From positions 320,001-384,000 of the forward strand of contig JBFWNU010000005.1 in assembly GCA_050250895.1 (NCBI GenBank): DNA of 64,000 bases, given 5' to 3'. Each line of letters begins with the position of its first letter. Position 1 is the stretch's first letter. Of the stretch, positions 1 through 64,000 are shown one piece after another. The translations under genes and the position numbers were made by a program. The stretch comes from Vulcanimicrobiota bacterium. Lineage in GTDB: Bacteria; Vulcanimicrobiota; Xenobia; Xenobiales; JADMJV01. The notes beneath the pieces are model-generated. The model was not told the origin of the DNA. It did no database searches and saw only the letters and a program-made list of their open reading frames with translations.

Positions 1-2
1 GG

Positions 3-3000
3 GACGACCACCAGATCTTCGAGAAGTCCCTCGAAGCCCGGGCCCAAGCCGAAGAATACGTCTTCTACGAAGGTCCGCCCACGGCCAACGGCCGGCCCGG
101 TGTGCATCACGTTCAGGCCCGGGCTTATAAGGATCTCTTTCCTCGCTACAAGACCATGCGCGGCTTTCTGGTGCGCCGCAAGGCCGGTTGGGACTGCCAC
201 GGTCTGCCGGTAGAGATCGAGGTCGAGAAGCAACTGGGCTTTTCGGGCAAGACCGAGATCGAGAAGTACGGCGTCGAGCCCTTCAATCGCAAGTGCCGCG
301 AGTCGGTGATGGTCTATGAAGGGGCCTGGCGCGAGATGACACGGCGCATCGGCTTCTGGATCGATCTCGACGACGCCTATATGACCATGACCAACGACTT
401 CGTCGAGAGTGTCTGGTGGTCGCTCAAACAGCTATGGGACAAAGAACTGCTCTACAAAGGCTATAAAGTGGTGCCGTTTTGCGCCAAGGACGGCACGCCG
501 CTTTCCTCGCACGAGGTGGGTCTTGGCTACAAAGAAGTGACCGACCCCTCCATCTACGTGCGTTTTCCCCTGGTCGACCCGGCGGCCCTGGGTCTGCCCG
601 AGGGAGCGGCTCTGCTGGTCTGGACCACCACTCCCTGGACTTTGCCCGGCAACACGGCCGCGGCCGTCTCGCCAAAATTGACCTATCACGCCGTGCGCTT
701 CAAAGACGAGGTGCTGGTGCTGGCCGAGAGCCTGTTGGGCCCAGCCCTGGCGGCCGAGTCGGGCTGGCAGAGCATCAAGACCTTCAGCGGCCAGGAACTG
801 GTGGGCAGCCGTTATCAGGCTCCCTTCACCTTCTTTGACTTCGACAAGCCCGGTCACCGGGTGGTCTCGGGAGAATTCGTCACGGCTGAGGACGGAACCG
901 GCATCGTCCATATCGCCCCGGCCTTTGGTGCCGACGACTTGCAGATGAGTCGCGACCACGATCTTCCGGTGGTGCACCCGGTCGATGCCAGCGGGCACTT
1001 CAAGCCTGAAATGGGGCAGCTCACCGGACTATGGTTCAAAGACGCCGACGCGGTCGTCATCAAGGACCTGACCGAACGCAAGATTCTCTATCGTAAAGCC
1101 GATTACGTCCACCAGTATCCCCACTGCTGGCGCTGCCGCAACCCGCTGATGTATTACGCCACCGACTCGTGGTTCATCGGCAACACTCGGCTCAAGGATC
1201 GCCTCATCGAGAAGAATCAGGACATCGATTGGCATCCGGCCCATATCAAGAGCGGTCGCTACGGCAACTGGCTCGACAACCTGGTCGACTGGGCCATCTC
1301 GCGCACCCGCTACTGGGGGACCCCGCTACCCATCTGGGAATGTGACTGCGGCAAGCAGACCTGTATCGGCTCGTATCAAGAGCTGGCCGAGTTAGCTTGC
1401 CAGCCGGTCGATGTCGCCGCCGCCGACTTTGACCCCCATCGCCCTTACGTCGACGACATCAAGCTGCGCTGCGAGTGCGGGGCCGAGATGCAGCGCGTGC
1501 CCGAGGTGATCGATTGCTGGTATGACTCGGGCTCGATGCCGTTTGCCCAGCTTCACTATCCCTTCGAGAATAAAGAACGTTTCGAGAAGGCCTTTCCGGC
1601 CGACTTCATCTGCGAGGGCCTCGACCAGACTCGCGGTTGGTTCAACTCGCTGCATCAGCTGGGCGTGATGCTGTTCGACTCGATCGCTTACAAAACGGTC
1701 ATCTGCCACGGCCTGGTGCTGGACCACGACGGCGAGAAGATGTCCAAGTCGCGTGGCAACGTGGTCGATCCCTGGGAGGTGCTCAACGCCCATGGGGCCG
1801 ACGCCCTCCGCTGGTATCTCTACGCCTCGGCCCCGCCCGAACTCTCGCGTCGCTTTTCGGTCGAGCTGGTGGGCGAGGCCTGCCGCCGCTATCTGAGCAC
1901 CCTCTGGAACACCTATCACTTCTTCGTGCTCAACGCCAACGCCATGAAGCCCAACCTGAAGAACCCGACCCCGCCGGCCCAACGCAGCCAGCTCGATCGC
2001 TTTATCCTGGCCGAGCTGCATCGCCTCATCCGTGAGGTGACGGTGCGGATGGACGAATATCAGCTCACCCCGGCGGCCCGGGCCATCCAAGACTTCGTCG
2101 ACGTGCTCTCGAACTGGTACGTGCGCCGCAGCCGCCGCCGTTTCTGGGAGGGCGAGGCCGAGGCCTATCAGACTCTCTATGATTGCCTGCTGACCCTGGC
2201 GCAATTGACGGCGCCCTTCACGCCCTTCGTGGGCGAGGCTCTCTATGGAAATCTGGCCCGCTCGGTCGACCAGGACGCGCCCGTGAGCGTGCATTTGACC
2301 GATTGGCCGCAGTTTGACGAGAGCCTCATCGACGAGGCCCTGATCGCCGACACCGAAGCGGTGATGAAGGTGGTTTCGGTGGGCCGCGCCGCCCGCAACC
2401 AGTCGGGTCACCGAGTGCGCCAGCCACTGGCCGAGCTGCTGGTGCGCAGTCGCGACGCGGCCGAGACCGAGGGGCTCAAGCGCCTGGCTGACCAGATCCT
2501 CGACGAGCTCAACGTCAAGACGATCCGGTTTCTCGAGCCGGGTGAAGAGTTTCTCGACTATTCGGTCAAGCCCAACCTGCGCATCGTGGGCAAGAAATAC
2601 GGCAAGAAGGTGCCGGCCATGCGCGCGGTGCTCGAGCATGTCGACGGCAAGATGGTCGCCCGCTGCGTCAAAGAAGGCCAGCCCGTGCCGCTCGAACTCG
2701 AGGGCGAGACTTTGATGCTCGAGCCCGACGAGGTGCTGGTCGAGGCCCGTTCGCCCGAAGGCTTCGAGGCCCAGGAAGAGGCCGGCATTCTGGTGGCCGT
2801 CTCGACCCATATCACGCCCGAACTCAAGGCCGAGGGCATCGCCCGCGACCTGGTGCGCCACATTCAAGAGCTGCGCAAGAACTCGGGACTCGACATCTCG
2901 GACCGCATCAAGACCTGGGTCCAGGTCGACGGCGAGATCAGCCAGGCCCTCGAAGCCCATCGCGAGACCATCGCCAACGAGACCCTGTCGCTATCGCTCG

Positions 3001-3092
3001 AGACCTCGGCGCCGCCGAGCGAGGCCTCGACCACCGAGGTTTCACTGAACAAGGACGAGCCCAGCTTCAAGATCGGGCTGCTTAGGGCGTGA
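3..3092 (+). CDS. ileS: Isoleucyl-tRNA synthetase, type 2 (5' end lies outside the window)
   Basis: Frame is open from base 3 (DDHQIFEKS...YEGPPTANGRPGVHHV). Contains GWDCHGLPVE, editing-domain WTTTPWTLPGN and GTGIVHIAPAFG, DWAISRTRYWG, KMSKS, and the IleRS2-type C-terminus (EGIARDLVRHIQELRK). Confidence 0.97.
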   Translation, partial: DDHQIFEKSLEARAQAEEYVFYEGPPTANGRPGVHHVQARAYKDLFPRYKTMRGFLVRRKAGWDCHGLPVEIEVEKQLGFSGKTEIEKYGVEPFNRKCRESVMVYEGAWREMTRRIGFWIDLDDAYMTMTNDFVESVWWSLKQLWDKELLYKGYKVVPFCAKDGTPLSSHEVGLGYKEVTDPSIYVRFPLVDPAALGLPEGAALLVWTTTPWTLPGNTAAAVSPKLTYHAVRFKDEVLVLAESLLGPALAAESGWQSIKTFSGQELVGSRYQAPFTFFDFDKPGHRVVSGEFVTAEDGTGIVHIAPAFGADDLQMSRDHDLPVVHPVDASGHFKPEMGQLTGLWFKDADAVVIKDLTERKILYRKADYVHQYPHCWRCRNPLMYYATDSWFIGNTRLKDRLIEKNQDIDWHPAHIKSGRYGNWLDNLVDWAISRTRYWGTPLPIWECDCGKQTCIGSYQELAELACQPVDVAAADFDPHRPYVDDIKLRCECGAEMQRVPEVIDCWYDSGSMPFAQLHYPFENKERFEKAFPADFICEGLDQTRGWFNSLHQLGVMLFDSIAYKTVICHGLVLDHDGEKMSKSRGNVVDPWEVLNAHGADALRWYLYASAPPELSRRFSVELVGEACRRYLSTLWNTYHFFVLNANAMKPNLKNPTPPAQRSQLDRFILAELHRLIREVTVRMDEYQLTPAARAIQDFVDVLSNWYVRRSRRRFWEGEAEAYQTLYDCLLTLAQLTAPFTPFVGEALYGNLARSVDQDAPVSVHLTDWPQFDESLIDEALIADTEAVMKVVSVGRAARNQSGHRVRQPLAELLVRSRDAAETEGLKRLADQILDELNVKTIRFLEPGEEFLDYSVKPNLRIVGKKYGKKVPAMRAVLEHVDGKMVARCVKEGQPVPLELEGETLMLEPDEVLVEARSPEGFEAQEEAGILVAVSTHITPELKAEGIARDLVRHIQELRKNSGLDISDRIKTWVQVDGEISQALEAHRETIANETLSLSLETSAPPSEASTTEVSLNKDEPSFKIGLLRA

Positions 3093-3889
3093 CCGCTCCC
3101 CAGCCTCTGGGTAGCGTGTCTGACGAGCTTCCCAAGGCGCGAAATCCGGCCTGGGCCGCGATCCTCTCTTTGATGGTCCCGGGCCTGGGGCAGGTCTACA
3201 ATGGGCGGCTCCAGCTGGGTATCGGCTGTTGGCTGCTTTGGCTGGGCCTGAATCTAGGCTCTCCTTTTTTTTGGGCCCCTTTGCTGGCGCTGGGTTTCTG
3301 GGCGGTGGCAGGCGCCTATCTGTTCTTGCCGTTGGTGCGGCTTGCTATCGTGCTCCAGGCAGGTTTCGATGCTCGTCGTTGTAGAGGCAACCGACGCTGC
3401 TCCTGGTGGCTCTATCTGGTCATGGCGGGCTTTCCTGTCGCCTTTCACCTCCTGCTGGGATCGGCCTGGCTGGCCGCCATCCCTATTCATACTCTGCAGA
3501 CATCGTCTGGGGGGATGGTCCCCACGCTGTATCCGGGCGATTGTGTAATCGCTGACTATCGGGCTTTCACTCCGACCAACGGGGACATCATCATCTACGA
3601 CTACGAGGGCGCCAGCTATATCAAAAGGGTGGCAGCAGTGGGCGGCCAGCGCATCGAGATTCGGGACAGTAAGCTCCTGGTGGACGATCAGGTCGTGCCA
3701 ACCGTTTGGGAAGAGCCGTCCTACATGGACTATCCAGAGTCGCTGGTCCCGCCGGGCCACTACTTCGTGCTGGGTGACAACATCAATAACTCCCGCGATT
3801 CGCGTTTTCTCGACCCGGTGCCGGGCGACAAGGTGCTGGGGCGCGTCGTTTATCGATATTTTGGCACAGAGATCGGAACCCGACTTTAG
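3089..3889 (+). CDS. Signal peptidase I (S26)-like protein with N-terminal transmembrane helices; nucleophile position appears to be Gly
   Basis: Box B-like TSSGGMVPTLYPGD, box D YIKRV, box E FVLGDNINNSRDSR; hydrophobic N-terminal half. Confidence 0.8.
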   Translation: MTAPQPLGSVSDELPKARNPAWAAILSLMVPGLGQVYNGRLQLGIGCWLLWLGLNLGSPFFWAPLLALGFWAVAGAYLFLPLVRLAIVLQAGFDARRCRGNRRCSWWLYLVMAGFPVAFHLLLGSAWLAAIPIHTLQTSSGGMVPTLYPGDCVIADYRAFTPTNGDIIIYDYEGASYIKRVAAVGGQRIEIRDSKLLVDDQVVPTVWEEPSYMDYPESLVPPGHYFVLGDNINNSRDSRFLDPVPGDKVLGRVVYRYFGTEIGTRL

Positions 3890-3928
3890 TTTCAGTCTAG
3901 ATTCAGCGGGGCCATCTAGGCTGTAGTG

Positions 3929-4993
3929 GTGAAGGTCCGTTCCGCGCCGGCCTGGCCTGCCCATATCGAGCGTCAGCTCGCCAAACTCACGCCCGACCAG
4001 GCGCAGATGTTTGGCGATCTTTACCAATCGACGCGACGCCTCGAGAAATGGCGCGGGGCTGAGCGTTTTGGCGCCAAAGAAGCCCTGGAGCGCCTGCTGG
4101 TCAATGGCACCCTGACCCGCAAACCCGACAGCCAGGGCCACACCCTGCTCGAGAACCTGGTCGAAATGCAGACCGACCCATCCATCGGCAAGACCTATCG
4201 CCGCGATTTGATGGGCTGGACCCTGGCCCATCTCGCCTTTCCCAAGCAGAGCTTCAATCAGGTGCCAGACAAAGGCACCTGCGCTCCCACCGTGCTGGCT
4301 TATGACCTGGCCCTCGACGCTCCGGCCGAGTTCGTGCGTCTGGTGGATGGGCTGGCCGGGCACGAGCGCGAGGTTGCCATGGCCAACGGCGAGATGCTCC
4401 ATCGCGCCGCGGGCAGTTTGCAGAACGGCTCACGCGACGGTTCGCCCGTGGAGCGGATGCTGCAGGCTTCGTTGATGGGCTTCGCCCGCCCCGAAGACCG
4501 CTACTCGCTGGCCGAGGACGCCTTCGAGGCTGGCGAGGACACCGGGCTCGAGCCGGCTCAGGTGGTGCGTCTGGTCGGGGCCCTCACCGGTCATCCGGTC
4601 GAAACGCGCCAGGTCGACCTCGACGACCTGCGGGCTCTGGTCAAGACCACCAATGGCCGCGCTCCGACGGTGATTCGTTGGAGCAGTGATCCCGAGGGCA
4701 AGCATAGCTACCACATGGTGATGGTCACGTCTGTTTCGGGGGAGCACGTCTATTATCGCAACCCCTGGGGCAACCGGGGCGACGACGACGAGACCCTCGA
4801 GGGCGCCCGCGAAGTCTTCAAGAACGGCTTCGAGCGCATGAGCCTGGGCGAGTTCGAAGGCCGTCTGGCCTGGGCCGTTTTGCCGGCTGGCTGGACGGCT
4901 CCGCCTTTCGAGCCGCTGCTCTTGACCGACCCGGTCAAGCCCGAGCCGAGCCGCGGGTTTTTCGGACGCCTCTGGGACAGCCTTTTCGGTTGA
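3929..4993 (+). CDS. Hypothetical protein with putative papain-like cysteine peptidase domain
   Basis: NQ...GTCAPT (Cys), YHMVMV (His) and YYRNPWG (Asn) occur in papain-fold order. GTG at 3929 lies 6 nt after TAGGCT; the ORF track starts at 3926. Confidence 0.6.
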   Translation: MKVRSAPAWPAHIERQLAKLTPDQAQMFGDLYQSTRRLEKWRGAERFGAKEALERLLVNGTLTRKPDSQGHTLLENLVEMQTDPSIGKTYRRDLMGWTLAHLAFPKQSFNQVPDKGTCAPTVLAYDLALDAPAEFVRLVDGLAGHEREVAMANGEMLHRAAGSLQNGSRDGSPVERMLQASLMGFARPEDRYSLAEDAFEAGEDTGLEPAQVVRLVGALTGHPVETRQVDLDDLRALVKTTNGRAPTVIRWSSDPEGKHSYHMVMVTSVSGEHVYYRNPWGNRGDDDETLEGAREVFKNGFERMSLGEFEGRLAWAVLPAGWTAPPFEPLLLTDPVKPEPSRGFFGRLWDSLFG

Positions 4994-4996
4994 TGA

Positions 4997-5578
4997 TTAC
5001 GAAGTCACGGGTTTTTCCAGGCCAAGGCGCTTTTGGGTGTGCTCCATGAAGCTCTGGTAGGGCTCCAGACCCTCGGGAAACAGCTCCATCATCTGGTACC
5101 AACTCAATTCGGTGTGAAGAATGACATCGAGCACCGAGAACGTGTCTCCCAAGACGAAGGGCCCGCGGAAGCGGCCGGCCATGGCTTCGAACAACTCACG
5201 AACCTTGGCTCGGCACTCGCTCTTGTCCTCGGCCGTAAAGGCCTGCATGGCTACCTGTTCGAGGGTGGATTGGATGAAAAGAACCCATTCATACAAGAGG
5301 GCACGCTCGGGGGTGCCCACTTTGGGTGTGTTCAGCTTGTCGGGAAACAGGTCGGCCAGATACAGTGTGATGGCGCCGGACTCGACGATGGTGGTGTCGC
5401 CGTGGACCAGGGCCGGCACCCGGCCGTAGGGATGGATCTTTAGATACTCGGGCGTTCTGTTCTCTCCGGCTTTGAAGTCGATGATGCGCTCTTCATGGGG
5501 AATCTCGAAGATCTGCAAGATGCGCTGGGTGCGAACACCCCGGCTCATCGGATTGGTGTAGTGAATCAGGTTGCTCAT
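4997..5578 (-). CDS. Glutathione S-transferase family protein
   Basis: NPMSRG N-terminus, EYLKIHPYGRVPAL and ESGAITLYLAD motifs; ATG start at 5578. Confidence 0.92.
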   Translation of the reverse strand: MSNLIHYTNPMSRGVRTQRILQIFEIPHEERIIDFKAGENRTPEYLKIHPYGRVPALVHGDTTIVESGAITLYLADLFPDKLNTPKVGTPERALLYEWVLFIQSTLEQVAMQAFTAEDKSECRAKVRELFEAMAGRFRGPFVLGDTFSVLDVILHTELSWYQMMELFPEGLEPYQSFMEHTQKRLGLEKPVTS

Positions 5579-5650
5579 AGAGCGAGCCTTCGCCAGGACC
5601 GGGATGGATACTTTCCAGGAGGGAAGAGTTCTTCTTTCGAAACCAGCCGG

Positions 5651-7438
5651 ATGCACAGCACACTGATCCTGGTGGCCGTGGGACCCAGCGGCGAGCGTCA
5701 GGAGTTTTCGCTCAACGACCACTCCTATGCCGTGGGCCGGGCCGACGGCCGTCACGACCCGCGCCGACTGGCGATCAGCGGCGATCCGCTACTGTCGCGG
5801 CATCACTTCGACCTCGACTTCGAGAACGGCAGCTTCACGGTCGTGCGCAACCCGGCCGCCAAGAATCCCATCTTTTTTATGGGTAAAGAGAGCGACCGCT
5901 TCGAACTCGCTCCGGGTCAGACGTTTCTTTCGGGCAAGACCCGCTTCCAGCTGGCTTTTCGCGGCACCGTCGGAGACACCCCGCCCACCACCGAGTTCAC
6001 CCTGCTGCGCACCGACTACCAGCCGGCCAAACGGCAGAACATCGCCGAGTGTTTTCGGGCGCTGGTCGAACTTTTGCCAGAGCTGCGCAACAGCGCCGAA
6101 GAAGAGACCGCTTTCAACAGCGCTGTGGGGGTGCTCAAGAGCCTGCTGCCGGATGCCGCCGAGTTCATGGTGTTCAAAGTGTCTCGGGAGGGCGAACTCG
6201 AGACCCAGCTGGTGGCCTCTGCCACCAAACCGGGGCGCAGCGGCACCACTCCGCCCAGCCGCGGCCTGCTGAGCCGGGCCTTTGAATCCAACGGCACCAT
6301 CGCCCACGTCTGGGCGGCCGGGCAGGCCGAACCCAGCGCCATGACCGAACACGCTCGGGCCGATTGGGCGGTAGCCTCGCCGGTCGAGGTGGCCGGCAGC
6401 GAGTGCTACGCTTTGTATGTGGTGGGCAGCGCCCCGGCCGCCCTCAGTCCCACCGAGGCCGAGCGCCAGAAGCGCTATCTCGATGACATGACCGCTTTGG
6501 TCGACATCGTGGCCGAGACCCTCAGCCACCATCTGGCGGTGGCCAGGCTCAACCGTTTCGAAGGCCAGGTCACGCGCTTTTTCTCGCCGGTCCTGCGCCA
6601 GAGCCTGGCCGGACGCGAATTCAGCGAAGTCCTAAGACCCACCCGCCGGGTGGTGACGGTGCTCTTCTTTGACCTGCGAGGCTTTTCTCGAGCTACTGAA
6701 GAGGCCGAAGAGGACCTCGAGCAGATTCTCGGCCACCACGAGGTCCTGACCGACGTCATGACGGCGGTGACCGATTGCGTATTTAGCCAGGACGGGGTGG
6801 TGGTCGACTATCAGGGCGACGCCGTCATGGCCTGCTGGGGCGCGCTGGCCGACGGCTCAGAGGCTCACAAAGCCGTGGCCGCCGCCCGCAACATCGTGGA
6901 GCGGATCTATTCGATGGACCTGCCCTTTACCAGCGGACCTCGGGCTTTGCGCTGCGGCCTGGGGCTGGCCTCGGGCGAGGCCATCGCTGGTCAGATTGGT
7001 GCTCGTGAGCAGATCAAGTTCGGCGTGCTGGGACGGGTGGTAAATCTCGCTTCTCGGCTCGAGGGGCTGACCAAGTACTTCGGCGTGCCCATTCTAATGA
7101 GTGACGGAGTCCGTCAGAATCTGGTGGATAATGAATGTCTTTGTCGCCGCATCGGCATGGTTCGCCCGGCCGGGGTGGCCGAAGCTACCGAGGTCCATGA
7201 ACTGGTGGTCGGCTCAGAATTTGGCGGTTCGGGGCTCTCGTTGGACGAGGTGAGGTCTTTCGAAGAGGCCGCCCTGCTGTTTTCGCGCGGGGATATGAAT
7301 GCGGCCTACGAGGCGCTGCTCGAGGGGTCCCGTGCCAACGACCCGGTGGGACGCTTTCTCACCCGCAGCACGCTGCAATACCTCGACGACGGGGTGCCCA
7401 AAGGGTGGGACGGCGTGCTGCGCTTCGACCGCAAATAG
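5651..7438 (+). CDS. FHA-GAF-class III adenylate/guanylate cyclase
   Basis: FHA motifs (VGR...LSRHH...NP), GAF-like middle region, cyclase motifs FFDLRGFS, YQGDAVMA and VNLASRLE. Confidence 0.88.
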   Translation: MHSTLILVAVGPSGERQEFSLNDHSYAVGRADGRHDPRRLAISGDPLLSRHHFDLDFENGSFTVVRNPAAKNPIFFMGKESDRFELAPGQTFLSGKTRFQLAFRGTVGDTPPTTEFTLLRTDYQPAKRQNIAECFRALVELLPELRNSAEEETAFNSAVGVLKSLLPDAAEFMVFKVSREGELETQLVASATKPGRSGTTPPSRGLLSRAFESNGTIAHVWAAGQAEPSAMTEHARADWAVASPVEVAGSECYALYVVGSAPAALSPTEAERQKRYLDDMTALVDIVAETLSHHLAVARLNRFEGQVTRFFSPVLRQSLAGREFSEVLRPTRRVVTVLFFDLRGFSRATEEAEEDLEQILGHHEVLTDVMTAVTDCVFSQDGVVVDYQGDAVMACWGALADGSEAHKAVAAARNIVERIYSMDLPFTSGPRALRCGLGLASGEAIAGQIGAREQIKFGVLGRVVNLASRLEGLTKYFGVPILMSDGVRQNLVDNECLCRRIGMVRPAGVAEATEVHELVVGSEFGGSGLSLDEVRSFEEAALLFSRGDMNAAYEALLEGSRANDPVGRFLTRSTLQYLDDGVPKGWDGVLRFDRK

Positions 7439-7441
7439 GCG

Positions 7442-7819
7442 TTAGGCGCTCAGGGTCAAGGCCTCGACCACAGCCTCGAAAAGGTCCTGGGTGCGAAACG
7501 GCTTTTGTAGAAAGCCGTGACTCTTGGCCATCTGGGCCTGGGTGGGTGGATAGCCGCTGGTCAGGATCTTGGGCAACTTGAGGGGCAGGGCCTCGAGCCG
7601 TTCGAAAAGCTCGATACCGTCCATGTCGGGCATGGTGAGGTCGGCAATCACCAGGTCGAATCTTTGCTCGGGATCGCTGGCCAGACTCAGGGCTTGAGCT
7701 CCGCTTGCGGCCAGACACACCTCATAGCCCCGCGAACTCAGCATGCGCCCCACGGTGGTCAGGACCATCAGTTCGTCGTCGACCAGCAGCAATCTGACCG
7801 AACCCTCGGTCGAGCTCAT
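7442..7819 (-). CDS. Single-domain response regulator (receiver)
   Basis: LLVDDE, ADLTMPDMDG, TSG and QKPF receiver motifs. Confidence 0.92.
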   Translation of the reverse strand: MSSTEGSVRLLLVDDELMVLTTVGRMLSSRGYEVCLAASGAQALSLASDPEQRFDLVIADLTMPDMDGIELFERLEALPLKLPKILTSGYPPTQAQMAKSHGFLQKPFRTQDLFEAVVEALTLSA

Positions 7820-8142
7820 TATCGCGTTCGCTGTTCTAGAGAGTCGACACGAAGGTCGTCGATGCGACGCGCCAGGGCCTCGAGTTCAGAACGCAGGGCC
7901 ACAGCCTGGTCTTGCGTTGCCCGGGCCTGGTCGGCGCCGCCCAGACGCTGATGCTGGGTGTCGAGGTCGCCGCGAAGGTTTTCGACCATCTGGGCCAACT
8001 CGTTGCGGGTGACGGCGCGGTCGGGCTGCAGCTGACCGTCATGGTAGCCCTGCAGCAGGCCGCGCTCGACCAGCCCTTCCATCGGGGGGCGGGCCAGGGC
8101 CGGTGTGACCAGCAACAGTAGGAGAATCAGGCTGCGCTTCAT
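7819..8142 (-). CDS. Secreted SLH-domain protein with coiled coil
   Basis: Signal peptide MKRSLILLLLLVTPALA; SLH-like LVERGLLQGYHDGQLQPDRAVTRNELA. Confidence 0.75.
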   Translation of the reverse strand: MKRSLILLLLLVTPALARPPMEGLVERGLLQGYHDGQLQPDRAVTRNELAQMVENLRGDLDTQHQRLGGADQARATQDQAVALRSELEALARRIDDLRVDSLEQRTR

Positions 8143-8214
8143 ACAGTGGTGTTCGCTGCCGGCCCCGGCATGGCCTTCGGCGGGAACACCGGCGGCCGTC
8201 ACGAAGGCTAGGGT

Positions 8215-8634
8215 ATGAGACTCACGCTAGCAACCCTGACTTTTCTGTTCCTCTCGAGTGCTGCTTTTGCGGCTCCCCCGGTGATGTCAAGCACCACCGC
8301 CACCGCCCAGGGCGACGTGCGTCGACCGGTCGTGGTCGAGGTCACCGTCGAGAATCGAGGCAAGGAGCCATCGGACCCGGCCGTGGCCACGGTGCACTTT
8401 ACGCCCAAGGTTCGGGGCGGAGGTGGCGACACCCTCAAGGACCCGCTCGACTTGCGCCAGCAGGTGCCGCCGCTGCAACCCGGCGAGCGCAAGGTGGTCA
8501 CGTTCGCCACCCCTTACGAGTCGCGTAACGCCTTTCGCAATCAGCGAGGGACCTTCCGGGCCTTCAATATCGACCCCGCCCAGGAGATCGTGATCGAGTT
8601 CAAGGGGGCCGTGGGTCCGATGCCCACCCGTTGA
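8215..8634 (+). CDS. Secreted hypothetical protein (CARDB/Ig-like)
   Basis: Signal peptide; VTVENRG...VPPLQPGERKVVTF pattern. Confidence 0.6.
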   Translation: MRLTLATLTFLFLSSAAFAAPPVMSSTTATAQGDVRRPVVVEVTVENRGKEPSDPAVATVHFTPKVRGGGGDTLKDPLDLRQQVPPLQPGERKVVTFATPYESRNAFRNQRGTFRAFNIDPAQEIVIEFKGAVGPMPTR

Positions 8635-9302
8635 GCGATCCGGCTGCCCGCCTGGCTGATCTGCTGCCGGGCGCCAACCTGACCGTTCAAGAGATTCCGA
8701 TGGCCAGACCGATGCGTCTGGCCTTATTGCAATCCGACTTTACCCAGGCCGGCTTGCCGCCGGCCGTGACGCGCCGTCTCATGGAAGAGCCACCATTCTG
8801 GGTCTTCTGCTGGCCCAGTGGCCATCTGCTGGCTCACCTCATTGCCACGAATCCCGCCCTGGTGACCGGCCGCACCGTGCTCGATTTTGGATGCGGGGCG
8901 GGAGTGGTGGCCGTCGCTGCCGCCCTGCACGGCGCTCGGGCGCTGGCCTGCGACCTGGACCCGGTAGCCCTGGCGGCGACCGCCCACAACGCTGCTCTCA
9001 ATCAGGTTGAGGTCGAGCTCTTTAGCGATTATGACAGCATCCAGGGCACCATCGATGTGGTCTTTCTAGCCGACGTGCTCTATGACCACACCAACCTGCC
9101 CTGGTTGGCCCGGTTGGCCGTCCGAGCCGAGGGGATGGCGGTGGCCGACTCACGCTTTCATGGTGACCCGGGCCACGGCTTGCGGTTGCTGGGAACTCGG
9201 CCCATGCGGGCTGTGCCAGACTTTGACCTGCACGACGAGTTTGGCCAGGTCTCGCTGTTCGCTCGCGGCCTACCCGAGGAAGGACTAACCCTGCCGGCGT
9301 AA
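8631..9302 (+). CDS. Class I SAM-dependent protein methyltransferase (Methyltransf_16/METTL20-like)
   Basis: PPFWVFCWPSG, VLDFGCGAG and ADVLYD motifs. Confidence 0.85.
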   Translation: MSDPAARLADLLPGANLTVQEIPMARPMRLALLQSDFTQAGLPPAVTRRLMEEPPFWVFCWPSGHLLAHLIATNPALVTGRTVLDFGCGAGVVAVAAALHGARALACDLDPVALAATAHNAALNQVEVELFSDYDSIQGTIDVVFLADVLYDHTNLPWLARLAVRAEGMAVADSRFHGDPGHGLRLLGTRPMRAVPDFDLHDEFGQVSLFARGLPEEGLTLPA

Positions 9303-9313
9303 AACGGCCGCCC

Positions 9314-9766
9314 ATGCGAAAGATTCTCCTTTGTCTCCTCTGGCTGGCCGTTCCGGCTCTGGCTCAGCCCGACTTCAGTACGCCCGAGGCGGCTTACAAG
9401 ACTTATCTGGCTGCCTGCCAGGCGGCCAGCTTCGAGCAGGCCGACCTGTGTTACACCGCCTCATCGCGCGAAGAACTCAAGGCCAACCCCGAGTTCACCA
9501 AGAACCGCAAGCCCGAACAGTTGACGGGCACCTACGAGCGGCTCAAAGACCGCGGCTACACCATCGAGAAGGTCAACGAGAATCGCGCCATTCTGCACTG
9601 GCAGCCCGAAGACGAGAAAACGCCACCCCTCTACTTCCGTAAACAGAAGAAGGACGAGGGATGGCGTATCGATCTAGCCTTTATGAGCCGCTACATTCGT
9701 CAGAACGAGAACGGCTGGAGTTGGGCTTTTCCAAAGGCCGAGAGCCTCTGGCGCAAAGGAAACTAA
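9314..9766 (+). CDS. Secreted hypothetical protein (NTF2-like fold possible)
   Basis: Signal peptide; TPEAAYKTYL...GWRID pattern; coding-like codon usage. Confidence 0.6.
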   Translation: MRKILLCLLWLAVPALAQPDFSTPEAAYKTYLAACQAASFEQADLCYTASSREELKANPEFTKNRKPEQLTGTYERLKDRGYTIEKVNENRAILHWQPEDEKTPPLYFRKQKKDEGWRIDLAFMSRYIRQNENGWSWAFPKAESLWRKGN

Positions 9767-10269
9767 TTCCTCGACAAAGCGAGGCAGAGATTGAGCCGAT
9801 CTCCGGCCTGATCGCGACTCAGGCCCAGCACCAGGGCGATCTCTTGCTCGAGGTTCTGACGAACCCGGTCTCTGAGCGCCGCTTCTTGCTTGGAGAGACG
9901 TCCCCCGCCATCTTCGATCGCTTGGAGTTCGGCCAGGACCTGCCGCCGACAGCCGAATTCGCCGGTCCGCAAGAGCGAGGTCCACTTGCGAACGCGCAGG
10001 TGAGGCCGACCCTGAGGCACTTCGACCTCGAGCTGCTTTTCCAGCAGGGTCTGCATCAAGTCAGCGCTCATCAGAGGGCGAATGCCCTGGGATTCGAGCT
10101 GTTTTTCGGGCACTTTGACCAGGACTTTCTCTTCCTGGGTCTCAAGCACGAAAAAGCGATGACGTTGTCCGAGAATCTCGGACTCTTCGATGTTGAGCAC
10201 CTGGCAAACCCCTTGCAGGGGCACGCATGCCAGAGAGCCGGGTTCGAGTGTGACAGTCGTATTACTCAT
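9763..10269 (-). CDS. CarD/TRCF-family transcriptional regulator
   Basis: GVCQVLNIEE...VKVPEKQLESQGIRPLMS matches the CarD RNAP-interaction domain pattern; helical C-terminus; ATG at 10269. Confidence 0.75.
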   Translation of the reverse strand: MSNTTVTLEPGSLACVPLQGVCQVLNIEESEILGQRHRFFVLETQEEKVLVKVPEKQLESQGIRPLMSADLMQTLLEKQLEVEVPQGRPHLRVRKWTSLLRTGEFGCRRQVLAELQAIEDGGGRLSKQEAALRDRVRQNLEQEIALVLGLSRDQAGDRLNLCLALSRN

Positions 10270-10543
10270 CGGATACCCCCCGGTGAAGCTGTGTGTGTCG
10301 AATGGTATCTCTCCTTCCAAATAGCCTCGCCACAGATCTAACCCAGGGAAATCGCAGGTCGGGGAACGGCCGGGGAATCGAGGGTGTGAGTGATCGCGGG
10401 GATGCTTCGAGGTTAATATTCGGTATGACACTCGAACATGCCTTCTTGCTTTGAAGGAAATTCAATTGTGATTTGGAATCCTCGGTTTTCTTCGAGCGCA
10501 GAGCCACAGAGGGTCGTGATTTCGCGGGGCCGAAGCTGCCTCG

Positions 10544-12526
10544 GTGAGGGTTCTTCTGCTATTGTTCTGTCTTTCGTTGAGCGCGCTGGCCGACGATTTC
10601 ACGGTGGAACGGGGTTGGATGACGATGGCCGACGGAGTGCGCCTGTCAACCACCGTCTTCCGCCCGACCACGCCAGGCCGCTACCCTGTTTTGCTCGAGC
10701 TTTTGCCCTATCGCAAAGACGACATGTTCTATCAGCGCGACTACCCGCTTTACAGTTACTTCGCCCGGCGCGGTTTCGTGGTGCTCAAGGTCGACGTGCG
10801 CGGGACCGGCTCGTCAGAAGGGATGCTGCCACCCCGCGAATACTCCGAGCAAGAGCTGCAAGACGCCGTCGAGGTGATCGATCAAGCCTCGAAGCTGCCC
10901 TACAGTAACGGCAAAGTCGGAATGTTCGGTATTTCCTGGAGCGGCTTCAACGCCATCCAGGTGGCCATGCGCAAGCCCCCAGCCCTGAAGGCCATTCTGG
11001 CGGTGGATGCCTCGGACGACCTTTATCACGATGATATCCACTATCTCGACGGTGTGCTTCACTTTGATGAATACCGGGTCTCGATCGATCACGACAACGC
11101 CTTGCCTGACAGCCTCGAGTATCGGGTCGATGAAGACTATTTCCGCAACCGTTTCGACCGCGAGCCGTGGGTCTTCGAGGTCATGCGTCAGCAAACGGAC
11201 GGGCCGTTCTGGCGCAAAGGTTCGTTGCGCTTTCACCAGCCGCTGACCATTCCCACCTATCTCATCGGCGGCCAGCTCGACTTCTATCGCGACAGCGTGC
11301 CCCGTATGCTCGAGTCGGCCACCGCTCCGATGTTGGCCGAGATCGGCCCCTGGAACCACGCCTGGCCCGACAACGGCGAGCCCGGTCCCAACTACGAGTG
11401 GCGGGCCAACCTGTGTCGCTGGTGGGCCCATTGGCTCAAGGACGAGGATAACGGCGCGCTCGACCGCCCCCGTCTGGCCGTCTTCGTGCGGGCCGGCCAC
11501 CCTCCCGATAGCGAGCTAAAGATGACCCCAGGCCGGTGGCGCTATGAAGACTGGCCCATCGAGCGCACTCGCTGGCGCCGTTTCTTTCCCACCCTCGACG
11601 GCCTGGCGGCCCAACCCTCGGCCGGCGAGCAGGCTCTGGCGTACCAGCCCGGTCGCGGCACCGGAGCCGGCCTGTGGTGGGGCGAGCCAACCGGTGATGT
11701 GGCTAAGGACGCCCAAGGAGCCCTGGTCTACGACAGTCCACCTCTGGGCGAGGCTCTCGAGATTGTCGGCCTGCCGCGGGTGGCTTTTCGGGCCGCCGTC
11801 GACGCCTCCGCCGCCAACTGGTCCGCCCGCCTGGAAGATGTTGGCCCCGATGGCCGCGTCTCGCTGGTCACGGGAGCCAACCTCAACGGCTCGCAGCGCG
11901 CTTCACGCCTTGATCCCACCGCGCTCACACCGGGTCGGTTCGAAAACTACGAACTTGAGCTGCACTTCACCAGCTGGACCTTCCAGCCCGGCCACCGCAT
12001 CCGCCTGGCCCTCTCTAACGCGCAGTTCCCGATGAGCTGGCCAGCCCCCCAGTTGACCGAGAGTCGCCTGGCTCTCGGCTCGGATACCTGGCTCGAACTT
12101 CCCGTCACCCCGCCCGTGGCTTGGCGCGAGCCTGACTTTCCTGCCCCCGAGCCGCGCGAAGAACGCAGCGACGCCCGCTGGCTCTCCGGAGGTTGGCCTG
12201 AGTCGCTGACCAGCGAGCGCCAGGGCGATGCTACTGTGGTGACCTGGAAGGGTGACGACCATTTCAAGATTCAGGACCGCCGCTACGACCTGACCCAGCA
12301 GATCGTGTGGAAGACCCCTCAGAGCGACCCGGCCCACTCGTCGCTGTCGGCCGAAGCTGACCGGCTCATCACCTTTCCTGACCGCAGCTTGCGCCTGCGA
12401 GCCGAGCTCCGCATCCAATCGGATGTGACCGACTTCGATGTCTACTACCGCCGCCGCCTCGATGTCGACGGCCAGAAAGTGAGAGAGAAAGAATGGCACC
12501 AGAAAATACCCAGACGCTTTCAATGA
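10544..12526 (+). CDS. CocE/NonD-family (S15) serine hydrolase, secreted
   Basis: MADGVRL, DVRGTGSSEG, GMFGISWSG nucleophile elbow, IGPWNH, C-terminal PepX-like domain. Confidence 0.92.
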   Translation: MRVLLLLFCLSLSALADDFTVERGWMTMADGVRLSTTVFRPTTPGRYPVLLELLPYRKDDMFYQRDYPLYSYFARRGFVVLKVDVRGTGSSEGMLPPREYSEQELQDAVEVIDQASKLPYSNGKVGMFGISWSGFNAIQVAMRKPPALKAILAVDASDDLYHDDIHYLDGVLHFDEYRVSIDHDNALPDSLEYRVDEDYFRNRFDREPWVFEVMRQQTDGPFWRKGSLRFHQPLTIPTYLIGGQLDFYRDSVPRMLESATAPMLAEIGPWNHAWPDNGEPGPNYEWRANLCRWWAHWLKDEDNGALDRPRLAVFVRAGHPPDSELKMTPGRWRYEDWPIERTRWRRFFPTLDGLAAQPSAGEQALAYQPGRGTGAGLWWGEPTGDVAKDAQGALVYDSPPLGEALEIVGLPRVAFRAAVDASAANWSARLEDVGPDGRVSLVTGANLNGSQRASRLDPTALTPGRFENYELELHFTSWTFQPGHRIRLALSNAQFPMSWPAPQLTESRLALGSDTWLELPVTPPVAWREPDFPAPEPREERSDARWLSGGWPESLTSERQGDATVVTWKGDDHFKIQDRRYDLTQQIVWKTPQSDPAHSSLSAEADRLITFPDRSLRLRAELRIQSDVTDFDVYYRRRLDVDGQKVREKEWHQKIPRRFQ

Positions 12527-13170
12527 TCGATCTCAGCCACACCATCGAGCACGGCATGATCACCTACAAGGGCCTGCCGGCGCCGCTGATTTGCGACTTT
12601 CTCTCGCGAGAGGCCTCACGCCAGCTGTATGACCCGGGCACCGAATTCCACATCGGCAAGCTCGAGATGGTGGCTAACACGGGCACCTATCTCGACTCGC
12701 CCTTCCATCGCTACCCCGACGGACGCGATCTCTCGCAACTCGAACTCGATAGCCTGGCCAACCTGCCGGGCCTGGTGGTGCGGGTCGACCCCGAGCAGCG
12801 TTCACTCGGTCCTGAGTTGTTCGCGGGTCTGGATTTGCGCGGCAAAGCGGTGCTGGTAGCCACCGACTGGAGCCGCCATTGGCGCACCGATGCCTACTTC
12901 GAGGGCCACCCTTTTCTCACCGAGGCGGCCGCCCAGGCCCTGCGCGAGGGCGGAGCGCGCCTGGTAGGTATCGACTCCTACAACATCGACGACACCAGCG
13001 GTCGCAGCCGTCCATGCCACTCGGTATTACTCGCTCATAACATCCCCATCGTCGAGCACATGACCGGGCTTTCGGCGCTCCCCGAGGCCGGCTTTCGCTT
13101 CTTCGCCGTGCCCCCCAAGGTCAAGGATTTTGGGACTTTTCCCGTGCGCGCCTTCGGCTTGTTGGACTAA
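12523..13170 (+). CDS. Cyclase-family (kynurenine formamidase-like) metallohydrolase
   Basis: MIDLSH, NTGTYLDSPFH, VGIDS, IVEH and PVRA motifs; overlaps the upstream stop (ATGA). Confidence 0.9.
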   Translation: MIDLSHTIEHGMITYKGLPAPLICDFLSREASRQLYDPGTEFHIGKLEMVANTGTYLDSPFHRYPDGRDLSQLELDSLANLPGLVVRVDPEQRSLGPELFAGLDLRGKAVLVATDWSRHWRTDAYFEGHPFLTEAAAQALREGGARLVGIDSYNIDDTSGRSRPCHSVLLAHNIPIVEHMTGLSALPEAGFRFFAVPPKVKDFGTFPVRAFGLLD

Positions 13171-13188
13171 GGACCCATCCAGACGCCG

Positions 13189-14058
13189 CTAACCCCAGAA
13201 GCGCTGCAGCGTTTCCCTGGCCTCGGTCGACCCCAGGTCGGCCTGCTCGGCCAGAAACTCGCGGGCGGCCTCCAGGCGAGTGATGGCGATCGCTTCCAAC
13301 AGAGCTCGCCGATCCTCCGGCTGGGCCAGACGAGGATGCAGCTCGAGCAGCAGTGCCAGCGACTCGGTCCGGCGGGATTCGCCCAGAGCCAGCAGGGCCA
13401 TCGGCCAGACCGGGTCGGCGGGAGAGGTGAGGAAGTAGGAGCGGATATAGTCCACTGCTCTGGCTCCGCCCAGGGCAAAGAGCCCGGTCAAGCACTCCAG
13501 GGCCACCTCGCCGACCTCTTCACCCCGCAGCAAATGCGAGAGCAATAAAGCTGCTCCCTGGGTTTCGCCGTTCTCGACCACGGCTCGGGCCGCATAGCTG
13601 CGGGCCACCGGCTCAGGGTCGGCCAGCAGAATGGCCAGGTCTTCGAGCACGTCGCGGCGGTGACTGCGGACCAGACCGACCGCGCACAGCCCGCGCACCT
13701 CGGCGGCCGTATCCACGGGGCCACCGTAGGCCGCCTCGATCTGTCGCAGGCGCACGCCCCGGGCGTAGAGTTGTTGCTCGGAGACTTCCAGTTCACACAG
13801 CGCCCGTGCCAGCGCGGTCTTGGCTTCACAACCTTTGTCAGCATTGGCATCGAGGTCGAACAGGCGGGTCAGGGTGGTGACCAGATTGGGGGCCAGGGCC
13901 TGAAGTCGATGCTGCTCGATCTTCTTGGCCGCCCGGGCCACTACCAGGTTAGATTTGTGGGATAGGGCTTCGAGCAGCGCTTGCTCGCCCTCGGGTGAAC
14001 GAAGGTCGAGTTTGCTCAGGCGCTCGAGGGCGTCTCGGGTGGGGTCGCGTTTGGCCAT
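13189..14058 (-). CDS. HEAT-repeat protein
   Basis: Repeated amphipathic helical units (LLADPEPVARSYAARA, ALLALGESR). Confidence 0.75.
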   Translation of the reverse strand: MAKRDPTRDALERLSKLDLRSPEGEQALLEALSHKSNLVVARAAKKIEQHRLQALAPNLVTTLTRLFDLDANADKGCEAKTALARALCELEVSEQQLYARGVRLRQIEAAYGGPVDTAAEVRGLCAVGLVRSHRRDVLEDLAILLADPEPVARSYAARAVVENGETQGAALLLSHLLRGEEVGEVALECLTGLFALGGARAVDYIRSYFLTSPADPVWPMALLALGESRRTESLALLLELHPRLAQPEDRRALLEAIAITRLEAAREFLAEQADLGSTEARETLQRFWG

Positions 14059-14399
14059 TGGGTTGGCTTCAAGAAAGGCGCCGGCGCTCCTACGAGGGTT
14101 GCACTGCCCGCAGTAGTCAGCTGCCGCATGGCTTGGCGCTGGTCAGTCCGGGGTAAGAGGTTCGTAGTGACGGGCAGACGTGTACTTTCCCTTGGGGCTG
14201 GCGGGGGTACTTCAGAGAGCACGATAGGTTCTTCCAAGAGCGGATCGCGCAAGTCTAGACTGCAGTATAACCAAGAAGGGGAATTCAAATATGTCGGCTG
14301 AACCATCAAATGACAGCACCTTGTTTCGGGAGGCCTGAGCCTGCCGGGACGGATTATCGCAATTGGGCACCAGACCGCGCCGCGGGCTGGTCGTGAAAG

Positions 14400-15311
14400 A
14401 TGACCTCGAAGCCTTTGCTCCAAACCGCAGAGTCCCCTCCCGAAGTGGTGGAGGAAGCTCCCACCGAACATCCCCACCCTCCCCACCCCTGGGACCCGGC
14501 CGCCGCCGCCATCTTGCTGATGGTGCATCTCGGCTGCCTGCTGGCCCCGTTTACCTTCAGTTGGTCCGGCCTGGGGGTGTGCATCTTGCTGTACTGGCTC
14601 ACCGCCATGGGAGTCACACTGGGATATCATCGCCTGCTGACCCACCGCAGCTTCAAAACCTTCCGGCCGCTGGAATATTTCATCACCTTCTGGGCCCTGC
14701 AAGCCTGTCAGGGGGGGCCGGCCACCTGGGCCGCGGTTCATCGACTCCACCATAAGCACTCTGACGAAGAAGGGGACCCCCACGGAGCCGATGTCGGCTT
14801 CTGGTGGTCTCACCTGGGGTGGATGCTGGTCCGTCCTCCCTGCGCCACGGACCCTAGCATCAAGAGCAGGATGGCCCCCGACCTGCTAAAAGATCCTGTC
14901 TACCGCTTCGCGGACAAGTACTACCTCGCGCTGGTGATCTTGTTTGGTGTGTTTTTGCTGTCGGTCGGGGGGCTGAGCTGGCTGGTCTACGGCATGTTCT
15001 TGCGCCTGACTCTGGTCTATCACGCTACCTGGCTGGTTAACAGCGCTTCCCACAAATACGGCTATCGCAGCTATCCCACCAACGATCTTTCCACTAACTG
15101 CTGGTGGGTTGCGCTGGTAAGCTTCGGCGAGGGATGGCACAACAACCATCACGCTTTCCCTCATTCGGCCAGGCATGGACTGCGCTGGTGGGAGTTCGAC
15201 GCCACCTACGCCGCCATCTTGCTGATGGAGAGAGTGGGTCTGGCCTGGAACGTGCGACGTCCCAAGCCCGGAGTCACTGCGGCGCCCTCCATTGGCGAAC
15301 CCACGGGCTGA
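14400..15311 (+). CDS. Delta-9 acyl-CoA/acyl-lipid desaturase (DesC-like)
   Basis: Histidine boxes YHRLLTHRSF, HRLHH and WHNNHH. Confidence 0.95.
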   Translation: MTSKPLLQTAESPPEVVEEAPTEHPHPPHPWDPAAAAILLMVHLGCLLAPFTFSWSGLGVCILLYWLTAMGVTLGYHRLLTHRSFKTFRPLEYFITFWALQACQGGPATWAAVHRLHHKHSDEEGDPHGADVGFWWSHLGWMLVRPPCATDPSIKSRMAPDLLKDPVYRFADKYYLALVILFGVFLLSVGGLSWLVYGMFLRLTLVYHATWLVNSASHKYGYRSYPTNDLSTNCWWVALVSFGEGWHNNHHAFPHSARHGLRWWEFDATYAAILLMERVGLAWNVRRPKPGVTAAPSIGEPTG

Positions 15312-15424
15312 ATCTCTTCATTTGGTTACCACCAGGCGTACCACCATACCTTCTTCAGGTATCGGCAGGTCTAGCCCGTAGCGGCGGGGACCATTACACT
15401 GATGAAGACCAGGAGGATACAGCA

Positions 15425-15814
15425 ATGCAGTTCGAACTCAACACTGATAACCACGTGAACGGCAGCCAGGCATTGAACCGTCACGTCGGGCGCCTCGTCG
15501 AGTCTAAATTGGGGCGTTTCGGGGATCGCGTGACCCGGGTGGAGGTCCAACTCGGGGCCGAAGATGGCAGCCCAAAGTCCCGTTTGACCCGATGTGTGAT
15601 GGAGGCCCGTTTGGCGGGTTTCGAGGCAATCGCGGTGACTCACCAGGCCGAGTCGGTGGACCAGGCCCTCCGGGGGGCCGCCGACAAGCTGGAGAGGACG
15701 CTAGGTCGAACTATGGGCCGGCTCCAATACGTCAAGGGACGCACCCCACCCTACAGCGGGTTTAGTACCGACGATCGGGTCGAGGACGAGCCCAACGCCG
15801 CCGACCAGGTTTGA
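15425..15814 (+). CDS. HPF/RaiA-family ribosome-associated protein
   Basis: RFGDRVTRVEV...RCVMEARLAG...ALRGAADKLER; RBS AGGAGG upstream of ATG 15425. Confidence 0.85.
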   Translation: MQFELNTDNHVNGSQALNRHVGRLVESKLGRFGDRVTRVEVQLGAEDGSPKSRLTRCVMEARLAGFEAIAVTHQAESVDQALRGAADKLERTLGRTMGRLQYVKGRTPPYSGFSTDDRVEDEPNAADQV

Positions 15815-16203
15815 CCCGTCCTGACGCGGAGTATCCTGGCGAGAGTACTCGCGTACTCTCGAGCGGTTACCGTCGGGACTGGTTCAATGACCGTGGCCCC
15901 GTCATACTGGAACAGATACTCGTTGATTGGAAGATCATCTTGCTCGACAAGGCAGAATCACAACAGCTCTCCCAGTGGCTCGATCGAGCTTATCGCAAAC
16001 AGTTGCCTCCCAACTTGATGGAGTTGAAGAAGCAACGGGACGAGGCCGAAGCCGCCGTCGGAGAAATGGAGTTGCCCGCCGAGACCCGCCGGGCGATGGA
16101 GCTGTTTTTGGCCTTGCATCAGGCCGACACCAGGTTGCTGTACGGAGTGGTGGAGTCGCTCTTCAAGCGCCACCTACGAGGACATCATAAGCCTGGGCAA
16201 TAG
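15811..16203 (+). CDS. Hypothetical protein
   Basis: 130-aa ORF overlapping the HPF stop, helical composition; no recognised motif. Confidence 0.45.
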   Translation: MTRPDAEYPGESTRVLSSGYRRDWFNDRGPVILEQILVDWKIILLDKAESQQLSQWLDRAYRKQLPPNLMELKKQRDEAEAAVGEMELPAETRRAMELFLALHQADTRLLYGVVESLFKRHLRGHHKPGQ

Positions 16204-16910
16204 GCTTTCCTCAGGGTGTCAGTGGCCAAAACACCGGAATCAACAGTATCGCTATCAGCCAGCACAATAGGTTGAGCGGTACGCCCACTCGGAGGAAGTC
16301 CGAGAAACGATAGTGCCCCGGTCCGAAGATCGGCGGCCGTGGCCAGGTTCGAGATCAGTTCGGTCAAGACCATTGTGAGAAGGTAGAGCCCAGCCAGGAC
16401 CGCGATAGGTCCGGAGGCTGCCAGTGTGCTCGCCACCGTTGTGGCCGCTCTCGGCTATTCCGGTTTTCTCGAGAGCGGTCCCCAGGCTCAGGGCTCCGGC
16501 CAGCAGAAACAGCACTTTGAGGTCCAGGGCGCGGTAGGCCTCGCTCAGGGTCAGGCAGCCCGACAGGACCATGATCAGGGCCCCGGTGATAGCGGCGACC
16601 TCGATCGAAGCAGCTCCCAGTGCGGCCGCTAGCACGACGCCGGCGAAGACGGCTACCGCCAGAGGGGCCCTCCGACGCCGATACCAGGATGCATCCATCT
16701 CATTGAGCAACACAAAGGACGGATCACTCTTGAGGATGTCGAGTCGCTCCCGGCTGGCCTCGATTAGAAGACCGTCTCCGGCTCGCAGTAAGATACTGCC
16801 CAGATTCTCGTGGACCAGCTTGTCTCGCTGACGGATGGCGATGGCGGTGGCTCCGTAGCGGGCCCGACGGAGACACCGTGGGTGTGGGATGATTTGCTCT
16901 CGGATGAGCG
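16185..16910 (-). pseudogene. Fragment of SLC13/TrkA-C permease (truncated at both ends, frameshifted)
   Basis: TrkA-C piece (YGATAIAIRQR...LRAGDGLLIE) followed by EAYRALDLKVLFLLAGALSLGTALEKTG. Homology continues in another frame ([19 protein letters not shown]) and then stops. Confidence 0.75.
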
Positions 16911-17191
16911 ATGGGGGGTCCAGGGCATCGTCCTCCCGGACTGAACTGGCCCCAGACTTCGGCCCGCTCTGGTGGGACACCAAATCGAGGACATTTCTTC
17001 GAGTTTCGCGCTCGGCATTCTTGACTTTCGCATAGTCCCCCCTCTGAGGTCTATCTCAAGCGTCCGCCCGGGGTCCCTGCTGTCTGTCCTCGCCTGCAAG
17101 GATCGCAATACTCAGTTTGCCTTGATCCGCGCCTGGCAGCCGCGCCGAGCCTCGACGAGGGTTGTAGCGGGTGGGCGGCGTAGCCAGGGAT

Positions 17192-18163
17192 ATGCGCGTC
17201 TTTGTCACCGGAGCCACCGGCCTGCTTGGCTCCAACCTCTGCCATCTGCTAGTCGAGAAAGGCCACGAGGTCGTCGCCCTGGTGCGCGACCCCGACAAGG
17301 CTCGCCAGCAGCTGCCCGCGAGCACCCACTTCGTGGTGGGCGATCTGGAGGGCATCGCAGCCGTGGAAGACGACCTGGGCGCTTGCGAGGGTGTGGTTCA
17401 CTGCGCCGCCTACTTCCGCGAGTATTACAAGCGTGGCAACCACTGGCCCAAGCTCGAGCGACTCAATGTCGAGGCCACCATGCAACTGGCCGAGATGGCC
17501 TATCGCCACGGCGTCAAGCGGTTCGTGCACATCAGCTCGAGCGGCACGGTGGGCGATCCCGGCGACGAGAGCGCTCCCCCCGGGCCCGAGGTCGAGCACA
17601 ACCTCTATTTCAAGAGCAAGGTGCTGGCCGACCGCCGCCTGGCCGAGTGGCCCCATAGCGACGAGGTCGGTTTGGTGACGGTTCTGCCGGGTTGGATGTT
17701 CGGCCCCCGCGACGCCGCTCCCACCGGGTCGGGCCAACTGGTTCGCGATTTTCTGGCCGGTCAGTTGCCGGCTGTGCCACCCGGTGGCACGACCGTGGTC
17801 GACGCCCGCGACGTGGCCGACGCCATCGTGCGAGTGCTCGAGCAAGATACGCCTTCTGACCGCTACATCGTGGCCGGCCGCCCGGCCACCCTGCGCGAGA
17901 TCGCCGACGGCCTCGAGCGGGTCTCGGGCAAGCCAGCCCCTCGTTTGAATCTGCCCTATCTGGTGGCGCTGATTCTGGCTACCATCCTCGAGTTGGTAGC
18001 CCGCCTGTTTGACAAGGACCCCTTGATGACCCGTTCGGCCGTCAAGACCATGGCTCACAACCGGCATCACTACTCGCGCCGGGCCGAGCGCGAACTGGGC
18101 GTCGAGTTTCGACCCCTCGACGAGACCTTGCGCGACTGCGTGGAGTGGGCCCGCGCCCATTAG
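17192..18163 (+). CDS. NAD-dependent epimerase/dehydratase (dihydroflavonol reductase-like SDR)
   Basis: VFVTGATGLLG, VHCAA, HISS and YFKSK motifs. Confidence 0.92.
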   Translation: MRVFVTGATGLLGSNLCHLLVEKGHEVVALVRDPDKARQQLPASTHFVVGDLEGIAAVEDDLGACEGVVHCAAYFREYYKRGNHWPKLERLNVEATMQLAEMAYRHGVKRFVHISSSGTVGDPGDESAPPGPEVEHNLYFKSKVLADRRLAEWPHSDEVGLVTVLPGWMFGPRDAAPTGSGQLVRDFLAGQLPAVPPGGTTVVDARDVADAIVRVLEQDTPSDRYIVAGRPATLREIADGLERVSGKPAPRLNLPYLVALILATILELVARLFDKDPLMTRSAVKTMAHNRHHYSRRAERELGVEFRPLDETLRDCVEWARAH

Positions 18164-18404
18164 ACCGCCACGATGAGACCCGCCCGGGTCAATCGACACC
18201 TCGGGAGGCGAACTCGGCTGGTAATCGTGGGGTGGCGGTGAGAACCAGCCCTCTCGCAGCTGACCACAGTTGTAACAGACCAGGCTGTGACGATCGCCCA
18301 GGCACTCAGCGGCCGCGAGCGATGAGACCCCGGTCCACTTGGCGGGGTCTGCCTGGCCTGGGTGTCCATGCGCGTCCAGGCTCGCGACGTGCTATGCTGT
18401 GGGC

Positions 18405-18809
18405 ATGTCCGTATTGGAGAGGATGGTCCACGCCGTGGAAAAAGTGCGTCAGAGGCTGCGCCGAGCGAGCCAGGCGCTCGACGACGCGCAAGTGCACTAT
18501 GCCGTGGTGGGAGGCAACGCCGTGGCCGCCTGGGTTGCGAGTATCGACGAGGGGGCCGTTCGGCGAGAAGGTGCGTCCTGAGTATGTAGAGCCGACTCCC
18601 TCGGTTGAAGAGGCCGAGCGACTGGGGGAGATTACAGTCCTCGGTCTGGCAGCGCTGGTGCGCATGAAGTTGACCTCCTTTCGCGATAAGGATCGGACCC
18701 ATCTGCGAGATCTCATTGAGGTGGGCTTGAGAGGAGAGGGTTGGCCCAGCCGCCTCCCGTCTCCTTAGGCGAGCGCTTGCAGGCTCTGCTCGACGACCCC
18801 CACGGCTAG
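18405..18809 (+). pseudogene. Nucleotidyltransferase-like (AbiEii/MNT-type) gene with internal deletion and frameshifts
   Basis: N-terminal part MSVLERM...YAVVGGNAVAAWVASIDEGAVR jumps out of frame to GEKVRPEY...LVRMKLTSFRDKDRTHLRDLIEVG. The final piece LGERLQALLDDPHG* needs a second frame change. The T-x-D-x-D segment is missing. Confidence 0.7.
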
Positions 18810-18865
18810 CCAACGGGAACTTTCCCAAACCCAGGCTTCGCCAGACGACTCCAGAAGAGGTAGGG

Positions 18866-19606
18866 ATGGGCGAGCACAAGAAGACGACCTACGATATCCC
18901 CGTCGAGTCGGAATCGGCCGAGTCCCTGGTCGAGACTACGCGTGAAACCGAGCGCCTGGCGGGTGGTCAGATTCTCGAGGAGACGCGTCCCGGATTTCTC
19001 GAGCTTGCCGTCGATGCCTACGCCTATGCCGAGGAGCTGATCGATCAGGCTGCCAAACGCTACTACCCGCCGCTGGCTTGCTCGCAAGGGTGCAGTTATT
19101 GCTGCCATCTGCCGGTGAGCGTGTCGGTGGCCGAGGTGGTGGCCGTGCTCGACTACGTCCAGGAGAACTTCTCCGCTGACGAACGCGAAGCCTTGCGCCA
19201 GCGCGTGGCCCAACGCTACCAGGAGGTGGTGGAGTTGAGCGACCAGGAGCGAAAGCACACCAACATTCGCTGTCCGCTGCTCGACGAGGCCGGTCGCTGC
19301 TCGGTGTATCCGGTTCGCCCACTAGCCTGTCGAGGGTTCAATTCCACCGACTTAGAGGCTTGCCGTCAGCGCTTCGAACATCCCGAACTCGACCTCTCCA
19401 ATCCGGCCTTCGGCTACAACGTCCAGGCCGCGCTCGGGGTCGCGCAAGGTGTTCAGCAAGCCCTGCAAGACGCTGGCCTCGAGCCTATCGAACTCGACCT
19501 GATCAGAGCCCTTCGCCTCTTCTGGAGTGACCCCCAACGAGTGCTGAAGAAGTGGCGCAAGCGAGGGCGCCGAGCCATCAAGGCGGCCCAGCGCTCTGAC
19601 CTTTGA
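18866..19606 (+). CDS. YkgJ/CxxCxxCC family Fe-S/Zn cluster protein
   Basis: ACSQGCSYCC, RCPLL and CSVYPVRPLACR. Confidence 0.9.
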   Translation: MGEHKKTTYDIPVESESAESLVETTRETERLAGGQILEETRPGFLELAVDAYAYAEELIDQAAKRYYPPLACSQGCSYCCHLPVSVSVAEVVAVLDYVQENFSADEREALRQRVAQRYQEVVELSDQERKHTNIRCPLLDEAGRCSVYPVRPLACRGFNSTDLEACRQRFEHPELDLSNPAFGYNVQAALGVAQGVQQALQDAGLEPIELDLIRALRLFWSDPQRVLKKWRKRGRRAIKAAQRSDL

Positions 19607-19633
19607 GCGCCCCGCGGGACCCGCGCGGGTCAA

Positions 19634-20353
19634 CTAGGCGTCGATGGTTTCAATCAACAAGTCCGGCCTTTCTCGCTGCAGCAGGTCGACCAACTCTCCT
19701 CCCGCCCATAGGTGCTGAAAGTCCACCGCCCGCTCGGTGCTGCGCCTGAGCCTGAGTAAGAGAGCGCCATTGCCCTGAAAGACCTCGAGCAGATGCGGGT
19801 TGCGGTCGGGAAAGAAGCGCTTGAGGAGAGGGTCGAACTCGCCTTGCTCGAGGCCGTGTTCCTCGAGTTCAATAGCGACTTCGACGGGGTCGGTTCCGAT
19901 GGGAGCGACTACCAGGCAGGTCGTCTCTTCTGGGCTTGCCGCCTGGAATTCGGGCGGCCGGCCCGGCCAGATCGTCTGATAGACCCCGACCATTTGAGGA
20001 AATCCCGAGAGCACCTCGGGAGCCGAGCCTGGTTGGTAGTCGTCGGGTGGTGGCGAGTACCAGCACTCCACGAGTTGGCCGCAATTGCAGCATACCAGGC
20101 TGTGGCGGTCGAGAAGGTACTCGGCGACACCGAATCGGTCGTTCTTCTTGCAGCGAGGGCACCGCGGCGGGCGCAGAGGTAGGAAGTTGAGCTTCTGATA
20201 GAGCCGGGAGCCGAGCCACAAAGCGAGGGCTGGCCCGAGCGCCGTCCAGCTCGCGGCCGCGTACGGATGGGAGGACAATAGCAAACACCCAGGACATACA
20301 GCCAGCACGAACAGGCCGTTCAAAATCAGCAAATCGATCAGGGTCAAGCGCAC
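19634..20353 (-). CDS. Hypothetical membrane protein with CxxC zinc ribbon, bracketed by palindromes
   Basis: Two hydrophobic helices, CPRC and CCNC. GTG at 20353 follows TATAAA by 7 nt; the ORF-track start at 20392 lies on the palindrome edge. Confidence 0.6.
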   Translation of the reverse strand: MRLTLIDLLILNGLFVLAVCPGCLLLSSHPYAAASWTALGPALALWLGSRLYQKLNFLPLRPPRCPRCKKNDRFGVAEYLLDRHSLVCCNCGQLVECWYSPPPDDYQPGSAPEVLSGFPQMVGVYQTIWPGRPPEFQAASPEETTCLVVAPIGTDPVEVAIELEEHGLEQGEFDPLLKRFFPDRNPHLLEVFQGNGALLLRLRRSTERAVDFQHLWAGGELVDLLQRERPDLLIETIDA

Positions 20354-20603
20354 ACTCTGCTTTATACCCGCCAGGTGACCCGCGCGGGTCAAAATTTCTA
20401 AAAGAAATTGCTAGAAAGCGTCACCCGTCGCCAAATGAGATCCCTGCGTGTCGAAGCCATCTCAGGCGGCTTGAATGCCTTTCTCGGCCACTTTGACAAG
20501 AATTCTGACTTAAAGTTCGGCGGCCCCTCGAAAAGTCCCGCAAATCATCGGCTAGAAGAGGCGCAATTGCCTATGAAATCTAGGTTTTAGCTGTTCGAGG
20601 TTT

Positions 20604-20633
20604 TTGACGAACACCGGCCTGGATTGCTAGGAT
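20604..20633 (+). promoter_or_regulatory. Sigma70-type leaderless promoter of HNH copy 1
   Basis: TTGACG-N18-TAGGAT with extended TG, 6 nt before ATG 20640; conserved in copy 2. Confidence 0.6.
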
Positions 20634-20639
20634 CTAGTT

Positions 20640-21677
20640 ATGAATCCGAGCGAAAATTCTCCTCAGTTCTGGCATCTCGCCCATCTCTCGACTCTCACCG
20701 CCGACCAGTTGGCCGACCTCACTCGCCGGGTGGTCGGCAGCCTCACCCTGCTGCGCCTCTATCTCGGGCGTTGCCTTTTGGCCCTCGAGCGCTCGAATGT
20801 CGATTGGGCCTTTCGTGGCAGTGTCCACTATGCTTCGCTGCTGGGCGTTCCGCGCCGGCGGGCTCGCGAGGCGATGCGAGTGGCCGAGCGCTTGGAAGAG
20901 TTGCCGGTGTTACGGCGGGCGGCCGAGCAGACCGAGGTTAGCTGGTCGAAACTGCGCGAAGTGGTACGAGTGGCCACGGTCGAGACCGAGAGTGAGTGGT
21001 TGGCCGTGGCCGAGCGATGGGGCTATCGTCGGGTGGAGAAGCTAGTGGCCCAGGCGAGCCTCGGCGACCGGCCGGGTGAGGCCAGCCGCGAGCCCGAAGA
21101 GATCGAGGTGATTCTTCGACTCTCTCCGACTGTCGCAGCGGTGTGGCAACGAACGATGCGACGGCTGTCGCAAGAGGCGGGCCGGCTGGTGAGTGCGGCC
21201 GAGGCCCTCGAGCTTTTGTGCGCCGACTATCTGTCCGGACCGGTTGAGGAAGTGCTGGCCGAGGGCGAGAAAGACGTCGAGGCCGAGTGGGCCATGGTGG
21301 CCTCGGACGACGAAGATGGCCTGGTCCAAAAGGCTGACCCGCACTGGGCCAACGAGCGCTTACGCTGGGCTGGCGACCAGCCGATTACTCCCGCTCAACG
21401 GGCCGAGGTGCTGCGACGCGATGGCTACAGTTGCCAGTGCCCAGGCTGCGAAAACCGGCTCTGGCTCGAGGTGCATCACGTCGTCTTCTACTGCCGCGGC
21501 GGAGCGACCGTCCCGGATAACCTCATCGTGGTGTGCTGGTCGTGCCACCGGCGTATTCACAAAGGTTGGCTGCGAGTGAGCGGAACGGCGCCGAGCGGGC
21601 TGGTTTGGACCGACCGGCACGGTAACGAGTTGACCCCACCCGAGCGGCTGGGTCGGCTGGCGTGGCTCTCGGGCTGA
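20640..21677 (+). CDS. DUF222-like N-terminal domain plus HNH endonuclease, copy 1
   Basis: RRDGYSCQCPGC...EVHHV...GGAT..DNLIVVCWSCHRRIH; helical N-terminus (LEELP...VSWSKLREVVRVAT) resembling DUF222/13E12-type HNH proteins. Confidence 0.9.
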   Translation: MNPSENSPQFWHLAHLSTLTADQLADLTRRVVGSLTLLRLYLGRCLLALERSNVDWAFRGSVHYASLLGVPRRRAREAMRVAERLEELPVLRRAAEQTEVSWSKLREVVRVATVETESEWLAVAERWGYRRVEKLVAQASLGDRPGEASREPEEIEVILRLSPTVAAVWQRTMRRLSQEAGRLVSAAEALELLCADYLSGPVEEVLAEGEKDVEAEWAMVASDDEDGLVQKADPHWANERLRWAGDQPITPAQRAEVLRRDGYSCQCPGCENRLWLEVHHVVFYCRGGATVPDNLIVVCWSCHRRIHKGWLRVSGTAPSGLVWTDRHGNELTPPERLGRLAWLSG

Positions 21678-21768
21678 CCCGCGCGGGTCACTTCCGTTCG
21701 AGGACGTGACCGACCCCGCCGGCGCTGGCTGACAAGGTCAGGGATGCACGCGCGACGAATTGTGACAA

Positions 21769-21957
21769 ATGGACATCGGACTCGAGCCTGACCCCGTCAT
21801 CGAATTCTATAAACGCGATGTCGACATCACTCTCGTGCGCGAGAGTCTGAAGCTGACCGTGCAAGAACGGGTGGACCGGCTCATCGCCCTGCAGCTAGCA
21901 GCCGAAGAGTTCCGGCGTGCTGGCGAGCGGATGCGACAAAGCCGACAAAATGACTGA
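21769..21957 (+). CDS. Small antitoxin-like protein paired with a nucleotidyltransferase
   Basis: DPVIEFYKRDVDITLVRESLKLTVQERV; overlaps the start of the downstream NTase remnant. Confidence 0.6.
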   Translation: MDIGLEPDPVIEFYKRDVDITLVRESLKLTVQERVDRLIALQLAAEEFRRAGERMRQSRQND

Positions 21958-22122
21958 CTTCAAGTCCCTGATTCGACGGCTTCACGAGAATTCGGTCGAC
22001 TTCATCGTTGTTGGCGGGTTCGCGGGGACCGTCCACGGAGCCAGGTAAAACGCGCGGCCGGTCGGCCAAAAGACTTTGAGGCCATCGCTGAGCTAGAGCG
22101 CCTGGCTGAGGAGCAGAGTTGA
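21950..22122 (+). pseudogene. Nucleotidyltransferase-like gene with large internal deletion
   Basis: MTDFKSLIRRLHENSVDFIVVGGFAGTVHGAR* is fused out of frame to QVKRAAGRPKDFEAIAELERLAEEQS*; only the family N- and C-termini remain. Confidence 0.72.
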
Positions 22123-22402
22123 CAGTGCCTCGCCTGGCGGGCTTGACCCGCGCGGGTCAGTAGGCGCGTAGATTGTGACCCGCGCGGGTCAAATTTTTCA
22201 AGAAAATTTCGCGCCACGGCCGATTGCGCCGAAACGAGATCCCGGCATGGGGAAGGCACTTGAGGCGGCTTGAATGCCTTTCTCAGCCAGTTTGACAAGA
22301 ATTCTGACTTGAAGTTCGTTCGGTCCCCGGAAAGTGCCGAAAATCATCGGTTGTGAGAGGCGCAATTGCCTATTAAATAGGGCTTTGAAGTGTTCGATGT
22401 TT

Positions 22403-22432
22403 TTGACGAACAGGGCGCCTGATTGCTAGGAT
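22403..22432 (+). promoter_or_regulatory. Sigma70-type leaderless promoter of HNH copy 2
   Basis: TTGACG-N18-TAGGAT, 6 nt before ATG 22439. Confidence 0.6.
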
Positions 22433-22438
22433 CTAGCT

Positions 22439-23476
22439 ATGAAACCAAACGAAAATTGCCCTCAGTTCTGGCGTCTTGCCCATCTCTCCACCCTCACCGC
22501 CGACCAGCTCGCCGACCTCACTCGCCGCGTCGTCGGCAGCCTCACTTTGCTGCGCCTGTATCTAGGCCGTTGCCTGCTGGCCCTCGAACGCTCGAATGTC
22601 GATTGGGCCTTTCGTGGCAGCGTCCACTACGCTTCGCTGCTGGGTGTTCCACGCCGCCGGGCTCGCGAGGCGATGCGAGTGGCCGAGCGCTTGGAAGAGT
22701 TGCCGGTGTTACGGCGGGCGGCCGAGCAGACCGAGGTTAGCTGGTCGAAACTGCGCGAAGTGGTACGAGTGGCCACCGCCGAGACCGAGAGCGAGTGGTT
22801 GGCCGTGGCCGAGCGTTGGGGATATCGTCGGGTCGAGAGACTGGTGGCCCGGGCCAGGATTGGTGATCGGCCGGGCGAGGCCAGCCGCGAGCCCGAAGAG
22901 ATCGAGGTGATTCTTCGACTTTCTCCGACTGTCGCCGCGGTGTGGCAACGAACGATGCGACGGCTGTCGCAAGAGGCGGGCCGGCTGGTGAGTGCGGCCG
23001 AGGCCCTCGAGCTTTTGTGCGCCGACTACCTGGCCGGACCGGTTGAGGAAGTGCTGGCCGAGGGCGAGAAAGACGTCGAGGCCGAATGGGCTATGGTAGC
23101 GGCCGGCGAGCAGGATGGGCTGGTCGCCAAAGCGGACCCGCACTGGGCCAACGAGCGCTTGCGCTGGGCTGGCGACCAGCCGATTACTCCCGCTCAGCGG
23201 GCCGAGGTGCTGCGTCGCGATGGCTACAGTTGCCAGTGCCCAGGCTGCGAAAACCGGCTCTGGCTCGAGGTGCATCACGTCGTCTTCTACTGCCGCGGCG
23301 GAGCGACCGTCCCGGATAACCTCATCGTGGTGTGCTGGTCGTGCCACCGGCGTATTCACAAAGGTTGGCTGCGAGTGAGCGGAACGGCTCCGGGCGGCCT
23401 GGTTTGGATCGACCGCCACGGTAACGAGTTGACCCCACCCGAGCGGCTGGGTCGGCTGGCCTGGCTCTCGGGCTGA
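22439..23476 (+). CDS. DUF222-like N-terminal domain plus HNH endonuclease, copy 2
   Basis: 345 aa; about 17 substitutions versus copy 1 by manual count; HNH/zinc motifs intact. Confidence 0.9.
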   Translation: MKPNENCPQFWRLAHLSTLTADQLADLTRRVVGSLTLLRLYLGRCLLALERSNVDWAFRGSVHYASLLGVPRRRAREAMRVAERLEELPVLRRAAEQTEVSWSKLREVVRVATAETESEWLAVAERWGYRRVERLVARARIGDRPGEASREPEEIEVILRLSPTVAAVWQRTMRRLSQEAGRLVSAAEALELLCADYLAGPVEEVLAEGEKDVEAEWAMVAAGEQDGLVAKADPHWANERLRWAGDQPITPAQRAEVLRRDGYSCQCPGCENRLWLEVHHVVFYCRGGATVPDNLIVVCWSCHRRIHKGWLRVSGTAPGGLVWIDRHGNELTPPERLGRLAWLSG

Positions 23477-23486
23477 CCCGTGCGGG

Positions 23487-24449
23487 TCACTTCCGTTCCA
23501 GGACATGGCCGACCCCGCCAGCGCTGATCATCAGGGTTTCTAGGTAGAGCTCCATCACCGTTTCGCCATCGAACTCACACGCGATGATATAGCCGCCCTC
23601 CGTGTAGTTTCCGCCACCGGTCGGCTGACGGTGAGTCATGAAAGGCCATCTCAAGGCAGTCCGTGTGCACAGCCCGAGCATGCCTCGAGCAGGCAGAGAT
23701 TCTTCCTTCCCCGGGGTATAGGCGTCCAGCCGCGCCCGAAGCTCGGAAACGGTCAACGAGCAATCCAGCTCTTCCTTGCCGAGCTTGAGTTGGCATCCGG
23801 GGCCGCCGAAGTAGTTGAGTTGGCCCTTGTGATAGAAGGCCGAAAGGTTGTCGTAGAGCCAAACCGATCGCCGTCCGGGGCGGCCCGGGCCGAGACGTTC
23901 TTCGACCTCGGCCTGGGTCATCCCAAGTTTGACGCCATTGGCCGAGACCTCGGGCTTCGAGTCGGGTTGGTTCCTCAGCTTGAGCGCCTGGATCTGGCGG
24001 TCATCCGGAAAGACCATCTGAGCGAACATGACAATTCCCAGTTCCTGGGCGGCAAAGTCATCACGACGCGCCAAGCCGTCGGGGCCCACGAAGGTCCATT
24101 GCTGGCAATGGTAGGAGATGAGCAGGTCGAGCCGTTGCGGCCCATGATGAAAGCGGAAGGCCACCTCAGGGGCATGGTCACAATCGCGAAGCTTGGCCTC
24201 AGGGTCGGATGCCCACTTCTTCTCGACCAGGCCGCAAAGCCAGAGGTAGGTTCCGCGGCGCAGTTCGACCTTTGCCAGAACTGGGTGGCCGCGAACCGAC
24301 GATTGCGCGGAGCCCGGTGATTTCTCGCCAAGACGAAATGCCTCGACTCTGTCGCATTTGTCGAAGATGACTCGATTGGTCTGGCCGAGGAATTCGTCGA
24401 GAGACTTCGCCCTGGGCCATGACCGAGGGTCGTCCTGGTCGGGCTGCAT
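23487..24449 (-). CDS. Hypothetical protein bracketed by palindromes
   Basis: ATG 24449 lies 6 nt after TATCAT; contains NGVKLGMTQAEVEERLGP (SmpA/BamE-like motif); its stop TGA is the end of palindrome 23474-23489. Confidence 0.65.
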   Translation of the reverse strand: MQPDQDDPRSWPRAKSLDEFLGQTNRVIFDKCDRVEAFRLGEKSPGSAQSSVRGHPVLAKVELRRGTYLWLCGLVEKKWASDPEAKLRDCDHAPEVAFRFHHGPQRLDLLISYHCQQWTFVGPDGLARRDDFAAQELGIVMFAQMVFPDDRQIQALKLRNQPDSKPEVSANGVKLGMTQAEVEERLGPGRPGRRSVWLYDNLSAFYHKGQLNYFGGPGCQLKLGKEELDCSLTVSELRARLDAYTPGKEESLPARGMLGLCTRTALRWPFMTHRQPTGGGNYTEGGYIIACEFDGETVMELYLETLMISAGGVGHVLERK

Positions 24450-24495
24450 CCTTTTATGATAACCCAAGCTCGGCTCGTGGGTCGACCCGCGCGGA

Positions 24496-24583
24496 TCATT
24501 TCCGTTCCAGGACATGGCCGACCCCGCCAGCGCTGACCATTAGGGTTTCTAGGTAGAGCTCCATCACCGTTTCGCCATCGAAC
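24496..24583 (-). pseudogene. Duplicated 3' end of the 23487-24449 gene
   Basis: 24499-24583 is near-identical to 23490-23574 (FDGETVMELYLETLM[IV]SAGGVGHVLERK*); a shorter 37-bp copy lies at 21691-21727. Confidence 0.8.
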
Positions 24584-24666
24584 ACCTGCGCTGTGCGCTG
24601 CATGCGCAAACCCGTCCTAGCCGGCAGCGGCGGCGCGGCCACCACCTCGCGACCCGCCACCCTCGC

Positions 24667-25067
24667 CGGGCCGAGCCGGCCATTCGGCAGCACACACTGC
24701 CAAATTCGGCGTACCACGCTGCCGAATCTGGCCAGCCTACTTCCACGTGGAAGTCCCGCCCGGGCCGCCCTCGCGACCCGCGACCCTCGCCATGGCCGGC
24801 CACACACTGCCGAACCCGGCGTACACGCTGCCAAATTTTGACTAGCCCCACTTCCGCACGGAAGTCACCGACTAGAGCCGCCTCCGCCCACGGCAGGCCC
24901 GCTCCCGCCGGCCGGGGCAAGTCGCCCGCAGCCAGCGACAAGAATCCGCCGTCCTCCCCGGGGCCGGGCCGGCCATTCGACAGCACACACTGCCGAATTC
25001 GGCTTACCACGCTGCCGAATATGATAGCCCCACTTCCGCGCGGAAGTCCTGCTCGGGCCGCCCTCGC
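24667..25067. repeat. Three ~100-bp direct repeats, each carrying the palindrome ACTTCCRCGYGGAAGT
   Basis: Units at ~24667-24774, ~24797-24890 and ~24960-25067 share CACACACTGCCRAA...CACGCTGCCRAAT. Palindromes at 24739-24754, 24850-24865 (1 mismatch) and 25032-25047. Confidence 0.85.
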
Positions 25068-25072
25068 CCGGG

Positions 25073-25972
25073 CTAACGCGGCCCTGACCCGCGCGGCTCG
25101 ACGGCCCCTCGGGTTGGCGTGAATCGGGTGACCAGCCAGTCTTCGTTGAGTGCGTGCGAGTCCAGGTGCTCGCCTCGCTCTATGTCGAAAACCGAGTGAA
25201 CAGCCACTTCCTTGTAGATGATGTCGTCTCCACGCTCAGGGTCCATCACGTCCTGACCCTCGGTGGCTCTCGCCAAAAGGTAGTTTTTCGAAAGCACGGC
25301 CGTAAAGGAGAAATCAAGCTCGTCGGCTGGTAGCTGTCGCTGCTCGATTTGGCCGGTCTCCAGGTCGATCCGCCACATCCGGTCATTTGACCAGAGAAAC
25401 AGAAATCGGCCGCTGGGATCCAGTCCGCCATCCTCGATTGTCTGGCGTGATCTTAGCTTGTGCAGCAGGCTCGACTCTCCGTTGCGAATGGCGTGAACTT
25501 CTCGGCCACGTATCGTGTAGACAGTCTGCCCGTCCGGCGCCACTGCTAGCAGTCGTCTTCCTGGCTCAGGCTTGCAGAGCTGGCGCTCGCCACGAGCGTC
25601 AATGACGTAAAGTGTGCCGCGGGGAGTGCTAAAGATGACATTGCCATCCTGGTCGAGGACGAAGTTTTCGACCCGGCGGGATGTGGCCAACCTGCACCGT
25701 CGAGCTCGCTCGGGTTTACAGAATAGGCTCCTGGGGCCGAAATCGTCAGACAGAAAATAGAGTGTAGCCTGCTTGTCGATGGACGGTTTGGTCTCGCGGC
25801 CAGGCCGCTCGAGGATTTCCTCAAATTGCTCGGTGGTGACCCTCTGGTGTTCGGGGTTGATCTCGAGGGTCGTGCGAATGAGGTCGGTATCGGCGTGACG
25901 ACAATAGCACGTCTCGCGCTCACCGATTAGCGCGAAGCGAGGTTTGATGGGATTCGACGTCATAGGGTTCAT
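25073..25972 (-). CDS. Hypothetical protein, beta-propeller-like
   Basis: Blade-like motifs (LDQDGNVIF, VAPDGQTVY, LDPSGRFLF); TGcTACGCT lies 6 nt before the ATG. Confidence 0.6.
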   Translation of the reverse strand: MNPMTSNPIKPRFALIGERETCYCRHADTDLIRTTLEINPEHQRVTTEQFEEILERPGRETKPSIDKQATLYFLSDDFGPRSLFCKPERARRCRLATSRRVENFVLDQDGNVIFSTPRGTLYVIDARGERQLCKPEPGRRLLAVAPDGQTVYTIRGREVHAIRNGESSLLHKLRSRQTIEDGGLDPSGRFLFLWSNDRMWRIDLETGQIEQRQLPADELDFSFTAVLSKNYLLARATEGQDVMDPERGDDIIYKEVAVHSVFDIERGEHLDSHALNEDWLVTRFTPTRGAVEPRGSGPR

Positions 25973-26052
25973 GACGATAGCGTAGCAGCCGTCCTGCGAA
26001 CGAAGTTCGCTTCAACAGCGAATGAAAGGTGAAGAAGTCACCAAGCGGTCAG

Positions 26053-26580
26053 CTAGCTCGGGTCGGTCGGCGGTTTGCGGAGCTTGCGAAGTGCCTTTGC
26101 CTCGATCTGGCGGATCTGCTCGCGGGTCATGCCGAGGCATTGAGCCACCTCCTCGAGGGTGCGAGGTCGGCCGTCGTCCAAGCCGAAGCGCACCGACATG
26201 ACCTCTTTCTCGTGAGCGGTCAACTCCACCAGCGCGGCCTCCATCTGGGCCCGCAGCATTTGGCAGGCAGCCGTCTCGATTCGCTCAGGAGACTGCATAC
26301 CCAGGTACTCGCGTACGCGGGCCTGAGTGAAGCGCCTCCTTTTGGCCATCTCCTGGTCAACCAATGGGTCGGCCAACGTGACCTGGCGGTAACGGCACAC
26401 CTGGCGCCATACGTCCTGGCGGTCGACTGGATACATAGCTTCGGCGATCTCCTCGACCGAGGGTGGATAGCCGAGTTCGTCCTGGAGCTGCCGGATGATC
26501 GCGTTCATGCGCTCGACTGCCTCCTGGGGCGGGCCGTCCGTCTTCGTCACCAGTTCGGCAAATTCATCATCCTGTCCCAC
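26053..26580 (-). CDS. Sigma-70 region 3 plus region 4 protein lacking region 2
   Basis: RQLQDELGYPPSVEEIAEAM (sigma3) and LTAHEKEVMSVRFGLDDGRPRTLEEVA...TREQIRQIEAKALRKLR (RpoD-like sigma4). Confidence 0.8.
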   Translation of the reverse strand: MGQDDEFAELVTKTDGPPQEAVERMNAIIRQLQDELGYPPSVEEIAEAMYPVDRQDVWRQVCRYRQVTLADPLVDQEMAKRRRFTQARVREYLGMQSPERIETAACQMLRAQMEAALVELTAHEKEVMSVRFGLDDGRPRTLEEVAQCLGMTREQIRQIEAKALRKLRKPPTDPS

Positions 26581-26677
26581 ACATGGTTATTCGACCACCG
26601 CATCAAGTGGCCTTCGCCAGTCCTAGCAGGCAAAAGCTCCTCCGAGGAGAATGGCTGCGCCGCCTGGAGGTTGAAAA

Positions 26678-29600
26678 ATGGAGACTTTGCCCGCCCTGAC
26701 CACGCAGGTGGTCCGTATCAGCTCGCTTCGCCCCGAGTGGGAGCCGCGCGGCCCCCATCTGACAGCGGCCGCGCATCGCTTTGGGTTCACAGGGGTCAGC
26801 CGAATCAAGGTCAGCCGGCTCTACTTTCTGCAGGGCCAGGTCGAGGCGGGCGAGATCGCAGAGAAGTTTCTGGTCGACCCGGTGGCTCAGCGCTTCGAGG
26901 TGGGTGTGGTCGAGGCCGGCCCGAACCTGGTCGAGGTGACCTTTCATCCGGGCGTGACCGATAGCGAGGCCGACAATCTGGTGGCCGCGGCCAAACGGGC
27001 GGGATATCGGCTGGAAGCGGCGGCTACCGGCTGGAGTTATCAGGTCGAGGGCCAGGTCGACGACCTCAAAGCCCTGGCCGAACGGGTGCTGGCCAATCGC
27101 GTGGTCCAGTCGATCGCGGTGGGAACTCCCATCGCCTCGCCGTTAGAAGAGCCGGCGGCAGTGACTCCGCGGGTCGAGCGGGTGCCTTTGAGCGGGCTTG
27201 AGAAAGCGCAACTCCTCGAGCTGAGCCAGCGGCTCGCCCTGGCTTTGGATGAAGCCGAGATGAGCGCCATTGCGGCTTATTTTGCCCAAGAAGGCCGCGA
27301 GCCCAGTCTGGCCGAGCTGCAGACCCTGGCTCAGACCTGGAGCGAGCACTGTGTGCACAAGACTTTTCGAGCCACTATCGACTATCGCGGGCCCGACGGT
27401 GAAGAGGTGGTCGACGGGCTGCTTTCGACCTATCTGCGCCGGGCCACCGAAGAGCTCGACCGCGAGTGGGTGGTGTCGGCCTTTGTCGACAATGCTGGCC
27501 TGGTGCGCTTTTCTGAGCATTATGACCTGGCCATCAAGGCCGAGACCCACAACCACCCCTCGGCCCTCGAGCCGTTTGGCGGGGCCAATACCGGAGTGGG
27601 CGGGGTGGTGCGCGACATCCTGGGCGTGAGCGCCCGGCCCATGGCCAATACCGACGTGCTTTGCTTTGCTCCACCCGAGACCGACGACGTGCCCGAGGGC
27701 AGCCTGCATCCAGTCACCGTCATCGACGGGGTGGTGCGGGGCATTGCCGACTATGGCAACAAGATGGGCATTCCCACCGTGGCCGGTGGGGTGGTCTTTC
27801 ACCCGGATTATGTGGCCAACCCGCTGGTCTATTGCGGTTGCCTGGGTATCTTGCCGCGAGGAGGGCACCCTACCGGGGCGCGGGCCGGCGACCGGGTGGT
27901 GGTGGTGGGCGGCCGCACCGGACGCGACGGCCTGGGCGGAGCCACTTTCTCGAGTATGGAGATGGATGTCTCGACGGCCGCAACCTTCTCGACGGCCGTC
28001 CAGATCGGCAACCCGATTGTCGAGAAGCTGGTGGGCGAGGCCTTGCTGGTGGCCCGCGACCAGGGGCTTTATGCGGCCGTGACCGACTGCGGGGCGGGCG
28101 GGCTTTCGTCGGCGGTGGGCGAGATGGCCGGCGAGCTGGGAGCGGTGGTGCAACTCGAGACCGTGCCCACCAAGTATCCGGGGCTGCTGCCCTGGGAGCT
28201 GTGGTTGTCTGAGGCTCAGGAGCGGATGGTTTTTGCCGTGGCCGACGAGCACTGGGACGCCTTCGAAGCGGTCTTTACCGACCACGGGGTCGAGGCTGTG
28301 ACCATCGGTCGCTTCGGCAACCGGGGGCGTCTGCGGCTGGTCTATGGCGAGTTGGAAGTGGCCGACCTGGCTACCGATTTTCTGCATCACGGCATTCCGC
28401 GCCAGCGGCGCACGGCCGAGTGGCAAGCTCCGGGCGGCCGGCGGGAGAGCTTGCCTGAGGTTGAAGCGGGACAGGCCCTGCTCAAGCTGCTGGCCGAGCC
28501 TAACCTTTCGAGCCGCCAGGCGGTGGTGGCCTACTTCGACAGCGAGGTCCAGGGAGGCACGGCCGGCAAGCCCGAGCCGACGGCCGACGGCAGCGTGCTG
28601 GTGCCGCTCGAGTTGCAGGGCCAGAGCGATCCGCCCGCGGCGGTGCTGGGGTTGGGGATGTGTCCCCATCGCAGCGCTTCAGACCCGCGCCTGATGGCCT
28701 GGATGGCCGTGGATGAGGCCGTTCGCAACGCTGTGGTCAAGGGGGCCGACCCCGATCAGATCGCTTTGCTCGACAACTTTTGCTGGGGCAATCCGCGCCT
28801 GCCCGACCGATTGGGAGCGCTGGTGCGCTGTTGCCAGGGTTGTTATGAGGCCTCGATGGCCTATGGGGCTCCGTGGGTGTCGGGCAAAGACAGCTTGAAC
28901 AACGAGTTCAAGACCGCCGACGGCAGTCGCAAGGCCATTCCCGGAACGCTGTTGATCCACGCGCTGGGGCGCTTGCCGAAGGTATCGCTGACCGTGCCCG
29001 ACCGGCTGCAAAAGGCTGGCCACGCGCTTTATGTGGTGGGCGAGACGGCCGATGAGTTGGGGGATTCGGCCTATCTGCGTGCTTTCGACGGCCACTCGGC
29101 CCGGCTGCCCCAGCCGCGGCCTGAGGCCCTCGAGAACTACCGCCACTATCACCGGGCGGTGTTGGCCGGCCTGGTGGTGTCGGCTCATGACCTCAGCGAC
29201 GGTGGCCTGGCCGTGGCCCTGGCCGAGATGTGTCTGGCCTCGGGCCTGGGAGCCGAGCTGGAGAAGACCGACATGGTCACGCTCTTCTCCGAGTCGATGG
29301 GGCGCCTGCTGGTCGAGGTGGCCGATGGACCGACGTTCGAGCAGGCGGTTCCGGCGGCGCGCCGAGTGGGTCAGGTGAGCGCCGAGCCCCGCTTCCTGGG
29401 GGTCGCGGTTTCGCGGCTGAAGGCGGCCTTTGAGAACCATCCTTTTGACTTTCTCGAGCTGAGCCAGGCCCAGCCACCCGCCTTTACCAGCCGGCTGGCG
29501 CCGGCGCCGGCCCTGGTCAAGGCTCCGCGGGTGGCGGTGTTGACGGCCCCCGGAAGCAATCGCGAAGAAGAGGCCCGGCTAGCCCTGGAGCTTGCCGGAG

Positions 29601-30211
29601 CCCGAGCCGAGATCGTGCCGCTGCGACGGGCCAACCGGCTGGAGGACTATGGCATGGTGGTCTTGCCGGGAGGCTTCAGCTATGGTGATGACCTGGGGGC
29701 CGGGCGGCTGTGGGCGCTTGATTTACAGGCTCGCCTGGGGGATCAGTTGTGCGCTTTTGTCGAGCAAGACAGGCTCTTGCTGGGCATCTGCAACGGTTTC
29801 CAGGCGCTGGTGCGGACGGGTATTTTGCCAGGCACGCTGGCCCACAATCAGGCCGGCCACTTCGAGTGCCGCTGGGTCGAGTTGATGCCTGAGAAGGCCA
29901 GTGTCTCGGTATTTACCCAGGGACTGGCCGAGTCGGTCGAGTGCCCGATGGCCCATGGCGAGGGTCGCTATCTGGCCAGCGCCGAGGTGATGGCGCAACT
30001 GGCCGAGAACGGCCAGATTGCCCTGCGTTACGCCAGCAATCCCAACGGATCGCTTGGTGATGTGGCAGGCATTTGCAACCCCAGGGGTAACGTGCTGGGG
30101 CTGATGCCTCACCCCGAAGACAATGTTTTCGCCTGGCAGCATCCACGCCGAGGGCCGGCTAGCGGTCTGGCCCTGCTACGCAACGGACTGGGCTGGTTGC
30201 GGCTTGGCTAG
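26678..30211 (+). CDS. purL: Phosphoribosylformylglycinamidine synthase, fused synthetase-glutaminase form
   Basis: QTWSEHCVHKTF, KAETHNHPS, DCGAGG, SEAQERM, LDNFCWG, HDLSDGG; C-terminal PurQ domain with PGGFSYGD, GICNGFQ and MPHPE. Confidence 0.95.
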   Translation: METLPALTTQVVRISSLRPEWEPRGPHLTAAAHRFGFTGVSRIKVSRLYFLQGQVEAGEIAEKFLVDPVAQRFEVGVVEAGPNLVEVTFHPGVTDSEADNLVAAAKRAGYRLEAAATGWSYQVEGQVDDLKALAERVLANRVVQSIAVGTPIASPLEEPAAVTPRVERVPLSGLEKAQLLELSQRLALALDEAEMSAIAAYFAQEGREPSLAELQTLAQTWSEHCVHKTFRATIDYRGPDGEEVVDGLLSTYLRRATEELDREWVVSAFVDNAGLVRFSEHYDLAIKAETHNHPSALEPFGGANTGVGGVVRDILGVSARPMANTDVLCFAPPETDDVPEGSLHPVTVIDGVVRGIADYGNKMGIPTVAGGVVFHPDYVANPLVYCGCLGILPRGGHPTGARAGDRVVVVGGRTGRDGLGGATFSSMEMDVSTAATFSTAVQIGNPIVEKLVGEALLVARDQGLYAAVTDCGAGGLSSAVGEMAGELGAVVQLETVPTKYPGLLPWELWLSEAQERMVFAVADEHWDAFEAVFTDHGVEAVTIGRFGNRGRLRLVYGELEVADLATDFLHHGIPRQRRTAEWQAPGGRRESLPEVEAGQALLKLLAEPNLSSRQAVVAYFDSEVQGGTAGKPEPTADGSVLVPLELQGQSDPPAAVLGLGMCPHRSASDPRLMAWMAVDEAVRNAVVKGADPDQIALLDNFCWGNPRLPDRLGALVRCCQGCYEASMAYGAPWVSGKDSLNNEFKTADGSRKAIPGTLLIHALGRLPKVSLTVPDRLQKAGHALYVVGETADELGDSAYLRAFDGHSARLPQPRPEALENYRHYHRAVLAGLVVSAHDLSDGGLAVALAEMCLASGLGAELEKTDMVTLFSESMGRLLVEVADGPTFEQAVPAARRVGQVSAEPRFLGVAVSRLKAAFENHPFDFLELSQAQPPAFTSRLAPAPALVKAPRVAVLTAPGSNREEEARLALELAGARAEIVPLRRANRLEDYGMVVLPGGFSYGDDLGAGRLWALDLQARLGDQLCAFVEQDRLLLGICNGFQALVRTGILPGTLAHNQAGHFECRWVELMPEKASVSVFTQGLAESVECPMAHGEGRYLASAEVMAQLAENGQIALRYASNPNGSLGDVAGICNPRGNVLGLMPHPEDNVFAWQHPRRGPASGLALLRNGLGWLRLG

Positions 30212-31086
30212 CTGCAGTTCTCACAGCACCGATATCCACCAGCTGCGCTGGCCATGTCGGCGGCCGCTCTGGCGTCGTCGCAATTTCTTTGACAGACATT
30301 GAATCCGTCTTGTAGGCAGCCGTCGCTGGTGCCGTCCTCGACACAAATCGCGTTGGCTGGGGTATCAGACTGACAGCTGCCGGAACCGCAATCGGGCACG
30401 CACGATCGCGCTTGCATGCAAAAGCAACCGCAGCTGCCGCCAGAGCAGTCGTCCGAGCAGAAGGCGCTCATCGTGCTCGAGCAGCAGGAGGCGCAATTGG
30501 TTGGAATACCGGACCCGACGGCCGTCGCACACAAAGCCGTGGCGGCGTTGTCAATGCAGGTGGAGGCGGCCGCTACCGGGGTCGGGGCCGCAGCCAGGGT
30601 AATCACCGGAAAAACAGCGGCGGCCTGCGCGCAGGTTCTCAGAAAGGCGCGGCGACCGGGCGAGACGGCCAACCGGGTGGCGTGGGGGATGAGGCGATGC
30701 TTGCGAAACTCGCCTAGAGTGAGCCACAACAGGTCAAGCCCTCCTAGCTGCTTGGCCGCCTCATGCACCGGGGTCTCGCCGTCGCACAATTCGTAGGCCT
30801 TGCGGGCAGGAGCGTTGAGGAGCACCAGGCCGGTGCGAAAGCGGTGATAGAGGACCAGTTCATCAGCGATGGGTTGAGCCAGATAATCGTGGCACCGAGG
30901 CATCTCGGCTGGAGCCGTGAGGCCTTGCTCTTCGAGGCGCTCCAGGATGGCCTCGAGTTCTGACTTGCTGATGGCTAGACGTCGAGCGGCCGCGGCTTTT
31001 GAAGTCTGCCCATCGCAGAGGTCGAGGACCTCCAGGTCGTGGCGGGGGTTGGACTCGGCAACCCGAAAGGGCATGAGGCTGGGCAT
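30208..31086 (-). CDS. PqqD/RRE-like domain(s) fused to an RR leader-like segment and a Cys-rich C-terminus
   Basis: ELVLYH...LLNAPARKAYELCDGETPV (PqqD-like), GRRAFLR...PVITLAAAPTPVAAAS, then 20 Cys in about 118 aa. Confidence 0.7.
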   Translation of the reverse strand: MPSLMPFRVAESNPRHDLEVLDLCDGQTSKAAAARRLAISKSELEAILERLEEQGLTAPAEMPRCHDYLAQPIADELVLYHRFRTGLVLLNAPARKAYELCDGETPVHEAAKQLGGLDLLWLTLGEFRKHRLIPHATRLAVSPGRRAFLRTCAQAAAVFPVITLAAAPTPVAAASTCIDNAATALCATAVGSGIPTNCASCCSSTMSAFCSDDCSGGSCGCFCMQARSCVPDCGSGSCQSDTPANAICVEDGTSDGCLQDGFNVCQRNCDDARAAADMASAAGGYRCCENCS

Positions 31087-31202
31087 TCGGCGGTGCTTCG
31101 ACGGCCAGGTTCGGGGGATCCTTTGTGTGTAAAATATGTGTTCTTTCTGACGGACGGCTGCTTGCCCTGGACTGCAGGCGTTTTTCTGCCTATAATGCAG
31201 GC

Positions 31203-31625
31203 ATGCAAAGAGGCAAGCAACTGACGGTTCGGGGCGTTCCCGAGCCCGTGGCTGAATCCCTTAAGCTCCGAGCCCGCGAGCAAGGCAAGAGCCTGAACGC
31301 GGTGCTGGTGGAGGCCCTCACCGCGGCCGCGGGTATGTCAGGGGAGAGTCTTCGCCATCACGACCTGGATTGGCTGGCTGGAACGTGGGACGAGGACCCC
31401 GACTTCGATGCAGCCATTGCCGCTCAGGACGCCATTGACGACGAGCTCACCTGCCCCAACTGCCGCGGGTCTAAGGGCCTGTCAGGAAATAACTCGTGCA
31501 TTCGGGGCGCTGATCCATCCCCTGTGGCTGCGTTGCGCTTCCCTTACATATTGCCGATATGCGCGGTCAGACGCGCCTTGCCACAGGGGCGCCTCAGCGC
31601 CCGGAATGCTACTCTTAATCCCTGA
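31203..31625 (+). CDS. FitA-like ribbon-helix-helix antitoxin; aberrant read-through C-terminus after about 31448
   Basis: KQLTVRGVPEPVAESLKLRAREQGKSLNAVLVEAL...DLDWLAGTW; TATAAT lies 6 nt before ATG 31203; the ORF runs into the MITE and ends in its right TIR. Confidence 0.75.
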   Translation: MQRGKQLTVRGVPEPVAESLKLRAREQGKSLNAVLVEALTAAAGMSGESLRHHDLDWLAGTWDEDPDFDAAIAAQDAIDDELTCPNCRGSKGLSGNNSCIRGADPSPVAALRFPYILPICAVRRALPQGRLSARNATLNP

Positions 31626-31632
31626 CAGGCCC
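31475..31632. mobile_element. MITE-like element (~158 bp) with terminal inverted repeats
   Basis: GGGCCTGTCAGG ... CCTGACAGGCCC flanked by TAA/TAG. Nested inverted repeats GCATTCGGGGCGCTGA/TCAGCGCCCGGAATGC and CCCCTGTGGC/GCCACAGGGG; the core recurs at 42437-42518. Confidence 0.7.
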
Positions 31633-31672
31633 TAGGACCGGGAAAAGGTCGAAGGCTCGAGAAGCACCAGCT

Positions 31673-32983
31673 ATGAAACAAGCCGTGCCACCCGGGCCTC
31701 GTAGCAATATCACCAAGAAGTACTTCGCCAATCGGGTTCGTTTCTTTGACGAGGTGCGACGCGACTACGGGCCGTTAATCTACTTCCGCATCGGCTTTGT
31801 GCGAGTCTACCTGGTGACCGACCCGGCCGACGTGCGAACGGTCATGACCGACCGGGGCATGCGCAAGTCGTGGATCACCAAGCTGCTGTTGTGGCCGGTG
31901 GTCGGCAACGGCCTCTTGCTCAGCGAGGGCGAACTGTACAAGCGGCAGCGCCGCCTGATTCAACCGGCTTTTCATCGCCAGCGGGTCGAGGTCTATGGGC
32001 GGGTGGCCGTCGAGTCGGCCCTGGAGTGGTCGCAGGCTAAGACCCACGGCCAGCCCGTCGAGATGGGCGACGAGATGATGGGTCTCACTCTCGATATCGT
32101 GGGCCGGTCCTTGTTCGGGTCAGAAATGGGCGAGCAGGCCCGCCAGGTGGCCCGATCGCTCGATGCCTTCTACGGCCTGGTCGACCGGGTGGTGGCCCTG
32201 GGGCCGCTGGCCTTCTTTTTGCCGACTCCCCGCAATTTTCGTTTTCTCTGGTGCTTGTTTCGGTTGAATCGCTTCGTCGACCAGATGATCCGCCAGCGAG
32301 AACGGGAAGTTCCGCGCGACGACTTTCTCTCGATGCTGGTCCATGCCGAAGAAGATGGCCACAAGATGAGTTCGAGCCAGGTGCGCTCGGAGGCGCTCAC
32401 TTTGCTGCTGGCCGGACACGAGACGACAGCCGTGGCCATGACCTGGATCTGGTATCTACTCTCGCAGAATCCTGATTGCGAGCGGCGTCTGCATCGGGAG
32501 TTGGACGAGGTGCTGGAGGGGCGGCCGCCGACGGTCGAGGATATGGACCGCCTCGATTACACCCGGCGCGTCGTCACCGAGAGCATGCGCCTGTATCCGC
32601 CGGCCTATCTTGTCGACCGCCAGCCCAGCCAGGATTTCGAACTGCACGGGTATCGCATTCCGCGCGGGTCCTATGTCTTCGTCAGTCCGTATCTGACCCA
32701 GCGGGAGGCCGAGTTCTTTCCCGACCCGACCCGCTTCGATCCCGACCGCTGGTTGCCCGAAGTGGCTGCCCAAAGGCCGCAGCACTCCTATTTTCCCTTC
32801 GGAGTCGGCCCGCGCGCCTGCATTGGCCAGTCCTTCGCCTGGATGGAGTCTATTCTCGTGCTGGCCACGCTGGCGCAGACTTGGCGCGCCGAGCTTGACC
32901 CGGACCAGGTGGTCGACACCGATGCCAAGATAACTCTGCGGCCTCGTTACGGCATGAAGATGACCTTGCGACGCCGCCAGTAG
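31673..32983 (+). CDS. Cytochrome P450
   Basis: I-helix AGHETT, K-helix ESMRLYPP, FDPDRW, heme motif FPFGVGPRACIG. Confidence 0.97.
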   Translation: MKQAVPPGPRSNITKKYFANRVRFFDEVRRDYGPLIYFRIGFVRVYLVTDPADVRTVMTDRGMRKSWITKLLLWPVVGNGLLLSEGELYKRQRRLIQPAFHRQRVEVYGRVAVESALEWSQAKTHGQPVEMGDEMMGLTLDIVGRSLFGSEMGEQARQVARSLDAFYGLVDRVVALGPLAFFLPTPRNFRFLWCLFRLNRFVDQMIRQREREVPRDDFLSMLVHAEEDGHKMSSSQVRSEALTLLLAGHETTAVAMTWIWYLLSQNPDCERRLHRELDEVLEGRPPTVEDMDRLDYTRRVVTESMRLYPPAYLVDRQPSQDFELHGYRIPRGSYVFVSPYLTQREAEFFPDPTRFDPDRWLPEVAAQRPQHSYFPFGVGPRACIGQSFAWMESILVLATLAQTWRAELDPDQVVDTDAKITLRPRYGMKMTLRRRQ

Positions 32984-33084
32984 GAAGTTGTCACACTTTT
33001 GTAATATCTGCCCCGGTCATGCGGGGCGCTCTGTGATCGTGTCACTCTATTCTTGACTCACATCGAATCAGGAGGAGAACACAA

Positions 33085-33915
33085 ATGAAAATCGCAGGTC
33101 CCAACCCCTTTGCCTACAACACGCCCGGCATCCCCGCCCCCCCGAAGCCTCGCCCGTCTCTGAACGCTTCCCCAGCCAACTTCTTGAACAATAGCGAGGA
33201 GCGCATCGCCCGTCACGACCTCGACCAGGGTTTGCAGAACTTCGCCGGTGGTGGCTCGCCCAAACCCGGCACCCCGGGTGACCCCGGGGGCCCTCACGGT
33301 CACGGCGGCCCCGGTGGTCCCGGTGGTCCAGGTGGTCCAGGTGGTCCCCAGGGCGGCCAGCAGGCAGGCGGCCAGAACAACTCCTTCACCGATCCCAACG
33401 GCAACAAGGTGACCCACACCAAAGACGGCTATACCGTCATCGAGAATCCCGACGGCTCGACCAAGACCCTAACTCCCGGCGGTTACGAGGTCGCTTACGA
33501 TCCCAACAGCAGCACTTTGACCATGACCAACATGCGCACCAAAGAGTCGACCACCGTCTTTGGCGACCCGCACGTGGCCGAGTCCGATGGGGGAGGGGAC
33601 TACTGGGACTACGACCAGGCGACAAGCTCCTTCGTGCTGGCCGACGGAACCAAGATTACGACCGAGGCGACCAGCGCCAACGGCACCTTGACGGATGTCG
33701 ACATCTATTCGGGGAAGGGGCTGACGCATGTGTCGCAAGATGCCAACGGCACCACGGTTTCGTCGGATCGCTTCGCAGCCGACGCCCAGCAGAACGATGG
33801 CACCGTGTATTACGGCAGCGTCAGTGCCAATGACTGGTATCGCGACGCCGGCCGGACCCAGGAAGTGGCCTCGGTCAACGCTGGCTTTGAGGGTCTGCCC
33901 TACTGGGGGACCTAG
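33085..33915 (+). CDS. DUF1521-like protein with Gly-Gly-Pro repeat linker
   Basis: RBS AGGAGG; (GGP)n tract; VFGDPHV...FVLADGTKIT motif. Confidence 0.6.
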   Translation: MKIAGPNPFAYNTPGIPAPPKPRPSLNASPANFLNNSEERIARHDLDQGLQNFAGGGSPKPGTPGDPGGPHGHGGPGGPGGPGGPGGPQGGQQAGGQNNSFTDPNGNKVTHTKDGYTVIENPDGSTKTLTPGGYEVAYDPNSSTLTMTNMRTKESTTVFGDPHVAESDGGGDYWDYDQATSSFVLADGTKITTEATSANGTLTDVDIYSGKGLTHVSQDANGTTVSSDRFAADAQQNDGTVYYGSVSANDWYRDAGRTQEVASVNAGFEGLPYWGT

Positions 33916-33917
33916 TC

Positions 33918-34433
33918 CTAGTCCAGATGCAACTTGAAGGCCAGTTCGCGGGCTTCGGCCCCGGGCTGGCCGGCCTTCAAGTAGAACCTCAGCAGCCCCG
34001 GGCCGATCCGCTCCACCGAAAAGGCCGCGGCCGGCCCGAGCACCACCAGGACCTGCTCGGGTTGGGCGGGGGCCTTCAGCACCAGCTTGTAGTCGCTCAG
34101 GCCCACCGTGGCCGGAGGGGCGAGGTCGGGTTCTCCGCTCGCATCGAGCAGCAAGATGCCGTCCGAAGTGAAGCGGTAAGGACGCATCACCACCTGTTGG
34201 CTGGCCCCGGCGGCAGGCTCGATCAGGGCGGCTCGCGACAGGGCGAAGGTCAGCTTCTGGCGGGCCAGGCGCAGGGCCAGTTCGGCATCGGCAGTCGATT
34301 CGGCATGGCCCTGCGAGCGCTTGCTCTGGGTCATGGAGATGGCCATGAAAGTCAGGACCACCAGCAGCAAACCACTGACCACCATCAATTCGAGCAGGGT
34401 CGTGGCTCTTATGGATAGCTGTCGTAATAGCAC
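33918..34433 (-). CDS. Prepilin-like (pseudopilin/minor pilin) protein
   Basis: RATTLLELMVV plus hydrophobic helix; start uncertain (GTG 34433; ORF track 34472). Confidence 0.65.
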   Translation of the reverse strand: MLLRQLSIRATTLLELMVVSGLLLVVLTFMAISMTQSKRSQGHAESTADAELALRLARQKLTFALSRAALIEPAAGASQQVVMRPYRFTSDGILLLDASGEPDLAPPATVGLSDYKLVLKAPAQPEQVLVVLGPAAAFSVERIGPGLLRFYLKAGQPGAEARELAFKLHLD

Positions 34434-34795
34434 CAGAGCCTGGTGGTCTGCTCGCCCTGGCGGTCGCGCCACCAGAGGATCACAGTCACTTTCTTGAGAG
34501 TGGGAGTGGTCGGATGGTTAGGTTCGACCTCGATGGCCGCCTCGAAATCCAGGGCGTCGGAGAGGGGGCTGCGGACGCGGCTCACATCGGCGGCAAAGTC
34601 TTGCTCGAGTTGTTCGGCAACCTCGGCCTGGAGGTCGAGGCTCAGGTCTCGAGCGCGTTGGCGCAGGGTGTCCTTGACCTGGGCCTGATGGTAGCGGGTC
34701 TGCACGGCCAATACGGCCAACAGGGCCATGGCGCAGAACGCGACGGCCAGAACCAGTTCGAGAAGGTTAGTACCGAACGGTCGTCTTGTAGACAT
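34409..34795 (-). CDS. Prepilin-like protein (PilV-like)
   Basis: FG|TNLLELVLAV with Glu at +5; C-terminal LKKVTVILWW. Confidence 0.7.
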   Translation of the reverse strand: MSTRRPFGTNLLELVLAVAFCAMALLAVLAVQTRYHQAQVKDTLRQRARDLSLDLQAEVAEQLEQDFAADVSRVRSPLSDALDFEAAIEVEPNHPTTPTLKKVTVILWWRDRQGEQTTRLWCYYDSYP

Positions 34796-36173
34796 ACTCG
34801 TCGTCGCGGGGGACTCCGCCGATTTCTAGTTCTCTGACCGTGCCGTCGGGCAAGCTCAGTTCAGACCAGTCGGTTTGGGTTCGCTTCCACAGGCGCTGAC
34901 CAGCCGCCTCTTCGGCGTGTTCATAGAAGTAGAGACTCTCCTCGGCGTCGAGGAAAGACTGAACCCCCGCGGTCATGGTGGCTGGGGGAGAATTGACGAG
35001 GTTCCATTGGCCGCCTTTGAATTCCAAGACACATCCCTGGCCACCGGTCACGACGCTGGCCAGCACCCGACCTTTGCTTCCCAGGGCAAGTCTTCCCACT
35101 CTGGTCGGCACCGAAGGGTCGAGTTCCAAACCGTTGGCGGTCGCTCGCGGGCGAGGGACGGGCGGCAAGAATCCCCATTGGCCCTGAGCCTCGCCCAGGG
35201 CGATGGTCGACGGGTTGTTGCCGAGGTGCATCACCACCGCCACTTTGCCGTCGCGAGCCACCACCTGGTCGAGACTGGTGGTACCCTGGTCGTCGACCAT
35301 CAGGCTGCCGTCGTGGTCATAGACTCTGGCCGGAGGGCCGGTGCCGACCAGCCAGTTGCGATTCTCGATCGAGTAAGCATAGAGTTCACGACGGATCTGG
35401 TTGGGATTGGCCGGATTCGGCGCGGTGTTGAGCAGCACCGGCTGGTTCTTGACCAGGTAGAGGTGGTCACTATCGGCGGCGGCCGTTACGTCGGGCGACA
35501 GCAGGTTGGTGGTGTCGGGCAAGGGGATCGTCTCCCAACTCTGCTGGCCGGCCCGGAACCTGGCAAAGGAGAAGGCCGCCACCGAGCCGGTCATCGCCGA
35601 GCGCAAGGCAAAGAGGTCGCCTTCGAGGTTGGCCGCCGTGGCGAAGGTGATGACCTGGTTGGGGACCCCGGTATAAGGTTCGTGCGAGTCGGCCAGAAAG
35701 AAGCTGGAGGGTGGCTCGGGCAGGGGCCGCCATTCGAGCTGGGTACCCTCGAAGCGGGCCATCAGCAGTTGCTCTTCGGTTGCTTGTTGGGTGCGGGCGT
35801 AACCTACCGTGTCCTTCTTGTTTTCTTGCCGCAGCACGCGGGTAAAGCGGCTTCGCCCGACCTCGGCGGTCAGATGGAACAGTTCGGGGTCGTCGGCATC
35901 GGCGCGCAGTTCGGCCCGATAATGAATTCCGTCGAGTTGTCCCTGGGTATTCCAGGGGGGAGCCTGGGGAAGGCGTCCGGCCGTGTGAAACTGGTCCACC
36001 AGGACCGCTGTGACCGAGCGGGCCGTCAATTCTTCCTGGTCGTGCGAGCGCAAGCCGGCGCCGGCCTGAGCAAGGGCCCGGAGACGGGCCAGACCCACAG
36101 TGGAGAGGAACATCGCGATCATGACGACAATTAGTGCCGTGATCAGGACGTAACCCCGCATCCGTTTCCCCAT
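34767..36173 (-). CDS. PilX-like minor pilin with C-terminal Kelch/beta-propeller-like domain
   Basis: RG|YVLITALIVV (no Glu at +5); repeated W-x-x-L-P blade ends. Confidence 0.65.
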   Translation of the reverse strand: MGKRMRGYVLITALIVVMIAMFLSTVGLARLRALAQAGAGLRSHDQEELTARSVTAVLVDQFHTAGRLPQAPPWNTQGQLDGIHYRAELRADADDPELFHLTAEVGRSRFTRVLRQENKKDTVGYARTQQATEEQLLMARFEGTQLEWRPLPEPPSSFFLADSHEPYTGVPNQVITFATAANLEGDLFALRSAMTGSVAAFSFARFRAGQQSWETIPLPDTTNLLSPDVTAAADSDHLYLVKNQPVLLNTAPNPANPNQIRRELYAYSIENRNWLVGTGPPARVYDHDGSLMVDDQGTTSLDQVVARDGKVAVVMHLGNNPSTIALGEAQGQWGFLPPVPRPRATANGLELDPSVPTRVGRLALGSKGRVLASVVTGGQGCVLEFKGGQWNLVNSPPATMTAGVQSFLDAEESLYFYEHAEEAAGQRLWKRTQTDWSELSLPDGTVRELEIGGVPRDDEYVYKTTVRY

Positions 36174-36188
36174 GGCGACAAGTATAGC

Positions 36189-37238
36189 ATGCCTTCTTCT
36201 CGAGCCTCAACCGAGTTTCGTCTGAGCCTGGCCCAGTTGCGTGGGTTTTTTACCCAATTGCATCTGCTGGTCGACTCGGGCATTGGGCTCCTGGACGCCC
36301 TCGAGGCCATGGCCCGCGAGGCACCCGAGATCGACCAGACGGTGGAGCGAATCAACCTGAGGTTGCGGGCCGGCAGTGAACTCGAGGCGGCCTTCGCCAA
36401 AGCCTCGAGCAGCTTCGACCGGCTCACCATCGGATTGCTCCGTCTGGGGCGTGAAACGGGCATGCTGGCCAAGGTGTTGGGGCGTCTGGCCGAACGAAGC
36501 GAGGAGCGTTATCGACGCTTTCAGCATCTGCGCTCGGCTTTGAGCTATCCCGTTGGGATTCTCAGCCTGGCCGGGTTGTGTTGTCTGGTCATCACCTGGA
36601 TTCTGTTGCCGCAGCTCGCCTCGGTGCTCGAGAGCTTCGGAGCGGAGCCTCCGCTGCCCACCCGCATACTGCTAACGGTCGCCCACTATCGGTTCTGGCT
36701 GTTCAATCTGATGGCCGCTCCCCTGGTAGGTCTGGCCTTCTTCTACCGGTTCCGCCGCGAGCGTTGGGACCGCTGGTGGCGCGAGAGTCTCTTTCGGCTA
36801 CCGCTGGTGGGCAAGCTATGGGTAGCCCGGGGCCAGGCTGATCTGGCCGAAGACCTGGCTTTAGCCTCAGAGGCCGGCCTGGCTCTGGTCGAAGCCTTCC
36901 GTTTGCTGGCCCAGAGCAGCCAGGATCCCTTGCTCGGCCCGGCTCTCGCCCGGGTGGCCAGGGCTCTTGAGCACGGCGACGAGATGGAGCAAGCGCTGGC
37001 CCAGGAGGCGGCCCTGTCGTCCAATCTTCGCCATAGCCTGGTGGTCGGCCTGAACACGGGCAAGCTGGAAGTTCTTTTGAAAGCCACCGCGCGCAACCTG
37101 GAGGAAGAGTTGCGTTTTCGGACCGATCAGTTGCTGGCCTTGCTCGAGCCGATGGTGATGGCCGGTCTGGGCTGCATCACCGGCTTTGTGGTGGTGGCCA
37201 GCCTGTTGCCGATCTATTCCGTGGTCAACTCGGTTTAG
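36189..37238 (+). CDS. Type II secretion/type IV pilus platform protein (GspF/PilC family)
   Basis: QLHLLVDSGIGLLDAL, GRETGML, SALSYP, PLPTRILL and LLEP motifs. Confidence 0.9.
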   Translation: MPSSRASTEFRLSLAQLRGFFTQLHLLVDSGIGLLDALEAMAREAPEIDQTVERINLRLRAGSELEAAFAKASSSFDRLTIGLLRLGRETGMLAKVLGRLAERSEERYRRFQHLRSALSYPVGILSLAGLCCLVITWILLPQLASVLESFGAEPPLPTRILLTVAHYRFWLFNLMAAPLVGLAFFYRFRRERWDRWWRESLFRLPLVGKLWVARGQADLAEDLALASEAGLALVEAFRLLAQSSQDPLLGPALARVARALEHGDEMEQALAQEAALSSNLRHSLVVGLNTGKLEVLLKATARNLEEELRFRTDQLLALLEPMVMAGLGCITGFVVVASLLPIYSVVNSV

Positions 37239-38979
37239 CCTCGGGCAGCGGCAGATCGGCCCGAAAGAGGGCTCCCGACTCGACCTCGAGACACTCTAAC
37301 CGGCCGCCCAGTCGCTCGGCCATCTGGCTCGACAGATAGAGCCCCAGGCCGGTGCCGGCCCCGATAGGTTTGGTAGTGAAAAAGGCCTCGAAGATGGCTT
37401 GCCGCCGCTCGACCGGCACGCCCGGGCCGTTGTCTTTTACCTCGAGCCAGGCTCGGTCATGTTGGCGCATCAGGCTGAGCCGCAAGCGCCGGGGCGGCTC
37501 GACGGTGGCCAGCGCGTCGCAGGCGTTGAGCAACAGGTTGGTGACGATGCCGTAGAGGTCCAGGGGTTGGCCCCACAGTTGCAGATCGTCCCCCAGCTCG
37601 GATTCGAACTCGATATTCTCGCGCAGGCGCAGTTTGAGGACGGCCATTGCATCCTCGAGCACCTCGTGAGCCCAAAACAGGCTGGAGGGCTGTTCGGCCT
37701 GGTCCGGTCGGGCGTAAGAGTTGAGACGCTTGACCGTCTGTTGCGCTCGAGTCACCGCGCTCAGGATGCCCTTGAAGACCTCCTCCAGACGCTCGGGCTT
37801 GCGCGTGCCCAGGTTCTGCCCGTATTCGGCCGAAAGCCGAATGGCCCCCAGGGGAGTGTTCATTTCGTGGGCCACCCCGGCCGCCAGCCGGCCCACCGCC
37901 GCCAGTCGCCCCTGAGCCAGCATCTGGGTCTGGCTCTTGCGGGTCTCTTCGAGGGCGTCCACCACCTGCCCGTGCAGGCGCGCGTTTTCGAGACTGGTGG
38001 CCAGAATGCGGGCCAGCATCAGGGCCACTCTCTGCTCTTCGTCGGCGAGTTGACCGCTCACCAGCGGGGCCTGTCCTTCCAGGCTCGAGGGCAAGGCCAG
38101 ACCGGCCTGACAAGCAACCAGCTTGCCCTCAAGCCTGGCCTGGACCATCGCCCGAGTCACCTCTGGATCGGTTACCTCGTTTTCCCACTGCAGTCGGGCC
38201 TGGGGGAGCAGCTCGCGCAAGCTGACGGTGAAGGCCTGGCGCAGGCTGGGCAGGTCTTGCAAGACGGCCATGCGGTTGGCCGCTTGAATCAGGCCGGCCA
38301 GTCGTCCTTTCTCGCCCTCGGCCTGCTGCCAGGCTTGCTTGAAACGGTCAGCCCGAGCCTGGCTCTGGTCGGCTTTTCGATAGAGGCGAGTGAGGGTCGA
38401 AAAGAAGTCTTCGCGGGCGCAGGCCAGGGCGGCTACCAGAGGGAGCAGGGCTAATCCCGTCAGCGGCTGGGCGGCCAACAACTGGCCCCAGGCCAGGGCC
38501 ACTCCCGGGGCGGCCAGGACGATCAGCAAGTCTTCGCGGAAGGGGCCTTTGCGGGCCGGCACGAGAAAGGCCACGAGCAAATAGACCTGGCTGGCCAACA
38601 GAGCTTGAGCCCCATCGGCCGCGTCGGCTGCCACGGCAAAGGCAGCCGTCACCGGCAACAAACCGCGTCCGGCCTGCTGCACCAGCCCGGCGTCGAGGCG
38701 CTTGCGACCCAACAACATGAAGAGGGTGCCCAGCAACAGGCCAAGCAAGGCACACAGCTTGCCGGGTTGGGGCAGGTAGAGCCCGGCCAGGGCCACCGCC
38801 CCGCTCACCCGCGACACCCTTTGCCAGCCACAGACCAGCACCAGCAGGTCGGCGAAGACGACGGTCACCAGCATGAGAAAGTGGCCCATGGCCGGAGCGC
38901 CGGCCGCGGCCTGGCTGACGAACAAGCCTCCCGCCAGAAAAAGGCCCCACGGCCAGGCTGCCAGCAGAAAACGCTTCAC
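37225..38979 (-). CDS. Membrane sensor histidine kinase
   Basis: N-terminal transmembrane helices; AHEMNTPL, NLLLNACDA, DNGPG, FFTTK, GTGLGL. Confidence 0.93.
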   Translation of the reverse strand: MKRFLLAAWPWGLFLAGGLFVSQAAAGAPAMGHFLMLVTVVFADLLVLVCGWQRVSRVSGAVALAGLYLPQPGKLCALLGLLLGTLFMLLGRKRLDAGLVQQAGRGLLPVTAAFAVAADAADGAQALLASQVYLLVAFLVPARKGPFREDLLIVLAAPGVALAWGQLLAAQPLTGLALLPLVAALACAREDFFSTLTRLYRKADQSQARADRFKQAWQQAEGEKGRLAGLIQAANRMAVLQDLPSLRQAFTVSLRELLPQARLQWENEVTDPEVTRAMVQARLEGKLVACQAGLALPSSLEGQAPLVSGQLADEEQRVALMLARILATSLENARLHGQVVDALEETRKSQTQMLAQGRLAAVGRLAAGVAHEMNTPLGAIRLSAEYGQNLGTRKPERLEEVFKGILSAVTRAQQTVKRLNSYARPDQAEQPSSLFWAHEVLEDAMAVLKLRLRENIEFESELGDDLQLWGQPLDLYGIVTNLLLNACDALATVEPPRRLRLSLMRQHDRAWLEVKDNGPGVPVERRQAIFEAFFTTKPIGAGTGLGLYLSSQMAERLGGRLECLEVESGALFRADLPLPEAKPS

Positions 38980-41162
38980 ATTCCAAGTTTCGCCTTCTGC
39001 AAAGTTCGCACCAACTCGATGCTCGGTTCGCTGCCAAATTCGTTGAGCAGCAAAATGCGCACACGCTCATACTGGCGCACTGCCTCTTCGGGTCGACCCT
39101 CGGCGATGTAGGCCTCCATGGTGAGTCGGTGGGCATTCTGGTGGCTCGGTTCGAGTTCGAACAAGCGGCCTGCCAACTCGAGCGTCTCGCGGGGATGTCC
39201 CAGTTCCAGGCACAGTTCGGCCAATCGCTCGGTGAAGGTCTCGTATTTTAGCTCGTAGTGCCGGCGGGCCGGCAAGGCCCATTCCATCGGGCAGTCTTCA
39301 AGATAGGGTCCGCGATAGAGCCTGAGACTGTCCTTCCAGACTTCGCGCGCCGGGGCCGGTTGGCCGGCCTCGAGCAGGCGTTGGCCCTCTTCTAAGCCCT
39401 GGTCGAACTCCTCGAGGTCGCTCCAGGCCTCGAGTTCGGGATTGAGTCCCAGGCCGGTGCCTGAGCGGGTGAAAGGATCGACGGTCAGACCCAGCGCTTT
39501 GCGTGCGTCGCTGACGGCCTGGTAAAGGTTCTTGAGACCTCGCTCGGGAGCCGAACTGGGCCAGAACTGGTCGACCAAGGTCTCTTGAGGCACGGCCTTG
39601 CCGTTTCGCGCCGCCACGCAGGCGAGCAAAAAGCGAGCCTTCTGGGTTCTCCAGGCCCCGCTTTCGATGGGCTGGGCTCCCACGGCCACCTCGAAGCAAC
39701 CCAGGCTGGCCAGGCGCAGGCGAGGTCTGGCCTCGCTGCCGCGCAACTGGCGGGCCCGCTGACGGACCTGGGTCGAACTTGACTCGCTGAGCCTGTCGAG
39801 TACGGCCGGGCTTTCTCGGGCTAGTCGTTGCACGACCCTTCGGTGCAGACCAGTGTCCAGACTGGGAAGACGCTCCAGCAGAACCGGCAGCAGCCAGGGC
39901 GCGCAGGAAACCAGCAAATCATGCCGGTGCGGCTCCCCCAGCTTCTCCAGGGCCCGGTCGAGACCGGTCTGGTCGCCCTCACCCAGACACCACAGAGCGA
40001 TCGTCGCCTTGGCCCACAAGCCACCGTCGAGTTCGGCGGCGGCCTCGCGCAGCAAAGTCTTGCCCTCGAGAAAGCCACCCTGAATGGCCACCAACCCGGC
40101 TTCGAGGCGAAGCTCGGCGGCTTCTTGCCGGGCCAACCTGGGCAGCAGCCGCACCAATCCGTTGAGGGCCTGGCGGGCATGCTCGATAGCCCCCGAGCGC
40201 TGATGGAGCCGGGCCAGGCTCAGCCAGCCCTGGCCCCGGGTTCGGCTGGCGCCTTCGCCGGCCACCAGCCGGTTGAGGGCCTCTTCGGCGGCGGCCGGCT
40301 GGCCCGAGGCCATCAAGGCTCGGGCCAGTCCCAGCAAGGCGCCCTCAGAGTTGCGGCCCACCGCCTGGGTGGGGAGGCTACGATCGAGGAAGGCTTGACC
40401 CAGGGCGCCCGCGGGCTCGAGCCCTCGGGTCAGGGCCACGGCATAGGCCCCGATGCCCTCGGGACTTGGCTCAAACCCGGGTTGCTCGTCCAGGCGCCGG
40501 GCCAGCCCGACCACCTCGTCCGGCAGCGTCTGCACCAACAGGCTGCCGGGATCTTCGAACTCGTCACTCTGGCGCAACAGGTGCAGCAGCACGGCCGCCT
40601 CCAGGGTGCGGGCCGTCTCGGCCGAGAGCTGGTAGTGCAGGGCCACGCGATGAGCGGCCGAGGCCGCCTGGCGCCAATTCCAGGCCGACCCCACCGGCGA
40701 GAGATCGTGGGCTCCTGAAAGGCTGGCCAGGGCCCAGCTCGCCAGTTTCTGCCCGGCCACCTTCTGGCGTCTGAGGCTGCGCTTGCCCAGGGCCATCCTG
40801 ACCAGTCCCTCGAGGGCCGCCAGAAAGTCCTTCATGGCAAACGGCTTGCGCAGGTAGTCACCCACCCCCAGGCGGATGGCCCGGATCGAGTCAGCCTCAG
40901 AGGCGAAGCCGGTGATGACCAGACTCAACAGCTCGGGGTTGGCCTCCTTGAGTTGGCCTAGCACTTCCAGCCCGTCGGGACCTGGCAGGCGCACATCGAG
41001 TACCATGATTTCGGGGTCGAGAGCGGGCGCTTTCTCGAGAGCCTCGCGGGCGTCGGCGGCCACGGCCACCTGGTAGCCTTCGTCTTCGAGCAACCAGAAC
41101 AGGGCCTCGCGAAGCTCTACTTCGTCTTCGAGTATGAGCAGCCGCGGCGGTCCCTCTTCCAT
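38976..41162 (-). CDS. Response regulator with REC, TPR-like and winged-helix/BTAD (SARP-like) domains
   Basis: ILEDE, LDVRLPGPDG, KPF; C-terminal LGCFEV...WRTQKARFLL...LYRGPYLED...EPSIE. Confidence 0.88.
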   Translation of the reverse strand: MEEGPPRLLILEDEVELREALFWLLEDEGYQVAVAADAREALEKAPALDPEIMVLDVRLPGPDGLEVLGQLKEANPELLSLVITGFASEADSIRAIRLGVGDYLRKPFAMKDFLAALEGLVRMALGKRSLRRQKVAGQKLASWALASLSGAHDLSPVGSAWNWRQAASAAHRVALHYQLSAETARTLEAAVLLHLLRQSDEFEDPGSLLVQTLPDEVVGLARRLDEQPGFEPSPEGIGAYAVALTRGLEPAGALGQAFLDRSLPTQAVGRNSEGALLGLARALMASGQPAAAEEALNRLVAGEGASRTRGQGWLSLARLHQRSGAIEHARQALNGLVRLLPRLARQEAAELRLEAGLVAIQGGFLEGKTLLREAAAELDGGLWAKATIALWCLGEGDQTGLDRALEKLGEPHRHDLLVSCAPWLLPVLLERLPSLDTGLHRRVVQRLARESPAVLDRLSESSSTQVRQRARQLRGSEARPRLRLASLGCFEVAVGAQPIESGAWRTQKARFLLACVAARNGKAVPQETLVDQFWPSSAPERGLKNLYQAVSDARKALGLTVDPFTRSGTGLGLNPELEAWSDLEEFDQGLEEGQRLLEAGQPAPAREVWKDSLRLYRGPYLEDCPMEWALPARRHYELKYETFTERLAELCLELGHPRETLELAGRLFELEPSHQNAHRLTMEAYIAEGRPEEAVRQYERVRILLLNEFGSEPSIELVRTLQKAKLGM

Positions 41163-41175
41163 CCCTAACGGTTTA

Positions 41176-42321
41176 TCAGGCTTCTCGCCCTTCCCTGCGG
41201 GCCTGGCGGGCTAGCTTGAGAATGGCCCGCAGGCGGCCCAGCAGTGATGTGGTCAGGCGCGGGTCCAGGCGACTCAGGTTCTCCCACTCCGAACGCTCTT
41301 CGAGCAAAGCGAGCAGACGTTGCACTACTCCCCAGGTGACCGACTGGATGCGCCTCAGGTGGGCCGCGTTGTAGTCGCTCTCTCGGGGGGCGAAGCCGGT
41401 CAGGTCGGTGTCGGGGTTCTCGACCATCGCGAAGGCTTCCACTCCAGGCAAGCCCAGGTCGTGGCGAACGATCGCCTCAAGACTCAGACCGTCGCTCACC
41501 AGGTGGATTCGGCTCGGCCCCTTCAGCTCTATGGGTAGGCGGATGGCCAATCCCGCCCTGGCTGGAGTAAAAGGCCAGCCAAAGAGGTCGAGCACCAGGG
41601 GCGTGCCCGCGCTTTGTCTGAGATAGACAAGATCGAGGCGCCGGTATGTGTCCCCATCGGGCAGCTTGACTCGCAACCCGCTCTCATTGGGCAGATAGGC
41701 GTCGCAAAGCGATTCTGGTCTCGGCCAGACGGCTTGCAAGGGCTGGCCATCGACGAATACCGGCACGGGTGACCAGCGATGGCGCTCGAGGGCGGAGCCC
41801 TCTTTTCGCGTCGTCAGGCCGCCATACCAGGGCTTACTCAGTTCGAAGCGGCAATCGCCCGGGGCCACCGGACAATCTTCGACTGTAGTCGCTCGCAGGC
41901 CACGCTTGGGATGAGCCTCGAGTAAGCAGGCGCCCCGGCCCGTCGTCAGCACCAGCCGGGCCGAACGGTGACTTCGCAAGCTGGCAGCTAGACCCTGACC
42001 CAGATGTCGTAAGGCTCGATGGCCGGCCGCCAGCGGGTTCTCGAGGGCGGCCATCACGGCGTGCAGATCGCCGAAACTGCTCGGCTGGCGAAAGTCGACT
42101 CGCACCAGCCTTCGACCGTGGCTGACCTCGACCTGAGTCGAATCGGCGGCAATGCCAGCCTGGATCAACTTGCAGAGAAAAAGCTCCGGGGACGGAAGGG
42201 TGAATTGGCCTAGCTTGGCCTTCAGATTGGAGGCGTCGAGAGTGAAGGCGCCCTCTGACTCGAAGCGGCCGGATCCGGCCATCTTTTCGAGAAATTCGTC
42301 GAGTTCGCTCCTTTCGTCCAC
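41176..42321 (-). CDS. Hypothetical protein with divergent GHKL/HATPase-like N-terminus
   Basis: SEGAFTLD...FLCKLIQAGIAADST pattern; TGcTAGAAT lies 6 nt before the GTG. Confidence 0.55.
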   Translation of the reverse strand: MDERSELDEFLEKMAGSGRFESEGAFTLDASNLKAKLGQFTLPSPELFLCKLIQAGIAADSTQVEVSHGRRLVRVDFRQPSSFGDLHAVMAALENPLAAGHRALRHLGQGLAASLRSHRSARLVLTTGRGACLLEAHPKRGLRATTVEDCPVAPGDCRFELSKPWYGGLTTRKEGSALERHRWSPVPVFVDGQPLQAVWPRPESLCDAYLPNESGLRVKLPDGDTYRRLDLVYLRQSAGTPLVLDLFGWPFTPARAGLAIRLPIELKGPSRIHLVSDGLSLEAIVRHDLGLPGVEAFAMVENPDTDLTGFAPRESDYNAAHLRRIQSVTWGVVQRLLALLEERSEWENLSRLDPRLTTSLLGRLRAILKLARQARREGREA

Positions 42322-42436
42322 CGCCAGATTCTAGCACAAGGCGGCTCCACCAGGTTGAGCACTCGCTTGCAACACCGCAGGCCGGCCAACTCGAAGCCAC
42401 CGAGATGGGACCGACGGATCTCGCGGCGGTGCGCCC

Positions 42437-42518
42437 ATCCATCCCCTGTGGCTGCGTTCCGCTTCCCTTACATGTTGCCATATGCGCGGTCAGACGTGCC
42501 TTGCCACAGGGGCGCCTC
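42437..42518. repeat. Second copy of the MITE core hairpin (no outer TIRs)
   Basis: ATCCATCCCCTGTGGCTGCGTT...GCCTTGCCACAGGGGCGCCTC, near-identical to 31513-31595 and in the same orientation. Confidence 0.85.
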
Positions 42519-42626
42519 GACACCGGCGATTGGTGACCAGCACGGACCTGCAACTTGCGGCAATCTGATGTTTGCTCGCTTCGAGCCCCGGGCACATGAA
42601 GTGAAAACCTCTCAGGGAGTAGAGCT

Positions 42627-43559
42627 TTGCTATCTAACAAGATCTCTCAGGCCACCCCGGTGGCCGGGGTCGACCTCGACGGGTTCGGCCCTAAACAGTC
42701 CGGTAAGGTGCGTGACGCCTATCTGCTGGACGGACGCCGCATTTTGATCACCACCGACCGGGTGTCGGCTTTCGACCGCGTGGTCGGATTGATTCCTTTC
42801 AAAGGCCAGGTGCTCAACCGCCTGACCAATTGGTGGTTCGAAAAGACCAAAGACCTGGTCTCGAACCATCTGCTCGAGAGCCCCCACCCCAACGTGGCCG
42901 TGGTGCGTGACGCCGAGCCGCTGCCGGTGGAAGTGATCGTGCGCGGCTACATTACCGGTGTCACCGGCACCTCGCTGTGGACCCTCTACCACAAAGGCGT
43001 GGACAAGCCTTATGGGCTGGACCTGCCGGCCGGGTTAAAAAAGAACGACAAGTTGCCCGAGAACGTCATCACCCCCACCACCAAGGGCGGCCCCGGCCAA
43101 AAGGACGAGCGCCTCACCTGTGCCGAGGTGGTCGAGCGCGGTCTGGTCAGCGCCGAGCTGTGGGCCGAAGTCGAGCGAGTAGCCCTCGAGCTGTTTCGCC
43201 GCGGCCAGGAAGTGGCCGAGAAGGCCGGTTTGATTTTGGTCGACACCAAGTACGAGTTCGGCCTCATCGACGGCAAGCTGAGCCTCATCGACGAGGTGCA
43301 CACGCCCGACTCCAGCCGTTACTGGCTGGCCGGCACCCAGGCCGACCCGGTCTATCGCGACAAAGAATTGTTGCGTCTGTGGCTGGCCGAGGTCGGTTTC
43401 ACCGGCGAGGGTGAGTCGCCGCCGATTCCCCAGGAGAAAGCCAACGAGATGGCCCAGGTCTATTGCGAACTGTTCGAGCAGCTGACCGGCGAGACCATCG
43501 AAGTTCCTGGCAAGTCTATCGAAGAAGCCATGCTCGGCCTGAAGTCGGGGGTGGCCTAA
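42627..43559 (+). CDS. purC: SAICAR synthetase
   Basis: GKVRDAY, TDRVSAFD, PVEVIVRGY, DTKYEFG, DEVHTPDSSRYW. Confidence 0.96.
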   Translation: MLSNKISQATPVAGVDLDGFGPKQSGKVRDAYLLDGRRILITTDRVSAFDRVVGLIPFKGQVLNRLTNWWFEKTKDLVSNHLLESPHPNVAVVRDAEPLPVEVIVRGYITGVTGTSLWTLYHKGVDKPYGLDLPAGLKKNDKLPENVITPTTKGGPGQKDERLTCAEVVERGLVSAELWAEVERVALELFRRGQEVAEKAGLILVDTKYEFGLIDGKLSLIDEVHTPDSSRYWLAGTQADPVYRDKELLRLWLAEVGFTGEGESPPIPQEKANEMAQVYCELFEQLTGETIEVPGKSIEEAMLGLKSGVA

Positions 43560-44051
43560 ATGAAACCGCTCGTTCCCATTTTGATGGGCTCCGGTCGCGA
43601 CCTCGACCGGGGCAAAGCGATTGCCAAGCACCTCGAGAAGTTCGGCCTCGAATCAGAGATTCGGGTCTGTTCGGCTCACAAGACTCCTGAGCACGCCCTC
43701 AACATCCTGAAGGCTTACGAGGCCGACGGGCGGCCCAAGGTCTATGTGACCATCGCCGGCCGCTCCAACGCTTTGAGCGGCTTTGTTGACGGTCAGGTCA
43801 AGGCGCCCGTGGTGGGCTGCCCGCCGCTTTCGGCTGATTATGCCGGTATCGACGTGTGGTCGACCCTGCGGATGCCGTCGGGGGTGGCTCCGGCGACCGT
43901 GCTCGAGCCCGAAGCCACGGCTTTGCTATGCGCCAAGATGCTGGCTTTAGCCGTGCCCGGATTGGCCGACAAGGTCGGTGACTATCAGCAACGGATGCGC
44001 AAGGAAGTGACCGAGTCCGACGCCGGGCTTCGTCCCGCCGAGGTAGGTTAG
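43560..44051 (+). CDS. purE: AIR carboxylase family protein (class II-like PurE)
   Basis: ILMGS..D, SAHKTP, AGRSNALSG, STLRMPSG. Confidence 0.93.
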   Translation: MKPLVPILMGSGRDLDRGKAIAKHLEKFGLESEIRVCSAHKTPEHALNILKAYEADGRPKVYVTIAGRSNALSGFVDGQVKAPVVGCPPLSADYAGIDVWSTLRMPSGVAPATVLEPEATALLCAKMLALAVPGLADKVGDYQQRMRKEVTESDAGLRPAEVG

Positions 44052-45527
44052 ATGATCGAACAGGGTCCCCGCGAGGCCTGCGGCGTTTTCGGGATCTATG
44101 CTCCCGGACGCGACGTGGCCCGCATGACGTTCTTTGCTCTTTACGCCCTGCAACATCGGGGCCAGGAGAGCGCCGGTATCGTTACCTGTGACGGCAAGGG
44201 GGCCATGTTGCACAAGGGCATGGGGTTGGTCTCGCAGGTTTTCAACGAGGCCAACCTCAAGCCGCTGGGCGGCCATCTGGCCGTGGGTCACACCCGCTAC
44301 TCGACCACCGGATCGTCGCATCCGCGCAATGCCCAACCCATCGTCATCGAGACCATCCATGGTCCGCTGGGGGTGGCCCACAACGGGAACCTGGTCAACA
44401 CCCGCGAGCTGCGTCAAAAGCTGCTCGAACGCGGGGTGGGGCTGGTGTCGGGCAGCGATTCCGAGGCTATCACCCAGATTCTGGCCGCTCCTCCCGAGGT
44501 TTGGGGCGAGCACGGCGACGACGAGGGCGACCGCTGGTTGGCTTCCATTCGCGCTTTGATGCGAGTGGCCAAAGGCTCTTACTGCCTGACCATCTTGACC
44601 CGCAAGGCCATTTACGCCGTGCGCGACCCGATGGGCATTCGGCCGCTCTGCCTGGGCGAGGTCGACACCGGCTGGGCGGTGGCCTCCGAGTCGTGTGCTC
44701 TCGAGACCATCGGAGCTCGCCTGCTGCGCGAGGTCGAACCCGGCGAGATCGTGCGCATCGACAAACGCGGCATCCAGTCGTTTCGCGGGGCCGAGCCCGA
44801 ACGCCGGGCTTTCTGCGTGTTTGAATATGTCTATCTGGCCAGGCCAGACTCGATCATCGAGGGGCGAGGGGTGCACGAGGTGCGCCGACGCTTCGGCGAA
44901 GCTCTGGCCCGTGAAGCTCCAGTCGAGGCCGATGTGGTGGTGGGCGTGCCCGACTCGGCCATCTCGGCGGCTATCGGTTACAGCCTTGCCTCGGGTATTC
45001 CTTATACCGAAGGCTTGATCAAGAACCGCTACATCGGGCGCACCTTCATCCAGCCGGACGATGCCTTGCGCAAAGTCGGGGTGGGCCTCAAATACAATCC
45101 GCTTCACTCTAACCTCGAGGGCAAGCGAGTAGTGCTGGTGGACGACTCCATCGTGCGCGGGAACACGGCCGGGCCGCTGGTCGACCTGCTGCGTTCGGGC
45201 GGGGCCGCCGAGGTGCATGTGCGAGTCGCCTCGCCACCGGTGCGGCACCCTTGCTTTCTGGGGGTCGATATGGCCACCCGCAATGAACTGGTGGCGCACC
45301 GCCTCGACGTGGAAGGCATTCGCAAGTGGATTCGCGCCGACAGCCTGGCCTATCTGACCCACGAAGGCATGTTGGAGGCGGTGGGCGAGGGCCTCGACGA
45401 TCGCAGGGGGCGTTGCACAGCCTGCTTCTCGGGCAGCTATCCGATGCCGATTCCCGAGCGCTTGTTCGCCGAAGAGAGCGAGAAAGAAGTGCTCGAGACT
45501 GTCTGGCAGCAGAAGGCTGGCGTCTAG
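44052..45527 (+). CDS. purF: Amidophosphoribosyltransferase
   Basis: Propeptide plus CGVFG, QHRGQESAG, GHTRYST, HNGN, VDDSIVRG, Fe-S Cys motif CTACF. Confidence 0.97.
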   Translation: MIEQGPREACGVFGIYAPGRDVARMTFFALYALQHRGQESAGIVTCDGKGAMLHKGMGLVSQVFNEANLKPLGGHLAVGHTRYSTTGSSHPRNAQPIVIETIHGPLGVAHNGNLVNTRELRQKLLERGVGLVSGSDSEAITQILAAPPEVWGEHGDDEGDRWLASIRALMRVAKGSYCLTILTRKAIYAVRDPMGIRPLCLGEVDTGWAVASESCALETIGARLLREVEPGEIVRIDKRGIQSFRGAEPERRAFCVFEYVYLARPDSIIEGRGVHEVRRRFGEALAREAPVEADVVVGVPDSAISAAIGYSLASGIPYTEGLIKNRYIGRTFIQPDDALRKVGVGLKYNPLHSNLEGKRVVLVDDSIVRGNTAGPLVDLLRSGGAAEVHVRVASPPVRHPCFLGVDMATRNELVAHRLDVEGIRKWIRADSLAYLTHEGMLEAVGEGLDDRRGRCTACFSGSYPMPIPERLFAEESEKEVLETVWQQKAGV

Positions 45528-45534
45528 CAAAAAT

Positions 45535-45561
45535 AAGGCCAGTCCTGGCTGGACTGGCTTT
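45535..45561. terminator. Probable (bidirectional) intrinsic terminator after purF
   Basis: AAGGCCAGTCC-tggct-GGACTGGCTTT hairpin preceded by an A-tract, between convergent genes. Confidence 0.6.
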
Positions 45562-45613
45562 CTCGAGTCTCTCGGACGAGTCGGGGAGGGGAAGCGACCC
45601 GTCCTTTCCAAAC

Positions 45614-45823
45614 TTAGCCGATGTAGTGGCTGGTGTCGGCCGGAGCCGACTTCTTCTGGGCTTCTACCGAGGCCCAGAATCCCGGCTGCTGGTGGGCGCC
45701 GATGCCCACCGCCATACCGGCACTGCCACGCTGATCCCAGGAAAACTGTTCGATACGGTTGGACTTGTCCTTGCCGAAGGGGATCGCTCCGGATGGTGTC
45801 CAGTTATAGGTTACGTGAGTCAC
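45614..45823 (-). CDS. Small hypothetical protein
   Basis: 69 aa; GAGAGG RBS-like sequence upstream of the GTG; fills the gap between purF and the divergent gene. Confidence 0.5.
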   Translation of the reverse strand: MTHVTYNWTPSGAIPFGKDKSNRIEQFSWDQRGSAGMAVGIGAHQQPGFWASVEAQKKSAPADTSHYIG

Positions 45824-45981
45824 GAGCCTGACCTCTCTCTGCCGTGGTGCTTGATTTCATTAAACGGTACCCGATTGGCGTTCTCCTTGGTGGTCGATTC
45901 TTGAATATGAACACAGTGTTAAAGGTGTGTTGCCGGCTTGTGAACAACATGGCGGGGACGTTGGGGGACAAATCTATCTAG

Positions 45982-46386
45982 ATGCAGACCTTTGTAGTGC
46001 CGAGACGGTTTGGCGGCTCGCCGATGCGCGAGATGATCGAACTGGTATTACCAGTTCTCAAAGGCATTTTTGGGGCTCCCGTGGGCGAGCCGGACTGGCA
46101 TCACTTCGCCAACGCCAAGTCGATGAAGATCGGAATGCCGGTGGGTCCTCACCTGGCCGGGGAGTGCGGCCTGGGCATCGTCGACCCTTACGCTGGCGGG
46201 GTCGATTGGTGGGAGCGCTTCGAAGCCCGTGGCTTCGAGGGCCTGACTTTCAATCTTACCCTGGAGGACCACGTGAGGTCACACAGCGAGTTGCGTTTGG
46301 ATCTGGAGGGTCCCGAGGAGGTGGTCGAGCCGATTCGCAGCGCCCTGGCGCCGGTGCTGGCTCGGCTGGTCCTTGGTCGGAATTGA
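45982..46386 (+). CDS. Hypothetical protein
   Basis: 134-aa ORF with GC3-rich codon usage. Confidence 0.55.
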   Translation: MQTFVVPRRFGGSPMREMIELVLPVLKGIFGAPVGEPDWHHFANAKSMKIGMPVGPHLAGECGLGIVDPYAGGVDWWERFEARGFEGLTFNLTLEDHVRSHSELRLDLEGPEEVVEPIRSALAPVLARLVLGRN

Positions 46387-46445
46387 CGGGAGTTTTTCCT
46401 CCGAAGTAGAAGACGTAGAGAGGCCTGGGGTGGCAGAATCGGAGG

Positions 46446-48248
46446 TTGGGTGTGACACGAAAAGGCATGGCGCTGGTCACGACTCTGATGGTCGTCGGCA
46501 TCTTGATCCTGATGGCTGTGGCCGTCATCACGTCGGTAAATCAGGGAATGTCCCTCACCAAGAGCTATCACGACGAGGTGGCCGCCCTCTATATTGCTGA
46601 AGCCGGCCTGGCCGACGTCATGTCTCACCTCGAGATCGACACCGCCTGGATTGACGGGTTCAACCGCGAATCCATGACCCACCGACCCGGCGACTATACT
46701 GTCTATTTCAATCAGTCCGGCACGAATTTCGAGCGTTGGCACTCGGTCAACAACCTGACCGGAACCGTGCCCGTCGACGGCCCCCGAGGACCCCTCAGCG
46801 TCCCTGCCTACTCGGCCGTGATCGTGGTGGTTGGACGGGCCGGTAGTGTCCAGCGGCAGCTCGAGGCCGTCGTCTACAGCGAGGGCGTGATCAACGTAGA
46901 GTATCCCTTGATGACCTCAGGGGTGATTCACCTGAGCGGCGACGTCGAAGTGACCGGCCTCAAGAGCCTGCACGGCTTCGAGCGCGTGGCCGCGGGCGTT
47001 CACTCTAACAGTGGTGGAGGACGCCCGGGCTCGACCATCGAGTGGGAGAAGGACCACTCCTGGGACAAAGTGCTGGTGACCGGCAAGGTGAGCGCGGTCG
47101 ACCCCCGACCGGACGCCATCGATTTCGGTTCAGACCCTGACGACTACGATGTCGGAGCCTTCGAAAAGGACGCCGCCCGCCGGATGTTCCCCACCGTCGG
47201 GGACATCAGTCACCTGGTGGGGCTGCGTTCGGACAAGCCGACCCCTACCATCGTCGACGGGGGCACCACCGAGCTGACTGCCGGTGAGTTCTATCAAGGC
47301 GGCGACCTCGAGGTCCAGGGGGATCTGGTGCTCGATGGCACCGACCTCTACGTTGACGGCGACTTGATCGTCAACGGCGGTATCTCGGGGGAAGGGGCGG
47401 TCTGGGTCTCGGGCAAAACCGAGTTTCGGGGCGACGCCACCCTGCGTTCTAGCGACAAAGCGGCCATCATGAGCGAGGGGCCCGTGACCCTCATGGGCTT
47501 CGACGGAAACGACTATATGGAAGCTTTCGCCGACCGCGACCCCGACGTTCGATTGCTATGGGATGCTTCCAAGCAGACTCTGGGCGAGATCGCAACCAGC
47601 CTGGAAGAGGGCGATCCGGCCACCACCATGGGCCCCGACGGAAGCCTCGATTTACTGGGGAGAAAACTTGGCGAGCACGCCGAGAATCCTCCTGCCATTC
47701 CGGGCGATCCGCTGGTTAGCGGCGACTATCTGGGCCAGTTGGTGGAACGACTCGAGGCCGAGCCCGAAAGTAGCGCTCGTGACTTCATGATCTCGAAACT
47801 CGACGGCTATCGCGACTTCTTTAGCGAGACCTCGTCGGCGCATGACGAATGGGTGGCCGAGAACTTTTATGAGGACCCCAGAACCCGTCGGGGGGCCTTT
47901 GATGCCGTGGTGGATAGCGGCTATAGCGATGCGGCCGGCGCCCTGTTGACCCAGGTGGCCACGGTCAACTACGAGAAGCTCGGCGCCTCCTACTTTCAGG
48001 GGATCATCTATACCAACGGGTCGTTCTTTGCGGCCAACAACGTCACCGCCCTGGGAACCATTCTGGTGGACGGCAAAGGCAGCCATACCACGCCAAATCC
48101 TCTCAACCCGAGCCAGAATCTCCGGCCTGGAGATCTGGTGATGACCCGCGGCGCCAACTTGACCTTCATCGAGGACTTCTTCCAGGAGGGCGCGGGAGCG
48201 ATCCACCTGCGCGGGCCCGTTCGGGTGCGAACCTGGGCGGCGCGTTGA
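46446..48248 (+). CDS. PilX-like N-terminal minor pilin with beta-helix-like region
   Basis: RKG|MALVTTLMVV, ALYIAEAGL; repeats GDLEVQGDLVL...LYVDGDLIVNG. Confidence 0.8.
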   Translation: MGVTRKGMALVTTLMVVGILILMAVAVITSVNQGMSLTKSYHDEVAALYIAEAGLADVMSHLEIDTAWIDGFNRESMTHRPGDYTVYFNQSGTNFERWHSVNNLTGTVPVDGPRGPLSVPAYSAVIVVVGRAGSVQRQLEAVVYSEGVINVEYPLMTSGVIHLSGDVEVTGLKSLHGFERVAAGVHSNSGGGRPGSTIEWEKDHSWDKVLVTGKVSAVDPRPDAIDFGSDPDDYDVGAFEKDAARRMFPTVGDISHLVGLRSDKPTPTIVDGGTTELTAGEFYQGGDLEVQGDLVLDGTDLYVDGDLIVNGGISGEGAVWVSGKTEFRGDATLRSSDKAAIMSEGPVTLMGFDGNDYMEAFADRDPDVRLLWDASKQTLGEIATSLEEGDPATTMGPDGSLDLLGRKLGEHAENPPAIPGDPLVSGDYLGQLVERLEAEPESSARDFMISKLDGYRDFFSETSSAHDEWVAENFYEDPRTRRGAFDAVVDSGYSDAAGALLTQVATVNYEKLGASYFQGIIYTNGSFFAANNVTALGTILVDGKGSHTTPNPLNPSQNLRPGDLVMTRGANLTFIEDFFQEGAGAIHLRGPVRVRTWAAR

Positions 48249-48646
48249 GACGAGGCTTCACCCTTGCCGAGGTGATGATCGCCCTGGGCATCCTGGCGGT
48301 GGCTGTGCTGACCATCATCGCCACCTTCACCGGCGCCCTTCAACTTAGTTCCAAGTCATCGGAGATCACGGCCGCCACCGGCGTCGGACAAGATTTCCTC
48401 GAGGCAGTGCGCGACGGGGGATACGACTTCGTCCCGGACGGCACTTTCTCGTTTGACGGACGTCGAGGAGACCCGGCGATCGATGGATTTCCCCCCGATC
48501 CTTATCCGGTTGCACAGGTGGACGGACGCGACTATAGTTTGAAAGTCCGGGTCGACCCCAAAGGGGCGACTCTCAAGGTTGTGTCTGTCGAAGTCTTTTG
48601 GGGAAACCAGAGCCGAATTGCGCTGGAAACTTACTTTTACCCCTGA
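48245..48646 (+). CDS. Type IV minor pilin (PilV-like)
   Basis: RRG|FTLAEVMIALGIL prepilin motif. Confidence 0.88.
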   Translation: MRRGFTLAEVMIALGILAVAVLTIIATFTGALQLSSKSSEITAATGVGQDFLEAVRDGGYDFVPDGTFSFDGRRGDPAIDGFPPDPYPVAQVDGRDYSLKVRVDPKGATLKVVSVEVFWGNQSRIALETYFYP

Positions 48647-49256
48647 TTGCGGCCTGAGCCGTCGCCGCGGAATGGTGCTCGTCGAGATGATGATCGCCGG
48701 CGCTGTCTTTTTGCTCTTGACCGCTGCTCTCTTCATGATCTTTTTCATGGGCGCTAAGGCATGGCGCAAGTCGGATCAGCGGGCCGACGTCACCCGAGAA
48801 GCCCAGCTGGCCACGGCGCGCCTGGTGCGTGAGGCTACCCGCAGCAGCATTCTGAGCCTGTCTTTGACCCCGGATGGCCGAGGCGTGTCATTTCTGTCAC
48901 CGATAGACGACCAGGGTCAGTTCGTGTTCGACGCCGCCGGCAATACTCGCTGGCAACGCTTCGTGATCTACTATTTCGATGCCGCTAGCGCAGAGCTGCG
49001 AAGGCGCGAGGTTCCCTTGCCCGTGGGCTCGACGCTGTCGCAGTTTCCTGAGCCCATCGAGCGCCTCAACCCTCCCCAAACGCTGGCCAGCTATCTGGTG
49101 GGAGGCCGCGTGGTGGCGCGCGACCTGACCGAATTCGGAGCCTGGACGCCCATGGGCAGCCGCCGGCTCAACGTGACCGTGAGCGTGAAGAAGTCGGTGC
49201 CTCGCGAGCCAGACGCTACCGCTACCGTGACCACCGGCGTGCTTCTTCACAACTAG
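48618..49256 (+). CDS. Type IV minor pilin (PilW-like)
   Basis: RRRG|MVLVEMMIA prepilin motif; start uncertain (48579-48654). Confidence 0.75.
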   Translation: MRWKLTFTPDCGLSRRRGMVLVEMMIAGAVFLLLTAALFMIFFMGAKAWRKSDQRADVTREAQLATARLVREATRSSILSLSLTPDGRGVSFLSPIDDQGQFVFDAAGNTRWQRFVIYYFDAASAELRRREVPLPVGSTLSQFPEPIERLNPPQTLASYLVGGRVVARDLTEFGAWTPMGSRRLNVTVSVKKSVPREPDATATVTTGVLLHN

Positions 49257-49306
49257 ACTCTGGTTGGGAATGGTACCGGGGGGGATCGGTAGAACGGACT
49301 GCCCCT

Positions 49307-52300
49307 ATGGGTATCCATGTTGCGCTTCGGCACAAGACTTCGTACCTCTACGACCGACCGGTCACCCTCGACCCGCACCTGGTGCGCCTGCGTCCTGCCC
49401 CCCATTGCCGCACGCCCATCCTGAGTTATTCCCTGCGGGTGGCGCCCGAGCAGCACTTCATGAACTGGCAACAAGACGCGTACGCCAACTACCAGGCGCG
49501 ATTGGTCTTTCCCGAACTGGCCCGCAAGCTCGAGGTCGAGGTGGATGTGGTGGCTGACATGACGGTCATCAATCCCTTCGATTTCTTCATCGAGCACACG
49601 GCCGAGCACTTTCCCTTTCCTTACGCCGAGGGGTTGGCCCGCGAATTGGTACCCTTTCTCGAGATTCGGCCGGCGGGCCCGAGGTTGGAAGCCCTGGTGG
49701 CCGAGCTGCGGCAGCAGAACGTGCGCACGGTGGACTACCTGGTCGAGATCAACCAGCACCTGTCCAATCGGATCGACTATGTCATTCGCCTCGAGCCCGG
49801 CATCCAGACCCCCGAAGAGACTCTCACCCGCGGGCGCGGCTCGTGCCGCGACAGCGCCTGGTTACTCGTTCAGATCTTGCGACGCCTGGGGCTGGCGGCC
49901 CGGTTTGCCTCGGGCTATCTCATTCAGCTGACCCCCGACGAGAAGAGCCTGACCGGCCCCAGCGGGCCGGCCACCGATTTTACCGATCTTCACGCCTGGA
50001 CCGAGGTGTTCGTGCCCGGTGCCGGCTGGTTGGGCCTGGACCCGACCTCGGGGCTGGCGGCCGGCGAGGGGCACATTCCCCTGGCCTGCGCCGCCGACCC
50101 CTTGAGTGCTTCCCCCATCCAGGGCAGCTTCCGGTTCTTGCCCTCCAAGCCCGAGGACAAGGTGACCGAGGAGTTTGGCTTCGAGATGGAGCTGACCCGC
50201 CTCGAAGAGCGCCCCCGGGTGACCAAGCCCTACACCGACGCCCAGTGGAACGATATTCTCGGCTGCGGTAGCCAGCTCGACCGCCGGCTGCTCGAGCGCG
50301 ACGTGCGGCTGACCATGGGGGGCGAGCCGACCTTTGTGGCCGTCGACGCTCGGGATGAAGAGGAGTGGAACGTCACCGCACTGGGTCGCCAGAAGCGCGA
50401 GCTGGCCGGAGCTCTCTTACGGCGCCTGCGCTCGCGCTTTGCTTCGGGCGCCTCGCTGCACTTTGGCCAGGGCAAGCAGTATCCGGGCGAGAGCCTGCCT
50501 CGCTGGGCGCTAGCTTGCGTCTGGCGCAAGGACGGGGCGCCCTTGTGGACCAACCCCGAGGCCGAGGCCGACGAGACCGTCGACTACGGCTACGGCACCT
50601 CTCAGGCCCGCCAGTTTCTGGGCGCTCTGGGTCACCGCCTGGGGGTGGGCTCCGACCATATTCTGCCAGGTTATGAAGATGCCGCCTACTATCTGTGGCA
50701 AGAAGGCCGCTTGCCCGTCAACGTCTCGGTCGAGGATGCTCGTCTGGACGATGCCGAGCTGCGGGCGCGATTGCAGCGGGTGTTTGACCGAGGATTGGGC
50801 GCGCAGATCGGGTTCGCCATGCCCCTGGGCTATGAGGACGGTTGGACCACCGGACCGTGGAAGCTGCGGCGAGAGCAGCTGTTTCTCATTCCCGGCGATT
50901 CGCCCATGGGCTATCGGCTACCGCTCAACACGCTGCCCTGGGTCGACGAGTTGGAATATCCCTATCTCGAGCCGCCCGACCCGTTCGAAGAGCTACCGGC
51001 GCTCACCAGTCGCCAGGCTTATCGAGTGGTCGAACCCGACACTCGCAACCCGCTGCCGGGCCAATCGGCCTCGTGGGTGGTGCGCACGGCCTTGTGCGTC
51101 GAGCCTCGCGAGGGACGCCTCTACGTCTTCATTCCCCCGCTTGAAGACGGCCAGGGCTATATCGAGCTGGTCGAGGCCATCGAGGCCACGGCCGCCGAAC
51201 TGGGCATGCCGTGCTTGATCGAAGGCTATGCGCCGCTGGATGACCCTCGCCTGGCCCATTTCGCCATCACTCCCGACCCCGGGGTGCTGGAGGTCAACAT
51301 CCACCCTTCCTCGAGCTGGGAAGAGCTGGTCGACAAGACCCGGATTCTCTATGAAGAGGCCCGCCAGGTCGGTCTGGGAGCCGAGAAGTTCGCCCTCGAC
51401 GGTCGCCATGTGGGCACCGGCGGAGGTAACCACGTGTTGCTCGGTGGCCCCACTCCTGCCGACAGCCCGATCCTGCGCCGGCCCGACCTGCTGCGCAGCT
51501 TGCTGACTTTCTGGAACCACCATCCCAGCTTATCCTATGTTTTCTCGAGCCAGTTCATCGGCCCCACCAGCCAGGCCCCCCGAGTCGATGAAGCCCGCAC
51601 CGACGCGGTTCACGAACTCGAGCTGGCTTTCGCTCAGCTGCCCGAGCCGGGTCAGGCATGCCAACCCTGGCTGGTCGACCGGGTCTTTCGCCATCTGCTT
51701 GTGGACCTTACCGGCAATACCCACCGGGCCGAATTCTGCATCGATAAGCTGTATTCACCGGACGGCCCCAGCGGGCGCCGTGGCCTGGTCGAAATGCGCT
51801 CGCTCGAGATGCCTCCTCACTACCAGATGAGTCTAGCCCAACAGCTGCTGTTGCGCAGCCTGGTGGCCTATTTCTGGGACCGGCCCTATCAAAAGTCGCT
51901 GGTGGAGTGGGGCAGCGAGCTGCACGACCGCTTCATGCTCGGCCATTTCGCGGCCGCCGACCTGCACGATGTGCTGGCCGAACTGCGCCAGGCCGGCCTG
52001 CCTCTGCAGAACGACTGGTTTGCTCCTCATCTCGAGTTTCGCTACCCGCTCATCGGCCGTTTCGCCTCGGCCGGGCTCGAGGTCGAGTTGCGCGAGGCCA
52101 TCGAGCCGTGGCATGTGCTGGGTGAGCAACCTGGTATGGGCGGCGCGGTGCGCTACGTCGACTCGTCGCTCGAGCGCATCCAGGTCAAGCTGCGCGGCAT
52201 GATCGACCCCCGTCATCGGCTGGCCTGCAACGGCGTCGAAGTGCCCCTGCATCCCACCGGAGTCAATGGCGAGTTCGTGGCCGGCGTGCGCTTTCGGGCC

Positions 52301-52615
52301 TGGCAGCCGGCCAGCTGCCTGCATCCCACCATCGGCGTCCACTCCCCGCTGGTTTTCGATGTCTTCGACACCTGGTCCGAACGAGCCGTGGGTGGCTGCA
52401 CCTATCACGTCGCCCATCCGGGTGGCCGCAGCTACGACCGCTTTCCCGTCAATGCCTACGAGGCCGAGGCCCGACGCAGTTCGCGCTTTCTGGTCGAAGG
52501 CCACACCCCCGGCGGCTATCCCCTACGACCCGCTCCCCAGAGTAAGCGTTACCCCTTTACCCTTGACCTTCGCTGGGCGAGGAGCGGCCCTTCGGGCCGG
52601 GAGAAGGAACTCTAG
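49307..52615 (+). CDS. Transglutaminase-like domain plus DUF2126 (putative amidoligase) protein
   Basis: GSCRDSA / DLHAWTEV / GLDPT triad; LTMGGEPTFV, PDPGVLEVNIHP, GTGGGNH, GNTHRAEFCIDKL. Confidence 0.92.
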   Translation: MGIHVALRHKTSYLYDRPVTLDPHLVRLRPAPHCRTPILSYSLRVAPEQHFMNWQQDAYANYQARLVFPELARKLEVEVDVVADMTVINPFDFFIEHTAEHFPFPYAEGLARELVPFLEIRPAGPRLEALVAELRQQNVRTVDYLVEINQHLSNRIDYVIRLEPGIQTPEETLTRGRGSCRDSAWLLVQILRRLGLAARFASGYLIQLTPDEKSLTGPSGPATDFTDLHAWTEVFVPGAGWLGLDPTSGLAAGEGHIPLACAADPLSASPIQGSFRFLPSKPEDKVTEEFGFEMELTRLEERPRVTKPYTDAQWNDILGCGSQLDRRLLERDVRLTMGGEPTFVAVDARDEEEWNVTALGRQKRELAGALLRRLRSRFASGASLHFGQGKQYPGESLPRWALACVWRKDGAPLWTNPEAEADETVDYGYGTSQARQFLGALGHRLGVGSDHILPGYEDAAYYLWQEGRLPVNVSVEDARLDDAELRARLQRVFDRGLGAQIGFAMPLGYEDGWTTGPWKLRREQLFLIPGDSPMGYRLPLNTLPWVDELEYPYLEPPDPFEELPALTSRQAYRVVEPDTRNPLPGQSASWVVRTALCVEPREGRLYVFIPPLEDGQGYIELVEAIEATAAELGMPCLIEGYAPLDDPRLAHFAITPDPGVLEVNIHPSSSWEELVDKTRILYEEARQVGLGAEKFALDGRHVGTGGGNHVLLGGPTPADSPILRRPDLLRSLLTFWNHHPSLSYVFSSQFIGPTSQAPRVDEARTDAVHELELAFAQLPEPGQACQPWLVDRVFRHLLVDLTGNTHRAEFCIDKLYSPDGPSGRRGLVEMRSLEMPPHYQMSLAQQLLLRSLVAYFWDRPYQKSLVEWGSELHDRFMLGHFAAADLHDVLAELRQAGLPLQNDWFAPHLEFRYPLIGRFASAGLEVELREAIEPWHVLGEQPGMGGAVRYVDSSLERIQVKLRGMIDPRHRLACNGVEVPLHPTGVNGEFVAGVRFRAWQPASCLHPTIGVHSPLVFDVFDTWSERAVGGCTYHVAHPGGRSYDRFPVNAYEAEARRSSRFLVEGHTPGGYPLRPAPQSKRYPFTLDLRWARSGPSGREKEL

Positions 52616-52798
52616 CTTCGCTCCAGGGATAAGGAGCGGCCTTCGGCCGGGAGAAGGGGCGAACTGAGCTGTCGCTCAGTTCGGGAGCGGCGAAGCCGCC
52701 CTTCTCAGCCGCAGGCTGCTCCCTGTCGACGCGCAGGGACGAAATCTCCGCGCGAAGCGCACGGCTCCTTCTCCCGCCGACACAGTCGGCGCTCCCTG
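52581..52798. repeat. Composite REP-like hairpin cluster between convergent genes
   Basis: Two direct units GGAGC-ggcc-TTCG-ggcc-GGGAGAAGG and two inverted units CCTTCTC-hairpin-GCTCCCTG, plus internal hairpins. Confidence 0.7.
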
Positions 52799-53596
52799 TT
52801 AGCGGTCAAAATGCTTGCGCAAAAAATCGAACAGGCCGAGGCGGCGCATCAGGGCTTGCAGGGTCTGAGGGGCCAGCGCGTGGAGCACGGCCAGGGGCTT
52901 GAACGGGCGGCCGCTGACCACGATTTCGGGGCGGCCTTCTTTGAGGGCGGTCAAGACCGCGGCCACCACCTGGCGGGGCGACACTTCGCTCAGATAAGCC
53001 GGAGCCTTGATGCCGTGAGAGGCGAACATTCCTGTTTCGGATACGAAGCCCGGGTTGATCACCGAACTACTCACACCGGTGCCCTCGAGTTCGACGGCCA
53101 GGGACTGGCTCCAGGCCGTCAGGGCAGCCTTGGTTCCGCTGTAGGTGGCCGCGTAGGGAAGGGCGACCTTGCCGGCTAGTGAAGCGATGGTCACGATGTG
53201 ACCCTGGCCCCGTTCGAGCATTCCGGGTAGCAGCAGGCGACTCAAGAGCAGAGGCGCGGTAAGGTTGGTGGCGATCACCTGCTCGACTTCCTCGCTGGTC
53301 TTGCTGCGAAAGCTGCCGCCGTTTTCTACCCCGGCGTTGTTGATCAAGATGTCGATGTCGCCCAGTTGGGCCCGAGCCTCGGCCACCACGGTCTCGACCT
53401 GGACAGTGTCGCTCAAGTCGGCCGGAATGGCCACGCAGTTGGGAAAGCGCGAGGCCACCTCTTCCAGCGGCTCGGGGGTGCGGGCCACCAGGGCCAGATT
53501 GACCCCTTCGGCCGCCAGGGCCTCGGCGATGAGCGGGCCGAGGCCGCGCGAGCCCCCGGTGAGAATAGCGTTTCGGTTGCGAAGACTACTGAGCAT
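52799..53596 (-). CDS. Short-chain dehydrogenase/reductase
   Basis: TGGSRGLG, NNAG, IASLAG and YSGTK. Confidence 0.93.
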   Translation of the reverse strand: MLSSLRNRNAILTGGSRGLGPLIAEALAAEGVNLALVARTPEPLEEVASRFPNCVAIPADLSDTVQVETVVAEARAQLGDIDILINNAGVENGGSFRSKTSEEVEQVIATNLTAPLLLSRLLLPGMLERGQGHIVTIASLAGKVALPYAATYSGTKAALTAWSQSLAVELEGTGVSSSVINPGFVSETGMFASHGIKAPAYLSEVSPRQVVAAVLTALKEGRPEIVVSGRPFKPLAVLHALAPQTLQALMRRLGLFDFLRKHFDR

Positions 53597-53965
53597 GGGG
53601 CGGCCTTCGCTCCCGAACACGGTGGCCCTCTCGGGTCAGGCTTGAGCTGTTCCGGCCCGCCCGAACTGGACCACGCTCGGGTGCAATCCGTGGCCGGCCA
53701 CGTGCACCACGTGGAGAGCGCTGGGATACTGGCTCAGATTCGAGGCGAGCTGGTCGCGAAAGCTCCCCAGATCGGTTCGAGCCTGGTGTCTTCATCGGTC
53801 ACATCGAACCGCGCAGTGATCATCACCGGTCGCGTGGTGCTGCCGTTGGGTTGAATCTTCATCCTCGTTTTAGGATTCAATAAAGTCGATTTCGACCCTC
53901 TATCCGGGTCTTGCGCCCGACCGTCTCAACGGCTAGAATAAACGGGTCATGCTAGGGGGTCAGTT

Positions 53966-55156
53966 GTGGCGCGTGTAGCCAGCCCACCTGTCTTCAAAGC
54001 CTATCGGGATCTCTTCGCGAAAGAGCCGGCAGGCGGACCTTGTCCACTCTTTTTACGGCCCACCGATCGCCAGCGTCTCGAACGCTATTGCCTGGCCCTG
54101 TCCCGTCAATTGGTCAGCCTGACCGAGGAGTATTTCGCGGGCCAACACAGTGACACTCTGTGCTTTGATGCCGAGACCGAACGCCTGCTCAAGCTCGACG
54201 CCGCCTGGGCCGACCCGCGGGGGCTCTGGCGTTTTGATGTCTTCTACTGGCCGCTGAGCTCCTCGGGTAAGGGACGGGTCATCTTGCGCGGTATCGATGG
54301 CGAGGACGGCGTGCTCTTACATGCGATCGACTGCGCCGTGGCCCAGCTGGAAGAGACCCCGGTCATGCTGGGTCTGCATCAGCGATTTGAACTCAGCAAG
54401 GATGACCTGGGAGACGGTCACCGTCGCACCCTGAAAAATCGCCATCGCCAGTTCTTCGAGAACGCCGGCGAGGCCAGCCTGGCTTTCTGTACGCCGCGCG
54501 AGGCTGACATTCGCCTGGCTCACGAGGCTCTGGCCGAGACGCTTCGCAATCGAGGTTGGGCGGCCCAGGTCGGAGACCCCGAGCAGTTTGAGTATCGCCA
54601 GGGCGCTCTGTGGCTCGATGGAGAGAACGTCGATCTGATCTGCGGCGACGGCTTGGGCGGCCTCAGACATGACGGCGGGCGCCAGGTGCTGGCTGCCTAT
54701 CTCGACGGTAAAGCTTGCCTGGCCAGTTCTCTTTGCTCGACGTTAGCCGAGACGCCCGGGGTTTTCGAATTGCTCTCGACCGCCGAGCTATCTGAAGAAC
54801 TGGCCGGGTCGGTGCCGTGGACCCGCCGGGTCACCGACCAGATCCTGGAAGAAGGCGTCAAGGCACAGAAGAACCTGGTGCTCCAGTCGGCCGAGCGCCG
54901 GGTGCCGGGAGCCGAGACTTCGCGCAAGCAATGGAAAGAAGCCCTTGACCAGGCTGTCGACCAACCCGGCGAGTTCGTCCAGAGCGCCCAGAGCGGCCCC
55001 ACCGAGCGGTTTCCGCAGTTTGACGAGCAGGGTGCCTTTCGCGGCTTCGAGCAAGATCTGGTTGGGCTGTCTTGTTGGGTTTTCGGGGGCAAATTCGTGG
55101 GCTGTTGTGCCCGGGTGGGTCCCCAGCAGAGACTGGCTCCTGTTTATTTCGCCTGA
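53966..55156 (+). CDS. Divergent circularly permuted ATP-grasp (glutathionylspermidine synthase-like) protein
   Basis: WRFDVF, DPEQFEYRQGALWLDGENVDLI, VLAAYLDGKACL, VPWTRRV, WVFGGKFVGCCARV. Confidence 0.6.
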   Translation: MARVASPPVFKAYRDLFAKEPAGGPCPLFLRPTDRQRLERYCLALSRQLVSLTEEYFAGQHSDTLCFDAETERLLKLDAAWADPRGLWRFDVFYWPLSSSGKGRVILRGIDGEDGVLLHAIDCAVAQLEETPVMLGLHQRFELSKDDLGDGHRRTLKNRHRQFFENAGEASLAFCTPREADIRLAHEALAETLRNRGWAAQVGDPEQFEYRQGALWLDGENVDLICGDGLGGLRHDGGRQVLAAYLDGKACLASSLCSTLAETPGVFELLSTAELSEELAGSVPWTRRVTDQILEEGVKAQKNLVLQSAERRVPGAETSRKQWKEALDQAVDQPGEFVQSAQSGPTERFPQFDEQGAFRGFEQDLVGLSCWVFGGKFVGCCARVGPQQRLAPVYFA

Positions 55157-56007
55157 ACCACGACCCGGATGGCCGCGGGAATGACGGTCACATCCAGAGG
55201 TGTTTCGCCGCCAGCCTCGCCGTCGAGCCAGACCGTCTGAGGAGGCTCGACCGTGACCCGAATATGGCGGCCTTGACGCCGATGGGCGTGCAGTTTGTTC
55301 TCGAGCAAGAAGCTGGCCAGTACACCCGGATGGGTGGCCTGGTCGCTGACGATCAAGACATCCAGCAGCCCGTCACTGGGAGAGACATCGGGCAAGGCCC
55401 GCGCAATTCCCCCCAGGCTGCCGGCGTTGAAGATAAAGCATGAATAGCCCTGGTCTTCATAGACGGTTTCGTCGACCTCGACCCGATAGGTGACCAATTT
55501 CAGATTGGCCAGCACTCGCATGGCCGCCAGGGGATAGGCGAGAAAACCGAGGCGGTCCTTTTCTTCGCGGCTGGCCACATCTTCGGCGCGGGGCCCGGTG
55601 TAGGCTCGCAACAGGAAGTAGCCGCCCGGGCAACGCGCCAGGTCGACGGCCCGAGTGGCCTCGCTTTCACACACCAGGGTGGCGGCCTCACGCAGAGTGC
55701 GAGGGATCTCTAACTCGAAGGCCATGGCGTTGCCGGTGCCTCCGGGCAGAATGGCCAGCGGCACCTCACTTCCCACCAGAGCATTGGCCACTTCCATCAG
55801 AGTGCCGTCGCCACCATAGCAAGCGATCACATCGGCGCCAGCCTCGAGCGCTTGGCGAGCCAGACGGGTGCCATCGCCGGCCTGCCGGGTCAGGTGCACC
55901 TGCCAGTCCAACCCTCTGGGCGTAAAGATGTCGTTGAGGGGGTTGAGAATCGGCTCGTCTTTGCCCGAGGCCGGATTGATGATGACGTGGATACGCTGGT
56001 AGCCCAT
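55144..56007 (-). CDS. Diacylglycerol/lipid kinase family (YegS/DgkB-like)
   Basis: INPASG, GGDGT, PGGTGNA, DGLLDV, LDGE. Confidence 0.92.
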   Translation of the reverse strand: MGYQRIHVIINPASGKDEPILNPLNDIFTPRGLDWQVHLTRQAGDGTRLARQALEAGADVIACYGGDGTLMEVANALVGSEVPLAILPGGTGNAMAFELEIPRTLREAATLVCESEATRAVDLARCPGGYFLLRAYTGPRAEDVASREEKDRLGFLAYPLAAMRVLANLKLVTYRVEVDETVYEDQGYSCFIFNAGSLGGIARALPDVSPSDGLLDVLIVSDQATHPGVLASFLLENKLHAHRRQGRHIRVTVEPPQTVWLDGEAGGETPLDVTVIPAAIRVVVQAK

Positions 56008-56101
56008 GGCCGGGCAGTTTCTCGTTGGGCCAGGCGATTCCCGCAAAAGAAGAACAAGCGTTCCACAGGTTTGACGGCGCCTAGCTTGAATTTCCTTCAC
56101 T

Positions 56102-57418
56102 GTGTTACCAGGAATCTTGATTCTTCTGATCTTTTTAGCCTTTGCGGGTCTGATGATGACGCGCAAGATGGCTGCTCTTTTGGCTCTGCCGACGATGTCG
56201 TTCCTGATCGCCCTGGTGGCGGGGCTGTTCTACGATTTCGAAGCCCTGACGGCCGACGCGCCGGGACCGAAGACGCTGCAAGATTTCCTCTTCACGACGG
56301 TGCTCACCGAAGGCCCAGGTCGCCTGGCCGGGGCTATGATGTTCGCCATTTTCGGAGCTATCCTATCCCAGGTGGTCATGCGCGCCGGCATCGCCCAGCG
56401 CTTGATCAGCGTAGGCGCCGAGTATGCCGGCGAGAGCAAGTTCTTGCTGGCCTTCATGATGACCCTGATGGTGGCCTTTTGCTTCACCTCGGTGACCGGC
56501 CTGGGCGCCGTCATCATGGTGGGTTCGCTGGCCCTGCCCATCATGATCGGAGCCGGTCTGTCGGCCGACTTTTCCGCCTGCCTGATGCTTTTTGCCATCG
56601 CCATCGGCGGAGTGTTCAACCCGGCCATTTTGGGCGTCTATCAAGACACGCTCGGAGTGCCGCTCGAAGTCGTCAAGACCTATGTCAAGATCTACGGCGG
56701 TATCCTCGCTTTGACGGCGGCCATCTTCCTGGTGGTGGGCGCCCAGTCCGAGAAAGACTCGTTCTCATGGGCGGCCCAGGTGGAAGAGATCGAGGCCCGT
56801 CCTCACGTGCCCACCATCGCGTTGCTGACCCCGATCCTGCCGATCCTGCTCATCATGAGCCCGCTGCCTGTCCCCATCATCCCGGCGTTTCTGATCGGTA
56901 TTCTCTACGGTGCCCTCACGACCACTCCCAAAACGGCCATCAACGCCATTACCGCCGCCACCCTCGAGGGACTCAAAGACATCTCGCCGGTGATCGGCCT
57001 CTTCATGGGCATCGGGATGGCCCTCAATGCCATGATGGCCGACCCCACCAAAGCTGTCATGGCGCCCTTCCTCAAAGCCATCATTCCCACCAGCCCGGTT
57101 GGTTTCGTGGTCTTCTTCACGCTGCTGGCGCCACTGGCGCTCTATCGAGGGCCGTTCAACTTCTTCGGGCTCGGAGCCGGCATCGCCGGGCTGATCCTGG
57201 GCGTGGGCCTGCTGCCCCCCGTGGCCGTGATGGCCGCTTTCTTCGCCGTCGGCCAGGTGCAGGGGGTGTGTGACCCCACCAACACCCACAACGTCTGGCT
57301 AGCCCAGTTCAGCAAAAGCTCGACCGAGGTCTTCCTCAAGAAGACCCTGCCCTATGTCTGGGCTTTCGTGGCCGCGGCTCTCTGCTATGCCGCCTTCGTG
57401 GGCCACGCCCTGGGCTAG
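56102..57418 (+). CDS. Multi-pass permease (ion-transporter superfamily, citrate/gluconate transporter-like)
   Basis: Highly hydrophobic; LYRGPFN and CDPTNTHNVW motifs. Confidence 0.8.
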   Translation: MLPGILILLIFLAFAGLMMTRKMAALLALPTMSFLIALVAGLFYDFEALTADAPGPKTLQDFLFTTVLTEGPGRLAGAMMFAIFGAILSQVVMRAGIAQRLISVGAEYAGESKFLLAFMMTLMVAFCFTSVTGLGAVIMVGSLALPIMIGAGLSADFSACLMLFAIAIGGVFNPAILGVYQDTLGVPLEVVKTYVKIYGGILALTAAIFLVVGAQSEKDSFSWAAQVEEIEARPHVPTIALLTPILPILLIMSPLPVPIIPAFLIGILYGALTTTPKTAINAITAATLEGLKDISPVIGLFMGIGMALNAMMADPTKAVMAPFLKAIIPTSPVGFVVFFTLLAPLALYRGPFNFFGLGAGIAGLILGVGLLPPVAVMAAFFAVGQVQGVCDPTNTHNVWLAQFSKSSTEVFLKKTLPYVWAFVAAALCYAAFVGHALG

Positions 57419-58206
57419 TAGATGCACTCCAGGTCCGAACCTGCCGCCGCGAACTGCTCGTAGCTCTGGCCCGGGTTCTGCAAGTCTAGATAGACGGCCC
57501 GCATCGCGCCTTCTGCCTGGGCCTGCACGGCCCACAGGTGCAACCCGTCCGAACTGGCCATGGTCAGCTGGTTGCCGTCGTGGTCGTAGCGCGACATCTT
57601 CCAGCCGCAGGGCGTCCCCCAGAACCGCGCCTGCACGCTTTCGGTGCGAACCTCACCCGGATACTTGGCGGTGTCCACCCCGCTTTGGTCCTGCTGGTGC
57701 AATTCACCCAGAGACTGCTTGAACTCGGCCGCCATCTGCAAGGCCTGGGCCGGAGTCAGGCAGCGCTCGTCGTGGGGAACCACCAGCTCGCCGCAGCTCT
57801 CGAACGCCTCGAAGTCGGGGCTGGCCCAGTGCAGGTTGCCGTCGAGCGCTGGCACGGCATCGCTCTCGACCCACTGCTGCACCCGCCCATTGAGGGCCAT
57901 GCCCACGATCTGCTTGTGGTCGGGAAAGCGCGTGGTGATCCGGCGCCACTTGTCTTCGCCGAAGTCGACCGACTGCGAACAGCCGTCGCCTTCCTTCTCG
58001 TAGCGCACGCCGGACTCGGTTTCGATGCGCTTCCAGCCGTCGATGAGAAAAAGTTCAGGGTACTGCAGTCGAGGGTCGGCCAGGCTACCCACGGGCTTGT
58101 GAAAGCCAAGCCCACGCAGCTTCTCTACCAGGTCCGGGGGGACGCAGTTGCGTTCTTTGCATCCCGGACAAACCTTGACTCCGTAACCAATCGGTGTTGA
58201 CGTCAT
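57415..58206 (-). CDS. Hypothetical protein
   Basis: 263-aa ORF with GC3-rich codon usage; N-terminal CPGC; AGGTGA RBS-like sequence. Confidence 0.6.
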   Translation of the reverse strand: MTSTPIGYGVKVCPGCKERNCVPPDLVEKLRGLGFHKPVGSLADPRLQYPELFLIDGWKRIETESGVRYEKEGDGCSQSVDFGEDKWRRITTRFPDHKQIVGMALNGRVQQWVESDAVPALDGNLHWASPDFEAFESCGELVVPHDERCLTPAQALQMAAEFKQSLGELHQQDQSGVDTAKYPGEVRTESVQARFWGTPCGWKMSRYDHDGNQLTMASSDGLHLWAVQAQAEGAMRAVYLDLQNPGQSYEQFAAAGSDLECIY

Positions 58207-58337
58207 AGTACGTCACCTGCCTTCGGTTCAGGCCAACTCGCAATTTTAGCCTAGCATCGCCAGGCCCGGATTGTGTTGCCAGGAGTTTGCTTTCGCGGCG
58301 GGCGGGAGAGCATTGCGCCGGAACGGAACTCAGGTCG

Positions 58338-59258
58338 ATGAAGAACTGGATCGTGCTCTTATGTTTGGCCCTGGCCGGCCCCGCTCTGGCCGAGGAGAGC
58401 TGGACGCTCCAATTGCGAAATCTACAGGGTGGAGCCAGTCTCCACCGATTCGCCGTGGCGCTGCACTCTGACGGAACGCTTTACTTTGGGAGTCCACCAG
58501 GTCTCGATGGCGAGCGCGATCGGGTCTTCGAGATCGGCGGCGACGACCAGGTGCGTTTCTACTATGATTCCGACTATGCGGTGACGAAGAGCGTACGGCT
58601 GACGCCTGCGATGGCCGCTGGGCTAAGAGACGCCTGGCTCGGGAGCGAGCCCGAGAGCCTGGACAACGAGTACCCGTCGGCCATCGAGTATGCTTGCGGG
58701 ACAAGCCACCGAGTGGTCGTCGTCCGTCAGGGTGAGGGCACTCGGCGCTGGAGCCTGGACCACCCGGAGCACAGTGCCTACGATGCGGGAGTTCGGCGCT
58801 TCCTGCTTGGCTGGAAGGCTTTGCTCGACCGGTTGCCCGAGGGATGGGCGGCGGAGTTCGACGAGGGGATCGCCAGGCACACCGAGCCCCGCGGCTACCA
58901 GGTTGACGGGCTGGGGCTGGGGACCAGTCTCCCAGCAGCCTGCGAGCACCTGGGCGAGCCACTCGAGGTCCACCCGCTCCAGCCACGTGCCCCAGGGCGG
59001 GTGGTAGTTTGGGCTCAGAACCTGGCTTTCTTCTCCGGGACGAGGAGTTTGCAGGGTCTCTCTGGGCGGGTGGTAGAGTTTGAGGGCCGTCGGCTCGAAG
59101 TGGGGATGACCCGAGAACAGGTGGCCGAGGTCTTGAATGGGGAGGCCCCCCGCAGCCTGTATCTGATGTTTGATGAGGAGGGCAAGCTAAAGGCGCTCTA
59201 TGCCGGCCTCGACGAGCCCGGTGGACCCCTTCGCGAGTTGGTGGGTTCGGAACGATGA
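58338..59258 (+). CDS. Secreted hypothetical protein
   Basis: Signal peptide MKNWIVLLCLALAGPALA; C-terminal VDGLGLG / VGMTREQVAEVL motifs resemble the 23487-24449 product. Confidence 0.65.
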   Translation: MKNWIVLLCLALAGPALAEESWTLQLRNLQGGASLHRFAVALHSDGTLYFGSPPGLDGERDRVFEIGGDDQVRFYYDSDYAVTKSVRLTPAMAAGLRDAWLGSEPESLDNEYPSAIEYACGTSHRVVVVRQGEGTRRWSLDHPEHSAYDAGVRRFLLGWKALLDRLPEGWAAEFDEGIARHTEPRGYQVDGLGLGTSLPAACEHLGEPLEVHPLQPRAPGRVVVWAQNLAFFSGTRSLQGLSGRVVEFEGRRLEVGMTREQVAEVLNGEAPRSLYLMFDEEGKLKALYAGLDEPGGPLRELVGSER

Positions 59259-61741
59259 GGGTGGGTGCCTGCTGTTTGGCCCTGCTGTTGATGCTGGCCC
59301 CCGTGGCCAGGGCCGACAGCCTGGAAGAGATCACCGAGCAGTTCTTGACCGAGACCCAGCCGGTAAAGCGTCTGCATCCTCTCGAGTACCTGGTGCCTGG
59401 GCTCGAGTTCTCCAAAGGTGTCGACAGTGGCCGGATACTGCAGGCTTGTCGGGAGCGCCCCGAGCTCTACCGACTGGTTTTCAATCTCTTGGAGCCGACG
59501 CCTGAGACTCAGAGTGAAGTCAGGGAGCACTATCGTCCGACCGAGGAAGAAATGGAACGATGGGTCGCTTTCTGGTCGGAGCTCCGAAAGAGCGGAGAGC
59601 CTGAGGACACCGAGTTCTCCCCGACTGTTGTAAAGAAGCTCGAACGGCATGACACTCGTGCGCAGGCGGTTCGAGTACTGCTGGCCGGTGAGCCGACTCC
59701 TGAGCGTCTACGTCCGCTCTTGCCCTGGATTGAAGAGGAGAACTGGTGTTCTGGCCCATCGCAGCGCGCGCTCTTCGTGGCGCTCCAGAAGGTTCGGGTA
59801 GAAGAAGCCTCGGGACCCCTGCAAAGGCTGTTGGAAAGCGGCCAGTCTAAACATCTTGACCAGGCAGCGCTCGCCCTCGCCGTTCAAGCCGGGCGGTCGT
59901 CCGAGGACCTGATCCGCAAAGCGATGCGAGATTATGACGATGGTCCCGGCTTTCTCGAGGCTCTCCACTTGTTGGGGTGCTTGCGGCGGGACGATGTCGT
60001 CTCGAGGTTGGATCCCCCCTACGGATCGGCCGTTGCCAGGTGGCTTCGTGACCGGAAAGACCCACCGGTAGAGGTCTGTGGCTGGATATTGGGTGCCCTA
60101 CCCGAACTCGAACGCCGGGAATCTTATACGGGCTCCCGTTGGATTACCCTGGCTCTTCAGTGGGACCGGCCGGAGGTAGACGACTTCCTGGTCGCTCGAT
60201 TGATGCGCGAAGAGGTGACTCCAGTGGGGCTCGCGGGCCTGTTATCGCGGGCTCCCCTACGTCCGGATTTGAGTAGGCTCGACCTCTCCGGCTACAAATG
60301 GGGCTACGTGGCTCTTCTCTCCAGGAACGAAGCCGCGCTGGCCGACATCTTCGGCTCTTCTGATCGGCGTGCCAAACGGGCCGTTCTGGCCGGGGCCCGG
60401 AGGATTCATTATCGATTACCAGAGACGATTGTCGATGCCGCCCTCACTGACCCGACCGTGGTGGATGCTGCTTACCTATATCTCATAGGCTGCTACGAGC
60501 CTTGGGCCCGCGAGGCTCTGAAGGGACGCGCCCCGGCCGGCCTGGTGCTCGGGCGTGACGGCGGCGCTCCATCGGAGAGAGAGCGGCCCTTTTTAGGTGA
60601 GTTGGCTGATCCTGAGGGGCCCCGCAGAATCGTCACATTCTTCCAGTATTGGGGCTACGCGCACGCCGAGACTTCGGTAATCCGTGAATGGGGCGACCGA
60701 GCAAGCTACTGGTGGGAGCCTGACCCCTACCGTTATGTCGTGGCTGACCTCCAGTCGGCGAGGCTTGCGGGGCTAATGTCGTTGCTCGAGGAACCGAGCA
60801 CATCCACTCTGCCCGCCCTTGGTTCTGGCTGGAGCCACCCCGCTGGCTTTCTTCTCACTTACCTGACGAAGAGCGAGCGCTGGCGCATCGAGAGCGAGGT
60901 AGACATCACGACTTACCACCCCTATCTGAGAATGGAACTCCTGGAGGCCGTTCAGGGGCCGCATCTCCGCTTACTCAAGGAATTTATCAAGCTCCAAGAC
61001 TTGGGCGAGCTTCGTTACAAGGTGATCGACCAAAAGGGTGGTCGCGTTTTGAAGGCTGACCGAACTCGCCACCTAGAGAGTGATCGTAATCTTCACCATT
61101 CGGTAGTCAGACTGAAGACGATGGCCGGGAATTTGGTGGCTGACCATCGGGGTTTGGTTTTGGACGAGGAGGTCGTGGCCAAAGGCTATTTCATGGACGC
61201 GGCCGTATCCTCGGATGGAAGATGGGTTGCCGCCAGTACCAGGGTGAACGAATCAGCGCCGCCGGAAGCCCTCGTGCTCTTCGATGCCAAAGAGCTGGCT
61301 GCCAGGCCAGCGCGTTTGGCACAGAGTTTTAGCATCCATCCACTTCGCTACATTCCAGAGCTCGAGCGGTTCCTGGTGTGGTGTCCTCAACGAGACCAGC
61401 CGGAGTTCTTTCTGGTCAATCCCCAGACCGGCGATTGGCAGGCAGCCGAAGGGGAACTCTCGCCTTATACTCACAGCTGCGACTTTCAGACGAGTTCCTG
61501 GCCAGACTGGGTTTGGGCCACTCGAATCCGTCAGCAGGGCGATGTGGACGTGACCGAGGTCGGTCTCTACCACCGTTATCAGTTTGTGTTTTTGCCCGCT
61601 GGAACCTATCCGCATCTGCTAGCGAAGTCCAACGAGATCGAGGTGCTTCCCGACCAGCGGGTGGTCCGGGTGCGGCTGGTCAACGACGAAATCGAGCTTC
61701 CGCTCGACACCGTTCCAACCCCCACTTCCAGCTGGAAGTAG
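59255..61741 (+). CDS. Large secreted hypothetical protein (HEAT-like plus beta-propeller-like)
   Basis: Signal peptide; helical repeats; AVSSDGRWVAAS blade motif; ATGA overlap with the upstream gene. Confidence 0.65.
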   Translation: MRVGACCLALLLMLAPVARADSLEEITEQFLTETQPVKRLHPLEYLVPGLEFSKGVDSGRILQACRERPELYRLVFNLLEPTPETQSEVREHYRPTEEEMERWVAFWSELRKSGEPEDTEFSPTVVKKLERHDTRAQAVRVLLAGEPTPERLRPLLPWIEEENWCSGPSQRALFVALQKVRVEEASGPLQRLLESGQSKHLDQAALALAVQAGRSSEDLIRKAMRDYDDGPGFLEALHLLGCLRRDDVVSRLDPPYGSAVARWLRDRKDPPVEVCGWILGALPELERRESYTGSRWITLALQWDRPEVDDFLVARLMREEVTPVGLAGLLSRAPLRPDLSRLDLSGYKWGYVALLSRNEAALADIFGSSDRRAKRAVLAGARRIHYRLPETIVDAALTDPTVVDAAYLYLIGCYEPWAREALKGRAPAGLVLGRDGGAPSERERPFLGELADPEGPRRIVTFFQYWGYAHAETSVIREWGDRASYWWEPDPYRYVVADLQSARLAGLMSLLEEPSTSTLPALGSGWSHPAGFLLTYLTKSERWRIESEVDITTYHPYLRMELLEAVQGPHLRLLKEFIKLQDLGELRYKVIDQKGGRVLKADRTRHLESDRNLHHSVVRLKTMAGNLVADHRGLVLDEEVVAKGYFMDAAVSSDGRWVAASTRVNESAPPEALVLFDAKELAARPARLAQSFSIHPLRYIPELERFLVWCPQRDQPEFFLVNPQTGDWQAAEGELSPYTHSCDFQTSSWPDWVWATRIRQQGDVDVTEVGLYHRYQFVFLPAGTYPHLLAKSNEIEVLPDQRVVRVRLVNDEIELPLDTVPTPTSSWK

Positions 61742-61956
61742 CGGCGGCTAAATGTTGTGATCTCTTAATATTGGAGATTTCGCAACAGAGGTCCAAAGGC
61801 ATCGGGCCAGAGAGGCCATCCCCAGGCCGGTCCAGCAGGGCGGCCACGGCGTTCGGTGCCGGACAGGCCGGATCGAGTCATTTTCACCTCGGCAGTCTCC
61901 CACGCCGCATCCTGTCGTGTCGCGCTAGAACGCTTTAACCATGCCGTTTGGCTGCG

Positions 61957-61985
61957 TTGATTCACAAGGCGAAGTTGAGTAAAAT
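61957..61985 (+). promoter_or_regulatory. Sigma70-type promoter of the third HNH gene
   Basis: TTGATT-N17-TAAAAT, then GGAGG RBS before ATG 62026. Confidence 0.5.
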
Positions 61986-62025
61986 AAGATCATTCCTTGA
62001 TTGTTTCTCGCCCGGAGGTCTTCTC

Positions 62026-63203
62026 ATGTCACCGACTCTTTCCGAACTCTCGCACTCCCTGCAACGACTGTCCCACCAGGACCTACACCAGCGCAATTGC
62101 CAGGCCGGCACCCGTGCCTTTGGCTGTGAGTGGGAACTGGCTGCCCACCTGTTGGCCACCGAGCGCAGCGGTCTCTATCGCCACATGGGTTGCGGCAGCG
62201 TGGTCGGCTACGCGGTGACTCACCTGAACCAGCACCCGCAAAAGGCCGGCGAACTTCTTAGCCTGGCGCGTGTGTTCGAGAAGCTGCCTCTTCTGTCCGA
62301 AGCCTTTCGAGAGGGGAAGCTTTGCTGGAGCAAAGCCCGGGCGCTCAAGCGAATCACCACCCCTGAAAACGAGCGGGAGATGCTGGATTTCGCCCTCAAG
62401 AACAAGGCCCAGACGGTGGAGCGGGCGGTGGCTTTGACGCCTGCTCAGCACAAACGCGGTCAGGCCTTGAAAGCCTCGCTCGAAGCCAGCGAAAGCCAAC
62501 CCGAATTGTCCCTTGGCGAGCAGCCGACGGCCGCCGCGCCCGTGGTCCAGCCGGCGCCGGTTCCCGAGGTGCCGAAGCTGATCCAGGTGACTCTACTGTT
62601 GACCCCCGACCAATACGCCGTCTACGAACAGGCCAGGCGCCTGGTCGAGGCGCGCCAGGGTAAGCGAGTTAGCAAGGAAACCGCTGTGACCGAAATGGCA
62701 AGCCAGACGCTGGCCTCTGCGGACAACCGCAGCAAGGTGCGCCATCAAGTCATCGTGCACGTGAACGCCGAGTCCGGTGAGGGATTTTACGATACCGAGC
62801 GGGGGCTCTTGCCGGCCGAGCCCGCAGCCGTGGACGAAGCCCTCAAGCAAAAGGGGATCGTGGTGGCTGGTGCTAAGACCGAACTTCCAGGTGGAAGTCC
62901 TCAGGCCGAGCAACTACCGTTGCTGCCCCCGCCATCCAAGACCCGGCCCTCGATTCCTGTGGACTTGCTGCGCGCGGTCTTCACCCGCGCCTGCGGTCGC
63001 TGTGAGCGATGCGCGCACGCGGGCGGCAATCTGGTGGTGTACCATATCCGGGCCTGGTCCGAGACCCGCCGCCACCGGCTCGAAGACCTGGAGGTGTTGT
63101 GCCCGGGCTGCCACGCGGCCGAGCATACCAAAGACTTTGCCGAGAAGCCAGTTGGAAGGCCGCGCGGGACGCCGCCCGCCAGCGCCGAACGCCATCAGGG
63201 TAA
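62026..63203 (+). CDS. Third, divergent DUF222-like/HNH protein; probable frameshift near 63150 (unshifted ORF runs to 63390)
   Basis: FEKLPLLSEAFREGKLCWSKARALKRITT; CERC...VYHI...DLEVLCPGCHAAEH. The alternative frame WKAARDAARQRRTPSG* avoids a 150-bp overlap with the convergent gene. Confidence 0.75.
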
Positions 63204-63240
63204 ACGGGCGGCGGCAGAGATCGGTTCGAGGGGAAGCCGT

Positions 63241-63905
63241 CTACCAACCTTGCTGCTCACCGACTTGCTTGCCGAGCAAACCGGCGCAGAAGGGTGCGGC
63301 GTCTTGCGTGACCAGCGTTGCGGCGATGGGGATCATTCGTTCGAGGAAGATCTGCATTTGCTCTTGAGTCCGAGACACGGCTCGCCTTAGGTCCTTCTGC
63401 TCGCAGGCGAAGGGTTCACCGGGGTCATCCTCGGGACCGTCATATCGGAACTCGACCCGGCCATCCTGGACGTCAACGCGCAGGGAGGGATGACCTATGC
63501 CGATATATAGGCACGGAGACGCCTGGTCGGAAGTTCCAGCGGCCCGCCAGTCTTTGAGGTCTCGCAAGGTCGCGCAACACTGTGGCCAACACACATCGTC
63601 GTCGGCGTCGCGAAGAACATAGCCGCCATCCAGCGCCAAAGGAGGGATGTCGTCGAGTTCTTTGCCCAACAGAGCATAGCGCACCGGGCGGCCAATTCGG
63701 TCTGGCCGTCGAGACTCTGGAGTTCGACAAACAGCGAGTCTCCCAGTGAACGGAGGTTGCCGAAACCAAATTCGGTGGTAGCCTGATTCCAGAAGCGCCG
63801 CCAGTTTTCGTCGCGGGGAAACGGGTCGATGGGGAAGTCGGGGAGGATGCGCCACGGCGCGATCTCGACAACCGGGACAAGAAGGGGCAGGCGCACTGTG
63901 TTCAT
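63241..63905 (-). pseudogene. Hypothetical protein split by a frameshift near 63690 (or a sequencing indel)
   Basis: N-terminal half MNTVRLPLLVPVVEI...TELAA is in one frame with a GGAG RBS; C-terminal half VRYALL...ALDGGYVL...PQCCATLRDLKDW...GHP is in another. Confidence 0.6.
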
Positions 63906-63965
63906 GGTCTCTCCGCAGGTCAGGTCCCACTGGAACGCGTAGTGGAAAAGTGGGAGGTCCGTGAG

Positions 63966-64000
63966 ATGAGAGTTCTGATTTTGCTTCTAGCACTCCTGGC
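63966..64000 (+). CDS. Start of a secreted protein (runs out of the window)
   Basis: GGAGG RBS followed by MRVLILLLALL. Confidence 0.45.
   Translation, partial: MRVLILLLALL

Follow-up and report, generated by a model that had tools for sequence, protein, structure and literature searches.

HNH nuclease genes paired with cognate palindromes in a Vulcanimicrobiota genome: a candidate homing-like element

Plasmid partition loci carry arrays of repeated protein-binding sites, and some insertion sequences target REPs. The genome studied here encodes 48 DUF222/13E12-like HNH paralogs in five subfamilies (F0 to F4); at the left end of each subfamily stands a GC-rich palindrome of its own, with an AT-rich tract after it. 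Tandem palindrome arrays of this genome may be likened to plasmid partition arrays (parS, sopC and KorB OB sites), and the palindrome population of F0 and F3 resembles REP elements, but in a genome without a RAYT (no RAYT or Y1 transposase was found in the 99.6%-complete genome). We analysed a 64-kb stretch (the window) holding two genes of the diverged branch F4; the third F4 copy is on another contig, C3.

The window contains 10 matches to TGACCCGCGCGGGTCA at up to 3 mismatches, nine of which lie within 18176-25100 at up to 2 mismatches. With 0.67 matches expected by chance in the window, and none of 100 shuffles yielding 10, the nine palindromes named in a preliminary description of this DNA are real, while the tenth match (53623, 3 mismatches) is probably chance. 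The site is 16 bp long with a 6-4-6 architecture (TGACCC-GCGC-GGGTCA). Four copies are perfect (20376, 21675, 22144, 22176), two have 1 mismatch (19617, 23474) and three have 2 (18176, 24483, 25085). As described earlier, perfect palindromes sit at or beside the HNH units and outer copies are more degenerate. The features, with the palindromes numbered P1 to P9, are as follows.

18176-18191, no strand: palindrome P1 (AGACCCGCCCGGGTCA, 2 mismatches), 13 nt past an epimerase stop codon
18197-18318, minus strand: remnant beginning 6 nt past P1, 74% identical to the inside of the 252-aa gene (20012-20133; tblastn, over 39 aa)
18405-18572, plus strand: 56-aa N-terminal remnant, preliminarily described as a putative nucleotidyltransferase
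18866-19606, plus strand: YkgJ-like CxxCxxCC zinc/iron-chelating protein, 246 aa (PF03692, E 2.3e-8)
19617-19632, no strand: palindrome P2 (1 mismatch), flanked by the converging YkgJ-like and 252-aa genes
19634-20392, minus strand: 252-aa hypothetical protein (longest-ORF call) with a hydrophobic N-terminus and a Cys-rich centre
20376-21690, plus strand: F4 HNH element 1, from P3 (20376-20391) to P4 (21675-21690)
20604-20633, plus strand: promoter-like TTGACG-18-TAGGAT with TG extension, leaderless-type, ending 6 nt 5' of the ATG
20640-21677, plus strand: HNH1 ORF, 345 aa, its TGA stop being the first three bases of P4
21691-21730, minus strand: conserved tail beyond P4 (...GGVGHVLERK, then stop), the stop codon (the palindrome's TCA) inside P4
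21769-21957, plus strand: 62-aa ORF, preliminarily called antitoxin-like; no Pfam match, single-copy
21957-22125, plus strand: second remnant preliminarily called a putative nucleotidyltransferase
22144-22191, no strand: P5 (22144-22159), a 16-bp spacer and P6 (22176-22191)
22176-23489, plus strand: F4 HNH element 2, from P6 to P7 (23474-23489, 1 mismatch)
22403-22432, plus strand: promoter-like TTGACG-18-TAGGAT, upstream of HNH2
22439-23476, plus strand: HNH2 ORF, 345 aa, protein 95% identical to HNH1
23487-24449, minus strand: gene X, 320-aa hypothetical, C-terminus ...GGVGHVLERK, its stop codon inside P7
24483-24583, no strand: P8 (2 mismatches) and a 92%-identical duplicate of the gene X 3' end
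24584-25084, no strand: non-coding repeat array with three CTTCC-N4-GGAAG copies (24740, 24851, 25033)
25085-25100, no strand: palindrome P9 (2 mismatches), where minus-strand ORF 25073-25972 has its 3' end
61724-63390, plus strand: F0-subfamily HNH element, ACTTCCAGCTGGAAGT at 61724-61739, ORF 61948-63390

Across the 9,497,728-bp genome, TGACCCGCGCGGGTCA occurs 4 times exactly, 7 times at up to 1 mismatch and 14 times at up to 2. Besides the nine sites above, these 14 comprise two around the third F4 HNH gene (C3:854129, C3:855425) and three scattered ones (C1:3756039, C5:292618, C12:65820), at whose coordinates no HNH paralog is listed. The three F4 loci thus hold 11/14 sites, and the palindrome is essentially private to three genes in 9.5 Mb. 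It stands at both ends, at fixed positions, in 3/3 F4 copies.

Each window copy spans about 1.3 kb; re-measured from palindrome to palindrome, element 1 (20376 to 21675) is 1299 bp long and element 2 (22176 to 23474) 1298 bp, the lengths given before. Element 1 runs from palindrome through an AT-rich inverted repeat and a ~250-nt leader to the ORF. The earlier claim that homology starts at the left palindrome applies to all three F4 copies, with the correction that it continues ~38-45 bp past the right one. On its right, the C3 copy, which is isolated, is bounded by no palindrome but by an imperfect direct repeat (31 bp) of a gene's 3' end. Considering the shared ~38 bp and this C3 edge, the palindrome is not simply the edge of the F4 unit. 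Among F4 copies, dN/dS is 0.09-0.11 (HNH2, 0.11) and dS 0.23-0.56: purifying selection acts on these genes (dN/dS ~0.1), and with dS of 0.23 or more the copies are old and give no sign of recent F4 movement. P3, P4, P5 and P6 are identical 16-mers and the adjacent leader is only ~82% identical between copies; the palindromes are therefore under constraint, intact while neighbouring non-coding DNA drifts.

The other subfamilies have comparable left ends. In F2, CACACGTGTG is at a fixed position in 8/8 copies with a recognisable left end (2/10 lack the landmark), and in F1, TCCCCCGGGGGA (up to 2 mismatches) is at a fixed position in 5/9 (2/11 lack the landmark). For F0, CTTCC-N4-GGAAG stops 9-26 nt short of the left end in 12/16 copies and lies within 223 nt of it in 16/16, a count that leaves out 2/18 copies without the landmark; in F3 the palindrome is upstream in 4/4 and at the right end in 3/4. 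The F0 element of the window is arranged as ACTTCCAGCTGGAAGT, a 10-nt gap, a left-end near-palindrome (AAATGTTGTGATCTCTTAATATT at 61750) and the ORF. F0 yielded neither a target-site duplication nor a solo element end, and the genome offered no clean empty site. The F0/F3 palindrome, ACTTCC-N4-GGAAGT, has 413 copies in the genome, versus 3-14 for nine composition-matched control palindromes, and its 16-mer has 160 copies, versus 0-4 in each of 40 relatives. HNH paralogs lie within 5 kb of 125/413 copies, a six-fold enrichment given that such zones make up 5.0% of the genome. In 124-bp tandem arrays, this palindrome abuts HNH genes, the arrays ending at an F0 gene, and its AGCT-centred type associates with F0 (59/122).

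HNH1 and HNH2 both match Pfam HNH, with a hit at E 9e-8. Of the preliminary label "DUF222-like HNH", the second half stood; the F4 protein had no match to Pfam DUF222, and that name is right by transitive homology only. HNH1 consists of a ParB-like helical N-domain (~10-215) and an HNH nuclease domain (267-308), with H279/H280, N294, H303/H307 and four cysteines invariant; the residues for catalysis and zinc binding are intact. In the structure model the N-domain has pLDDT 80-95, residues 216-301 fall below 50 and the HNH part is poor. Foldseek matched the N-domain to ParB/Spo0J/Noc DNA-binding domains with probability 0.99-1.00, E 0.015-0.3, target-normalised TM 0.39-0.68 and RMSD of 3-4.6 A for most chains (10.2 A for 6s6h_B), which suggests a ParB/Noc-like helix-turn-helix by fold alone, with weak E-values; a sequence search of the PDB found the HNH domain only. 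A homodimer model of residues 1-215 scored 0.77 versus 0.00 for the best of 3 controls, a mark reached by 20/30 proteins whose solved structure is a pair of one chain and by 1/23 whose solved structure is a single chain. The runs share at least 92% of contacts, with partner pLDDT of at least 80, and the prediction for the N-domain is a symmetric homodimer. Such a dimer with a ParB-like domain would suit the 6-4-6 palindrome.

In agreement with the earlier description, no transposase or integrase appeared among 19 ORFs Pfam-scanned between ~10.5 and 31 kb. Local remnants aside, the non-HNH genes between the palindromes are single-copy in the genome. The 252-aa protein has no Pfam family and is likewise single-copy; gene X has no Pfam family and one distant paralog. 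Pfam returned nothing confirming the nucleotidyltransferase name of remnant 18405-18572, to which contig C11 carries a stretch 89% identical. CTTCC-N4-GGAAG in the array at 24584-25084 is the cognate type of F0/F3.

For strain comparison we used Logan metagenome contigs (4 runs of 2 studies, three runs from one) at 85% likeness or more. These contigs of related strains differ by segments ending at palindromes, so that, with the caveats attached to metagenome contigs, the gain or loss of modules with breakpoints at the palindrome, as proposed before, is indeed seen. Contig X2 joins 23491 to 25108 (side 57), passing from the HNH right end and palindrome to 8 nt past P9, and is without the entire P7-to-P9 segment; contigs X1, X3 and X4 join 21690 to 22203 (side 23 nt), giving HNH right end, one palindrome and HNH left end. 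Similarity ends at 23488, the last base of P7 (X1, X3, X4), and at 20380, inside P3 (X1, X2). Related-strain contigs also have 174 additional letters at 22041/22050, in the second remnant. Replication slippage between 16-bp repeats is another, nuclease-free process that could delete such segments. In keeping with a multi-copy nature, up to 31 matches occur in relatives, many of them at the ends of contigs. Three sets of 12, 5 and 14 loci from other genomes showed no consistent perfect palindrome at element ends (1/5 in the set of 5 has the same core), and of 8 sites of the 14-bp core fetched from relatives, only 1 lies within 1.5 kb of an HNH gene.

The preliminary description proposed a cassette system. 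In such a system the HNH protein would cut palindromes, and any bounded segment, whether HNH gene or cargo, would be excised and reinserted at another palindrome; in a variant, staggered cuts flanking the site would leave self-complementary 16-nt ends, and fragments would rejoin in any order. All modules are indeed separated by single palindromes, including a 16-bp "empty" one between P5 and P6, whole palindrome-to-palindrome segments are missing in related strains (23491 to 25108; 21690 to 22203), and the latter joint looks like a circle or tandem junction. However, the cargo genes are single-copy, with none recurring between palindromes elsewhere, and for this reason cargo movement is unsupported; moreover, truncated remnants make up several "modules", homology among F4 copies extends across the right palindrome, the right side of the C3 insertion is not palindrome-bounded, and F0, F1 and F2 carry the palindrome on one side only. 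No HNH nuclease is known to form the covalent intermediates that recombinases form. We consider the proposal unlikely. Its specific functional tie between HNH protein and palindrome is supported (exclusivity, both-end placement, constraint, subfamily palindromes, fold and predicted dimer, strain breakpoints), and its mobile cargo is not. A similarly doubtful idea is that palindromes and 124-bp arrays serve as operators or centromere-like sites by which a ParB-like HNH protein is loaded, regulated or sequestered, with the copy number of gene and site arising from ordinary duplication and recombination. The ParB/Noc-like fold and predicted dimer, the tandem arrays of 16-bp palindromes beside the gene, their constraint, and the position of the left palindrome ahead of the promoter in each of the five subfamilies agree with it. 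Yet ~210 nt separate the F4 left palindrome from the -35 element downstream, so that this palindrome is not an overlapping operator, and 48 nuclease genes in 5 subfamilies, relatives' copies at contig ends (typical of mobile repeats), truncated genes abutting palindromes and strain indels ending at palindromes would all be left unexplained.

The palindromes might instead be REP- or terminator-like repeats that spread otherwise, with HNH elements preferring to land beside them and the HNH protein playing no role in making or moving them. In F0 and F3 the distance from palindrome to element is not constant (9-26 nt and more), which is what a target, not a component of the element, would show; 288/413 CTTCC-N4-GGAAG sites have no HNH gene within 5 kb, and P2 occupies a terminator-like position between convergent genes. 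But the F4 palindrome is essentially absent where there is no F4 gene, the F1, F2 and F4 palindromes keep a constant place within the repeated unit, no RAYT or other candidate engine turned up, and the REP expansion is private to a genome with 18+4 F0/F3 genes. A single palindrome also folds only weakly as a hairpin (-4.9 kcal/mol, z = -1.3), a point in favour of its being recognised as duplex DNA; single-stranded P5-spacer-P6 forms a stem of 17 bp (-23.2 kcal/mol, z = -6.6). Only 1/9 palindromes in the scanned stretch (P6, 22176-22191) was called terminator-like, and the 2 such sites found in the region are no excess over shuffles (mean 2.7). We regard this explanation as improbable. It is hardly credible that the duplication and palindromes come from misassembly, even though short-read assemblers can be misled by repeats and palindromes, and relatives' homologs often lie at contig ends: HNH1 and HNH2 (95% protein, 93% DNA identity) differ at 7% of bases in a mostly synonymous pattern and so are not a collapsed or duplicated artefact, a third copy with the same ends is on another contig, and independent metagenome contigs cover P2, P4-P5 and the HNH ends.

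At a probability of roughly 0.55, our best explanation is that the core of the island is two copies, old yet still functional, of a ~1.3 kb single-gene selfish homing-like element. The HNH-palindrome association is well supported; we infer binding, cleavage, homing-like copying and a scar origin of the extra palindromes. The ParB-like HNH dimer would bind its cognate 16-bp palindrome in duplex form, and cutting at or beside it would fall to the HNH domains. Repair of the break from an element-bearing copy would then copy the element and some flanking DNA, as in homing, and faulty repair would leave local duplications, truncated genes and solo palindromes. On this view the "modules" between cut sites would be mostly ordinary local genes and repair scars, not mobile cargo. 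The locus is one instance of a genome-wide rule, and the F0/F3 palindrome has expanded into a REP-like population. That every branch of the 48-copy family has a palindrome of its own points to an undescribed nuclease-palindrome partnership by which DNA is reshuffled.

Allowing up to three mismatches, we found 10 sites for the palindrome TGACCCGCGCGGGTCA in the 64-kb window, nine of which fell within 18176–25100 (four perfect, two differing at one position and three at two). The chance expectation was 0.67 sites, and 10 was reached in 0/100 shuffles, so the series of nine palindromes (P1–P9) put forward in the preliminary description was borne out. Its palindrome-to-palindrome unit lengths of 1299 bp (HNH1, between P3 and P4) and 1298 bp (HNH2, between P6 and P7) were also confirmed. 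Across the 9.5-Mb genome (99.64% complete), there were 14 sites with at most two mismatches: nine in the window (C5:320001–384000), two flanking a third HNH copy on contig C3 and three scattered. As 11/14 of these few sites lie at the three loci of this HNH subfamily (F4), the palindrome is not scattered genome-wide without a link to HNH genes, the outcome that had been named as counting against the proposal. The C3 copy is 91–93% identical in protein to HNH1 and HNH2, which are listed here with the gene that follows them.

20640–21677, HNH1 ORF, 345 aa, Pfam HNH
22439–23476, HNH2 ORF, 345 aa, Pfam HNH
23487–24449, minus strand, gene X, 320 aa

When the three F4 copies were aligned, similarity began at the left palindrome, as the preliminary description had stated, and ran ~38–45 bp beyond the right one. 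The first triplet of the right palindrome is the TGA stop codon of both HNH ORFs, and the tail past it reads ...GGVGHVLERK* on the minus strand, with the palindrome's last triplet as its stop codon. This tail is also the end of gene X and is found again after P8. A promoter-like TTGACG-18-TAGGAT precedes both ORFs (20604–20639 and 22403–22438) and ends 6 nt ahead of the ATG, so the HNH mRNAs would be leaderless; the same promoter-to-ATG layout was seen in subfamily F2 and in several homologs of other genera. HNH1 and HNH2 share 93% DNA identity and differ mostly at synonymous positions, which argues that the copies are not an assembly artefact. Pairwise dN/dS among the F4 copies was 0.09–0.11 (dS 0.23–0.56), and these genes are functional and the copies old. 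P3–P6 are identical despite a leader at ~82% identity, which argues that the palindromes are constrained sites.

Folding and repeat searches of the same region gave several further observations. As one single strand, P5, the 16-bp spacer and P6 (22138–22197) could fold together into a stem of 17 bp (−23.2 kcal/mol, z = −6.6), which greatly exceeds any lone palindrome in strength; a single TGACCCGCGCGGGTCA forms a weak hairpin (−4.9 kcal/mol, z = −1.3). A role as terminators was rejected, given the weak lone hairpin and terminator-like sites no commoner than in shuffles. Tandem Repeats Finder returned no tandem array in 17.5–26 kb, and the one Rfam match, to P4 sRNA, was sub-threshold (17.6 bits against a gathering score of 37) and was taken as chance.

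An iterated profile search identified 48 paralogous HNH ORFs in the genome, comprising 18 F0, 11 F1, 10 F2, 4 F3 and 3 F4 copies and two fragments; the F2 copies are 89–95% identical to one another. Alignments with flanks revealed a layout common to all five subfamilies, with a GC-rich palindrome followed by an AT-rich tract, a leader of ~200–270 nt and the ORF.

Table. Palindromes of the five HNH subfamilies and their positions.
F4: TGACCCGCGCGGGTCA; both ends, 3/3 copies
F2: CACACGTGTG; fixed position, 8/8 copies having the left landmark
F1: TCCCCCGGGGGA (at most two mismatches); fixed position, 5/9
F0: CTTCC-AGCT-GGAAG; 9–26 nt before the left end in 12/16, within 223 nt in 16/16
F3: CTTCC-N4-GGAAG; upstream in 4/4, right end in 3/4

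Most F0 units are ~1450–1490 bp long, the stop codon is the right end of both F0 and F1 units, and the F0 end motif (...CTCGGGNTGA) is identical to the F4 end. Neither target-site duplications for F0 nor solo F0 ends or MITEs were found. The recognition helices of F0 and F3 share K-A-x-E-L-L and those of F4, F2 and F1 differ; since F0 and F3 are each other's closest kin, this likeness is not independent evidence. F2 elements are flanked by dispersed repeats and nested with F1 elements, and no clean occupied/empty pair was available within the genome for this young subfamily. The 250 bp that follow the F2 stop codon likewise form a dispersed repeat, of which at least 16 solo copies exist. Genome-wide, elements from different HNH subfamilies lie clustered within a few kb of one another and of other dispersed repeats (for example G000:C2:469–480 kb, C3:406–409 kb and C2:281–286 kb, G000 being this genome). 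The window itself contains one complete F0 element.

61724–63390, complete F0 element: ACTTCCAGCTGGAAGT, a 10-nt gap, an AT-rich near-palindromic left end, then the ORF

Its 480-aa ORF carries sub-threshold DUF222 and HNH, and with this element the window holds a second, independent case of an HNH gene paired with a palindrome. The tie between HNH genes and palindromes is real, specific and general across the subfamilies of this genome.

The F0/F3 palindrome is, in addition, abundant. CTTCC-N4-GGAAG occurs 413 times in the genome, compared with 3–14 times for nine control palindromes of the same composition, and half of the neighbour spacings (199/400) are at most 200 bp. Its 16-mer has 160 copies here, whereas each of 40 relatives has 0–4. 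The 5.0% of the genome that lies no more than 5 kb from an HNH paralog holds 125/413 sites (30%), and the centre type follows the subfamily (AGCT with F0, 59/122; GCAC, GCGC and GCCC with F3). Cognate palindromes that both flank the gene and are abundant genome-wide are therefore a feature of F0/F3; in F4 the palindrome likewise flanks the gene, yet its copies are few. One array of ~20 tandem 124-bp non-coding units, each with ACTTCCAGCTGGAAGT, ends at the left end of an F0 HNH gene.

G000:C3:228258–230837 (locus L040, 759–3338), 124-bp tandem array

In its layout, we presume, it is similar to plasmid partition loci, where protein-binding sites are repeated in arrays. Three CTTCC-N4-GGAAG sites lie in the repeat array of the window itself (24.6–25.05 kb). 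Repeat units at 24691–25007 also hold a second short palindrome, similar to GCCGAATTCGGC, inside a repeated CACACACTGCCGAATTCGGCGTAC, and a GCCGAATTCGGC-like motif was likewise seen upstream of an F0 element on contig C1.

The C-terminal HNH domain of the F4 protein matched PF01844 (E = 9.2e-8; 32.6 bits, cut-off 21.4), with the catalytic histidines, the asparagine and four cysteines invariant in 13 homologs, and sequence matches in the PDB were to the HNH domains of McrA, IscB and a group II intron maturase. AlphaFold modeled residues ~10–215 confidently (pLDDT 80–95) and the HNH part poorly. Foldseek matched the N-domain to ParB/Spo0J/Noc DNA-binding domains with probability 0.99–1.00 yet E-values of only 0.015–0.3 (target TM 0.39–0.68; RMSD 3–4.6 Å for most chains and 10.2 Å for 6s6h_B, over ~100–125 columns). 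A homodimer model of residues 1–215 scored 0.77 against 0.00 for the best of three controls, a mark reached by 20/30 proteins solved as one-chain pairs and 1/23 solved as single chains; the runs agreed in at least 92% of contacts, with partner pLDDT of at least 80. By these models, a dimeric helix-turn-helix protein, predicted to bind DNA, would fit a 6-4-6 palindrome. No Pfam match to the ParB/Srx CTP-binding domain was found in the HNH proteins scanned.

For family assignment, DUF222 (PF02720) was matched by F3 above the cut-off (25.4 bits, cut-off 24.4), approached by F0 (23.9 and 21.5) and lower in F1 (18.0); F4 and F2 had no match at E ≤ 1, HNH being the only Pfam match of F4. F4 is 24–46% identical to its paralogs over the full length, and its Atlas look-alikes include a cluster with DUF222 in 15% of members. 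Because F3 passes the threshold, F0 comes near it and distant database homologs carry DUF222 and HNH together, transitive homology would place F4 as a divergent member of the DUF222/13E12 superfamily.

HNH homologs are multi-copy in many relatives: matches were present in 25/41 genomes, numbered up to 31 in a single genome and often lay at the ends of contigs. Six loci in genome G013 and eight in G009 had defined, AT-rich left ends, and no consistent GC-rich palindrome was seen there. A scan of named genomes gave 15 loci, many of them truncated by the end of a contig, and their ORF ends bore no perfect palindromes. Two loci in metagenome contigs shared only the HNH motif (37% identity), so the scan yielded no close F4 relative. 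The 14-bp palindrome core had 1–3 copies in 8/40 relatives' genomes (control 0–1), and an HNH gene lay within 1.5 kb at 1/8 fetched core sites. One homolog, in G002, has GCGACCCGCGCGGGTCGC 84 nt upstream of its start codon, and an HNH fragment in G015 also contains the core. A link between core and HNH genes in relatives is suggestive only. The palindrome design was not seen at the relatives' loci, the G002 homolog being the exception. The available portions of the literature on 13E12/DUF222/HNH, REPIN/RAYT and ParB held no description of HNH-linked palindromic repeats. In the sections available, PMC10589994 lists REP13E12/HNH/DUF222 among repetitive elements, and PMC13157036 ties 13E12-type HNH repeats to large inversions, with recombination between 13E12 genes at the breakpoints, speculating on function and giving no mechanism.

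We also compared the locus with related sequence from four public metagenome runs (X1–X4, from two studies, three of the runs from one), using Logan contigs aligned at 85% likeness or more. Such contig joints can arise from repeats or other organisms, and one joint is short-sided; depth gaps (such as X2 over 20624–21475) were left out of the evidence, as were the habitat labels of runs with small word shares. On these contigs, several joints end at palindromes. X2 (side 57) joins the HNH right end and its palindrome to a point 8 nt past P9 (23491 to 25108), so that gene X, P8 and the repeat array are missing as one palindrome-to-palindrome block. X1, X3 and X4 (side 23) run from the HNH right end through one palindrome directly into the HNH left end (21690 to 22203), as would be expected of a tandem or circle junction. 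Similarity stops at 23488, the last bases of P7, in X1, X3 and X4, and at 20380, inside P3, in X1 and X2; X1 and X4 have 98 letters in place of the P1 segment 18166–18886. Related-strain contigs carry 174 extra letters at 22041–22050, so the stretch after the 62-aa ORF, presumably a nucleotidyltransferase remnant as first described, is a deletion derivative in this genome. Synteny with sequenced relatives was set aside: the locus is not conserved even in a same-genus genome, which is only ~69% identical in DNA, and thus offers no readable orthologous empty site.

The preliminary description had the HNH protein mobilize site-bounded cargo as well as itself. Nothing suggested movement of cargo within the genome, as gene X, the 252-aa protein, the YkgJ-like gene (the sole cargo gene with a Pfam family) and the 62-aa ORF each occur once in the genome, local remnants aside. 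The flanking genes are housekeeping, including an epimerase, a desaturase and a purL-type FGAM synthase. The C3 copy (locus L019, G000:C3:853300–856700) has on either side a 31-bp imperfect direct repeat (GCCCTCTTAGGCGGC.GACTTGGAAAG.GCC; L019 ~796–826 and 2218–2248), which is the 3' end (ALSKSAA*) of a minus-strand gene. The two differences in this repeat are both synonymous, and it looks less like a new target duplication than like flanking DNA that was copied along with the element.

The finding belongs with the 13E12-type HNH repeats or the homing nucleases. Like 13E12 of mycobacteria and other Actinobacteria, the elements are repeated ~1.3–1.5-kb units, each coding for a single protein that has a helical domain at its N-terminus and an HNH domain at its C-terminus; they occur in several copies and are linked with genome rearrangement, and paralog subfamilies F3 and F0 lie at or near the DUF222 threshold. 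Unlike 13E12, F4 lacks a DUF222 match, the host is uncultured (Candidatus Xenobia match), and subfamily-specific terminal palindromes, REP-like arrays and a ParB-like fold do not figure in the available parts of its accounts. Free-standing HNH homing endonuclease genes are likewise single nuclease genes with their own promoter beside a specific DNA site, presumed to copy via break repair and to carry flanking DNA along (here the shared tail and the 31-bp repeat at the C3 copy). Homing genes, however, usually have one conserved gene as their target and are carried by phages, introns or inteins, whereas the present elements number 48 copies in the chromosome, with sites that are palindromic and also form tandem arrays. 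The mechanism we consider most likely, with a probability of roughly 0.55, is that a predicted ParB-like dimer would read the palindrome, the HNH domain would cut nearby, and break repair would then spread the element and scar its neighborhood.

Three other readings were weighed against this one. That the protein is purely a binding platform would agree with ParB-parS, SopB-sopC, Noc-NBS and KorB-OB in the predicted DNA-binding fold and dimer, the 16-bp palindromic site and the tandem arrays adjoining the gene; sequence-level similarity and an evident CTPase domain are missing, however, a nuclease is joined to the DNA-binding domain, and the genes exist in many copies and look selfish. We regard this reading as improbable. 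We give as little credence to a cassette system, which would resemble integron attC arrays in that a locus has unrelated genes set apart by short structured sites, and entire segments between sites are present in some strains and absent from others. No integron integrase (IntI) or recombinase was found among the 19 larger ORFs scanned at ~10.5–31 kb. While attC sites are longer, imperfect palindromes and cassettes share one orientation, the sites here are 16-bp perfect or near-perfect palindromes, the genes lie on both strands, several are remnants and the cargo is single-copy. Least credible, and very unlikely in our estimate, is that the palindromes are independent REPs serving as landing sites. 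RAYT/REP-REPIN systems share several features with the elements here: a gene flanked by cognate short GC-rich palindromes, hundreds of dispersed and clustered intergenic copies, and a palindrome family private to one lineage. The enzyme, however, is an HNH nuclease with a helix-turn-helix domain instead of a Y1/HUH transposase, the genes are multi-copy (18+4) where RAYT is single-copy, and the palindromes are perfect 6-4-6 with weak hairpins, the F0 site being on one side only. The Y1 (HUH) transposase family PF01797 had 0 matches in this 99.64%-complete genome, and the same search was positive in 6/14 control genomes.

Beyond the dimer-and-nuclease mechanism, a wider reading, which we regard as rather unlikely, would have DUF222-type proteins (a ParB-like helix-turn-helix fused to HNH) drive a new class of mobile DNA that propagates palindromes by means of a nuclease. 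Each protein lineage would recognize its own 16-bp palindrome and cut beside it, and break repair would spread the protein gene, the palindrome (as REP-like populations and tandem arrays) and palindrome-bounded segments. If true, such a class would be to HNH enzymes what RAYT/REPIN systems are to their transposases, with modules turning over as in integrons, and would supply a mechanism for the long-unexplained mycobacterial 13E12 repeats; to our knowledge, DUF222/13E12 HNH repeats have been catalogued for decades without one. The genome is a natural experiment, as five subfamilies, each with its own palindrome, make recognition by the N-domain directly testable with built-in specificity controls. 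It also holds a large REP-like repeat population clustered around HNH genes in the absence of RAYT, which would widen the known ways in which bacteria acquire and maintain dispersed palindromic repeats. If the nuclease cuts at its own palindrome, the elements would be site-specific nucleases that look programmable and have sites of 16 bp, and they would drive the loss and rearrangement of nearby genes.
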